DNA of 64,000 nucleotides from Raillietiella orientalis (taxonomy: Eukaryota), in NCBI GenBank assembly GCA_036172245.1, contig JAYWIR010000021.1, positions 1,054,001 through 1,118,000 of the forward strand. Reading direction: 5' to 3'. Shown piece by piece: positions 1 to 64,000 of the stretch. The notes below the pieces were generated by a model. It was not told where the DNA came from and did not search any database. It saw only the letters and a list, made by a program, of their open reading frames with translations. The translations under genes and the position numbers were made by a program. Within the stretch, counting starts at the first letter, position 1. Every line of letters starts with the position of its first letter.

Positions 1-3000
1 CGCGCGCAGATTCTTCTTGGAAGAGCAGGCAGACAGGGAACGTGCGGCGTTCAGGGGGGAAGGAGGAGGGGATTTCAGAAGCAGCGGGAGGACGAAAGCG
101 GTCGCCGCGAAAGTGGTGGCGGCCGTTTCCTCGGCGACCGTTCTCGTTTCGCTCATCCTTACAGGGAGGAAGGAAGAAGCGCCTTCCCTTCCCAGAGCGT
201 GGATGCTGGGAGGCCCGGAAGTTTCGCCCGGAACTTCTTCGGGCGTCGGCAACCGGTTCCCGTCCCGGGAAGAGCCGAAGGGGAGCAGGCAGGCAAGCAA
301 CGTCCCGCCCCGATGGCCCTGGACCCGTTCTCTTTGCGTCACGAAGAGGAGTAGGGAAGTGGCAGAAAAAGGGTTTGGGGGACCTGCTGAACCCTCTCCC
401 TCCAGGTTTCCACGGAAACACGTCCACGTGGGGGCCCAACAACCCGCGGAGCATGATACAGCGCCGCATGGAACCAGGAAGGAGCCTGCGTTCGGATCCA
501 CGTTTGTATTCAAAATTTTGGTACGCAAAAAGATTCTTCTCCACCACTTTTACCAGCTGGCCATTCGGTCGGAAGAGCGATGCTGCCTTCGTGTTCAAAG
601 TGGTCACTGGTCACGTTGGCCAGCAGGCCAGACGAGACGCGCCCAATGTACGTCGCGGGCGAGCTGCATCCTGGCACGCATCCATCGTCCGTTCCTGGTG
701 TTCCGCACGTGCGCGCCAGAGGTCTCAACATCTCTAAGAGCTCTTCGCTTCCACTCGTGCCCAGGCTCCCAGGGGCTCCCGGAGGAAACAGTGCTCTTAC
801 TGGGAACGGCACTCCCTCGGAGGCGAAAAGAAAAAAAGCGTGCGTTTGGTCACCTTCCTTTCCGCACGGCGAGCAAGCTTCGTGGTCGTCCGCCGCGCTT
901 TTTGCAGCGCCGTCGAAGAGTACCTATCAACTAGGAGGAGGGGGACGTCGAGTGCGATGGCGCTCGCTTAGGAGCTCCGGGGGTACGGCACAAGTCGGCC
1001 CTTTGCCTGACTGGAGGACCCCAACTCCCATGTCCCCCGTGTCGCTCCTTTGACCCGGTCGACCGTGCCCGCGCCGATTGTGATGAAGAGGGAGTTTCTC
1101 TAGGCGGCGGTCTCCTCGTGCGCCAGGCAGATGCGGCGGCGGCCCGCGCCGCTTCTTTCAGGAGCCGCCTGCGTGGGCTTGGGTGGCGGGCAGCAGGTGA
1201 AGCGGCGGCCGACAGGTGGTGCTTGGCGCTTGCAAGAGGCGGCTCGGGGCCCGCTGCTTCCCAAAGCGGGTCACGGCCTTCCCTTGACTGGCTGCTCAGC
1301 CCGGATCAGGAAGGAGCGTCGTCCTCTTCCCAGCACTTCCTGGACCTCGGGAGTGCACCAGGGAGAAGAGTCCCACCTGCTTTCCTGCCGTGGCCGCGCA
1401 GAGCGGGACACACCCGCCGGGACAGCGGGAAAATACGTGACTGAAGGTCTTGCTGACCATGCCAGGCCACAGGTCGCGAGCTGCACTTTGAAACTGCCCG
1501 AAAACTGCTTTGAAACTGGCTCCTGCTGACCCCGCTCTCCTCCGTGTCCTTGCAACGAAGGCCGGCCACGGTTGGCCAAATCCATGAGGAACGGCGCAAA
1601 AGACGGGTAGCCTGGACAACGCTCTCCGGCTTGACGCGGCGCTTCCGAGCTCAGAATGCGGGCGCCGGGAGGCAGGAAGACCCAGCGCCGCGCAAGAAGA
1701 ACATCCACCAAGGCGGGTCATTCGCTCCAGATGGTCAGCCGTCGGCTCAAGAGAAGAGCGAACGAGCTTCACGGTGAGCGAAGAGGAAGAGATCAGGAGT
1801 CTGCGTGCTCCCTTTGATGCATCGAGTGGATCCCTTGCAAGGAGCCCGGGTCAAAAGCAAAGCTAAGTCTCTCCTTATACGGGGGGGGGGGGGAAGAAGA
1901 AGAAGAAGAAGAAAACGATGGAGTGGGTTGGCTGGCGGCTGTTGGCGACTTGTGGGAATTGAGAATGGACTCCAGGAAGGGCGGGCCGGCTCCATATTCT
2001 AGCCAGGCATTGCGCTAGCCGGCAGACCGTGAGACGAGGAGGGGAGGAGGAGAGAGAGCGGCACTGCACCCGGGCCGAGAAACCCGACGTCCGAGTTTGC
2101 TGACTTGCCCCGCGGCAAGTTTTCCAGGGGAAGGCAGCGGCCCCCCAATATCCATGCAATGGGATGCGGAGACTTGGTGCTCGCTCGTGCAACGGCAATA
2201 AAACCAGGGGGAACTCTCTCCAGCCGTGGGGAGTGGAGCAAGAAGAATCGAGAGAAGGAGCGCTTTCCCCTGCCGCGACGGCCTGGAACTCCCTCCGCCC
2301 ACGAAGGGGCGCCGGAGCTTCCCTGCGACAGCCGGATGGTTCTGTTCCGTCTCTCATCCCTCCTACTGCCGCACACCGCACGCACGCACGCACTGACCGT
2401 TCCGCGTCCCTAGGCGGATTCCCTCCAATCATGAAGGGCCTCCGCTCGAGAACCGGAGGGCTCTCGCGCGAGGGCGCACGTAGGTGCCGCCGCCGCCGCC
2501 AGTCTCCAGGAGGACTGCAGGCGACGGAGGGAGGGAGGGAGCTTCGAAGAACAGCAGCGCGGGGAGAGCCGTAGCCAGCGCGGTCAGCAGCACACACGGA
2601 CCCCAAAAAAAAAAAGAAAAACCCCGAGGCTGTGGCAGATTCCGTGCGGGGGCGGGCGCTCACCCCACCGAGGGGCGGACGGAGAGCGGCGGCGTCTCTC
2701 TGCAAGCAGGGGCGGAGGGAGCGCGTCTTCTCGCTCCCATGGAGAAGGGCGGCGTCCCGCCCGACCGTAGTTAAAGGGCTCGTTAAAGCAGCTCCAGAAT
2801 CGGACAGCCACGATTTTTATGAGGGACGCGAGGGAGCGCGGCGACCCGTCGCGATTGGACGGCGCGCGGTTTTACTGCATGTCACAAGTGCACTTTGCAG
2901 CGGCGCTTGGGAACCGGCGCGGCGTCCAACCCAGAAGGAATGGCCGGGATGGCCAGTTCGTTAACTCGTAATTCTGGCAGGTTTCCGAGGGAGGGAGGGA

Positions 3001-6000
3001 AAGAGGAGGAGGGCATATCGTGGTGCCTCCCGGAGGAAGCAATCGTCACGCTCCCGCTTCCTCCCCCTTTTGCCTCCTCTTCCTCCTCCCGGCGCCGATC
3101 CCTTTGGCGGCAGCGGGGGTCACCCCCGCTGAGTTTATCGCGGGTCCCCTCCAGCACTCCTGGAACTCCTCCTCCATCCTTCCCTCCCACCTTTTTTGCC
3201 CCTTTCCCGCCTTCCCCCTTCGGCGCGAACTCGCCCCCCGCTGTCCCTCTTCCTGAAGGAGGAGGGACGGTCTCAAGGAGGAACCCGGAGGGCAGCCCAC
3301 CTCCGCCGGTGGAGACCGGGAAAGGAACGACCTGGAGAAATCGTCGCCTGGGAAACGCGACCGCCGCTGTGGGTTGGGAGGATACGCCGCTATCGGGAGC
3401 TGCCGGTCCCAGAGAGCGAAAGGCACCGAGGCAGCCGGACCGACGTCTGAAAGCGCCACCCGGGGGAAATGGGCGTAAGGGGGAAAACGGGCGCGGAAAT
3501 CGAGGGGAAGCCGAATGGAAGCGAGAAGAGAAGGGAGACTCCCGGAAGCTCTTATGGGCGGGAAGGGGGGAACACGGGAAAAGCAGGGGCGCTCTGCAAG
3601 ATCCGAGGAGATGAGAACGCGGGAGGTCGGAGACGAAATTTGTCGTCTCGCTCCCTTCAGCCAGATGCCGTGGCGAAGACGCGCGCGAGGAGACGGAGGG
3701 GGGGAGGAAGATGAAACTGGCGATCCAGGAGCACGCCTGGAGGCAGGTCCCCGCCGCTTCGGGAAGACAGCGGAGCCGCCCCGGCGGCGACGCCTGAAAC
3801 CACAGCGGCCCAACGGCTGACGTGCACAGCAGACCGCGTCGGGAGAGCGACGTGACGGGAGGAGCGAATCTCGCCGATCCAGGAGAAGATCTCGATCGTT
3901 CCTGCGGAGGTCAGGAGACCCGAAATAAGAAGGGCAGCCACGTGACATTCCTCGAGGTTGCCCAATCGACTCGGAAACCTTCACCTCAGGAGTGACCGTT
4001 TTCTTCCTCGAAGACTCACGCCCATCCACGAGTCTCCCCGCCCATCTTCCGGGTGCCCGGCTTGCCTGAGACCCATCCAGAAGTGCTCCTCCGGACCGTC
4101 CTCGTACCTGCCCCGAGGAGCCCGGCTATCTTCTTCCCCCCCCCCCCCCCCACGGAAGCCCTGTGCTCGGCTGGCGCGCTCCGCACCGGCTCGAACACCT
4201 GGAGGCCGACCTTTCCCCTAGGGTCGGTGTGGTTCTTCCTGTGCTCTTTCACGGCGTCCTGTCGGGGCGCGGTCTAACCGCTCGCCAATTCCAGGCATCT
4301 CCTTTTCCACCCCCGCATCCTTCCCCGGGCATGCATACCTTCCTCTCTCCTTTGTCCCTGATTTCTTCGTTTTCCTCGTTCGCCTGCTAGGTCTTCCCTC
4401 GACCAAAAACGAAGTCCTCCCCGTTCCTGCTCCTCCTCCTTCGAAGGCCGCCGCGGCCGGTTCTGCGTCATTTCTTGCGAGCATCTCGTGGAAGGCGGGG
4501 GGGGGGGGGGCTGCGCCCTACAAGCGTGCCATCTCCTGAGGAAGTACTAGGTCTGGCACGGCTCCCGAAAGGTTCCAGGTCTGGCACGACTCTTGAGCAT
4601 GACAAGCAACTTGAACCCGGTCTTCCCGGAGCCTGACCTCGTGATGAAAAAAGTAGGGCGAAGCAAGAAGCTACTGCTGGGTCGGTTTCAAATCTCCCCC
4701 TCTACCAGAGGAAACGAAGGGCAGCCGCTGGACCCCTTCCTCTCGCTCTGCCGCCGCCCTCCTGGGACCTTCGGGTTCCCGACACGCGCACAGCAGTTCC
4801 TCCACAGACGGAAGAGCTCTGGTGGACGGCCATTGTCCTCGTTGCCACCGGAAGTCGGAGGCCGTCTCCTCGTCAAGGACGCTCTTTCATCCCCTTCCCA
4901 ATAGCCGTCGTCTGCTCCTTCGTGGTTCCGGAGACAGCGCGGTGGCCCCCCTCCCTCCCTCCGCATCTGGCACGGGCGGGACGTGGAATCTGCTTCCGGA
5001 AGCCGCCGCCGCCGGCGCCGCCGCCTCGCATGTGGCGGCGCCGCGGTACGAAGGCTGCTCCCTCCCTCCGAAGTAGGGCCAGGGCGCTTGGACGGCGACA
5101 GCTTCTCGCGCCCCCCTTCTCGCTCCCCTACGCACGCGGAGCCACGCGGGGTGTGGTGGGGGTGGTGGGGAGGATCCCGGACGAAGGTCCGGCGGGACGG
5201 GGTGGCGCGCGAGCGAGGTGGCGCTCGTGCTCGCCGGGGTGGCCCGCCGCGCGTTCCTCTCTCTCTCCTCCCGGATGTTTTTTTTTTTTTTTTTTTCCTT
5301 TCCTTCTTTTCTCGTCTCCCGGGTTCGGGGGTATTCCGCATTTTGGCCGAGCCTGGCGTTGCTACGATACGCCCGCCGTCCGGAGAGGACGAGAACAATG
5401 GCGTAATCCGTCTGTAGGGGACTGCTGGATCTCGCTGCTGTGTGAACGGCAACCGCTCCGGCTGGGTAAGGAAACGTCCGATAGATAATTTATCTCGGAG
5501 GACTGCAGGAAGGGAGGGAAAACTGTTTTCACATGCAGAAAGAGATTTCATCTTTGATCTCGATTCCTTTCCGATTCGGTTTCCAAAGGTCTGGCAGATG
5601 AAGCGTGAACGGAGAGATCCCCAAGAAATCACGATATGACAAGTCATTATCCCCGTACATCGCAAATAGCGCTCCGCTTATTTTCAAACTTTCGCGGTAC
5701 ACAACGGAAGGAAGGATGGGGGAGAGAGCAGGAGAGAGCAGGAGAGAGGGAGGGATGCGCGGGGGGGGGGAGGACGCGTGTTTTCCTGGCGCGCGCTCCC
5801 ATTGGTTACCATAAATTCCTCCGACAGGTTTCCGAATTCGTTCCTCAACTTCTCGGGAAAACGGGGGCAGGGAAGGAGCAGCAATGATAATTACGGGCTG
5901 CCAATTCCAGGTTTCGCATTACCCGGGAGCGGTGCGCGTCCTCGCGCGCACTCCCGGAACATCGGAAGCCCATTAGCGACGAAGATTCCAGGCTCGTCTG

Positions 6001-6727
6001 GTGGGATATATCTGAAAAGCCTCGGCGGCGGAGGGCGCGCGAGGATGAGGGAAGCTGCTGCGGGGGACGCGCGGTGGGGAGCGTCGAAGAACACCGCAGC
6101 TGACGCTCCGGGCGGCGAGGCTGCCGCCGCGGGCACCGCGGAGCTGGGAAGCAGTCCGTCCCGCGGAGAAGGGCGCGAGAGGTCGCGGCCCGGAGAAGCT
6201 GTGGAGAGGGGGAAGGGAACGGCCCCCGGGGATTTCCGCTCGCAGTCCTGGTGTGCGGGAACGCTCTCTGGCTCCAGGGCGACCTGCAACGAGAACCCAC
6301 CGGCCTCCCACTCCTGGAAGAAGAGGGAACCGCTTTCTCATGCGCACGCCCTCGCGGGCTTCCACTGCCGGGGGCCGGGTTCCCCCTCCGCCTGCCGCCG
6401 TCGACGTGCCTGGAGGCTTCGTCCAGCTTGGGCTGCGACCTTCCCCGTACTTTCCCGCCCCCCCACCCCACCCCCCGGGAAGAACCGCCCTTCCCTTCCA
6501 AAGGGCGGGAGCGGAGGGAACGAAAGGGTGAGGCGGTGGGCGGGCCGAACCCGAGGACGAGGAGCAAGACCAAGGCGGACCCCCCACCCCCCTCTCGGAG
6601 CGCGGGGGCGGCGGGTGAGGGGTAGGGGGTTCGGGCGCGAGAGAGGTGCGGTCAACAGGAGCGGCGAGGCGCCTGCGGGCAGCGCGGGGAAATGAACGAG
6701 AGGCCACGTACACGTTTCAGTATGAAG

Positions 6728-6789
6728 TTTATTCCATTTTTCCAATAAGTACAGTACACAAAGTACGTTTCTTCGGTGTCTTTTTTATT
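6728..6789 (-). terminator. polyadenylation signals (AATAAA at 6733-6728 and 6789-6784; another at 6910-6905)
   Basis: Plus-strand TTTATT hexamers; TGTA (CFIm-type) motifs lie just upstream of the distal signal on the minus strand. Confidence 0.6.
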
Positions 6790-7119
6790 AGTCTACAAAA
6801 TAAAAACATCTGGAACTGAGGGTGTAGGGGTCGAACAACGTGTCGGGTAAAGAAATAGTTCCTCTACGGCGGAAAGTAACAGAGAAGTATCAAAACTAAT
6901 CACTTTTATTATTCCCAAAAACTCTGACCACCACCCTACTGGTCGCAGCGTCAACTCGTCGTCTCCGTTGTGGCGCAGCAAAGGGTCCTCTCGGACGCCC
7001 CCCCGGGGCTCCACGCTGCCGTGGCACACACCAAAATCCACAAACGACACGGTCTACACACGTCACCACCATTCGTACCCAAGTGGAATGCTCTCGTTGC
7101 TCTTTGAAACCTGGATCGG

Positions 7120-7340
7120 CTTTTTTTTTTGCTTTTTTTTGTGTGTGTGTGTGTGTGTGTTTTTTTTTTTTGGCTTTTCTCTCTTCCTGTTTTTGCTTTT
7201 TTGTGTGTGTTTTTTTTTTTTTTTTCCCTTTCTTGGGGTGGGGGGAAGGGGAGAGTTTTTTTTTTTTTTCTCTCTCTCTCTCGTTTTTTTTTTGTTTTGT
7301 TTTTGGGCCTTTTTTTTTTCTTTTTCTCGTTTTTTTGGAC
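7120..7340. repeat. poly-T/(GT)n low-complexity tract (A/CA-rich on the mRNA)
   Basis: Read directly. Confidence 0.9.
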
Positions 7341-7369
7341 TTGTCCAAAAATTTGGATTTCTGATCTTG

Positions 7370-7395
7370 TGAAAGACAATAGTATTGGAATACTG
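7370..7395 (-). promoter_or_regulatory. adjacent miR-71 8mer (7370-7378) and miR-8/miR-200b/miR-236 7mer-m8 (7389-7395) sites
   Basis: Plus-strand TGAAAGACA and AATACTG, i.e. GUCUUUCA and CAGUAUU on the mRNA. Confidence 0.55.
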
Positions 7396-7995
7396 CGAAT
7401 TCGCGAAAGAGAGCCCAGAACCCGAAGGAAGTCATCGACGGTTGAGGTCTGTTCAGGCGTTTCTTCCTTTGACGCAGGAGAGGAGGAGGAAGGGCACAAA
7501 AGACGTCACGGATGTCTTCCCGATCGGACCGAAATCAAGAACGACTCCTCATCAATCCACAAGAGGGAAAAAACAACGGTGCAAGCGGAAACCAAAAGGA
7601 CAAACAGACGAACGAAAGGAGGGAAGAGGAAAGAGGGGGGGAGGGGGAAAAAAGGAGAAGAAGAAGAAGAAGAAGAAGAAGGAAAAAAAAAAAAAAGAAG
7701 GGATTCGCGAGTTCCAAAACAACCAGCAGAACCAGCGCGACGTCAGGGATGCAGTTTCGCACAGAATCATATCGAAGGGATGGATCTCCGAGCATCTCAT
7801 TGGAACCGAAGCGCAGGCGCGCGCGCGAACGCCCCCCGCGTGCCACGGGGGGGGAGGGCGCGCGCTTTCCTGCTCGCCTCTCTGACTAGTCCCAAGGAAA
7901 TTGCACTCTCTTCGACTAGCTTCCTGAACTCGAAACGAACTCGGATGTTGCCGACAAGAAGGATAACTGATGCTCTCTTTTCAGGCTGAAGATAC

Positions 7996-8014
7996 TGGAA
8001 GACTACTGACTGTT
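7996..8014 (-). promoter_or_regulatory. miR-7 8mer site (GY-box) with extended pairing
   Basis: Plus strand TGGAAGACTA-C-TGA-C-TGTT versus miR-7 UGGAAGACUA-G-UGA-UUU-UGUUG. Confidence 0.65.
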
Positions 8015-8062
8015 CAATACAGCACTTTTTTTTCGTTTTTTTTTCGTTTTCTTCTTCTTGGG

Positions 8063-8084
8063 TGAGTATTTCATCCAGGTACTG
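8063..8084 (-). promoter_or_regulatory. extensively complementary miR-12 site (candidate TDMD trigger)
   Basis: Plus strand TGAGTATT-T-CATC-C-AGGTACTG versus miR-12 UGAGUAUU-A-CAUC-AGGUACUG-GU: 20 of the first 21 miRNA nt match, with one mismatch (nt 9) and a 1-nt target bulge. Confidence 0.85.
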
Positions 8085-8129
8085 TGGGATCACTTCAAGA
8101 AAAGGAAGGGCGAAAGACATTTACTGTTC

Positions 8130-8314
8130 CTAAGGCTTGCAGTAGGAGAACCGGTGGTTCATGTGTTGCGAGAACGACCCGGAGTGAGAGAAACGTTTCA
8201 AGCACTTGGAACACTGGAAAGGCTTTTCTCCACTGTGCAGCCTCTTGTGCTCCGTCAGGTGGTGCTTGTGTTTGAAAGCCTTCGTGCACACGTCGCACTT
8301 GTACGGACGCTGAC
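8130..8314 (-). CDS. zfh1: zfh1/ZEB last coding exon ([61 protein letters not shown])
   Basis: Acceptor ttgttccgcag|, phase 1; last two ZEB fingers and the HMNHRxSYCK ending; TAG at 8132-8130. Confidence 0.96.
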
Positions 8315-8412
8315 CTGCGGAACAAGGAAGGACACACACGTTGTCACCACCGCATTCCCCCCCACCCATCAACCGGCGCCCGCCGCCGCCGCCGCCGCCG
8401 CCGCCAGCTTAC

Positions 8413-8626
8413 CGGAATGCTCGTATTTGTGGCGCGCCAGGCTGCTTTGCTTGGAGAAGGTCTTCTCGCACTGGTCGCAAGGAAACTGGCCGTCGGCGTC
8501 GTCCGTCTTGGAGGACTGCCGCCAGGACTTCTTGTTCGACGGGGTGCAGGGCAACGACGCCTCGCAGACGTAGCCGCCGTCCGGGACCACCAGCTTGACT
8601 TCCGGGCTCGATTTTTCCGTCGATTC
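8413..8626 (-). CDS. zfh1: zfh1/ZEB coding exon 7 (...GQFPCDQCEKTFSKQSSLARHKYEHS)
   Basis: Acceptor cttcttccgcag| and donor CCG|GTAAGC (phase 1); ZEB C-terminal finger SSLARHKYEHSG. Confidence 0.95.
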
Positions 8627-9200
8627 CTGCGGAAGAAGTGAGAGGTTCTCGAAAGGGAAGGAACACACGTACGCACACACGGGAATGCAGCGGGGACCCC
8701 CCCCCCCGCCCCCTGCCACGCGGAAGAGGGGCGCACGACCTCCGGGGTGTCCGACAGTCGGAACCACCTTCCCCCGGCGGGAAGGAGGGACGCGCGTTGC
8801 GGCGGCAGTCGACAGAGGGCGCGGCACTTGCGCGCGCCGCAGCCTCCTCCCGGGTCGTCCTCCCCGGGTCTAACGCGGGGACCTGCCACCGGGAAAGCGG
8901 TGGTGACGCGGGAACCGCAGCGTCCTCGCATCCACAACAAAAATGCAACGCGACGAGCGAGGGACCGCTACCATCACCTTATCAGATCAAAGAGGAGGAA
9001 GCGAAAGCACGCAGAAGCTCACTCACCCCTTCATGTCCGCGATCAAGGAGAAGAGAATCAAGAGAGCAAATTCCGGCGACAGGCAGGGCGGGCGGGGGGC
9101 CCTTCTCGCGGTGCCCATCCGGAGCCGCCGGGCCGCAGTGGAGCCCTCCACTCGGAAACCCCAAGGGGCTACTCGGAAAAAGCAAAGTGGAAGCCTGTAC

Positions 9201-10502
9201 CTGCAGGACACGTTGGCTCGTCGGATCCGGGTTCGCTTCGACGTCATTTCGGGACAGAAAGTGACCTATGACGTCCCTCTTCTTTGTCGCGATCTTCACG
9301 TCCGGGAGCGTCTCTTTGCTCAGGTATTTATACAGTGGAGAATGCCGTTCGGCGGCAGGAGGCGAAGGGTTGAACGTGGTCAGCTGGATCGGAGATTGGG
9401 CAGCCGGCGACTTGGATGGGTTGGCGGCGGCAGTGGCGCAGCAGCCACCACCACCACCACCACCAGCGCCGCTTTCCGGCTCGGCGGTTTCCCGAGGCGG
9501 AGACGGCGTGGCCACCACCGCCGAGTGCTTCTTCTTCGAGAGATCGAGAGGCGCGTCGTCGTACTCGTCCGCCGGGTAGTTGTTGCTCTGGTACACCAGC
9601 GGATGCGTGGAAAGGATCCCGTTCGGGTGGGGCTTCATGCTGCAGAAGGGCGTCTGCACGGACGCCATGGTGGGGGAATAACAAGGGACGTCCTTCCCTT
9701 CTCTCCTGTCGCGCGCCCTCGTGTTCTGGAACCACACTTTCACGACGCGGGACGGGAACTTGATCTTGTCCGCTATCTTGTCGATGTCCTCCCTCTTCGG
9801 GCGGGCATTGATCGAGTAACAGTTTTTCAGCACGTTCAGCTGCTCCTCGGAAAAGAGGGAGCGGACCCGCGCCTTCCTTACGTTTTCATTGAAGTCCTTG
9901 CTGGAATCTTTCGAGGAGTCTCCGCCGTCGATGTCGCTGTCGTAGGTGCGGCAGGGTTGTTGCTTCGCCGCGTCGCCCTGGGCCAGGACTTCCAGCTTCA
10001 GCGCAAGTCCCTCGCGGTCCGCCTGCTTGGCGAAGTCCTGCAGCTGGAAGCTCCTCTGCTTGACGAACGGGTCGTGCCTCTCGCCGCCGCTGCGGGACGC
10101 TTCCGCGAAAGGGTGCGCAGGCGGCTGCGGCGCAGCAGAGGAGGCAGTGTCGTCGGCGTAGCAGCGGTCCTCTTTGTCGTCGATCACCAGGGGCTTCTCG
10201 TCGTCGTCGCTGCGGAAGGTCTCGTTCCGGGCGTCGGAAAGGTACGCTTCCGTCTCGGCGTCCAGGGGCAGGCAGCTGCCGCCGCCCCCGCTACCGTCCC
10301 GGCAGTCGCTCGCCGAGACCAAGGCGAACGGGTTTCGGCGCGGCTGCTGCGCGCCTTCCGGGCTCGGCAGTCTCTTCGTGGGTGCGGTCTCGAGAGACGC
10401 AGCCTTGGTCGCGTAGGTCTGCATGAGGTCGGCGGCGCTGACGACTTCCGAGGGTTTCTCGCTGTCCAAATGGCACGAGGACTTTGGATCGTTCGTCTTT
10501 TT
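9201..10502 (-). CDS. zfh1: zfh1/ZEB coding exon 6 (homeodomain ~9878-9699; PLDLS CtBP motif 9551-9537)
   Basis: Acceptor cctttccccag|, in frame with ORF 8982..10469. Homeodomain RKARVRSLFSEEQL...VKVWFQNTRARDRRE; PLDLSKKK. The 3' end is uncertain: CAG|GTACAG at 9201 or the in-phase GGG|GTGAGT at 9027. Confidence 0.9.
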
Positions 10503-10599
10503 CTGGGGAAAGGGAGACGGAAGGCGTCGGAGCGCTTGCTCGAAAGGGGTGGACGAGAGGAAGGGAAGAAAGCAGGGGAAAGAAAGGAAGAAAGAATAC

Positions 10600-10722
10600 C
10601 TTCGGGAGTGCGAGGCACTTCTTCGTGGTCATGTGCGACGAAAAGGAACCGGAGTGGGAGAAGCGCTTGTTGCAGTTGGGGCACTCGAAAGGTTTTTCCC
10701 CGCTGTGGATGCGCACGTGTTC
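10600..10722 (-). CDS. zfh1: zfh1/ZEB coding exon 5 ([41 protein letters not shown])
   Basis: Acceptor ctttccttccag| and donor AAG|GTATTC; ZEB-family end of the N-terminal finger cluster ([13 protein letters not shown]). Confidence 0.95.
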
Positions 10723-10902
10723 CTGGAAGGAAAGCAGGAGGAGGTTTAAAGAACGGGAAGGTCGTCCTCTTCTTGCCGCCGCACCGGTGCGGCAAGGGCA
10801 GGGCGGGTGGTGGATGGAGCGCGCGCGAGCTGGCAAAACATGCGCGCGTCTCTTGCACGGTGGCGGAGGGCCGCTCGGCAGTGCGGGCAGAGTCGCTCTT
10901 AC

Positions 10903-11043
10903 CTTGAGGTGGTGCTTGAACTTGAAGGCCTTTTGGCATTCTGGGCATTTGAACTTTCTGAGGATGACACTCTCGTCATGACTGATCATGTGCCTCTGCA
11001 ACCTGTACACGTTGAGGAAGTTCTTCTTGCAAATGTGGCAGGT
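10903..11043 (-). CDS. zfh1: zfh1/ZEB coding exon 4 (TCHICKKNFLNVYRLQRHMISHDESVILRKFKCPECQKAFKFKHHLK)
   Basis: Acceptor gtgttccag| and donor AAG|GTAAGA; Zfh1 signature NVYRLQRHMISHDES..LRKFKC. Confidence 0.95.
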
Positions 11044-11469
11044 CTGGAACACGGGGTCACGTGGATTTCGCACTTCTCCGCGAGCACGATTTCGCTTGGC
11101 AGCGGGCAGCAGACCTCTCGAAGACGAAGAGGACCAACGACCAGGGAAGACAGAAGAAGGCAAGGGGGGCCCAGACTCCCGAAAGAAGCCGCTGGCACGA
11201 AGCGGGGCGATACGGAGGGCAGGAGGGGCGTGGGTCGCTCCGGCCGCCAAAACACACCCGCCCCGTGCAACGGTGACGACGAAGGCCGTCCTTCAAGAAG
11301 AGCAGAAAGCGCTGCGAGGAGGACATCAAAAAAAAAAAAAAAAGAAAAAAGAAAAGAGTTGCGCCCTGGCTTCCCCAGGACGACAAGGACGGAGCGAGAA
11401 AGAAAGGGGGCTGGGTGGGTGGGGAAGGTCCGGCTGCCAGCCCGAGAGTGCGGAAACGGAAGAACTTAC

Positions 11470-11684
11470 GGCCTGCGAAGATGCCGTCGATCTGGACAGG
11501 TTCTGCTGGTCGAAGAACTCGATGGTAGAAAAGACGTCGCCCCCGCACAAAAAGTAGGAAGAGCTCCTCTGCATGCTTCCTCTGCACGTGGGCAGGTGGC
11601 TCTTCAGGCTCGTCACATCCGCGAAGGATGCCAAGCACTGAGAGCATTGGTTGAGGTTAACCAGGGACTGCAGTTCTCGATACA
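11470..11684 (-). CDS. zfh1: zfh1/ZEB coding exon 3 (C2HC-like finger CSQCLASFADVTSLKSHLPTC plus an eroded finger)
   Basis: Acceptor gtcctttcccctccag| and donor GCC|GTAAGT; phase 1 in, phase 0 out; same frame as ORF 11326..12450. Confidence 0.85.
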
Positions 11685-11995
11685 CTGGAGGGGAAAGGAC
11701 ACACATAAAAAAGGGAGAGGAGGGAATGACAAAGTGGGGGGACACGTTCCTTCCCCGCCGCCGACCCCCTCCTCTCCGGGCCTGTCCTCGTTCCAGAGAC
11801 CGGGATGCTCGGGGGCGCAGAAAGGGACGTGAAGAGACGGCAGAAAAGAAGCGACCCCCGCGCGCGCCAGCCGACGGCCCACCCCATCCCTCGCGCGCGC
11901 AAAAGGGACGAGGAGGCCGAAAAGGGCTGCGGGGAAGAGGGGGTCGGAAGGGAGGAGGGGGGGGGCAACTGAAGGTCCGATGAGCAGGGCGTCTC

Positions 11996-12035
<40 letters not shown>

Positions 12036-12216
12036 GAGGAGGAGGAGGAGGAGGAAGCTGGGACGACGCCAAAGGGCGGGAGGGAGGATGGAGGAACTTA
12101 CGGGTGGACTCCAGCCACAGGTGCGGGACGCATCCGTGGTAGGCGTACGGCCACATGTTCCTCGAGCCACACAACAACAACAACAACAACAACAACACCA
12201 CCACCACCACCACCAC
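11996..12216. repeat. compound triplet microsatellites (GAC)n(GAG)n and (CAA)n(CAC)n flanking the candidate alternative exon
   Basis: Read directly at ~11996-12055 and ~12170-12216. Confidence 0.9.
12102..12156 (-). CDS. zfh1: candidate alternative first coding exon of a short zfh1 isoform (MWPYAYHGCVPHLWLEST-)
   Basis: ATG at 12156; 55 nt ending ACC C|GTAAGT (consensus donor, phase 1), which joins exon 3 in frame. It is a complex-sequence island between two triplet-repeat tracts. Confidence 0.55.
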
Positions 12217-14384
12217 CCCCGAGGCACATGGAACGACCACGACGGCGACGGCGGCGACGGCGAGCGGCACGGCGGCCAGCGACAGACTCCGCGCCCGCTC
12301 GCAGTGCCGCCGCTTGGCATTACGCGCGCGGGGGTTGCGAAGAGGCCGGGAGGCGACGTGTTCGGCAGAGGACGCCGCGCGCGCCGCCGTCCCACAGCTC
12401 CGCTGCAGCGGGCGTTTCTTTCCTCCTCCGCCAGGAGGACCCGCCGCCACTCGCTTCGCCGTTCCCCCCCTCCCCTCCTTTCAGAACTTCCTCCTCCGCT
12501 CCTGAAGAAACAAACAAACCCGCCCCGATCCTCCTGTCGTCCGGGAATCCGCCGCTTAGGGAGGGACTGACAGACAGGGGGAAAAAAAAAAAAAGAGGGA
12601 GAAAAAGGGGAGAGGGAGGAAGGGGGGCGGGGGGAGGGGGGCGAGGAAAAAGGGAGGGAGGGAATTTGCGAACGGAAAACGCCCTCGAGCAACCCATCCC
12701 TTCTTTTCCCTCCCTCATCCTGCAAGCAGCCCGTTTCCCGAGGAACTCTGCTCGCGGCAGACAGCAGCAGGTGCAGAAACGGGTCGAGTTCTCCCTCCCC
12801 CTTCCGAAGAGGACGGGAGCAGCGGGCGAGGGAAAGGCGCCCAACCGCAACGGGGGAAGAGAAAGGGGGTCAGCGGAAGCGCAAGACCCCCGTCTCTCCC
12901 TCCGCCGATCCCGCCAGGCAGGAATCTCGCCGCTCCGGGTGGCATGCACGAGAAGATGGCGCGCTCTCACTGGAGGCCCCCTTCCGACCCCCCTCTTCTC
13001 CCTTCCCCGCGCACCCAGCAAGCGCGTCGCCGCCCTCGATCCAGAGGGAGGGAAAAGTTGGTGTGACGGCGTGGAGGGGGTGGAACGCCTCCCCTCCCCT
13101 CCTTCCGCAAGGATCGGTGAGCGCGCTTCGGAGACAAAGGAGTGTCAGGAAGTACCAAATTATCCCCGCGCGGACCGCGACTGCATGCAAAGCAGGAGCG
13201 GGAAGGTCTCGCCCGCGATAATTGGCGTCTCAGGCAGAGGAGGAAGCGAGGAATATCGGGAACACATGCGGGCAGACGTCGTCATCTGCGGACCTGCGCG
13301 TCGTCGTCGTCGTCGTCGTCTCCGGCGAGGGAAGGCGCGCGCGGGGGTGCGACAGGGAGGGGGGATGCGCGCGCGCTCGAGAAGACGCGAGTAGGTGGGG
13401 CGGAGGAGAAGAGAGGTCCGAACGGCGGTGGCACCTCCCTCTACCCCAACCGGGACGCCGTGTCCCCAAAGCGAAGGGGGGTGAAGGAAGAGGAGGAGCG
13501 CGTCGCGGCGGCGGCCACCTACTGTCGAGAGGTCTGCAGGCGACGACGGGCGCACTGCGGCCAAAACAGTTCCTCGCGGGGGGGGGGGGGCGGCGGTCGT
13601 GAAGAGGTCCTGCCGTAAATGGCGGAGGGATCCGGGACGGGCGGTCGCCGAGGAAACCTATCCTTCCGCGGCTTCCTCGAGCACGTGCGCTCAAGAAGAC
13701 CGTGGGGCGGACGGTCGCAGGGAGAGTGCGGGCTGGTTCCGAAGCGGGAGAAGAGGTCTGGTGCTTTCCGGAAGGTCGGACTGACCTGCCTCTGGAATGG
13801 GGAAGCTACCGCGGTGGCGTCAGAGTGGGTGGCTACACCGTGCCACCTCAGACTCTCGAAGTCACTTCCTCCCCCATCCAGGCAGCAGCGCTTGCGTCGC
13901 CCTGCCGGCCACCAGATGGAGGCACAGGGAAACCTTCGAGCAGGAGTCGGGGATCCGGGTGTCCATCCCGACTCCCCTTCGCGTTCCCAGCGAGGGGAGG
14001 GGGGACGTACGGCTGCGCCCTCGGAAGGCGAAAGCCCACAAGAGGAGAGCGGGCATCATGAAGGAGCGATCGGGAAAGGGGTTGACTACGAGTCCCTATT
14101 CGCGGGAGCCGGCATCATCATCCCCTCCTGTCTGCTGGAAGATGCTGTGCTGGTCAGGGAGGGGGAGGATGGGAATCCGGGAAGGAGTGGGCCGCTCCGC
14201 TCCCCCATCAGTTCAATTCCAGGAGGGAGAGGGGGGTGAAGCCACGTCCGTCCGTGGAGCTGAAGACGCGCGATCAAGCGGCGCTTCGGTTGGCCGCCAC
14301 ACCGGCCGAGCGAGCCGCGAGGCGGGACGCCCTTCCCCCTCGTAAGAGGAGAATTCGCGTTTGGAAACATCGGGTGGTGTCCAA

Positions 14385-14437
14385 GGTGGTGGTGGTGGTG
14401 GTGGTGGTGGTGGTGGTGGTGGTGGTGGCGGCGGCGG
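14385..14437. repeat. (GGT)n(GGC)n microsatellite in intron 2
   Basis: Read directly. Confidence 0.9.
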
Positions 14438-14519
14438 CCTCCCTCGAAAGAGGGGTCGGCTCGCAGAATCCAAGTGGGAAGGGGCGCGAGGGGAGGCGGG
14501 TAGTCAACGCCAGGCTCAC

Positions 14520-14711
14520 CTTTCTCCTTGCGGCAGGTCCCGTTGAAGTCCCTCCCTTTGCCATCCCCCACGACCGCGGCGGGCAGGATGACGGCGGCCG
14601 CAGTGTCCTTGAGGGCGAGGTACTCCTGGATCCTGTCCTGGAGACCGGCGCGGTTTGGGGTGGCCCCGAGAGAGTCGCAGCTGCCATCGGTCTCCATGCT
14701 TTCCGGCTCCA
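14520..14711 (-). CDS. zfh1: zfh1/ZEB coding exon 2 (VEPESMETDG...RIQEYLALKDTAAAVILP...CRKEK)
   Basis: Acceptor CTGAC-tccgtgtcttgcag| (branch point plus AG) and donor AAG|GTGAG; 192 nt, phase 1/1. IQEYLALKDTAAAVILP resembles the ZEB motif IEEYLQRSDTAIIYP. Confidence 0.85.
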
Positions 14712-17700
14712 CTGCAAGACACGGAGTCAGCACTTTCGGCTGGCGTCCTTGGTCCCTTCCCTGTGCCTTCCCACCCCCCTCCCGGCCCTGTAGCTGCAGT
14801 CTACTCCTCTTCCTGCTCCGGCGCAGCAGCCGCGAGAGACCCACGTCGCCGCCGCGACCCAACGGGGGCTAGAAGATCTCCCCACTGTCCCCTGCCGATT
14901 GCTCTCCCTCTCATTTTTAGAGGGGCTCGCGACATAGGCGTGGAGGGAAGAGGAAGGGAATGGGGGCGAGAACACGAAGCGCAAGGATAGCTTTATGAAA
15001 AGAACACCCTCCTCGTCCCGTCGGCCCCCTCCCGCCTTTCTGGGAGGTACCAGTGGCGGCGACTGGGCGGAGGCTGAGGAGGGAAGCTGTCATCCAACGG
15101 GACGGGGTGCGAACGATGGGAAAAGCGGCGCAGGAGGAGGAGCCAAAGTCGAAAACCGGGAAGATCCATCCTAGGAAGGATGAGGAGAGGGGTGAAGCTT
15201 CCGGCGTTCAACAGTTGCTTGCCGGGCTGTTTGCGATTGGAAAAAATAAAAATAAAAATAAAAATAAAAATGGGGGCGATGGTGGTGGCAACATTGATTC
15301 GGCATGGTTCCTCCAAGGGAAGCTCTGCCTCCCCTTTCTGAGCCTTGACCGGTGCCGCCTGCGTCACCCCCCCGCTCTCGTCCTACGAGCGTTGAGCTCT
15401 GCCCCGAAAGGCGCAGACCCCAAGGTCGCGCGCAGGAAGGGTCAGTCCTGACCGAAGGTCGATCTCGGCGGAGCCTTCAAGCGGGGATGCCGGATGGCGC
15501 ACCAGTGGCTCGCAGAGATTCGCGACACTCCGCCATTCCCTCTCCCACTCCCCAGGTCCTTTTACCCGGGAGCAGGCCTGCCGTCCTTCACCAGGCAGCG
15601 CGCGTGGAGGGAGGAGGAGTAGGGAACCCTGACGGCCTGCTCTCCCAACCGTGCGGTCATCCCAGGCCTCCCGCGGGAGCCGATCGGTACCCCTGACATC
15701 AGTCCGCTTTGAGAGCTGGAATGGGAGAGGACGGTCACGCCATCCCGGATGCACAGGGCTGCTGCCGCCGCCATCCTCGTCCATCCGTCTCACCCCGGAT
15801 GGGGGACGAATGGGTCCGCGAGCGCGGCTGCCAGGAAGCTCCCTCGCGCTCCCGGGGAACGAGAGCGGGGCGTCAATCGCTGCGCAGCGGCGTGCACCCG
15901 CCGCAAGGAAACCGTTGCGGAAAAAAGCCCGAGGAGCGTCCGCCCGCCTTCCTTCTCTCCTCCCCGAAGGGAAAAGTGGGAGAGAGTTCGACTCCGGACA
16001 GGAGAGCAAGGGGAAGGGAGGGAAGGAATGGGTGCGCGGACACGCCCCCTTTCCCCGCTGCGGGCCAGGCTCCGAGTAGGGGTCCCCTTGGGTGCCCCCG
16101 GAACGCGAGTCACCAAAGGTAGCGGCCGACAAGCGAACACGAGCGGCGCGGCGGGGAGTCGTCTCTCGAGGGTCCGTGGTCACACAGGGAGGGAGGACTC
16201 TGTCGCGGGGCCGCCGAAACTGCCCACAAGTGCCCTGCAGGCTGCCTCTGTTCGCGGTTCTGGAGCTGCCAGGAGGGCGGTGGCGGGCAGACGTGACCAC
16301 GGGAGCGCCATTCCCGCGCTCGCCCTTTTTTCTCGGCTCCAAACCTCTTCAGGAACGCCAGGTGCCCCAGGAGCCGCACCCACTACAAGGAAGGGGAGAA
16401 GTTTGGGGAAGCCCATCCGGAAAGCGCAGGCTAGCCGAACCAGGGAGCGCGGCCACGAGCCAAGTCCCGGCTTTCGCTTTGACCCCCTCTTGACCAAGAC
16501 GCCTGGGTGGTAGCATCCGTCAAACGAGGTCGAGCGAGGTCCCAGTCTACAATCCAGGGCTCCCCCCTCCTTCCCAACGGCTTGCCGCCACGGAGCAAAG
16601 AGTCCTTCGGTGCGCCCCCCTCGGAGGAAATCTGCGGTGCGCACAGTTCTTGCCGGGGCGTTCCTGGCTGACGGGCAGCGGCCGCTTTGCAGCAGGGACT
16701 CCTCGGCTCCGTGCGGAGGTCGGCACGCGTCCGTCCTGCCAGCTGAAGGCGGAGGAGGCAGGGACGCTCCCCGGGCACTCCAGGGACCTGGGGGAACGAT
16801 TCGCTGAGGCCGCCGCCGGCGTGCCGGAAGCGCAACCTCCTTCCTGCGCTCCGCTCCCTAATCAAGGCGTCCGATCTTGACGGATCCTCCGAGCTACGAG
16901 CGGGACCCAGGGAGATAGCCATCTCCAATTTGCTCCCGCTGGATGGACGGCGCTTTCTCGGGACGAGGGACGGCGCAGGGCAAGGCCCGCAAGGTCTACA
17001 AATCACCGTCCTGGGAGATGGCCATGCGGGGGCGAAGAGTGGATTCCCGGGGAAAAACGAGGGGGCGATCCACGGCCCCCACCGCCTTAATTGCAAGGGA
17101 TCCCAGCGAGAGGGGAGGGGAACCGTCCTGCTGCCGAGAGAACCCGCTCCCGGAGAAAGGGGCGTCTCCCGCCCGCGTTCCAGCCGAGGCGCCCCGCCTT
17201 TCCCCGGCAGGAGGAGGCGGAGAGTGCGTGCCCTTTCTTTTCCCTTCTCGCCTCCAGTCCGAAAGCGCCCGGAGAACCGAACAGGAGGAACGGGAAAAGG
17301 GGTGGGGAGGCCGAGCGAGGCAAAGGTACGACCGCAGCGAAGCTGCGCGAGGGAAAAGGGAAGCTCTCGAAAGACGGCGACTGCGGACCGCCAAAGATCC
17401 CAATTCCACTGCCTGCATCACGAGTTCCTACCTTTCGTGGGCACCTTTTCTCCTCGTTGCGAGGGAAACGTTCTGGATCAAACGCCCGCACGAGGAAGGG
17501 GATGATGAGGAGGAGGACGCCATGCGCCGTGAACGATCCGGAGAGGAGCGCTCCCGCCGGAAGGGACGGGGGAACCGGAGAGAGGCAACACGCCGCTGGT
17601 GCCTGCGAGGTGTCTGCTGACTCCCCCCTTTTCCTGTCTCCTTTCCCGGAAACCCGACCCCGGGGAGCACCGCGGTCCTCCAGCCGGTCATTGGGAGCCG

Positions 17701-19584
17701 AGCCCGTGGGGGTTGCCGCGACGGTGCTTCGCCCGCCAGGGCGAAATGGGGCGAGAGGAGGACCGACGAATGCTTTCCCGCCCCGTCCCCCCACCTCACG
17801 CTGACGCCCTGACCTGGTGACACTGCGGCCGGTGCAGCCGCTCCTCCGCCGGGCAAGAGGAGGGAGGGTCTCCACGACGCCACGGACGCCCTCCTCTGCG
17901 AGTCCGACGACCGGGAAGGCCCGGCCTCTTCCAGCGGTCCCCGAGAGGTGCTGCGTCGCCGCCGCCGGACCCCTCGAGCGAGCAGCCTCCGAGCCCAGGG
18001 AAGAGGCGGGACGCGGAGGCAGGGTCGGGGGAGCGATCGAATAGGCGGGACGCGGAGGGCGCACACCCCTTCTCCTCCCCTCCATCGACTGCCGGTGGCG
18101 GTGCACCCGCCGGAGGGTCTCAGCGTGCGCTGACCGGTGCTGCCGCGGCGTCCCGCCAGCACGGCTCCTGGCGTGCTCCGGGAATCCCCTTCCCGCCTTT
18201 TCTGCGCCAAGTCCCCCCCTCCCCCCGTCCGTGCCTCCCTCGCAGCGCCCGCACCTTTATTCCCCGCCGTCGACGTCCCCGCAGCAGAAGGCCCTCTGGA
18301 GTGTACCGGGATGGATGCGGATCCTCTGGGAACATGCGAGCCATCCACTTTGCTGCCCGGTAGGCAGCCTGTCACGTGATTCGTCACCATCATCAGCGGG
18401 TCACGCCATCGACGGAAACGCTCAGCAGCGGCGGACCGGCTGAGATTCTTCGCGGAGGACGCCGCGACCGAGCGCGCGCGCGCGCGCGCCGGGGGGGGAG
18501 GGAAGCGGGGAGGAGTGTCCTTGGGCATTCTTTCTTTCCCTCCCGTTCCTTTCCTGAGGGATGCTCCGAACATCTTGCTGACACCATAAAACACGAGAAC
18601 CCAGCATCCCGCCCGCTCTTATTATTTTCCCGTCGCACGACGGCAATCTGGCGTGCCCCGGGACTTTTTCGGCAACTCCCGGTCTTTTATATGGCCGGCT
18701 GAGCGCGCGAACCGCCGCTGCCTCCTTTATGGCGGCGGTTCCCGGCGGTTCCCGGCGCTGCGAGAGACGAATGCGTCGATTTCATGCGGCCATAAATCTC
18801 GAAGGAGAGGAGGAACCGGGAGGGAGGGAGGGGAAGAGAGAAAGGAACGGGAGAGGAGGATGGTTGCTGGCAACCTGGGATGGAAAATCCGACGCTCTGT
18901 TCCCCGGGCGGCGCGCGCGCGAATCGTGGAGGAGGGCAGCGCCCGAGGCGGCACCTTCGGCCGCGTTTTGTCGGTTTGCGATGGCGCGCGCCGTTCGGCG
19001 CCATCGCAAATCACCCGGCGCAGGAGGGTAGTAGGTAGGCACGCACGCACCGCCCGCGAGTGAGGGCAAGCATCGCTTCGGGGGGGGGGGTGGGGGGTCT
19101 CAGGATTTCGCGCAGGAGAGAGCGGGAAGGGGGGGAAGGGGAAAAAGCAGCCGACGCGCGGGACTTTCAAGGTCGCTGCTGAGACGCGGGTGACAGCCGT
19201 CCGCGTCGCCTTTCTTGGGCGAAAAGAACGGGGGGAGGGGTGGGGGGCAGGGCCCGAGTGCCCATCTCCATCCATCCTGGCGAGCCACTCATCCAAGACC
19301 ACGCGCGGTCCCCAGGTCAAGGAAACTTCCCCCCCCCCCCCCCCTTCCCGAATAAAGAGGGGAAAAAGGAAAGGTGGCGTCGTCCCCTTCCCCGTGGTCG
19401 TCGTCGTCCCGGGAGAGAGGCTGCGTCCCGTGTGCAGGCGTTCCCTGTCCCGAAACGATGACGACGACGACGTCTCGACGCGGGCGCTAGGGAGCAACGG
19501 CAACGACAAAAAAGGAAACACCCTGTTGCTATGCCGCGGCGGGCGGTGGCGGAGGCACTCGGAGGGGGAGAGACACGACGGCAT

Positions 19585-19778
19585 CCAATCACGGATGATG
19601 CCGCCGCTTCCTCTCGCAAGAGGGGAGAGCCGCGCGCCCGGAGCGGATGCGCACCTGCGGCGACAGCAGGTGAAGGGAAGCCAATGGCGGGGCAGAGGCC
19701 CAGGTGAACGCGCGCGCCTGCGCCAACCAATGGAGAGGGCTGGAAGCGGCAGGATATCCGTGGCCGTGACGTCACGGC
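19585..19778. promoter_or_regulatory. intron-1 regulatory module: 3 ZEB-type E-boxes, 3 CCAAT, 16-bp CRE palindrome
   Basis: CACCTG 19652, CAGGTG 19667 and 19701; CCAAT 19585, 19681, 19727; GCCGTGACGTCACGGC 19763-19778. Confidence 0.5.
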
Positions 19779-22700
19779 GAATGGAAGGAGAAGCCATGTG
19801 CTTGCCATCTGCTCCGCAGGACAAGGTCAAGGTTTCCGTCTTCCAGGGAAAGGGGGGAAGGGAGCGCTCCCCATTCCCATCCTTCTTCCTCCTCCTCCTC
19901 CTCCTCCCCCCCACCGCACCGGAAAGAACTCGGGAAACGACGACGGTGACACGGGGGATCCCGCGCTCGGACGTGGCGCGCACGCGAGCCGCCTTTGGAG
20001 CCATCAGACTGCGGCCTCGCCCCCGTCTGGCCTTCCTGGAAGCCTCGGGACGCGGGAGAGCGGCTGTGCGTTCTGCTGGGTGGGCGCCGAGACGTAAGAA
20101 ATGGCACCCCCCCCCCCCTTCCTCCCGCCTTCCCGCGTGCGAAGCACCGGCGTCGCTTCCGCGCGCGAACCATCCGCCGCCGGCAGCAGCGTTGGCGCCA
20201 GAGCGCGCGGCTCGGGAGTTTCCTCAGGGAGGGGGGGGGGGGGGGGAAGGGCAGCGGCGGGGAAGAGGAAAGCGGTGAGGGGGAGGTCGAGTTGCCGAAA
20301 GCCGATCCCCCTTCTTCCCGCACCGACGATCGGAGGAATCCTTTCCAGGAGTGAGCGATTCCTGCGCGACGAGCTCTGGCCGTCGGGACGCCCGCCATCC
20401 CTCCCGCGTCGCCCTCGGCGGGAGGGGTGGCACGGGAGGGGCGGCGGAAGTTCTCCGTTCTCTCGCGGAGCGGGAAAAACAGCTGATCCCGCCGGAAGCT
20501 CCGGAGAAGCCGACGGAAGGGAACGCGCGCGCCGGGAGCGAGGAGAAAACGGCAGCAGATTTTTTTCCTCTCTCTCTCCCGAAGACACCTGACCTGGCGC
20601 TCCTGCCACCGTTCGCGGGGGGGACGGGCAGCCGGGAAGAGAGAGAGAGAGAGGGGGTGGGGGGGTGGAGGGGAGAGGCGAGCGAGGGAGCGACGTCCCG
20701 CCGCTCCCTCGCGCGCGCTCCTCCCCGGGGAACGCGTCGTCCCCCCTTGTGTACTGTCGGGCGCGCCGACCGGATCCGTCCCTGCTGGATGCCGCGCCAC
20801 CCGTTCCCGCTTTGTTCTTCTTCCGGGAGCTCCCCTGTTGCTGCTCGTGCGCGAACGACATACCCCACTCGCGCCCTCAGGAGGAAATGGACGGGAATTA
20901 CGGGTGTCTCCTCGCGCGCGCGAGATCTCGATGATTGCCTTCCGGATTGGCATCTTCCCCCCCCCCTTCCCCCCACCGGGATCGAGAGCTGGCGGGATCG
21001 CATTCTTCCTCCCTCCTCCTCCTCCTGGCACCCGATCCACTCTACTCGTTCCCGCTCGGGAGCAGCCGCGGCGCATTCCTTCCTTCCCGCCTTAGGTAGG
21101 CGTCTACTCGATGCAATCTCGGGGAATAGCAGGGAACTTTTTATTCGGGAAAGGGAGGCGGAAGGAGGGGAGGAAGAACGAAGGAAGGGAGAGGGGACAG
21201 GGAAATGATCCCGGAACACGGGCGCCCCCTGACGGCCAAGAAGCCTCCGAAATTCCTTCCGGATGCTGTCATGACTACACCTATCGATTTGCCATTAGCG
21301 AGGAATCCCATCCATCTTTGCGTCCGTACCCCCGCGAGCCGACTCCCTCCTCCCGCACGGCGAGCTGGAAGAAGCGCGCGGGGAGGCACGCGCGCTGTTC
21401 CCCCCCACCCCTCCGTCGGAGGGGTCACTCGCTCCCCTCCCCGGGGGACAAAAAGGACGCCGGCGAAGGAGCCACAGCGCGGGTCGCCGAAAGGACAGAA
21501 CGCGCGGCGGACCGCCGCACACGCTTACGCCCCCCGGAAACCCCCCCCCCCCCCCCCCGATCCGTGGTCAGGCGCGGATGGGTTCTCCCGTCTGCAGGAA
21601 GGATCCGCCGGAGGGCAGAGAGAAGGGTCATCCCATCCAGCCGCGAGCGACCAAGGGGAGGCCGTTTTTCCGAGTAGAAGGGAAGGGTCGCACGCAGCGT
21701 TCCCGGAACGCGCTCGGTCACTCACGAAGAAGGTCAGGCGCACCGCAGGGCGCAGAGGGAAGGAAGAATTGCCTGCCGGGAGTGCATTCGGGGTCGCACC
21801 TGGGCAAAGGCCGCGCGTCGCAAATCAAGAGGGGAGGGGGAGCTAAGCGCGGGGGCGGCGGCGGCGGCGGCGGGATGTCGCTCTCTCGCTCGCCTCTCCC
21901 CTCCCCTCCTCCCGGCAAACCGACCGTGAATTTCTTCTTCTTCCTCCTCCTCCTGCTCGAGGCAGCGCCACGCACCTGCCTCGCGCCTGCGCCCGTCTGC
22001 GGCGGAAACTACGCCGCTGCTGCCATCGACCACTGGCTGCACGAACCTCCGGCAACCACTCTCACGAGTACATGAAAAATGATGAAGATGACTATCTCTC
22101 CCGTGTCAGAGCCCGGCGGATGAAAAATGCGCGGAACGGGAGCGACGCGGAAAAAAAGTTCCGAGCTGCCAGACTCCTCCTCCCCCTTCCTCCTCCTCCG
22201 GGATCGATAGCTGCAGCTTCCGAAAGTTACGGAGATCGGTCACCGGCCTGGTGGAAGGAAATCTTCGCGACGCACCGCCACCGGGCAGCGGGCGGGCAGA
22301 GCAGCAGCACGCCGCGCGACCCTACACGAAGGGCTGCCGCTGCCCGCACACGCACCGGCCGCTGGCTAGGCTGGTGGTGGTGGTGGTGGTGGCGGCGTGC
22401 AGCAGCATTCTTCAGCCCGTGCAACACAACCGGGTCGGACCACCGGACCGGCGAGGAACAATGGGAACGGCGGCGGCGGCGGCGCGCGGAAAAATTCCCG
22501 AGGAGAGGAGCAGCCGTTCCCAGGGATGCGGAACCCGAAACTTCCCGTGGCGTCCGCGGCCGGCCGCGGAAGCGCGCACCTTCGCGCGTGAAGGAGCTTA
22601 CGGGAGGAAGAGCGCCGCCGCCGCCGCCGCCGCCCGAACGCCTCACCGGGTGGACGGGGGGAGCAGTCGGGACGGGAATTTTTGCCTGGAAACTCTGTCC

Positions 22701-23750
22701 GTTCCCGTCTTTTCCAGGATGGCGGGAGAGCGCGTGTCGGCTTTGCCCGTCCCATCAAGGTCGTCGTTCTTTTTTTTTTTCTTTTTTTTTTTTTTCTTCT
22801 CCCCCCCCCCCCTTTCTTCTCCTCCTGCGTGCGTGTGCGTGTGTGTGATGTGAATGCGTGTGCGAGCGCGCGGGGGCGCGCCTTTTCCTTCCTTTTTCAC
22901 GAAAACGTCGCCTTTCCGCTCGACGGGCGTTGGAGCGACGGTGCGAATTTCTGCTGCGACAGCACGAAACTCAATCGCAACACTCAGCACGAGGGCGACA
23001 GTTGTTCCTGCGCAGAACTTCGGGACGTGCGGCAATCGGGAAACTTCCCGCAGAGCAAAACGCGAGAGGGAAGGACGGGAAGTGCGAAAGGAAACAGAGG
23101 TGCCACCTAGGTGAGCACCTGGTCCATTCGGGTTTTCCTGCGTCCGGTGCATCACCCGAAACCCAAGTTTCACGCAGGTCCGATGCAGCAGCCGCCCCCG
23201 CCACGGAACCTCGGCGTTCGGCTGCTCTCCGCACTCATCCGAGCTGAATACGTTCTTCCGGAGGCGAGAAACAAAAACACACGCCCACGCACGCACAAAA
23301 AAACATGCCCCGTGTCCCCGTTGCCGTGCAGGCAGAGGGCCGTCTTGAACGCCTTGGAAGCGAGGTCTCCCGACGGAAACTTTGCAGGCCTTTTCTGTTG
23401 TTGTTTTGTTTTCGAACCACCGTTCCTGACGCTCACTTGAGAACGCGGCACATGTACCCCGTCGAGAGTTTGCTCATTCTCCTGCACCCTCGAGTCCTCC
23501 TCTCCCACTCGCTGCAGAAGCTGGGATGTTGTTGGTCAACATTCCTTTTCCGTAAACGTCGACGAGAAGAGTCCGAACGAGTGGACGCATGCAAGCAGCA
23601 TGTATGCTTTGCACAAATGGCTGCACGCCGTGGGGACGACGGTGCGCGTCCCAATTTGCTTCGATGACGCACGTGACGCCGCGAATTATCCATCTTGTTT
23701 TCTCGGATCGCCGTTCCCGCGCTGGCGTCGCCGTTTCCGTGGACACTTTG

Positions 23751-23843
23751 GGGCTCCAACAATGCGCGCTTCCACGTCAACTATCGATGGGCTCCAACAA
23801 TGCGCGCTTCCACGTCAACTATCGATGGGCTCCAACAATGCGC
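23751..23843. repeat. 38-bp tandem repeat, ~2.4 copies
   Basis: Unit gggctccaacaatgcgcgcttccacgtcaactatcgat at 23751 and 23789 (identical), partial copy at 23827. Confidence 0.95.
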
Positions 23844-26800
23844 TGCGCACAACAATACCAAGCCTCAATAATACACTACATGAAGTAATAGAAACGAAAG
23901 GCCTCTCTTATGAAACCCGTGAGCACACGGATTTCATAATAGGGCGCAGCAGCCCAACTGCAGTGTGCCCTTCCCGTTGAGACTTTTACGCCGACTCGTG
24001 AGCAAGGAATCCCATCTTCGCCACCTGTGGGAGGGCCGGCCCAGTCGAGTCTCCGGACGAATGGCGTGGAGGACCGGCGCGCGGAACATCGGGGCCGTTT
24101 TCGCTGCTTCTCGTGTTGGTGCGCCGCGCGCACCGACGCGGGTCGCCGCGACGGCGCCAGCACCGAAACATCCAGCATCCAGCTCGCTACCCTCCTTCGT
24201 CCGCTGGTCGGTGGCCCCGACGACGGCATGGCCGACTACGTGAGGCGGCAACTTCGGAAGGCCCTCCCTCCGAACGCGCGGGCGCTTCGTCGGGAGAGTC
24301 CGGGGAAATCGCTTGCGCCACCTGCCGTCGATGCTTGAAATTCGCGCTCGCAACACGATACGTGTCTTTTCCCACTCCCGTAGCTCATGGGGAGACCGCA
24401 GCGCCGGGATCACGTTACTCGATAACACATCTTCCGCAGCAGTCGGAGCAAGAAACTCCGGGTAACTCCGCCGCGTGGACGAGCGACGACGGCGAGGAGT
24501 CGCTGCATCGGGAGACGCGGAAAACGCTGAGGAGATGCGAACAGACGCCTCCAGCATCCTAGCCGGTCGAATCCTCCTCCTCTTTCGTTTTCCTTCCTTC
24601 TGTTTTCTTTCGCTGCTCTTTTCTTCCTCGTCGGGGTCTCGAGGTGCCCCTCAAAAGGACAGGCAGAACAGCGCTGCGGTTTCGTTTGCACGGTGCGGTG
24701 GCGGCGGAAGGGATCGCCAGCGGACCGTTGCGCCAGTTCTCATACCACGGTTCCCTGAGCGGTGTCCTGGAGGAAAAGTCGGAAGGCGCGCGCAACAGAC
24801 GAGAGGTACGAGCGAGTGCTAACCCAGACCCCCCCCCCCCCCCCCCCTCCAATTGCAGCCTACGAGAGGTGACCGAGAGCTGGCAGGAATCCGATCAGCA
24901 GAATCCCTGAGTGATCCGGAATCAGCGAAATTGGATGTTAGGCGGGAGAAGAGGAGAAGGAAAGCGCAGGTTCAGCACTTGGACTGCCGCTGCGGCAGCC
25001 AAGGAGACGAAGGAAAAGAAGGGCGCGCGGGTGGAGGCAGGACCAAGAGGTGGTGTGGTTCCGGAGAGAATGGCGGGGGTAGGAGTAGGGGGCGATGACG
25101 CCTGCGAAGAAGGCAGCCCACCACACCTATCCCTCCTTCCTTCTCTGCCGCTGCTGCACTATTTCATGCGCGACATCGACTGTCCTCCCTCCTTCTCACG
25201 CCCTGTGTGACGTCACGAGTCATTTCGCCGTGGCCATGCAGAGCTACGGGGTCAGCAGGGAGACCGCAGTTGCGTCGGACTCGGATGAGCGCACGCAGCA
25301 GCAGCAGCAGCAGCAGCGATGAAGGAATTGGGGGCTCCCAACGAAAGAAGGCTCGGACGAGGGCGGAGGGGCGCGCGCGAGGCAGGGGGCGTCCCGTCGC
25401 AACCACCCAAGATACGGAGGAGGAGGAGGAAAAAGAACAAAAGGAGGCGCGTTCCTGGGATGCGCTCCTACGGAGGAGCCGTTGCGCGGTGACCACCAAC
25501 AAATGCCTGGAACTTGCGCCACGGCTATCGGACCCGCGGGCGCTGTGCTTGAAAAGAGAGAGAGCGCGCGTGAGGGAGGGGGCGACACCTCTTCGGACAG
25601 CAGCGTTACCGCCGTCTGCTCTGGAAATCCGGGGCCACCCCTCCCCCTCTTCCCCAAGGAGCCGAGCGCGGGAGAAAAAAAAAAAAAAAAAGGCGACGGG
25701 AATCGTTGCGCGCCCCACATCCGGGAAACACGAGCGCGAAAAGGAAGTCGCCGCCGCGTAGTGGGAAGGGAGGCGCCGGCGGCGCCTCTGCAAGCGCGCA
25801 GGTGACCCCGGGAGAAGGGAAAAAGCGGGAGAGGGAGGAGAAGGAAGGGTCGTCGCTCTAGCGGTCGGGTCGCGCGCGAGATGGCTGGATGGGACGTTTC
25901 CCGTCCACCCGCTTTCCCCGGGTCGCCCCTGGTGAGGCAAGACGCTCGGGTGTGCATCGAGAAGGAGGGCGGACCGACCCCTCCCTGCCCCGAGCACCGG
26001 AAACATTCGCTCCTGCAAAGTCCGGCGGAATCGGCAAAGCGGAGTTGCCACCCGCGACCCCCCACGGGGCGCGAAAGGACCTGCGCGGAGCCTCACTACA
26101 GGAGGAAGGACGGCAAATTGCACGATGCTTCGCGCCGCGCCCGTGGGCGGCACACTCCGGGACAACCTGCGCGGTCGTACTGGGGGGGAGGGTGGGAGGC
26201 ACCCCGGTCGCTTCGTCCGGAGCATCCCGACTGCCGTGAGAGGAGGAGTACCACCGTCCGCAAGAAGGAAAACGTGGGAAGAACGCGCCCGTGCTCGCTC
26301 GCAGGTGTTCGCCTCGGGGAGCGAAAGGGGCGGAGCGCACATCTGCGCGGCACATGGCCAGGGATGCGCGATGGAGGAGGCGCCCTCTGCGACGGCAGAT
26401 GCGCCCCTCCCCCATGGGCGCGCGGCCCGAGGCGGCAGGCGAACCGCGCTCTCGAGACCGGCTCGCCAGCATCCGTCATCCTGGCGCGCCTTCGCTTCCT
26501 CCCGATCGGAAGCGCCCACCGGTCGGTCCACTGCCACGTCCGCCGCGGTGGAGCGCGCGCGCGCTTCCGGGGGAAAACCGGGAGGAGGGACGTACGTCTT
26601 CCCGCTGTTCCTTACGGCGCTGCCTCGGAGGCGGCGGACACCCCGTCTCAGGGGGTTCCCCGGGAGCGCTGCGGCAGCACCCCCTCGACGACGAGACGGG
26701 AAGCGACCGGAGGTGCGACCCAGGGCCAGGACGGCCTCCGCGGTGCGTAAACAAGACCGGGAAAGGGCGGGTGGGCGTTCCCCTCCCGTCCGCCCTCCCT

Positions 26801-27572
26801 CCCTCCCTGGGTCGCTCCTGAGGAGGCGACGGGGGGTTTCCTGTCCGGCCTTACGTGCGGGCGGGTCGCAGCGAGTCCATCCCGAGGCGGAAGCAAAAGG
26901 GGCGGGCGGACGCAGCAGCGCACCGCCAACGCCTACGCCTGGCTCCCTGGCTGAGCGCGGGCGGGCGGGCGGGCGGGCGGGGGGAGGGGGGGAGGGGTGG
27001 AGATGCGACGGCCACGGAGCGCGCATGCGCCAGATTCCGCCGACGGAAAATCGATGCTGGCTGGGCCGGGGCCGGTGCGCGCGCACACGGCGCGGCGTGA
27101 CGGTGGCATCACGGGGCAAAAGGGGCGCGCGTGCGAAAGGGGAGAGAGGGAGGAAGCCTCTCGCTCCGCTCTTCCGACGAGAGGGGAGGGAGGGAGGGAG
27201 GGAAGGAGAGCGAAAACGCGTGCGCGCGCGAACGCGGCAGCAGCGGGCGTCATGGCAACGCCGTTCGAAGGGCTCCCTGCCTGCGGGAGGAGGATGTGGC
27301 GTAGAGCGGAGCAGCAGCCTCCCCCAGTCGGGACTGCGCACGCGTCGAGCGCGACAGACCGGCGTTGCTGCCGGACGCTCCCGGAATATCGGATAAGCGG
27401 CGGGAAGGTCGGGCAAAGGGACGAAGGAAGGGAGGAGCGGGGCTGACCCACCACCGCCGCTGCGGCGGCGGCCGGGAGACCAGCGTGCGCGCCAGGGGAC
27501 GGGGTGCGACGACCTCCCTCCCTCCCTCCCTCTAGCGCCCGGGACTCCCGATTTCCCGCCCCGTCCACTCAC

Positions 27573-27651
27573 CGTTCTTCCTGCGAGGTTTCAGCTGCTT
27601 CCTCCTGCCGGTCCCGGAAGTGGAGCGGAGGTTCATCCCGAGGACGTCCAT
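27573..27651 (-). CDS. zfh1: zfh1/ZEB coding exon 1 (MDVLGMNLRSTSGTGRRKQLKPRRKN-), NuRD-interaction-type motif
   Basis: ATG at 27651; 79 nt ending AAC G|GTGAGT (consensus donor, phase 1). RRKQLKPRRKN-V matches the ZEB1/2 N-terminus (RRKQANPRRKNV in ZEB2) and splices in frame to the phase-1 acceptor at 14711. Confidence 0.88.
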
Positions 27652-27799
27652 CGCGGGGTCCTTAGGGGTGCTCCCGCGGGCGAGTCACGTCGTCGGCCTG
27701 GGCGGGCGTCGCCGGTGCGCGCGGACCAACTCGGAGCACCTGTTCCCGGGAAGAAGGCGAGGGCGCATCGCCGCCGGCGAGCGGGACGTCGTGCGGGGA

Positions 27800-28300
27800 A
27801 GAGAGAGAGAGAGAGAGAGAGAGACACGGGGGTGCGCCGCCGTTCCCGGGAGGGGAGGAAGGGGGGGGGGGGCGCGGACGTGGGCGTCGCTTCTCCTCCT
27901 CCTCCTCCTCCTCCTCCTTCGCAGGGTCTCCGGGAAGCGGGTCGGCGGCAGGCGGGGAAGGAGGGAGAGCGACAGGGAGCAGCAGCGGGAGAGCGGCGCG
28001 GCGCGGCGAAGGAAAGACGGGAAGGAAGGAGGGGGGAGGAGGAGGAGGAGGAAGGTGGCGGCGGCGGAGGAGGAGGACGATGGCGACGAGCAGGAGAAGG
28101 AGGGGGGGAGGGGGGGAAGAGATGCACACGCGGTCTTCCTGGGGCTTCCCCTGCACGTTCCCAGCGCGCACCGGTGCACACGGCAGTAGGTAAGCGGCCT
28201 CGATTACGCGAGACCTCTCGCTACACGGCGAGGTAGTTGGCGGCGACGGCGCCTGCGATTGGCTGCCGCGAGCGCAGTGCTGATTGGCCGCCCGCACCTC
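27800..28300 (-). promoter_or_regulatory. putative zfh1 distal promoter / 5' UTR
   Basis: Two CCAATC boxes on the minus strand (~28257-28288) and a (GA)n tract at ~27801-27823, just upstream of exon 1. TSS not determined. Confidence 0.4.
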
Positions 28301-31300
28301 CCCGCCTCGGCGGCGACAAGCGGCGGAAAAACGCAGGTTGCCGTTTTTACCCTGCCCTTCCCAGCCCCCCTCCCCCAACCCCACCGCTTTGGTGCGGCCT
28401 TCCCCCGCCAGGGTGCGTGTTGGAGCCGCCGCCGCTGCTGCTGCTGCTCGGGAGGCAGCAGGGGCGGGGGGACGTGCACTTGCTGCCACTCCGGAGGGCA
28501 TCCTCGTAGAGGAGAGGTCCCCGGACGGGATGGTGGGGTTGAGGCGCCAACGCATGCCGCCTGAGATTCTCCTTGCCTTGCGGGACCCGGGCGCGCGCCG
28601 CACGACGCTCCCCGATCCCCAGGAGGCCGCACGCGGTCTCCTGGATATCTTGTGTCCCCCCCCCCTCCCTCCATCACGACAACAACAACGACCTCGTTCC
28701 CTTTCCCGTTCCTTTCCAGGGCCCTTCCCTCCCCACATTCGCAGGGAGCGGCTCTTCCGCACGACACCGGCGCCACCTGGGGACGAGCGGGGAAAATCGA
28801 TCGCCGCCGCCGCCGCCGCCGCCGCGCGGCAACCTGCCCGCGCGGAACGCGACCCGGACGCCGGGAGACGGGAGCGCGCGCTCCCGGGTCCTAGGAGGGA
28901 AGGAGGTGGGGGAAGGAGAGCAACTGCCGAGTCCTTTTCCCGCATCAGCCCCGCGGGCGCGCGCGTGCCCCGTATAGGCGGTTCGCGAAGAACCACAAGT
29001 GGGCACCGCACCAGCGACGCGGCCCTTCCCCGTGCTCCCGGCTCGCGCCGGAGGCGATGGAGGTCCAAGGAGCCGCCCCCTCCCTCCCCGGGGGTGTCCG
29101 CTAGGAGGCGGCACGGCGAGGCACCGGGAGGGCAGCAGGAAACTCCCCGGAGTGCGGGGGCGGAGGGGCACCCGGACCCGGGAGAGGGAATCCCCGGGAG
29201 AAAGAAGGTGTGGGGGGAGGGAGGAAGCTGGTCACCCCCCTCCTCCTCCGTGCTGTGACGTCACGGAAGCCGCCTGCGGTGGGAGAGCGCGGCGGTGGAC
29301 GACCCCATCGCGCACCGGGGGGCGAGCGGCTGCACTCGCAGGGCAGCGGAGCGAGCGAGCCTCCGCGCACGCTCGAGGGATGCGTGCGCGCGCGGTGCGC
29401 GTCGTCGTCGTCATCGCTGGCGATCGATCGCGCCGCACCGGCGTCGCGCTCGCGCGTGTGGCGGCGGACGGGCGGGCGACCGCCGCGTTCGGACGCGCCC
29501 TCCTTCCCGCCCGTCTCTACGGCAGGGAAAGGGTGGACCCCTGTTGGGGGTGGAGTCCGCGCTCGCTCGCCCACCTCCGCGGAAGGGCTCGCGCGGGACC
29601 ATCGACGAGCCACCCCCTTCTAGATAGCGCCACCGCCGCTCGTGCTCGGGTTGGGGGTGGGGGTGGGAGGAAGGGGTTTCGATGGACGGAGCCCGCGGGG
29701 GCGGCGGATGGGCTGCTTCTCTCGGTGGATCCTCGGCGTGCGCGCTGCCGTGGGGGGAGCAGTAGGCGAGACTCGCGCGGCGGGGGGGAACCCGGCAAGC
29801 CGCTCCCACCCACCCCCATCGCCGCTTTTCCACGTTTCCCTCTTCGGGCCAAAAATGGCTCCCGAATCGCGGCGGCACAGGCGACGACTCCTGTGCCCCA
29901 AAGGAGGGCAGTGGAGGGGTGTGGGGGAGAGGAGGGAGGGCGGGGGGAACGGATGGGGGAAGACTGCCGTCGTCTCTTCGGAGGGGAAGAGGGGATGCTG
30001 CTCCCGGGGACTCGCGCTCCCGCGCGCGGAAAGGCTGGAGGCGTGCGCGCGGGTGTCGCCCCCTACCCGTCCCCATTCGCGCGCGGATGCGCTGCTCAGG
30101 TGCTCACCTTCTACCCTTCCCCTCCCCCTCTCACACAGCCCTCCCCCTTCCCCCCTATCCCGCCTCCCTCCTTCCCTCAATCCGACCAAAAGTCCACCTT
30201 TGGATTCTGTGGGAACGGTGGTACTGCGCGCGCAGGCGGGTGGCACACGAGGCACGGCGCCCTCCCCTGTGGGGGCGGCCTGTGGGGACGGAGGAGACTC
30301 GCTTCGTTCCCGCGCCGTGACCCCGGGCAAGCAGGGGGGACGGACGGATGCCCTCACCCTTGAGGCGGCGGCCTCTCAAGGGAAAGGTCGGAGGAGGATG
30401 CTTGAATGCAGGCGGGGGCGAGGCGGGGCGCGGTCCCTCTTCTTTCCCCTGGGGACGCGTGGCGATTCCTTGAGGCGGCTGGCCCACGACCACAGGGAGC
30501 GAGGACGGGACGCGTGGGAACTCCGGTGCTCGGGGCTGTCACGCCGGGACCCGGTTCTCGCGCGCGAACTGAAGGGATGCGGCGTGGTCAAGAAAGAAAG
30601 GAATAAACGAAAGGGGTAAAGGGGGGGGGGGGGCAGCTGGAAATCGATTTTAAATATGTGGGCGCCATCTTTGTTCGCAAACAAAGGAGGGAGAAGACGG
30701 AAGAGGCAGAGGGAGAGGCGCCTAGGGACGGGCAGATGGACTCCGCCGACCCTGCGGCCTCTGCGAACGCGCAGCGCGCACGAGGCAGTCGCGCGCGCGC
30801 CGAACCACGCGCGCGCCCACCCTCACTGGTCGGCGGCGCCCACCGGGCTCGCAGTTCCCCTACGCCGCGGAGGCAGGACGGAGCAACACCACATCGGGAT
30901 TCGCAGGCGCCGCCTGCCCGGATGGACCATCCCTGCGAGCCCCTTGTAGGGCAGGACAGCTGAAAAACAGGGGGCAGTGTGTGCGCTGGTGGCGGGAGGA
31001 GGAGGGAGAGCGATAGGATGGCGTGTGGAGGGCTCAAACCGCAAGTTCTGGGCCGCGACCTGCACGCCCGCCGAAAGGGCGCCGAGGCGTGCGGCGCGTT
31101 CTTCGCTTCTGTCCAGAAGTGGTCCGCCCCCACGCCGGCAGCTCGGCTCGTGCGACGCTCTCGAGCAGCCCCTTCCAGGCAGGCGCACTCTTCCCGGCCA
31201 CCGCAATTCCGGGAGCACGCACCTGCTGCATGCCTGTTCTCCCCGAGAGGACGGGCGCGGTTCCTCCCACGAACGGTCGTTCCGGAAACCCGCGCTCGCA

Positions 31301-34300
31301 GCGCAGGGACAACGGGCCGGAGATCTGCTCCCACGGAGGGGCCCACGGACCTCTGGCGGAGTGCGGAGGGAAGGGTCCAAGCCGAGAAGGTCGTGCAGTG
31401 CTGATGTTCCCCCCCCATTACACCCCTTGACACTTCCGTACTGCCCCCCTCCCGTGCACTGCTTGCGAGCACGAGTGGGCAGGTCAGAGGGCGCACGCTG
31501 GAGACGGGAGGCGCGCTTGCGCACCGCTCCGAAGCCGCCCTCGCCTTCTGCTGATTGCGGCCCGGAGGGGTGGATCGGGTCTCGGGTCTCGCGTTCGCAC
31601 GAGCGTACCCCACATCCCCTCCTGAACGCCGGCAGCACGTGCCTGGAGGGTGCTGCCCAGCGCGGCGATCGCGCACGAGCGCACGCGACGCTCCGCTCCG
31701 CCGCCAGCGCACGCGTCTGCGACGCGAAACCCCGGAGCGCACCCTGCGGCGTCTTCCCGAGGGATGCTTTGCAGGGACTCCACGCTGCTGCAGGGGCAGG
31801 TCGCCGTTGGATGTGTGCAAGTGGGGCACAGGTGGGGATGCTCCTCACTCCGCTTGCCCCCCTCACAACTATGGGCTGGGCTGGCATCCCCTCTTCCTCC
31901 GCGGGTCTTCTTCTTGCCTGGTAGCGGAAAGGTTGCGGGCAGACGCATCTTTGGGCGTCCAAGGGCGAGGGCGAGGGATCTGCTTGGAGTTTTTCTGCTG
32001 CACCTCCGTCTCCAGGAGCTCCTTTCCGCCCCCTGGAAGCAGCCCACCCTGCTCTCTCGGAGGGATTGCAGCAGCGGAAAGCTCCTTGCTAAGCTCCTTG
32101 CAAGCCCAACGACCTTCTCCTGGGGGGCCTTCCTCGCAGAGTTTCGGCCACGCTGCGAGTCGCGCTCGCGCCGGTCCCTCCGCAGCCGGGGAGCGGCGGA
32201 GGAGAATCTTCTCCGGGAAACCCCGCGGGAGCAGCACGTGTTACCCGCGGCGCGCGCGCGCGCCTCTGCCCGCTCCGCCCGTTCACCAGGGGCCTCCCTC
32301 CCCTGCCTGGGAACGAGGCCGTGCACGCGCGCGCGATCATGAGGGCGCTGATGCTGGGACGCCTCACTGCCAGACAATAGGCAGCCCCAAACAATGGATG
32401 CCGGCGCTGAAAGGGAGGAGGCCGGAAGGGAGGGGGAGCGTACCTGACCGGGAAGGCGGCAGTTCGGGGCGAGCGCCGCGCGACTCCCATCTCGTGAAGC
32501 TCGCGTCCGTGGGGCCACGGGGGATTTCGCGGAGGAGCGCCTCTCCACGCCGCGAGCCGGCGGCCTATTTCTCACTGAGGCCGACGAGCGCTCGCGTCTG
32601 CTCCTTCCGGAAAGGCAGCAGCTTCTAGGATGCCTGGCGCCCGCCGCTTCGGCGGCATCCAGCTGTCGGCGCAGCATCCCCACCCTTTGACTGAGCCCCC
32701 GCGCCAGAGGGAGCTCCGATCCGCCTCCGGGATCGGGGAGACGTTCGGGACGGAACCAAGATGTCTGCTCTCTTCCTGGTCCGAAGCAGCGGGAGCTTCC
32801 TCTTGCACGGAGGCTTCGCTGGTCCCTCCGGGGGGGAAAAGGGATTTGTCTTCCGGGTCCAGGAGCCGTCCACGAAGGAAGTAGGTAGGCCGAGGGTCCC
32901 GAGACCCCTATTTAGCGGGGGAGGGGGACCCGCCCGCCTCAGTGAGCAGCACGGCAAGGCACGGGGAAGCGCCGAACAGGGACGAGGGATTGCAGGGGTA
33001 GGAGGAGAGCGGCGGCAAGGGCAGCTGCCCTTCCTGCCCGCAAGAAGGTGGAATCGTCCAGTCTTCCTGAAAGTTCGCTCCATCCCGGTCTTCGGAGCTC
33101 CCCGTTCCTTCCCGAGCCACCTTTCTCCCCACCCCTTGGAGTTGTCGCCTGCATGACGCGGTCTCTGGGAGCCAGGAGGCCGGAGGAAGGGCGAAGGGTC
33201 CACCCTGCCCGTCAAGAGAAGACGCAACCAGTGGGCCTCCGGGGCACGTGGAAAAACCGCCACTCGGACGGCGAGGACAGGCGGGCGCAGCGCACGCCCG
33301 TCCCCAGGTGCCATGCGTTCTAAGTGTCCTCCTCCCCCTCCCATCGCTTCTCGGGGCAGCCGGGGGACCAGCGGCGTTCGGCCAGCGTGCTGCCTCCGCC
33401 GCGCACCTGCCGCACTCCCGGTCCTGGACGCCGGGATGACCACGGCGGACGGGATAGGTCGTGGAGGGGTGAACCTTCTTTCCTCCCTCCCCCTACCCCC
33501 TTCCTCCCCCACCACTGCTTCCACCTCCTGTCGCTGTGCCTCCCTGTAACTTCGCGGCCGGGAGGCGGCCGTCCGTTTGCACGGGGGCGCGCGCGGGGAG
33601 CGCGGGTCTGCAGTCGCGCCCAGGCGCGGCTGCTGCTGACGCGGACGGAGGACCACGGAAATGCGGCAGCGCCCACGTCCCCGCCGCCGCCGGTCCTGCG
33701 GACGCAGCCAGCGCGCTCCCGGAGGGGAGGAAAGAAAGGAAGAAGACAAAAGGGGATCATCCGGGGAGCGCGCACGTCGCGACGAAGGCTGCTGGGCGAA
33801 GCGGCGGCCGCGAGCGCGCGCGCGCCCGCTCCTGCTCGAGCGGGAACAATGATTCCCGGTTCCCGTCGCGATCGAAGCGTCGTCATTCATCTTCTCCGGC
33901 TCAGCTTCCCATTGTCCGGAACACCTTTACCTTAGAGGTTGATTACCATGACAATGGGGGAGGGAGGGAGGAAGGGAGGGAGGAAGGGGGGGAGCGAATC
34001 GACCTGGCACCGGGTGCCTTCCTTCCTCGTCGCCATCGTCGGGAGACACGCGACCGCCGCGGGGACGCGCGCGCGTCCCGGGCAGATGTCGCGATCAGAA
34101 AGCGCCGGAGGGAGAGAAAGGAGGGGAGGGGGAGAGGAGGAAGAGGAGGGGGAGGGGGGAGAAAGGGATTTTTCCCCTCCGGGTTTCAGAGGAGACTCCA
34201 CGGGGGACGCTGTTTACCTATTCTCTCCCCCAGCGAACCTCGCTCCCCACGTGCAGGGAAGAAGAGGAAAAAAAAAGGGGGGGGGGGGAGAAAGAGGGAG

Positions 34301-37300
34301 AGGACGCAGCACAAAAACGGAGGGATGCTGGAAGAGGATCCGGGAGCACAATGGAGGTTCCCCGATTACCTGGAGGGATAAAGAACTTGGCGCAGCCCGA
34401 CCGCACGGGAAGAGAACGGGATGGAGCGAGGCAGGACGGCGACAGAGAGAGGATTCTTCTTGCTTCCCGAGGAGTGCGTCGGAGCGCGCGTCGGGATTGA
34501 GGGGAGGCTGGAAAGAAAAGGATGGCAAGGGAAAAAGCGCGGGAACGGCGCGGCTCACTCCTCGAACAGCAGCTCCCATGTGCCCCTGCGGTTGTCGTGG
34601 TGACCGGCTACGGGACCGCCGGAGGCCCGAAAAGAGGAATCGGGTTTGGGTTGAAGGTCCCTGCTGCTCCTGGAGAAGGGGCATTCGGGGTGGTTCCGGA
34701 CCCGGGCGCTACGGGAAGGGGCGTTCGGGGCGCCTGGTTTTGGGCTTCCCGCCACGACCCCTAGCTCGCCTCGCCCGCTCTCCTCTTCTTCCTCCTCTTC
34801 CGGGAGCAGCCCGCATCCCGTCCGCCCGCCCGCGCGCGCATCCCTCTCTTTTGTCGCTTCCCGTCGCCCGAGGTGCGTGCCCACGCCCATGCGGGCTCCA
34901 CGGGACTGCGGGAAAAGGGGGAGGGGGAGGGGAAGGGAGAGCCCGCACGCACTCGGCAGCGCGGGAGGAAAAAGCGTCGAGGCAGCCAGGCAACCCGGAA
35001 GAGGAACGAGATGGGTGGAGTGCCTGCGGGGTCCGAGAACAGATAGGGAAGGCAGAAGGACCCTCCTTTCTCCTGGGAGCGGACGGGACGATCCCTTCTC
35101 CCCCTACAAGCGTCATCGAGAGTGGGGAGGACGCTGGGCTCGGTGGGAAGCGCCTCTGCGTGGGTCCCTGAAAAAGCGCCTGCCCCCTTCGTCCGCCTCC
35201 GGAGGAGATGGGAAGGGGGCACAGAGTTCCCTCCCCTCCGCCACCAGGATGGTGGAAGAGCCGCTGCGGCAAGGGAGGCGCCCACGCTCGGGATCACGGG
35301 CTCAGGAGAGGTACGGTCGGGGACAGCACTGGTGCGGTGGGCGCAGCCTCCTGACCGCTTCCAATCGCATGAATGGACAAGGTGGGGGGAGTCATCCCGG
35401 AGACGAGGAGATGGGAAGAGGCGAATCTCCCGGGAGGGGTTTCATCACAAAAATTCCCGTAGGGGGCCAGAGTACTCCCATTGTTCCGGCCTTCATCGGG
35501 GGCCTCCGGTTTTAACCGCTACCGGTGCCACGCCCGAATGTTTCTGCCAACCAGCGCCATTGCAGGAAAAACTCGGAGCCCAACGACGCAATGGCGTCAG
35601 TTTCTGCCTGAGTATTCGATCGCACGACGCACGGTGCCGCGCGGGGAAGCCTTAACCACAAAACCTCCGAAGCGGGCTAGGGAAAAAAAAAATTTCCGGT
35701 AGGAGGATGTGAGAAGGGTGCCTCCCTCCTCCCCCGCCTTGGAGCCTCTTCTTCGAGCGGGGGAGCCTCAGGATGAGCAGAGGAGGGTCCGACCCAGAGG
35801 AAATCTCCCACCTCCTCCCGCCCCTCTCCTTCTGGAGAAGGCGAAACGACTCCTCTGGAGCCGCCACACTCCCCGGCTCGCCCTCGCCCCACTGCTTTCT
35901 CTTCCACCCGTTCCCTTTCTGCCTTCCAGAGGGGAAAGAGCCCCGAGTCAGTTGGACGACAGAGGCGGGAAAACGAGGGTAAGGAGGAGCTCGCTCGCTT
36001 CCGAGCCAGTTGGCGTCTCCCTGTTGCCTTGGCTCCCGGCGCCCAGACTCCCAGTGGGAGAGGGGAGAAGCGAACGGGGCAAAAGGTAGCTCTCACCGGA
36101 GCCTTCCCGAGACGGACCAAAGAGCGACACCGGAGTGCTCCTCTCCTTTCCGAAAGGGGAAGGAGAGAAAATAGGGAAAGGAAACAGGGTTGCTGCCTCC
36201 CTCGAAGGGTGCGGTCGGACACCCTGGCATCGCACTCCTCTCCTTTCCTCTTGTTCCTTTTTCGTGCCCCTTTCAAGGAAGAGCAGAGAGTCTTCTCGGC
36301 CCTGATCCTGGAGGCGCCCTTGGGAACTCTCCGGGGGAGCGAGCTCCTTCCGGCTCAAGACGCTCTTCCGGGAGTCACACAGAGCGCAGTGAGGGACACC
36401 CTGCGGCGGCGTCCGTCCCCTGGCGTGCTGGGCGTCGGACGGCGCCATCCCTCGGGCCCGGGAAGAGTGGCACGTCTCCCTCTTCTCCTTCCCCTCCCCG
36501 CTTTCCCTCGGCTCTGCTCGCGTTGCACTCCGCAGACGAAGGCGGGAAGGAAGCTCCTCAGCTCTTCTTCTCCGCGGAATAGCTTCCAGAACCCTGGTTG
36601 CTTGGATACAGGAAGGGAGGAGTGTCCTGGGGCCAAAGGAGGTAGGTAGGTAGGGCTCGCAGAGGTGAGGTTGCCCTCTCGTCGGCGGACGATCCCGCAG
36701 TATTGCGTGCAGGAGAGCAAAGAATAGAAGTTGCCGCCGGTGCTGACGTCACGCCACGTGGATGCAGCAGATGGGTAGGTCGTCCGTCCGGGGTGACTGA
36801 AGAGGCATCCCGGAGGAGAGAAGTAGGACTCCTTTCGAGAACAGAGAGCGGATCGCTGCTTCCCTCTTTTCGAGGAAGCCACGCGCGTACGCGCGAACGC
36901 TCGGGAAGCGACGCCTCTTCCGCCCTTCGCTTCCTGAGGAGCGCTCCATCCACTGCGCCCTCCTGCAGGATGGGGATCACGGCTGCTGCGGAAGGATGAT
37001 GGTGCCCGTAACAGCAAAGGTGCAGCACGCGCTCGCTCGCACCCTCCCCCCCGGTCTCCATGGCAACGCCGTGACCGCGCTCCAGGGAGGCTCCCAATTG
37101 TGATCAGGAACATCGAGGGTAAAAGGGGACGACGGTGAGAGGGACGCCGCCGCCGCCGCCGCCGCCGCCCGAAGGGATCTCGCCCGAGACCAGGTGTCGC
37201 TCCCGCGGGTAACAATGGAGTGATCAGCCACAGGCAGAAGATCGCATTGTTTGCTCCTGTGGAGCGCAGCCTCCAGGCTCCGGCGTCGCTCGCCGGGAGG

Positions 37301-40300
37301 GGGAGGGAGGGAGGACAGCAACGGAAATGGGGAGGGGAGGAACGGTGAGGCTCTTTCCTTCCCCTCCCCCCGACTCCAATTCCTCCCTTCCCTTCTCCCG
37401 CCACTGCACTCTTTCCCAGAAAGGGATCCTCCTCGGGAAGCAAGGAAGGGAGGGGTAGGGGGTCGCTCCTTCTCGTTTCCTTCCGGGCAACCCACTGCCT
37501 CCCTCACGAATCGTACCCCTCCTCGCTTTTTTTTTTTTTTTTTTCAGCCCCACTCTCCCTTCCTCCCGAGAAAACGGCACGCGCCCTCCTCTCCCGGAGC
37601 GGTAGGCCACGCAAGCTGCCCGCAGGTGGTCGGTGGGATCCGCGCGCCTGGTTTCCTAGCAACCCCAGCTCTCCCTCCTTCCCCTGCTTCCCTTTCCCCA
37701 CCTGGGGAGCTCGTTTCCGTCTCCCCTCTTCCGTCCCCGCTCAACCTCTCTCTCTCCCGATTCCTGGGCTTCTTCTCGGTGTCCCCTAGGAAGTTCCTTC
37801 CTGGAGGGAGAGACACCGGAAACGGAACCGCGACGAAAGGGGGAATGGAGAAAGGGAAGAAGAGGGAGGTGCTGCCGCGTCGCCGCTCCCTCGAGCGCGG
37901 AATTCCTCCCAGAACGCCGGCGGCCGCCCCCTGTTGAGGGGCGGACGGTGACCCCGTGAGGAACAGCGGCGGTAGGGCCTCTTTGATGTGGGTGGTGGTG
38001 GTGGCGAGGAAAGCAACAGAGAGCGGAAGAGTGGGGCGAAGACGCCCCGGGCCTTCTCCAGGTCACGACCTCTCAGAGGCCCCTCGGGGCAGGAAAGAAT
38101 GGGATCTCCGCGGGTCCGACGACCCTGCCCTCCAGCATGCGGGCATGGGCAGTCCCCGGCCACTCGTTCCGCCTGCCGCTTACCCTCTCGAGGCTTCACC
38201 CAACTTTCCGCTTCCCCTCCGAAGAGACCCACGAGCTCCTCTTCTTCCTGCATCCGGGTTTCCACCCGCCGGCGGCGAGGGTGTAGCATGAGCAGACCCA
38301 CCTCAAGGAAGCCTCAAGGTCATCCCCTTGCCCCCAGCCCACGCCATTTCCAGAGGTGCTCTCTGCAGGAGGGTCCGTCCGTCCACAGGTCGCTCCTTTC
38401 GTTCCCTTTCCCGAGCAGAGGAAGAATCCTCCGAGAGTGGGGGGCGGCTGCAGTGTTGTCTTGGATGCCCGAGGAAGGGGTGGAAAAGGGGAGGGAGACG
38501 AAGAAGCTGTGCGCCTTCACCAGCACCTCTCCCCTTCCCGGTGAGCTTCGCTGTCCTCCTGCTGCGAAGCCCACCGGTCCGGACTCCTCCTGCTCCTCAC
38601 CCTCCAGGAAGGGGAGGAGGTGCCGCCTCGGAACATCCCCTACCGAGGGGATCGTTTTCGGGGAACCGAGAGCGGGGTCGGAGAGGCTGGGAGTCTGGAC
38701 TACGAGGTGGAGGGGAAGGCGAGGAGACGAGGGGGGGGGGGGGGGAGACGAGCGAGCCAGGGCGCCGGGATGCAGGCGGAGTGCTGCTGCAGAAGAGCCA
38801 CCTGACCCTGAAAGGAGAGGGGCTGTGAGAAGCACAGGGGGCGGGAGGGGAGGGGAGGGGAAATGGGAGAGGGACACCTTGAGGACTCCTTTCCTCTCAG
38901 CTTCCGAAGGGTACTCGGAGCTCCTAGACTGAGGGAACGTCGGGTGTTCCCAAGGGGCGACTTCTTGGGGCGCCTCTCGATTTGCGTCGGGAGTTGGGGG
39001 GTAAGGCGAAGGGACGAAGGAGAAGGAAGAGCGGGCACGTATGAGGGAGGGACTCTGCTCTCCAGGTGTGGCGTCCCTCGAGGATATTTCCTTGGGAGAG
39101 CGGACGCCTTCGCGAGGCGGAGGAGAAGGAGGGAGACCCGAGACCCCCCCGTTCCTCCCAAGGGGAGAGAGTCCCGCAGCGCGGCGGCAGGAACCCCGGA
39201 AGAGGAGGAGGTTCAACGGGACTCGGGCGGAGGAGGAGCGACCGATTCCCGGTGGAAGATAAGGGAACGATTTCACGGAGGACCGCGCGTCTCGCGTCCC
39301 GCTCCTCCCTCGCTTCTTCCCTCCCTTCCCGGAGACGTCCGTGGAATGACGTCGGGACTTACGCCGCCGAAGATGACCGCCACATTTCTCCAGAGTCCTG
39401 GGGAGATTTTGGGAGATCTTCCATCGCACGGACGGGCGGTCTTCGCTCTCCATAAGGGCCGGGACGCGGAGTCATCGCATCCCGAATAAGGGAGGGAGAG
39501 GGAGGGGGGTGAAATGTCTTTATTCGTTTGTATTTTTCTCCTTTCGTCCATCTTCTCTTTCTCCTCCTACCCCCTCCCCCTTTCTCCTGTTCCGGCGGAG
39601 GAGGAGATGGCTGCAACATGATGACGCGCGATATCATCCGAAGGCAATCTCGGGGGATCGTTCGGCGCGCCGATCAATGCGGGGGGAAAGCGGCGTAAAC
39701 GCCCGGGATCAAATTTATGGACCAGATTCGAGGAGAGCATTTGTTAGCGTCGAGGCCGAGGAAGCTGGGGATCAATGCGCGGGATGCCTCCTCGGAGCGG
39801 GGGCGACGGACAGGGACCTTCCGGGTGCGCGCGCCCAGAGCTGGCTCGTTCCCTCCTCCCCCATACCACCTCCACCGCCAGGGTTTCCCTCCTCCCGCGC
39901 CCTCCGTTTCGTGGAGGCGGCGGCGGCGGCGGCGGCGGCGCCGAGAGTGGTGGGCGGCTCGGCGGCGGCGCGCGGCCTGCGGAGCAGACCACGGCAAGGG
40001 AAGAGCAGGGCTCCTCCAGGAGAGGCTGCATGCCCGCAAGTTCCGTCCTCCCACCCCACTCTATGGTCTTCGGGTCTCGGCGGCATTCCCATCGGAAACG
40101 CCGAACCGTCTTCCTCCCGTCCTCCGTCCCGCAGGCTCGCGTTCCGAACGTCTGTGGCGCCCCCCCTTCGCTTTCTCTTCCTCCTCCTCTTCCCGCTCCT
40201 CGGCTCACGCGCTGCCGCTGCTGCTCCGGGAAGCCTCCTCCGCGCCTGCTGCGACCCTGCGTTCCCGCGTTCCTGGACGAGCGCATATCAGCTTTCCCTC

Positions 40301-41399
40301 GTGATCTGGCAAGGGTTCTCTCGCGTTCCGCTTTTCTTTCCTCGCTCCTGCAGAGCCTGCGGCGGCAGCAACGACCCTCATCAGTGACTGGGAGAAAGGG
40401 AGGAAGAGGCCCCGTTGCCTCGGGGGAGGTGAAGGGTGACGACCACTTCCCATCGCTCCTGACACCAAGCCACCCCGGTGATCCTCTCCTTTCCAGCGTA
40501 GGATCCGCCTCCTCGTTGCCGGGCGTCGCCTCCCAGAGAGTGGGTGGGGAGAAGGGCGCGCGTTTCGAGGAGGAAACGGCACCCTAAAGAGGATCACCGT
40601 TTCCTGCTCCCTTTTCCGGTCATCCTTCCGGTCCCCTCGTGGAGGACCTCCTGTAAGGACACGGCGGACAACCTCTGGGACCGCTAGGAGCGAATGCTGG
40701 GCAGGCCGTCCTGAGGACCCGCTAGCAAGAATCCCAGGAATCTGGCAGTTGACGCCTCCCCCGATGGTCAGCCAATCTCCTTGAGACCACGCGTGTTTCC
40801 CTTCTGCTTGCCTGGAGGGGGCCTCTCCCCCTGCCCGAGAGTGATCTCGCGCGCAGGTATTCCCTCCTCCCCCTTTCCCGTTTTCCTCCTCTCTCTCTTT
40901 CCTTCTTCTCCCCTTCTCATTCCCTCTCATGGGCGGCGGGAATGGGGAGCAGCTCTTCGACTCCATCGCCTCCTCCCGTCTCTTTCTTAGGCGCCGCAAG
41001 CCGAACCTGCACGTCGAGGGAAGAGCCCAGGAAGTTCGTGCAGGTTGCAAGGGAAATCGGGAGAAGGAGGGGAGACGAAAAGGGGAAGTAGGTAGCTGCT
41101 GCTGTCCCCGCCGCTGCGGGCAAGGAGGATCCAGTCGTGACTGCCCTCATTCCCTGTTCCCGTCAAGTGTGGGGGGGGGTCGGGATGCATCCGCTCGCCC
41201 CTTCACTTTCCTTCCATTTCGAGAGGCATGCGGCATCCACAACAGCTCCCCCCACCCGCATCTTTCCTTCTCCCTCTCTCCCAAGTGTCTTCCCTGAGGC
41301 GTGGGAGGAGAGCATCCAGCCAGGAAAGCGGATTCAGGAGGGTTTCTTTCTGATACTCCGGAAAAGAGGAGGCTGAAAAGGAAGAAGACAAAGGGTAAG

Positions 41400-44250
41400 G
41401 GTTGAGAAAGGAATCCTTTCAGGGCATCGAAGGCATGCCCACTGACCTCCAAGGCTGCGTGACCCGAAGACCACCCGCCCGGAAGGGGAGTGGTGACGCT
41501 GACCCGAGAAGTGAGGCAAAACGCGTGTACTTGTTTGTCCTTTTGTCTTTGTTTTCAACAGTCCCATGCGGCCGGTGCATAGGGGAAAAGTCATGGAGGA
41601 CCGGACGGCGGGCTAAGGTTCCTGGGAGGGGACTTTCGAGATGACGGAGGTAGAGGGAGGTCTTTGGCGCAAGCACTATCTGGGCAGGGTCAGCCTTCCT
41701 TCCTGATGAGGCAGCCTGGAGAGAGAGAGAGAGAGTAGGGGTAAACGACGCTTCCGCAGACTACGGCTTCCTTCCCTTCCCCCTTCCTCCCCCTCGCGGA
41801 TTCAATTCCTCCACCTTTCCTTCCTCCCTCGCGAGGACCTGCTGGCTGCGTCCAGCGGCTTGCGCGGAACCGTTCCCGGAATCCAGCCCAGGAGACGGAG
41901 CGCCTTCGTACCTGAAGGCAGGAGAAGCGGTCCCTGGGGCTCCTGTAGGCAAAGGAGGGGAAGAGGAGGAAGGAGCTCCTTGGAAGAGTCAGAGAAAACT
42001 TTTTTGCATTTTCGCTGGCGGGCAAAGGACTGGGAGCTCCTCCATGGAAGAAGAAGAGCCAATTATCCATCCCTTCCCGTGGAGACCCTCCCCAGGAAGA
42101 CCGGAAGCTCCTGGGACCATTAGAGCCTGGTTCTTGGACCTGGGCAAGGAGGGAGAGGGAGGTCAGGAGTGAACTCCTGGCCCAGCACGACTGGTCATCC
42201 TTTCCCCCTCCTCCTACTCACCACGGCAACTAGTGAATCTTCTGACTGCAGCTTCCGGCCCCGAGTCAGCTTCTGGACACCAACCTCATCCTGTGCTCGA
42301 TTCCCGCCATTCTCAGCAGCTCTTAGCCTGCTGGCCACCCAGGTGAGGCAGATGGTGGCTGCCTAGGGTCTGAGGACCTCACTGGTTAACGTAGAAAAAA
42401 CAAGGTTTCGGGCCGCGCCGTCCTTGGAGGAATTGCCAGCATCACTTTGGTGACTGGCCGGACACCCATGATCCTGCAGCAGGAGGAGGCTGCAGTCTTG
42501 ATCCCGGGAACCATGGAAACGCTTTCTGGAGATGCTGGGAGAGCCGTCGGAAAACGTTCCTCTCTCCCTCCTGTCCGTGGATCCGACTTGCTCTTCTGTG
42601 ACTCAGTGTCCTCGGAAACAACCTGCGAGCCAGCTGAGTCCAACGATCCAGCAGCTCTGGATCGCAGGAAGGGGACGCCTGCCCTGAGGCACCAGGGAAC
42701 GGCTCGTGGAATCTGTAGTGTGGGCCAGGGATCTCCAGAAAGGCGGGTTCAGGAAAGTCTGGATCTGTTATCACCACGCCGCGTCTTCCTTTGCCTGGCC
42801 TGCCAGGACGGCCTGCTGCACCGCTCGCGCGTGGAAGGGAAGGAGACGCGGGGACGATGCATCTGCGGAGGGTCCAGAGTGGGAGAGAGGAGCGGTCCAC
42901 CGATCAGGACGCAGGCGGGGGTCGTGGGCGGCGAATCGTGAGATCTTTCACCAGGCAACTGTGAGGAGGTGAGCCAGGGGCTTCTTTTTTACCACGGTGG
43001 ATGTAGTGGCCAAGTGTCCCGCTCTCCCCTTGGACGCTCACGTAGGAAGCTCTTTCAAAGATTCGGAAAGCAGCGCTGTGAACATCTCGTCCTACAGGAC
43101 TCCATCCCGTGTATTCCGCAGGGACATCCTTGTCAACGAGAGGGAGTCTCGTGTTCCGAAGAGAGGCGCCGCAGTTCCCTGCGCATTCGACTACACCGGA
43201 CGCAGCAGTGGAGGTTTTTCCTGCTGTCTTCCCCTTTCAGTAGACGAGGAAGAATGGACTCTGGGGAAATCCTCCACAAACGTCCGCTCCTGAAGCGCGG
43301 TCTTCATTTCGAAGGGGGGACCGGCTGCGGAACGAAGGCAGCGTGCGAGCGCTGCCTCGAAGGTCGGGGCAGCCCCAGGACACGCCTGCACTCGCGGACA
43401 GGCGAAAGGACTGCCTCCAGTCCGGGCACGAGCGTGCAAGAAGACAAAGCACTTGGGAAGGGGCAGATAGATTCTTGTTTCCTGGGGGCGCCGATGTGCC
43501 CGCTCCTTCAACGGAATTCCAGGAGAGTCGCTCGCGGATCGGGAACGCCCCTGAGTTTGCTCGTGTGGGGGAGAGCGGAAGAGGAAGGGCGCTTGTTTGG
43601 GAGCGAGCGAGCGTTCCGTTCCCGAAACCGGAGAGGTCAGCGGAGAAGGAAGGGTCTTTATTCAGCACCCTTCGGCATCCCTGGCCCCAGCAGCTCGTTC
43701 CTCCTGTAGTGAAGACTGCGGGCGAAGGAGCGAGTCCCTCATGCTTTCGAGGAACAGGAGGAAGGCAGGAGAGACGGGAACCTAGGATCCCGTCTTCCTC
43801 TCGTTGTCCCCGGCGCATTCTTCCACACTGCGTCATCTCAGACTCCTCCACTCCCCCAGTCGCGCAGATACTCCAGTCCTGCTATCGTGTACACGCTGAC
43901 ATGAGCACAAAACGGTAGAGTACAAGAGCGCGGAGCTGCTTCTGGACGCGCCCTTCTTGCCCTCAACTCGAACGCAGCTGCTGCGGTGCCGGCCGTGGCT
44001 CTCCATCCACAACCTGCCTTCTCCAGGAGATCGTCCTGCATCCCACCAAGCGTGGGTAAGCAGGGAAAAAAAACGCTCGCCGCGGGCTGCTCTCCCTGAG
44101 GAAGCACATGGGCAGCGACATACCGGACAAATGGGAAGAAGTTTTCTGTGAAACCACCTCCAGGTGCAGGACGGCAGGTGGTTGGACCAGCTGACACACG
44201 CTGCGACCCCGAGTGCCCTGCAGACAGGACTTTTGCGCTGGGGTGAGCTG
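41400..44250 (+). mobile_element. highly decayed non-LTR retrotransposon, R2-like/RLE clade
   Basis: Broken motifs in the expected order: LLSLFSTV (~RPISL), GDFRDDG (~QxGFRxxDG), GHPFPLLL (~QGDPLSPLLF), LPLDAHVG..NISSYRT (~WLxLPxD..GGLGIPS), VAQILQSCYRVH (~HILQxCxRTH), VQDGRWLD. Stops and frameshifts throughout; boundaries approximate. Confidence 0.45.
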
Positions 44251-47200
44251 CTGCCCAGATCTCGCGTGGCCCCCAGCGCTCCTGAACAACCGCACCCTCC
44301 CTCTCTCCCAAGTGGAGGGAGTCTGCGCTCCTGCTGTTGCTCTGGGGCCTTCCATGCAACGCCCGGCGACATCACTGGACCCGGAGGAGAGGGGGATGAG
44401 CCCGCCGGAACTGCAGCAGGAGCGGAAAACGCGAGTCCCTCCTCCACCTGCTCGTGGGCCGCCTTGCCGTGCGACGTTTGCGGGTCCTCACCGCAGGACG
44501 ACTCTCCGGACAGCCCCACAACGGTGGCGACTCCAGGGACGCACGGAAACCCTTCTTCGTGCGCGGCGCATTGCCGCCGGCCGCATCCCCAGCAGCCCTT
44601 TGCTGCACGCAGGATTGTGGCAGCCTAGAGCGACTCTAGAGGAGAAGGCCGCGCTAGGGATGCCATCCACTTAGCCCAACGTTTTTTGCGAAGGACGAGG
44701 AGGTTGCCCCACCTGAAGAAGATGCAAAAGGGACTTGCTGGCACTCTCGAGAGCATGCAGAGGACGGAAGCGATCCCCAGCAGGTTGTGACCCCTTCCCG
44801 TGACCCGCAAGTTATTTTCTTCCTGTTTCTATTTTTATTTTTATTTTTTTTCGCTTCTCCCCTGCCGTGGAGGTCGTCCTCTCCAGTCCGTGAGACGACT
44901 TCTCAGCAAGTCTGTAATAGTATGGACGTGGTAGGGTCACGTCCTTTGCATTGCTTATTTTTTTACTGAATGATCACCCCGGAGAACCCGGGCAAAAATC
45001 CACGATCCGCCTTCGTGGCAGCCGCCAAGTCTGCCACTTGGTGGCAGCACGACTGCTGAGCGCGCTGCATCCTCACCTCAGCCAAGGAGGGCGCACAGCC
45101 GCAGAGCGGCCGCAACGAGGGGTGGCACCGAGCGAGGACGCTGCCAACGTTGCCCAAGGAACTCATCCGGAAGGCAGAGCGGATCCGGGCGACTTCCGAC
45201 CCCTCCCTTCCTCATTATTTATGTCCTCCTTTGGACAAATGTGGGCCTCGTCGCCCGCTGCCGGAACGCGCTGCGGGACGTTTCTCCCCTGCCCAAGAAG
45301 CCTGCGGGGGGCTCTCCCTTGCTGTGGATGCTTAGCAAACCAAGGCCCGGGGGAAGCTGCGGGAGGACACTTTCCACTCCCGAATGCGCGGGGTCCTGCC
45401 GCGCTCACTCCTGGACACGTGCTCTAGTCGTGGGACCTGGGGTTCGTATCCCGGGCGCTCCAAAGCAAAGCTGGCGCAGAAATGAGAGAAACGTCCTCTG
45501 TGGCTCTGTATCCAGGGATGCTGCTGCCGCAGGCGTTTCGTAGTCACTCGGTAGATGACGGCGGCGGCAGCAGCAGCACCGGTGCACACAGAAGGACTCC
45601 TCTTGCAGGGACGGAGGGAAGCAAAAGCCCGCTCGTTGCCTGGTTTCCACGATGGACGACGGGAGCATAGGAGTTCCTCCTGGCACTGCCAGAACCAAAC
45701 AGACACAGCCCAGACAGACAGATGGTCTCCCTCCGTGACTTCTCCCGAAGCGAGGCACTCCCGGGATGGTAGGTCTCCCTCGCTAAGGCAGCGCGCGGTC
45801 GTCTTCCTCCCGTGAGAAGGCCGGGATTTGGAACGGCAGCTCGCGGGTGAGAAGGGTCAGAGCTGCTTCCCGGTCGCGGGAGGATCGAGATCGGGTACGA
45901 GGAGGCACCAACCATGGCCTCCTTTGCCACACGCAGCGATCGCACCCCCTAGGGCTGTTCCCTCGCGCTCCCATGCCGCCGCGTGCACCCAACATGCACG
46001 CGCCGCGCGAGCGAGTGAGGACCCGTCCGCACACTCCGGAGCGGCGCCGCAGCCTCCGGGAAGCGCGGTTGGGTTTCCCTCAGGCTCGCTCTGGCCTCGG
46101 AGCTGCTCGGGTGAGAGGGGAAAGCTAACGTTCGGTCCATTTGCCTCTCTGGATGCTTGGTCACGGGCGCGCGGAGATTCGCTGCTCCTGATCCGGCGCT
46201 TGAGGCGGAATCAGACGCTGATCTTTCGGGAGATCGCAATCGAGAGGAAGATAAGCTTCCAGCATCCGTCATGTGCGGAACAGGAAGGAAGGAAAGTGCG
46301 GGCGAGCAGCGAGGGAATCCTCCGGATTTCGTTCTGCTGCAGCGGCGGCGGAGGGGGGAACGGAAAGAGGGATGAAGGGAGAAGGAAGAGGTGAGCCGGA
46401 AGCTTATCTTTCCGTGGTACCGGGAACGAGGACGACCAGGATGCTGAGGAAGAGGGAAGACGAGGGCGAGCGCGAAGGCGGGGAAGAGGGGAAAGCCCCT
46501 CGCCTTCCAGCCGCGCAGGATCAAGGAAGGATGCAGGCGCGAGACTCCCGCGTCGTCTCAGGGAAACAAACCGCAGCTGCCCGAGCCGGATGATCCTTCC
46601 GTCTCTCGGAAGGACACGCGCATGAAACCGCAAGAAGCTGAGGCTCTTCGGGATTCCCGGCTCCTCGAGGGCTCTCCGTGTGGAGGATTCTCAGGGGCGG
46701 TTCCCGGGAAACGCGGAAAAGCCGCCTTCGAAGCGGGTCGGGGGAGAGACCGGCTGCCGGAGGCCCCCACGAGGACCCCCTGAAGACTCCTGCCAGGTCG
46801 GTTCCCAAGGTGTTCGGAAAGGAACGCGCTCTCGGGATGCCCGGAGGAAGGGAGACGGGATGCCTCCTTCCCGGAGGGTAGGACACGCGCTCGGGAGTCC
46901 CGGGGAACTTTCGGGATCAGGAAAGGTGATGAGGCCACGGGAGCAGGCCGCAGCCGTTTCCGCTTCCTCTTCTGAGGCCGCTGGCGCGCTCCCGCCCACG
47001 CGGGGAGAGCTCGGAGCGCGCGCGCCTCCGCCGCCGCTGTCGGTGAGAAGCTGCCGCTGCCATGGCGCCGTGCTCGCCTGGGGCATCGCGCCGCGTGGCG
47101 TGGGGGCTGCGGGTGGAGAAACCGCCAGAGGCCGTCCCACGTGTTCCCGACTACTTCCCCACCCACGTTCTTCCTCCGCGCACCCAGAAGTCCCTCTCGT

Positions 47201-50200
47201 TTTCGGGAGGGCCCCTGCATCGTCATTCCGTCGGAGGCGGCTTCCCCTCTCCGCTCTCCAGGTCCCGTCCCGACGCGCGCATCCCAGGGACCGAGATCCC
47301 GTGATCGGGAAGGCTTTTCCGGTCACGGGTCGGAGCTCGCTCCCTTCCCGCCCGCGACGTCGCCCGTGGGATAGTCTCTCGCGAGGACCAGGTGACAGCA
47401 GGACCGGGATGAGGAGGAGGAGGAGGAGGAGGAGGAGAGGAAGGAGAGTGGCTCTCTCCTGGATGCACTGTCTTGCACAGAGAGACGTTGATGTACCGCA
47501 GACGCCTCCCAGAGGTGACTCTCGCCGGCTGCAGGAGACGCCGAGGCTGTCCCCCCCCCCCCCCTCCTTCTTCGTTTCCAGGACGCCGGGATCACGTGAG
47601 AGAGGGGCAGCAGTTCCTCTTCTGAGCCCGGTCTTCCCGGTCGCATGTGGCTGCGGCGGAGGAAGAGGAGGGGAAGGAAACTCTAAGCAGGGAGCGCATC
47701 CGCCCGCCATTGGCTGCTACGGTCCGGAGAAGAGGAAGGATCTGGACCAGAGAGGGGATGCGCCGGGAAGAGCGCGAGAAGGAAGGAAATAGGGGAGGAA
47801 AAAAAAAAAAGGGGGGGAAAGGAGAGAGACGCTGCTGCCAGCTTCCAGGAGTGGCGTCGTGGGCTAAGGGGAGTCTCCCGGGACACACCGCGGGCCGCCA
47901 TCCCGCAGGAGATCTGAAGGGCGCGCCCCCGAGTACGCTCCGCGGCGCTCTCGATGTGCAAGTGAATGGGGCAGAGGGGAGGGGAGGAGGAAAGGACGGT
48001 TCTCTGCTTTGCCCCTGGGTCCGATGGGTCCTTTCTTTGCCCTTTCCCTCCCTGCCATTCTGTAGGGATGGTTCGGATGCTGCTCTCCGCTCGAAATGGA
48101 TGACGCACCTCCGGGACGTCCCCGCCGGCCCCGAGCGACGATGGCGACGCTCCTCGGGAGCGCCACTGAGCCCTCCTTCGCGCCCATCCCCTGCGCGCAA
48201 GCACGAAGGGGGAGGGGAAGGGCAGGGAGCGGAGGGGGGGGGGGGGAAAGAAGGCCACGATCGCTCTGATTTATGGTTTCCATGGAGGCAAGCATCGTTT
48301 CCTCAATTTGCCATTAGGGGAGAGTGCGCGAAGACGAGATCGAGAGGGGGAGACGACGGCAGCCCGGAGATAAAGGGACTCAGCGGGAAGGCGGAGGGAT
48401 ACGCTTTCGGCAGGAGCGAAAGGCGGCGCAGGAACGCGGGGAGCCCCGTTTTTTTTCTTCTTCGGTGCTCGCCCCGGGCCGTTTCGCTGACTCCCGCCCT
48501 CCTCTGGTGATCCGCCAGAGCGTGCCCCGCCGTGCGGGCGGCCGTAGAGGGCACGGACGGGGCCGGGGCAGCAGCAGCTGGGTGGACTGACCTGTCCTCC
48601 CCCTCCTTTCGGTCGGGGACTTCGTGGAAAAGGAACCTAACCTCCCTCCCTCCCTCCCTCCCTCCCTGCCCCCCTCCTGGCCGTCCGAGCGACCCCAGCG
48701 AAGGAGTCCCTCGGGAAGAGCTGGATGAGGGGAGGAGGAAGGGAGGTAGGTAGGGAGGAGGAAAAGGGGGCGGCGGTCGCGTGTGCGGGAACCGGGAAGG
48801 ACGTGTGGCATCCCCTTCCCTTCTTCCTTTCCCGCCCCTTTGCCACAGGACTTCGGCCCCGTGCAGTTGGAAGTGTGCGCCCGGTGAGGAAGGCGGTCCG
48901 AGGGTGGACGACGGCTCCTTATCTTTTTCTTTTTTTTTTTTCTTCTCCTTTTTTTCCTCCTCCCTCCCCTTCCCTCCCCTCGACTCCCCCGACGCTCGCA
49001 GTGATCGGTCCCTGCCGGAAGGAACCGCGCGCGCGTTTTCCTCCCGTGCCTTTCCCCCTCGCCCGCCCGTTTCTCCCTCCCCTCCTCCTCCCCCCTTGTT
49101 CCCGTTCTGGTCTGCAGTTTCCTAGGCAACGCTCGAACCGCCCGAATCGCTGCTGTCAGGGAGGGAGGGAGGGACGCGGAGAAGGAAGGACGTCCAGCAT
49201 CGTCCCCCCGGTCCACGTCGTCGCGGAGGGGGAGAAACGGGAAACCCTCTCTTTCCAAGTTCTTGCTGCTCTCCCGCGGTTCCCGCAGGAGGAGGAGAAG
49301 GGGGGGAGGGGGAATCCGGGACGCGCACGCGGACGGACGGTTTCCAATTATCCCCTCGCATCTGGCGAAGGAGGGATAACAGGTCGCCGAGAGAGGGAGG
49401 GAGAGAGCTAGGGCGTGAGGGGGAGGAGGAGGAGAAGGCGCGACCTTGGGTTTTTATCTCGAGAGGTCCGGCGCTTCCGGCAGGGGAGGAGAGCTCTGGG
49501 ATGCTGCCGGGGCTTCCCCTCTGTTTGCTTTTGGGGATTAGGGGCAGCCGCGCCACCTCACCTCTTCGCCGCTTCCCCCTTCTCCCGATGGGGGAAGGGA
49601 GCAGCCGAGTCCCCACTCCACCTCCTCTCTACCTTTTCCCCCGCCCGCGCGGGGAAGCGCACACCCGGAGACGCAGGGGGATGCGGCTTCCAGGACTGCG
49701 CGCTCGCCTGGATGGGACGAGGAAGGGATGAAAAGTCCATCCCACCCTATTCACCCCCCCCCCCACCCCACCCCTCTTCTTCCTCCTCCTGCTTCCAGAC
49801 GGTCTCTCCCTCCCACTTGGCGGGATGCCATCCGCCGCATTCCTCCCTGGAGGCGAAGCGCGAGGGAGGGCAGCTGTCCTCTAGGAATGAGGAGGGGGAG
49901 TCCCATCCCGAATCGGCTTTCGGACGTTCGGGCGTTGTCGTGGGCAACCATCCCCCTGCAGACGGACTCTCCGTGCACGGAGGCAGCGGGATGGCGGGGC
50001 AAAGCACCTGTCACGCGGCGGGGGCGCGGAGGGAGGGAGGAAGGGAGAGAGGGGTGGGGGGGAGGGGAGGGAGAAGAAAGGAAGGAGAAAGGAAGGGGAG
50101 ATGGAAAGCCTGGACGGGCTCGGAGGGGAGAAAGGGGTGCAGTTGCGCACGCGCGCTGCTTCTTGCAGGGGACCCCCCCCCCCCCCCCGCCTTTGCGCCC

Positions 50201-52592
50201 TCGCAGCGCGTCCGCGGTCGCGCAGAGGCTTTTCGACGTCTTCGTTCTCCTCCTATCCCACTCCCCTCGCTCCCCTCTTCCGGCAAGGGCAAGGCAGGCG
50301 AATAGTACCCCACCCCCGTCCAGAAGATCCCTCGCCCCTTCGGCACCACCACCCTTTCCTCCCCACCCGCTCTCCCCCTGCGTTGTATCCGCTGCCGACG
50401 CGCTCGAGCTACCGGAAAAGAAGAGGGACAAGTGGGGAGGAAGGGGGTGGAGGTGGGGAGAAGGCGAGAGGCCAGGCAGATAGTGTCGACGGCGGGATCG
50501 GCAGGATAAAGAGATCCTGTAAAAGGGGAGCTGCTGCTGGGTATCCCTCCTCCGCTGTAGCAGCGGCGACAACGAACGAGCGTGGAGCCTCCCGCGGGAT
50601 GACTCTCGGGGGAAGGGGAGGAGAGGGAGAGGGGACAGCCCCTAAAGGCGCCGCCGCCCAGAGTCCAGGCGGCGTCTGGTTCCTGGCAGGCGTCCAGGAA
50701 GTTTCCCTTCCGAGCGTCGGGGGGCCAAATCGAAGGAACCTTCCTCCTCCTCTTTTCTCCACCTTCCGCATCCACTCCCCGCTGCTGCTGCTTCTCCTCA
50801 TCCCCCCTCTTCCTCGTTGCCTTGGTCCTCTCCTCTTCTTCTCCCGCTCCTCCCTCTCCTCTCGGACGGAGCCCGCAGCCTCCCGTGGACAAACAAAGCG
50901 CGGTCGGTTCATCGATCCGATTTCTGTCTGCTTCCACGACGGACGACACTCGACGGGCGAAAACAAAAGCGGCGTGCGTGGGTACTCCGGGAAGGAGGGG
51001 GAACGCCGTCCACTTGCAGCGGGGGCAGCTGTGATCGGGAGGGAGGCCGAGCCGCGCTGCTTCCGGGAGCGAGGGTTGGTCTCCTGGGCCGGCGTCCCCC
51101 GAACACCGGGTTCTCGTACCCAAAATAGGGCGGGCCGGCTCGCTTTTTCCCCGCCCGAGGGGTCGTCCGGGACAGGCGCAGGGGCAGATCGGGGCCGCCG
51201 CCGCCGCCGCTTCTAGGCTCTCGGTCGGTTCCTCCTTGCGTAGGACCTGGCGGCAGCCCAGGGGAGTAGGGGAGCTCTTCGCCCGCTGTCCCGGAGAGAG
51301 AGCTGAAGGGCTCCCTCCTGCTATCCGCGGCCCCCCGTGGGGTTGCAGGGAGCTGCGTTTCGCGAGAGGCGAGGAAGCGGAAGTCTCCTCGGGACACGCG
51401 GGTTGGCTCCCGGTCCTCTTCTGCCGCCGTTTCCCGCAGCAAGAGGAGGAGGAGAAGACCCTGCTATCCCCGGGACGTGGAACTTCGCCCTTCCCGCGGC
51501 TCCTCCGCTTATCGTTCCGCTCCGGGATGCAACTCGCAGCCGGAAATCCATCCCAGGGATCCGCACCGGGGTCTCCCAGGGACCCCGGGGCGAATTTCCA
51601 GCTCGCGACGCTGCTGCGCTGCTTTTCGCGCCATCTTCTTCCCGGTTGTTGTTCCCCACGCAACGGTCTCGACCACAAAGCGCGACACGAGCGGCGCCAG
51701 CCATTGCTTGACGGTGGCGGCGGACGCCACCGTCGACGGGCTGATCTCCAGGATTCCATCTGGCTAGCCATCACCGGGTTCCGTTTCCGGATACTCGGAA
51801 TGTGGGCCTGGCTGCTCGAAACCGGAAGCCTCTCTCGGACGGGGTGGGAAGAGGAGCCGTCCCCAAGGGAATCCGCAAGTGGCGGCGGCTTCGCTTTCCT
51901 CCTTACCGCTCTCTTCCTCTTCTCGCCCGGGTTCCGTTTCCTGCCTGAAACGCCGCCGTCGTTGGGTGCGGTGGCGGACCCGCATTCCGCATCCTCCGGA
52001 CAGTTCCGTGGGGTTCGAGTGCTACAGCCTCTCTTCCGGCGAAGGTCACCCCCGTGAGCTCAACGCGGAGCCGATGTTCCCCTGCAGATGCTGGAGACCT
52101 GGAGCGCGGCCAAACCGAACCGAGCAAAAAGGCGAGCACGCTGGAGCCAGTGTGTTCTCTCCCGAGAGGGGGGGGGGGGACGGGGTGCAGGGGACCCGAG
52201 GGTCAGGGTTTGCTCAGGAAGGGTTTAGGATTTGGTGGGAAGGAGCCTGGGACTCGTCGCCCTGCGCCTCTCGTGAGGGACGCTCTCTTATCCCGGCACC
52301 CTCTTCTAACGCAGGGAACTCCGCAGGCCGCAGGGCGGTCTCGACGTCTCCTTCTGTGGTCGACACCTCGCAAGCTCAGGAGGGCAGCTTCCGAGGTCGA
52401 GTTGTCAACTGCCCTTCTTCTGCCGCCCGCCCACTCCTCTCTTCTGCTGTCCTTCCAAAGTTGAAGGGGGAGGAAGAAAAGGGGTCTGTCTGAGGGTCTC
52501 CACGAGCCGCCTTGAACGAAGCAGCCGTCTCTTCCGTGAAGGCCGTGCCGCGCCGCCTTGTGCCGTGGGAAGGGATGTGTGTCGATAACCTT

Positions 52593-54995
52593 CCGTTGCC
52601 CGGAGACCACAGTCGAGGATCAGGGAAGAGAGTGGCGGCCTTTGAATCGGGTAGGCGGGGTGCGCACGCATTCACCGAGTTGACCCCTCCCGCTTGCACC
52701 CTTCTCTACTCTTCCTCCTCCTTCCTCAGGAGGTCGGGTCCCGATGACGGAGGAGCCCCTAGCGGCGGCATTCGCCGTGCTGCGGCGCGAAGGAAATTCA
52801 AGGAGCTGCAGAAGACCTGCGAAGATTCGGAAGCTGCGTCGGAAGAACCGCTCTCCTTTGACGAAAAGGACCGACCCGGGCACGAACGCAATCCTAAGAC
52901 GGATAGAGGAGCTTTCCACCCCTTTTAAAGAGCCCTCGGTCCTCTCGCCTTGTTAGATGCGCGCGTCAGCTGCGGTCCTTTCAAAAGGTCTTCCGAGATG
53001 GAGGGGCAAGGGTGATTCTTCGAGGGTTATTTCCTCGGCCGCATGGGAAGGGTCCGCCTCCCCTAAGGCCACAGACAGACACTCTGTCGCTTTTTCCTCT
53101 GCTTTTGTTGTGCGTGCGTGGTCTCCGGCAACGAAAGAATGTGAACTCCAGCGCGCGCGAACTCGCCGCGAGCAGGACGAATGGGGGTGGATTCCGGCAT
53201 CCGGAGAGATTCCGGGAGAGACGGAGCGCGGCCCTCGGTCCAACGAGAGAGGGGAAAGGATCCCGCTTCCATCCTGCAATCCAGCCAGCTCGGGACGACT
53301 GTGGAGCTGGGATAGAAAGCCACCCCACCCCAGCCGCGAAGGCGGTCCCTGCAAGAAACAGCGCGCGCACTTGCACCCCTTTCTCCCCTTCTGAGCCCGT
53401 CGCTGCTGCGCACAGGAACTCTACGGCCTCCTTGACCTCCTTTGATGGCTTCCTTTGTGACTGCTCACCGAGCACGCTCTCCGCTGCACTCCAACTGGGG
53501 TGGGAGGGAGGGAGCACCCTGGGAGCATTTCGTCTCCCTGCACTCCACTTGCGTCCCAGATCACCTGGGGGAATTTTGGGAAAACTCCACTCTCTCCCTT
53601 GTTCCATCCCCCATCCCCCCCGCCTCCATTCCAGCATCTTCTTGCCTTCAGAGTCTCCCCATGTCTCTCCGTGCAGCCTAGAGGCTCAGTCTCATAGTTC
53701 CTCCCGTCTTGCTCTCGCCCTCGCGATCGCGCAGGAAGGTCCCTCTCGATTCTCCTGAGCCTTAAAACGGAGTTGGGACTCCCTAGAGGACCGAAGGGCC
53801 TTCGCTTCCGGTTCCTGGAGTCCCGCTTCGGAGGACTGACCTCCGCATCCCTCACTCACCTGGAAGGCGGAAAAAAAAAAAAAAAAAAGAAAGGATCCGT
53901 AGGTTTGGAAAGAGCAAGCAAGTCGTTCCTGGGTCAGCGTCCCCTGGCCCGGGAACAACCCAGAGAAAATCCTCCGGTGAGATGCGCACGGTCATCGGGA
54001 AGAAGGAAGCGCCCTTGTCGGAGAGGCAAGGCAGCCTCCTCCTCGTTCCCTAGCGGCAGCGCGCCCACAGGAAACGCGCTCCCGCAACCGGGGTGCGCAG
54101 CTGCGCACCGCGGAAAGCCAGGAGAAAGTGCGTGCACCGTGGCATCATCTGGAGATTCCTCTGCCCCTGGACACGGGAGGTCCTAAGGTTTCGGGCTGCC
54201 GCGGGCGTCGTACTGGCTCCTCCGGGACACGCCTGCGTGCCCGACTCCTGAAAGGCATCCAGACCCGATCTTCACCCCTCCCCCACATCCCCTAAAGACG
54301 CTCTCCACTCACCCATCACCCCATCGATGCGCGCGCTTGTTCGCTCTGCTGCAGCCTCTGCCCGCAGACTAAGCCTCGTTCCGACTAAATAAACCAGGGA
54401 TGTCCTGGCAACGCACTGCTGCTCTCAGAATGAACCCGATACTTTTTCCCGCGGATCCCGGGAGCGCCGTTCCAGCCGCTGTCAAGGCAGAATCGGTTTC
54501 ACGCGGGAGCTTCGAGAAGCCGCCGCCTCGGAGAGCACGTCGCGGCCGCGCGGCGGCACCCGAGCTGAGGGGTGGCGGCGAGGAGGGGGAAAGAGGGATA
54601 CAGTGGTGGAAGGGGGGCTTCCTGAGGGTGCCTCGGGAATTTTGGGGTGCGCTGGAAGGAGACGGAGGCAAGGGGGGTGGGGGGAGATCTGCCTTATGCC
54701 TTTTTGAGCACGGGGCTGTCCGCAAGGGGGCAGCAGCATTCCTTTCCCCGGGGGAGTTCCTGATTTTCGAGTGCGGCCCATTGCGGACTTCCCCTCCCTC
54801 TTTCTCCTCCTTTTCCCCTCTTCCGCTGGACCGAGGGCCGCTCTCTGTCCCCCCTGGTTGCCGGAATCCCCCCTCTCCTCCGTTCGTTCTACCCGTGGCG
54901 AATTCGCGCGCTCCGGAATTCCCATCCCTCCATTGCCCGGAGGCTACAATCGAGGATCAAGGAAGAGCATGTTGGCCTTTTAATCGGGCAGGCGC
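52593..54995. repeat. three diverged copies of one repeat: ~52593-52660 (+), ~53120-53270 (-), ~54808-54995 (+)
   Basis: ttgcccggagaccacagtcgaggatcagggaagag..cctttgaatcgggtaggcg aligns with 54933 ttgcccggaggctacaatcgaggatcaaggaagag..ccttttaatcgggcaggcg. The reverse complement of 53120-53270 aligns with 54808-54945 (shared tggaccgagggccgc). Confidence 0.7.
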
Positions 54996-57900
54996 GGGCT
55001 GGTTCGCGTTCGCTCTCGGAGATCAAACAGATGGCCGTCGCCACTGTGACACGCTTCATGGCCGGGAGCCTTCGGCAAGGAGAGGCTCTGCCGGCCCACG
55101 TCGTCCCGAGCTGCCTGGAGCGGTGGCGGACGCACCCGCGGCGTCCGGTTAGAGGCCGGCGAGGGAATTGCGAGCAGTGCCCACCGCCCACGACGCCCCT
55201 TTGTCATCTCGGCCTTACCCGGCGACGTATTGGCGGGTGATCTGCTCAGCTGCCGGGCTTGCCGATCCCACGACTCCCGGCAGCCATCCGACCCCACTCC
55301 GCTGACGGGGTCTTCTTCGCGGTCTTGTACTGGGGTCTTCCTCACCCGCTCCTTCTCTGAGTCATACCCTGGGGCTAGCGAAGAACGGGCTTGCTTCGAA
55401 GGGTCGATGCCCGCGGCACCAACCCCACGAGACGTCTTTGCCCCGATCCTGCGCCAGGGAATCCTCTGGCGCAGTCCCCTGGGACTCGGACGTAACTGTA
55501 CCGGCGCACCTGGGGAGAGATCGGGAAGGGGGAAAGCTAGGAATGGGGTGGGAGGGAGCTGTTTCCCGTAAGGGCTGCCGCCATTCGTGAATCGTCCCCC
55601 GCGGCATCCAGGATGACACCGTGCCCTTCCCTCTGCCTCTCGTACGGCAGCAGCAGGAGCACCGGCCTCCCTCGCCTTTTCACATCCTGTGCCCCCGGGA
55701 AGAGGTTGCGCTGGAAAAGGAGGCGAGGAGGTGTGTGACCCTCGTGACCTCTTCGGCAGGTTGCTGACCTGAGAGCGCTCCGCTTCTCTCCGGGACGACT
55801 TTCCTCCGCTCCTTGACTTGCAGGAAGGTTTTTCCCCTCCTCTTTTCAGGTCCTCGCAGATTTCCTGAAGCGCCTACCGCGCCGCCTCCTGCAGGAGTTT
55901 CCTCCTCGGAGCCTTACGCTCCCTCCCCCTCGAAGCTCTCCGCATTGCTTTCGTCAGGCGGCATGGAGTGCAGTAGGGAAGGGGTCTCCGGGATGCAGTA
56001 TGAAGGGGCCGGAATTTCGGATCACCTCCGTTCCTCCTCTTCCCCGGAGACGGAAGCTCCCAGCGGGGAGGAACCGCAAATCCGCGCGGGAGCCCCGTCG
56101 TCACGCAGAGCAGCGGCGCCGATCCCGCTCCACCACAGCGCCGGCGGCGCACACGTGGCTCCATGCCTCCCGCGGAGGGATTACGGCAGTCGACGACGGC
56201 ATCAGGAAAGAGGGACGAAGAAGAGGGGAGAAGGGGTGGTGTGGAGCTTCAGAGGCGCCATTAGGACCCGCTGCCGCTGCTGAGGAGGCTGCGCGAGGAC
56301 AAAGAGGAAGACGGAACGATGGAGAAAGAGAGGAGGGTGGGGGTTGGGAGCTGGGGGGGAGGATGTGGAGAGAAAGAAGGGGGAGGAAGAGATAGGGCAG
56401 GCTGGAAGCATCGTGGGTGAGAGGAGCGAGCGTTTCCTGGTGAGGGGACGTCATCTCCGCTCCGCTGACCCGGACGAACGCGGTCGTCTCTTCTGGCCAC
56501 CAGCTCGACCTCGCGGAGATCCTCGCCGGCTGCCGCGGTGTGCTGTCCGCCTCCACTTTCCTGGGGGGCGTCGCGGCGGGCGGACGAAAGTCTCCCCGCT
56601 CTATCTTCCTCCCTGCCCCTCTGGGTGCGCCTGCTCCGGCCGGTCTCCATGCTGAGCTCCGGGAGTCGGGGGCTGCGCCTGCAGCATCCTTGAGCCGCGG
56701 GGTCGCTTCCGGCAGTCCGGCTCCTGTCGCCCCCGGAACGATCCGGGAATTCTCACGGGACACCACCGAGTCCTGGATGCCCGGAGGCGAGGGTGCTTCT
56801 GCATCGTCGCGCGCACACGGAGCTCAAGACCCTCAAGACTCCCCTTTTCGAAAAACCGAAGCGCACGATGATGTTCCTCTCGGGGACGGCAGGTGAAATT
56901 CCAGGTCCTCTTCCCTTCTTCCAGGCCGCGCGCACATCCCAGGTCGCGCATCGTGGGAATTCCGGATCTCCTGAGAGCCAGCAATGCGGCACTGCTTGCT
57001 GCAGAGCTGAAATCAGCAGCGGTTGGAGACGCTGGATGACTTGCTGACCACGTGCGCTCTGCCCCCGCTTCTTGCGCGTGTGCTCGCTCCGCGTCGCCGA
57101 CGGCTCGCCTCCGAAGCGACCTGCGGGCATCGGCGGCTTGTCTCCGACAGCTTGCGGTGGTTTCGCTGGCAGCGGCAGCGGGAACCGAGGTCGGGGAGCA
57201 GACCGAGGAAAGAGGCGCTCCGCCCGCTCTGGTCCAATAGGAGACTCCGCGCTTGTACGCGCCTCGACCTGCAGCCACCTCAGAGGCGAACCGATCCGCC
57301 AGGCATCGGAATGGGGGGCAGCAGGAAGGGTCTTCGAGCTCCGCGGGCTGGGAGTTTGGACGTGCCGTCCCTCCCGTGTCCCATCCTTCTCGAACGAGGT
57401 GGCCAGTCAGCTGCCCTCGTCCACGTGGTCGCAGTAGCACCATCGCACGCCTGGACCCCCTTCTACCGCGAGGAGGAGCTGGCTGCAGGGACTCTTTCCC
57501 TTCGATCTTCGCCTTCCTCCCGCTGCTTCCCCTTCGGAGCGGCAGCCTCGCTGGCTGCTCTCGTGTTTCCGCGGTAGAAGAGAACCCGCATGCGTCGCAG
57601 CTCGCCGGCGGCCTCGCCCACGCCACTAGGCGTCATTTCTTCTTCCTAGCACGTTGCACTCTTAATTAAGCGCACGATGATGTTCATCAGCGGGGAAGGA
57701 GAGAACCGCCGCGATGATGACGGAAACCGAGGAGGATGGAAGCTGCGCTGCGACGAGGGAAGTTGATAAACACGACGGATCCAAGGAAGGAGGAGGGGAC
57801 TGCTGCTGGTCTTGCGCGCCGCCCACTGCTGCCTCACCTAGACACATCCGAGCTTCCCGCTTCCCCTTACTCCCGAGGCTCGCAGGAAAGAGTATCGCGA

Positions 57901-59899
57901 AAAGAGTGTTCATAAAATTTCAGATGTAAATGACAGACTCTGGCATCCCTGCGCCGAACCAGGGCGGAGGCAGCGCGGCTGCTGTACGAGTGTTTAAGAA
58001 GATAAAGTGGTTCAGGGACGAAGAAGGAACACCAACTCGAGGAGAATTTTCATAATGTGAATATGGAGACGTTAAGAGTGGGATCCGAAGAGACAGTTAT
58101 GCATTTTAGGGGCGTTGAGCAGACAGGGATGAATTAATGGGATTCCGCTCTCGGGTCGGTGAATAATCACGCCTTGCCTGTGATCGGATTCTGGCTGTGC
58201 CTTTCATCTTCCAGCCTCCCCGGGTGAAAAATTGTCCTCTCCAGAAATGCACTTCTTTCACGAGGCCCCCCCTTTTCCTCCCCAGACACGCATGCTGCGA
58301 GCTGGTAATCGCCCGCTTTTGTTGCTGTTTTGTCGCTGTTCGATTTGCTTGAGTTCCGGTTGGGTCGCGCACCTTCGGGTTCCCCTCCGGCCGAGCGCGC
58401 TTTGCCCGCCAATCAGGCGGCGGCTCCCTCCTGATTTTACGTGCGTCCGTCTGAGGGAGCTGTTCTTCCCAGGAGGAGGAGGTGGTGGAGGGCAAACTGG
58501 AAGGCTCCTCTCCATCTTCACCTCTCGCCAGAATGGTGGACCTACCCTGTGCCCAGGACGCCTTCTAGAAACGTTCCGATCTGTGAATTTCCCGTATCGA
58601 TCCTCGTGCGCGCCGGCTCGCTTCCGAACGTGAGTGGACGCAGGACTTCCCTTGAATTCGTTGCCGAGGGAGGGGCTGTCAGAAAGGAACGGTCGCCAAA
58701 AGGAGGGAGGATTCGCACTTCCCTTTGGCGGCGCCGGACGCCGGAGCTCTGCTGCGGTGACGCGAGCCACTTGGGGAGGCCTTCCCTGTGCATCCGAGGC
58801 GGCCACCTTCTGGAGTTCTCCCAAAGGGAAGGAGGGGGGGTCATGGAGAGAAAAGCTCTGGCCACTCCCTCTGGTTCCAACGGGAAGATGGTGCGGCTGA
58901 GTGGGAAAAAAAGGAGCAGCCTCCCTGATCTTCCACGCTGCCTGGGGAGGGAGGGGACCAGCTTGAAGAACGAGGGACGGTGACTGGAGCGAGTCTGACG
59001 GGAAGGAGAGGCGAAAGCACGAAGATTCTTCGCCCTTGCGGAGCGGAGGAGGAAGAGATCGGAGCCGTCGAGGCCGAGCAAGCAGAGATGACGACGACGA
59101 CGCGTGCGCGGCGCTGCTTCGCAGCAGTTGCAGGCTGCGCGCGTGCCTCGCTGGCGGGTTCACGCAAGCCCCGGCAGCATCCTTTACCCTCTCTCCATTC
59201 CGGGATCCGAGAAGAGAGCTTCCCGGCACTGCATCCTAGACGCGGCGGTGCAGATTTCAGGGGGGAGTCGGGAGCGTTCCCTGCCCTTTTGTTCTCTCGG
59301 ATGGCGCTTCTGCGACCGGCCAGGGTTTCCCTTATGCGATTATTTCCAGCGCGGAGTCTCGCAGGACTTGACGCGAAAGGGGAATGAGGAGAGAGGGGGA
59401 GAAGAAACGGGAAGAGGGAGTGGAGAAGGAGGAGAAGAAGAGGGGGGGGGGGAGGAAGACTGCGTGTGAAGGACGAGCTGGGAGAAACGGAACGGGAGGG
59501 TCTCCCGTTCCACCCGAAGCAGTCGGTTGAGTGGCGCCAGCAGAGAGAGTGCAAGAGCGACCGGCAGGCGACCTTGAAGGCTCGGAGAGGCAGTGCTGGA
59601 CTCCCGTCGTGAAACTGCTCCAAGCCTCTTCGCCCTGCGTCTAATCATTCCCTTCTCTCCTATTGAAGACGCCTTGGAGCTCGAGGAGCGAAAGGAGGTC
59701 GAGCGAGAGCACAAAAACCGCAACTGCCTCGAGGGTGCTTCCCTCTTCTGGATAGCTCGTATGGTCATCCGAGTGTCTTCCGCTCAAGGCGATCGATGGA
59801 CGCGTTCGCTCTCTGTTAAGCACCCTTTCCCATTCCGAGTTCTGAAGAGTGCTTTCCAGCATGGGACTCTTTGACACTTTAACTTCCAGCTCTGGCCGC

Positions 59900-60400
59900 A
59901 GACAGCACGAACATTCGGTGCTCCGGAGGTGTACCCAAGATGGGCAGGTTCTTATTCATCGACGAGAAGCTGAACAGGATGCGGGTCTCGGGATTCGGGA
60001 GGGAGGAGCCGCTGATGCTGTGCACCTACGCGACCAAGGCATACCGGAGCAGGTTGAAGTTCCGGCTGACCAACCTGATCGCCTCCCACAGGCTGAAGGA
60101 CGGCGGTGCCAACGTGGTCGCCACCGATCACCCGTACGTCTTCTGCTCGTGAGAGAAGGAGCTCGAGCTTCGACTGCCCCACCGAGGCACTGAAGCCACT
60201 CAAGGTCGACATGCGCCACCTGTCCAGATAGCAGGTAGCAGAGGTGTTGTTCATAGTCAACGCCGAAGAGGAGGAGGCTATGAAGGTGCTGGAGAGCTCC
60301 TCGTTCTCAGGACCGGGGTCATTACCAGCAGGAATATACTGGGATCCCTGCCAGGGTAAGTGACGCACGTGACCGGCACGTGGTTCGGGGACCCGGACGA
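59900..60400 (+). mobile_element. possible BEL/Pao LTR retrotransposon protease-region remnant
   Basis: FIDEKL..RVSGFG...VVATDHPYVFC and downstream GIYWD resemble the BEL/Pao peptidase region; catalytic DSG not intact; stops present. Confidence 0.35.
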
Positions 60401-62199
60401 GCTGAGCTACCTCAGGGACGACATCCAAGCCTACAGGGCGAGGCTCGTCGTACTCAGGAAGGCGCGAGGCGCGTGACGGAGCGCCACCAGAAAATCGGGG
60501 GAAAACTCCTCGATTTTCTGGTGCCCCGCAAACGCTTCTTCCCTTTTCCGAATCCCAAACTGAGATTCTTCTGTAGCCCGGTCCCTCCTTCGTCTTTTCA
60601 AGCAGGAGGAGGATCGCAGCGGGGACGGAGCTCCCACGGTTCTCGAAGGAGTCTGGAGCGACTATCGTGGCTTCCCACTCGTCACCGGCGTGGACCCTTA
60701 GCCTCAGGCAGATGAGGAGAAACGGGAGCTTTTAGGGACGAGGGGAAGCTGGTATCCTAGATATCCAATTGGGAAACCGGCCGGAAACGAAACTCGAGAG
60801 GGTGGATCCCCGGTGACCATCAAGCACTCCCTCCTATCCTGAGGAAAGCCCTTGAGAAACCGATTCTGCCTCCATCCACCATCGGAGAGGAGGCGGAAGA
60901 GCAGTTTCGAGACGCTAGCCGGACTCGAATGCCACCCACCGAGTTCTTTCCCGGGAGGTTTCCAGATCCCGGTCGGGTTCCTTTCTCCTTCTTCCCTTCT
61001 TTAGCTCCCCGTTCTTGGTTCCCTTCTCTCTCTCTCGAACAGGACTCCTGAAGAACAAGGCCTGCCTTTTCTTTCAGGAGTGCTTCCCTTTCTTACTGGC
61101 GATCCACGTCTGGTGATGGCGGCTGCCGTTGTCCTTTGTTCGAAGCTCGGCAACTCTGCGGTCACAGAGTTCCTTGAAGCCTCGGTGATGCAAGAGGGAG
61201 ACTGGAATCTCGCTCGAATGCCACCTCCTGGTGAGGTCCTGGTGCAGGAATCGGTCGTCAGACGATAGGATGCGAGGTTTTTGCCGCGATCTGTTTGCCA
61301 TCCGCTGTGTGAGTGGATTTGGCAACCCTTTTGGCCGACCACCTGTTTTCCCTGGTGGTCGGTGTTGGCTACCCTGCTCCTGCTTGAAGGTCGAGGGATG
61401 CGTTTCCGATTAAAAGCCGGCTCTCACTTGGCGAGGCGGACTGGATTTCATGTGTTGCCGTTCCAGCTTCTAGTACCCTGCTGTTGATTCCCACGGACCC
61501 TGACCAGTTTTATCTGAACCACTGATCTGCTGCTCTTTCGTCCAAGAGAAATGACTGAAATGAAGGTATCCAGTGTCTAGTCGGGACGTCGGAAGAGCTG
61601 CAAGCGTGCAGGAAGCACTGAATCATTCCGCTGAGCCAACGCCATCGATACCACCGCGGTGGCGTTCGGGGCGTGTCGGAGCTCCCGAGGTGCGCACGAC
61701 CCCGGAGCGCTTCCCTGAAGGTGGCTGCGGAACGTTGCGCGGAGCGCCAACGAGCGACGGGGAAGGGAAGTCAGAATCGTCCGCCACGAATCGCTCCGGA
61801 CAGCTGGAGGCTAGAATGACCGCCGAGTCGCTTCTTTTCAATCACTTCTCATGCTGTGCTGAATACTTGACTTGAGGATTTCCGTGATGACCACTCTGCG
61901 AGTCATTTTCATGTAAAGGCAGTGCGGTGACCGCTGCATCCGTATCAAAAGACATTCCTCTTTACGCAGAGAATGAGTTATGTTGTTGAAAGCGCATCTC
62001 TCCCGTCCCCCTATGAGTGTTGTTCGGGTTCTGGGAAGCTTTCCCCTCGGTGGGATTTTGGACAACCAACACGGGCCTGCTACCGCGCCTCGCGAGACCG
62101 CTCAGGACTCCGAAGAAACTCTTCCTACATCATTGGGAAGAGGAGGAGCTGGATCCTTCCGCAGCGCGGAAGCTGACCTGCCAGATCGTGGACGTTAGC

Positions 62200-63650
62200 A
62201 AGTCCATCGTGAGATGCAGAGCGACGCGGCTGGGGCACGAAGTCATGCTGAAAGACCTTGCTCAGGGCCAGTAAGAAAGGTGGATCGAATTCCTTGGAAT
62301 TTACCAGTAAGGAACTCTGATATCCCGGTGGCTATCACCAACATTTCCATCCTTTCCCGTCTCTACCAGATCACTACCATCTTGCTACTGCGCCACGGCC
62401 TCCCTAGAAACGGCTTCTGCGGGAACGATTCCAGGAAAGCGAGTGCTCGGAATCGCGAAAACCTTCCTCCGCACGCGCTTTTGGAATGTTGTCCAATGTG
62501 CAGGACTGGAAGCGCCCCTTCAGGGAGCCAATAATCCGGAGATGCCCCCAGGAGATGTCTGTCTCGGAAGAGCGTTCACTTCTTAGGGTTTACCAGATGC
62601 TTCTTCCGCGGCCATATTCAGTCACGCTGCGAGCAACGCCTGGTGATCGGCGAAACGGAGGAAGGGCGCGTGACGGTCGGGTCGTTCGCAACCACCACCG
62701 CCCTCATGGTCCGACCTGGAACGTGCAACAAAAGAAACCGCTGTGGTCAGACCAACTGGACACCTGGGAACACACCCTATTCACTCGCTCGCGTCCATAG
62801 CCGGCACGAATCCTCTTCATCACGACCCATCCCATTTCTGTTTACTTGTTTCTTTATTCGATCTGGCTCCTCACCCTCTACTCCCTCCTCGGTTTTGTAC
62901 CCACTGAGGGACCTCAGTGGGTGCAAAATCGGAGCCTTCGCTTCCGACTGGCACACGTGGGGACCTTTCCTATTTCTTACTGCGAATGAGGCGCTGTGGA
63001 AATGCCCTCCTCTCGTTTTCCCGGACTGTTCCCTGACTTTCCCAAAATTTATTTGCGCATTTTGAATGGAAGGGCTGGCGATCCGGGACGAGAAGGTTCG
63101 TTGCAAAGGACATCTCGATCGGTCGTCTCCACTTGCGGGCGAAAACCGAAATCGCAGCAGCGCACCTGCGGCGCGATCCGCACGCGCGCCTCTGTTGAAC
63201 GCTTGACCCAGCCTTTGCTGCGGGAGCTCGGCGCCAAATTAAAGGTCAAGTCGGCTTCCCGGTTTCCGGCCCATGCTACATTTGCAGCGACATCTTTATC
63301 GGATTCATCCCTACGGGACAGTTGCTCTTTTTTAAGATCGCCTTATCCTGGGCGGCGGTGGGGAAGATAATTCTTCCGAGGAGGAGTGAGGCACCGATAG
63401 CTGGGGGTACCTAAGGAATGGGACACATAAACGGATAAGTAATTCTGCTCTATTGACTTCTCGCGATATCACATAACGCTTGGATTCGTTTTCCGCCTGT
63501 CCACGTGGTACCTTTATGAAACGAGCACGGCTACTAAGGAGCGGCGATTGGCAGTGCAGCGCTGGCTACTGCGGAGGGTGTCTGGGATCCTCCTGCTGCA
63601 TTTCTGACGCGGGATGCTCGCGGGAAGAGCGGCGCGTGAATGTGGGAAGG
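62200..63650 (+). mobile_element. highly decayed non-LTR retrotransposon RT region, R2-like
   Basis: Ordered motifs ITNISILSRLY, RNGFCGND, SVSEERSLLR..LP, GCKIGAFASD (~KIxxLAFADD), VRHR*LGVP (~VRxWLxLP), DAGC. Frames are disrupted. Confidence 0.45.
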
Positions 63651-64000
63651 ATGCGAGAGAGGGTGATCTCGAAGCCAGCAAGCTGTCTGGTGATGAAAAA
63701 TGAGGTGATGTGTTCCAAGAAAGAAAAGGCATGCTGACTGCGACCAAAGCGTCTTAGCGTTTTCTGAGATGAGGAATTCGGACGATCCCCCTATCCGTGA
63801 TGGAGGGAACTGGCTGGCTGGATGCTAGCTGGTTTTCCGGCGCAACATTAGCGACCCCTTAGTTCTGGCAAGTGCAGATAAAGGAGGAGGGAGGAGATCA
63901 TGAAAAATGAGGAGTGCGCTGTGCGCAGCACTGAGGAGGAGGATGGAATGCTCAACTCAAATCGACCGCTCTACCCCTCCTTTACCTTCGCTGGCATGGA

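Follow-up and report, generated by a model that had tools for sequence, protein, structure and literature searches.

The locus considered here raises the question of what a 22-nt element just downstream of the stop codon of a zfh1-like gene does. It might act as a counterpart of the trigger known from the Drosophila zfh1 mRNA and bring about the loss of miR-12 by TDMD, it might chiefly repress the mRNA that carries it, or its likeness to a miR-12 site might have another origin. A preliminary description of the window (the whole 64-kb stretch of DNA that was analyzed) had pointed to a near-perfect miR-12 complement at 8063..8084, 45 nt past the stop codon, and both the sequence and the coordinates proved to be exact. 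The + strand letters of 8063-8084 are tgagtatttcatccaggtactg, and their reverse complement is the site in the mRNA sense. Throughout, the miRNA reference is the dme-miR-12-5p sequence given by Sheng et al. 2023 (PMC10102002, Supplementary Data 1). The site and its immediate surroundings comprise the following features:

8084..8063, minus strand: miR-12 site, in mRNA sense 5'-CAGUACCUGGAUGAAAUACUCA-3', from its pairing to dme-miR-12-5p
8070..8063, minus strand: 8mer seed match AAUACUCA, with miR-12 nt 2-8 paired and an A facing nt 1
8071, minus strand: A:A mismatch facing miR-12 nt 9, the sole central mismatch of the computed duplex
8072..8084, minus strand: 3' pairing block CAGUACCUGGAUG, with miR-12 nt 10-21 paired and one bulged G at 8075 or 8076
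8046-8066 / 8090-8109, no strand assigned: weak, imperfect inverted repeat found by folding, which would put the site in a hairpin loop

Against dme-miR-12-5p, the site pairs with nt 1-8 and nt 10-21 and leaves nt 22-23 free. Its 3' pairing consists of 8-9 contiguous pairs (nt 13/14-21) and 3-4 more (nt 10-12/13). Because the target carries GG, there are two equivalent placements of the bulge (8075 or 8076), and the arrangement originally described, with pairing at nt 10-13, a bulge, and pairing at nt 14-21, is one of the two. Modeling of the duplex, which had been proposed as a check, gave -27.6 kcal/mol, the best value among the 31,986 31-nt segments of a sliding scan of the 64 kb. The background of that scan has a mean of -7.82 kcal/mol and an sd of 2.64, and the next unrelated segment reaches -20.7 kcal/mol. 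As references, a perfect miR-12 complement scores -39.0 kcal/mol, and the published Drosophila trigger scores -22.0 (-22.1 in the paper). On both strands of the 64 kb (128 kb of sequence), there are only two 7mer-m8 seed matches to miR-12. The other one, a 7mer-m8/8mer match GAAUACUCAG at 35610-35616 (-), lies far upstream in the same orientation; it has no evident 3' pairing, and its region is not among the best duplex segments. The mRNA-sense local fold around the site has an energy of -15.8 kcal/mol (z -1.81), and 9/200 shuffles fold equally well. In a permissive Rfam scan, the inverted repeat at 8046-8066/8090-8109 matched unrelated miRNA families, from plants among others, weakly and at chance level.

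The gene that hosts the site had been named zfh1, and domain analysis bears this out. Pfam searches recovered two C2H2 clusters on either side of a homeodomain, which is the ZEB/zfh1 architecture, and the last-exon protein sequence shares 87-95% identity with insect zinc finger protein 1/zfh1 and nematode zag-1. As judged from this architecture and conservation, the host gene is a zfh1/ZEB orthologue. In the direction of transcription, its features are as follows:

10618..11043, minus strand: N-terminal cluster of C2H2 zinc fingers, interrupted by an intron (Pfam)
9702..9869, minus strand: homeodomain stretch of the large exon (PF00046, E 1.9e-15, residues 254-309 of the 8985-10628(-) translation)
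8414..8640, minus strand: penultimate coding exon with the finger FPCDQCEKTFSKQSSLARHKYEHS, 5' end approximate (frame check)
8413/8412, minus strand: donor G/GTAAGC upstream of the last exon, read from the sequence
8130..8314, minus strand: last coding exon with the C-terminal C2H2 zinc fingers, AG acceptor at 8316..8315
8132..8130, minus strand: stop codon TAG of the zfh1-like ORF (reading frame)
8123..8121, minus strand: second in-frame stop TAA, 9 nt later (reading frame)
6710..8129, minus strand: putative 3' UTR of ~1.4 kb, 3' end approximate (poly(A) signals and GC drop)
6733..6728, 6789..6784, and 6910..6905, minus strand: three AATAAA signals (sequence scan)

The 3' UTR is placed at ~8129..6710 because of the three AATAAA signals and a drop in GC content, which is 33-55% within this region versus about 70% beyond it. 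The encoded protein ends in KP* versus KPYRE* in nearly all orthologues, so that the end of the ORF (8121-8135, -) is three residues short of the near-universal ending. In the window gene, an earlier stop seems to have replaced the ancestral one, and as a result the miR-12 site lies unusually near the stop, at 45 nt compared with 290-1,620 nt in the other loci described below.

The window had been characterized as unlike Drosophila in composition, and this holds: GC along the 64 kb ranges from 55 to 72%, and the variable exon of the gene attains at best 39-48% identity to any insect protein found (termite, beetles, cockroach). BLAST against the fetched proteins and loci recovered no close relative of the window gene, and its best match in the ESM Atlas is a generic homeodomain cluster (0.90). 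In a quick, unfinished maximum-likelihood tree of 24 of the 271 fetched proteins, four loci, and the window, the gene falls among arthropod zfh1 proteins, in a polytomy and on a long branch, with cockroach, termite, and beetle sequences as the nearest rows. The source is an ecdysozoan, most probably an arthropod, and clearly no Drosophila. A side feature of the region is that its noncoding DNA (about 62-72% GC) is richer in GC than its exons and 3' UTR (33-55%), a composition unusual for an arthropod; only four islands below 52% GC occur in the 64 kb.

Pairing computed with a fly miRNA is pertinent only to the extent that miR-12 is itself conserved. According to tables in three papers, miR-12 of Ixodes scapularis is 23/23 identical to that of the fly, as is that of the amphipod Parhyale, which in addition has 0 mismatches to the Daphnia pulex genome, and oyster miR-12 is identical over nt 1-21 (21/21) and has an A at nt 22. 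The same miR-12 21-mer appears in further papers on mosquitoes and a crayfish. Since nt 1-21 of miR-12 do not vary among fly, tick, amphipod/Daphnia, and oyster, it is reasonable to assume that the species of the window has the same nt 1-21.

The preliminary description had cited Drosophila zfh1 as a miR-12 trigger, and the published record agrees: the trigger is validated and Dora dependent (PMC10102002). In that study, Sheng et al. (2023) found the zfh1/miR-12-5p pair by AGO1-CLASH in S2 cells, where deletion of the trigger, a 28-nt element in their Supplementary Data 1, raised miR-12 and reduced its 3' extension; miR-12 was also up in Dora-knockout cells. The same source states that the Bartel group reached the same five triggers, and in its 124-insect alignment, the conservation score of the zfh1 trigger is 3.87 versus 5.5 for that of AGO1. 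Zfh1:miR-12 is listed among the validated triggers in two later papers, including PMC12144122. The relevant entry of PMC1180435 pairs zfh1 with mir-5 and not with miR-12.

The proposal that the gene-miRNA pair is old was addressed by a comparison of zfh1/ZEB flanks. A profile search with the last exon yielded metagenome loci with zfh1/ZEB C termini and flanking DNA, of which the best 80 of 144 confirmed loci were taken; one of them (L050) has no stop in frame and was left out, giving a scan set of 79 loci plus the window. In each sequence the frame was traced to the stop, and up to 3,000 nt downstream, assumed from its position to be 3' UTR in the metagenome loci, was scanned for a miR-12 6mer seed match accompanied by at least 6 contiguous Watson-Crick pairs to nt 11 or later that start at most 14 nt from the seed match. 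These criteria are post hoc, having been fixed after the first matches, and were identical in every control. Real miR-12 on the sense strand retrieved a site in 13/80 sequences (the window and 12/79 of the loci, themselves from the best 80 of 144), which fall into 6 groups by C-terminal tail, five of them besides that of the window. The reverse complement gave 0/80, and 200 dinucleotide shuffles gave a mean of 0.325 sequences and a maximum of 2. With 400 permuted miR-12 decoys, the mean was 0.85 and the maximum 11 sequences (tail groups: mean 0.53, maximum 4), and none of the 400 matched the counts of 13 sequences and 6 groups obtained with real miR-12. The expectation from these controls is about 0.3-0.9 sequences. 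The claim of a conserved site is sustained for 13/80 sequences of this comparison (best 80 of 144 loci) but not as a universal feature, given that 67/80 sequences and 16/22 C-terminal tail groups have no site, four of the site-negative groups having <300 nt of flank. More informative is the termite-like locus L004, which shares 95% identity with Coptotermes zfh1: neither it nor the five other loci that have its tail contain a site, and four of them were scanned over 2,988 nt. A relaxed search for the 3' core and a seed match with up to 2 mismatches recovered no decayed copies in the termite-like or other negative loci. One doubtful decayed site, GUACCUUGUAGCUCGUACUCU, 144 nt past the stop in a GC-rich arthropod-type locus (L016), retains the 3' core and has a G facing nt 7 in the seed; it was not counted as a match.

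The loci with sites are spread over several lineages. Six cladoceran-like loci end in the same C-terminal tail as Daphnia magna zfh1, with 61-77% protein identity to it in the three tested, and all six carry AAGUACCAAGCAAUACUCA, which is the longest invariant block among their four variants in a region with a mean identity of 62%. Springtail-like sites are present in L047 (AGUACCUGUGGAAUACUCA), whose last exon is 98% identical to Folsomia candida zfh1, and in L051 (CGUACCUGCCAGAAUACUCA). The bivalve-like loci L031 (ACCUGAGAAGCAAUACUCA) and L037 (GCCUGAUAAGCAAUACUCA) share the tail of a Mercenaria mercenaria ZEB1-like protein. Two further loci belong to unplaced lineages, L013, which is insect-like (48.7% identity to Pediculus over 597 aa), and L033; both carry ACCAGUACC, which like the fly site pairs with nt 15-23; a short loop and then a 6mer seed match come after it. 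The recurrence of the site in cladoceran-like, springtail-like, bivalve-like, and the two unplaced lineages, far above the controls, bears out the proposed age of the gene-miRNA pair. The energies of the 3' half (nt 11-23, ViennaRNA) are -16.4 kcal/mol for the window, -15.9 for L013 and L033, -15.6 for the fly trigger, -12.5 and -11.0 for the springtail-like sites, -11.4 and -10.1 for the bivalve-like sites, and -9.1 to -9.5 for the cladoceran-like sites, which have only 6 contiguous 3' pairs and stand at the weak edge of the validated range. The window copy is the most complementary of the sites found. Across loci, the distance from stop to site ranges from 45 nt to about 1,600 nt, and outside the site, the window UTR has only low-complexity or simple-repeat alignments with the other 79 flanks. 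Every lineage variant breaks the pairing somewhere in nt 9-12, and none pairs continuously through nt 9-11, a central interruption that fits selection against slicing.

Some smaller similarities among these flanks may be recorded here. The bivalve-like and cladoceran-like sites (L031:1975-1993, L037:1913-1931, L001:2433-2451) have in common a 12-mer, AAGCAAUACUCA, made up of the seed match and four central nucleotides that pair poorly with miR-12. A heptamer, AAGUGAU, lies 2-5 nt upstream of the 3' pairing block in the window (8085-8100, -) and in L001, L012, and L014; being common to the window and three of the four cladoceran-like variants, it could be a conserved flank or a coincidence. In a group defined by the tail MKNQYKYCKPP (L062-L080), 12/14 loci share a conserved block, about 570-1,000 nt past the stop, that has a 7mer-A1 match to the miR-12 seed, ACAUACUCA, at its end and lacks a run of 6 contiguous Watson-Crick 3' pairs; the flanks of the remaining two, L075 and L080, are only 159 and 620 nt long. 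This block suggests a seed-only miR-12 site in a further ZEB lineage. A 7mer-m8 match to another miRNA, miR-8/miR-200 (CAGUAUU, scored with the oyster miR-8 sequence), occurs at 7389-7395 (-) of the window, four times in the vertebrate-type locus L039, and one to three times in 12/14 of the MKNQYKYCKPP-tail loci; the cladoceran-like and springtail-like flanks contain none.

Before the function of the site is considered, two explanations that would deprive it of one need to be weighed. With several hundred known miRNAs open to the preliminary reader for matching, there is some room for a chance resemblance without function. Against this, the duplex energy stands 7 sd outside the background of the window, and its seed match is one of two in 128 kb; moreover, the validated Drosophila case involves the same miRNA and the same gene, and the 12 other zfh1/ZEB flanks with similar sites far outnumber the 0.3-0.9 expected. 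A match to miR-12 by chance is excluded for the window site, and we accord a functionless resemblance practically no credence. The second explanation holds that the + strand is a miR-12-like hairpin gene antisense to the zfh1 UTR, that is, a miR-12 paralogue, with the complementarity as its by-product. One substitution and one inserted base are indeed all that separate the stretch 8063-8084 from miR-12 nt 1-21. Yet the whole window contains no Rfam match at gathering score; a permissive Rfam scan of 7900-8250 gave five weak matches to unrelated families and none to mir-12; and the fold of this strand (z -1.26, equaled by 27/200 shuffles) provides no arm-length stem facing the miR-12-like stretch. 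For want of a mir-12 match and of such a stem, a mir-12 precursor hairpin on the + strand was rejected, and we view an antisense miRNA gene as very improbable.

A functional site leaves the question of its outcome, for which the features collated for TDMD triggers provide a yardstick. Section 11 of PMC10899785 describes seed pairing as universal in such triggers, and the window site has the 8mer AAUACUCA. The same review gives at least 6 contiguous 3' pairs, often from nt 12-13, for 12/13 validated triggers as opposed to 3-5 bp in ordinary sites, with 3' energies of -9.6 to -17.1 kcal/mol computed with a program other than the ViennaRNA used here; on this scale, the contiguous 3' pairs of the window site exceed the minimum and its -16.4 kcal/mol lies within the range. 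Lying 45 nt past the stop in what is probably 3' UTR, the site is clear of the ribosome shadow of roughly 15 nt (PMC12144122), and comparable sites are found in 12/79 other flanks (5 further tail groups). The center differs: validated triggers have 3-11 unpaired nucleotides that break nt 9 and 10, a loop that is common though not universal (PMC10899785), whereas the window site has a mismatch at nt 9 alone, pairs nt 10-12, and carries one bulged G. Of the TDMD architecture attributed to the site at the outset, the seed and the extensive 3' pairing are thus present, and the central loop is reduced to a single unpaired miRNA nucleotide. The unbroken nt 9-12 helix of a slicing site is likewise lacking, with the A:A at nt 9 and the bulge at nt 13/14.

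This geometry leaves room for the reading that the site is an unusually potent miR-12 target and chiefly represses zfh1, by deadenylation and decay or by AGO slicing between target positions 10 and 11, with little effect on the level of miR-12. The nucleotides on either side of the scissile bond (nt 10-11) are paired, the mismatch being confined to nt 9, and the modest 3' pairing of the cladoceran-like and bivalve-like sites (6-7 bp) could be strong supplementary pairing. On the other side, efficient slicing needs a continuous helix, which is broken here by the nt-9 mismatch and the bulge, a central interruption is found in every lineage variant, and the miRNA-class AGO1 of arthropods is a poor slicer. 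The account in PMC10899785 cuts both ways: the 8mer is the most effective seed type, and centrally paired targets fall between slicing and TDMD, with structures showing that the TDMD conformation does not accommodate central pairing; at the same time, TDMD can in some instances be induced by triggers with central complementarity, and it is the run of at least 6 contiguous 3' bp that marks triggers against the 3-5 bp of ordinary sites. In Drosophila, extensively complementary siRNA-like sites can trigger decay of Ago1-loaded small RNAs (PMC8127995), and the Drosophila counterpart of the present site causes loss of miR-12 (PMC10102002). On balance, repression or slicing as the chief outcome appears possible but rather unlikely. 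It is also not mutually exclusive with TDMD, and miR-12 probably exerts ordinary repression of zfh1 as well.

The reading that we favor, to which we would assign a probability of roughly 55%, is that the 22-nt element is a functional and old miR-12 site in the 3' UTR of a zfh1/ZEB gene, a counterpart of the Drosophila trigger with the same TDMD action. The site, its pairing, its place in the gene, and its recurrence in other lineages are established here, and we infer that the site belongs to the mature mRNA, that the species possesses a canonical miR-12, and that the result is decay of the miRNA. In such a mechanism, AGO1-miR-12 would dock through the 8mer seed match, and pairing would then zip through nt 10-21, drawing the miRNA's 3' end from the PAZ pocket, while the nt-9 mismatch and the bulged G would hinder slicing. 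The resulting long-lived, distorted complex would be recognized by the ZSWIM8/Dora ubiquitin ligase, leading to degradation of AGO1 and loss of miR-12. Cells that transcribe zfh1 would, in consequence, clear miR-12.

From the flank comparison, the link between miR-12 and zfh1 looks much older than flies, and the distribution of sites suggests that the interaction predates insects and perhaps arthropods. Because the same type of site recurs in branchiopod-like, collembolan-like, and bivalve-like genes, the interaction may even be as old as miR-12 itself. We tentatively raise a stronger version, which we think doubtful at present, in which zfh1/ZEB:miR-12 would be a TDMD pair inherited from the protostome ancestor and as old as miR-12. 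On this view, the ancestral site would have started as a nearly complete complement whose center was eroded separately in each lineage while the seed and a GUACC core were kept, and the window copy would be close to the ancestral state. If true, this would be the oldest known trigger, and it would mean that ZEB-family mRNAs have a conserved noncoding job, that of removing one particular miRNA from cells in which they are turned on.

The zfh1:miR-12 trigger itself was already known; what is new is the recurrence of the zfh1/ZEB site beyond Drosophila and the unusually complementary copy in the window. Our literature search found no report of a zfh1 miR-12 site outside Drosophila; the primary report, Kingston et al. 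2022, which is said to describe the Drosophila zfh1 trigger for miR-12-5p in Mol Cell, may address its conservation. Few TDMD triggers have been validated, and knowledge of how old they are is largely limited to vertebrates. The conservation of a TDMD trigger over about half a billion years now becomes directly testable, since miR-12 is sequence-identical across these animals and their sites could consequently be assayed in Drosophila S2 cells. The sites also form a natural series, with between 6 and 12 3' pairs and a central loop of 1 to 11 nt, that could serve as a probe of the pairing geometry read by ZSWIM8/Dora.

Among known systems, the closest is the Drosophila zfh1 trigger, with which the window site shares the host gene family, the miRNA, a position in the 3' UTR (putative in the window), the 8mer AAUACUCA, and CAGUACC pairing to the miRNA's 3' half. 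The two differ in that the fly site has an 11-nt target loop, pairs nt 15-23, scores -22 kcal/mol, and has been tested experimentally, whereas the window site, known from its sequence, combines the nt-9 mismatch with a bulge of 1 nt, is paired at nt 10-21 with nt 22-23 free, and scores -27.6 kcal/mol; outside CAGUACC...AAUACUCA, the two UTRs are not alignable. In the degree of pairing, the window site is reminiscent of the Cyrano lncRNA of vertebrates and its miR-7 site, which combines near-complete complementarity with a small central interruption. As summarized in PMC10899785, Cyrano likewise couples a strong seed to very long 3' pairing (14 contiguous nt), but it is a lncRNA host for another miRNA in another clade, and its TDMD is experimentally established. 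The mus308 site for hairpin-derived siRNAs in Drosophila (PMC8127995) resembles the window site in its high complementarity, including nt 10-11, and sliced sites of this type can trigger Dora-dependent loss of the Ago1-held small RNA; it differs from the window site, whose helix is broken by the nt-9 mismatch and the bulge. Finally, in the ZEB1/ZEB2-miR-200 (miR-8) axis, the same transcription factor family is under the control of 3' UTR miRNA sites, through a different miRNA and through canonical seed-only sites. That axis is a feedback loop, and its sites repress the mRNA, not the miRNA.
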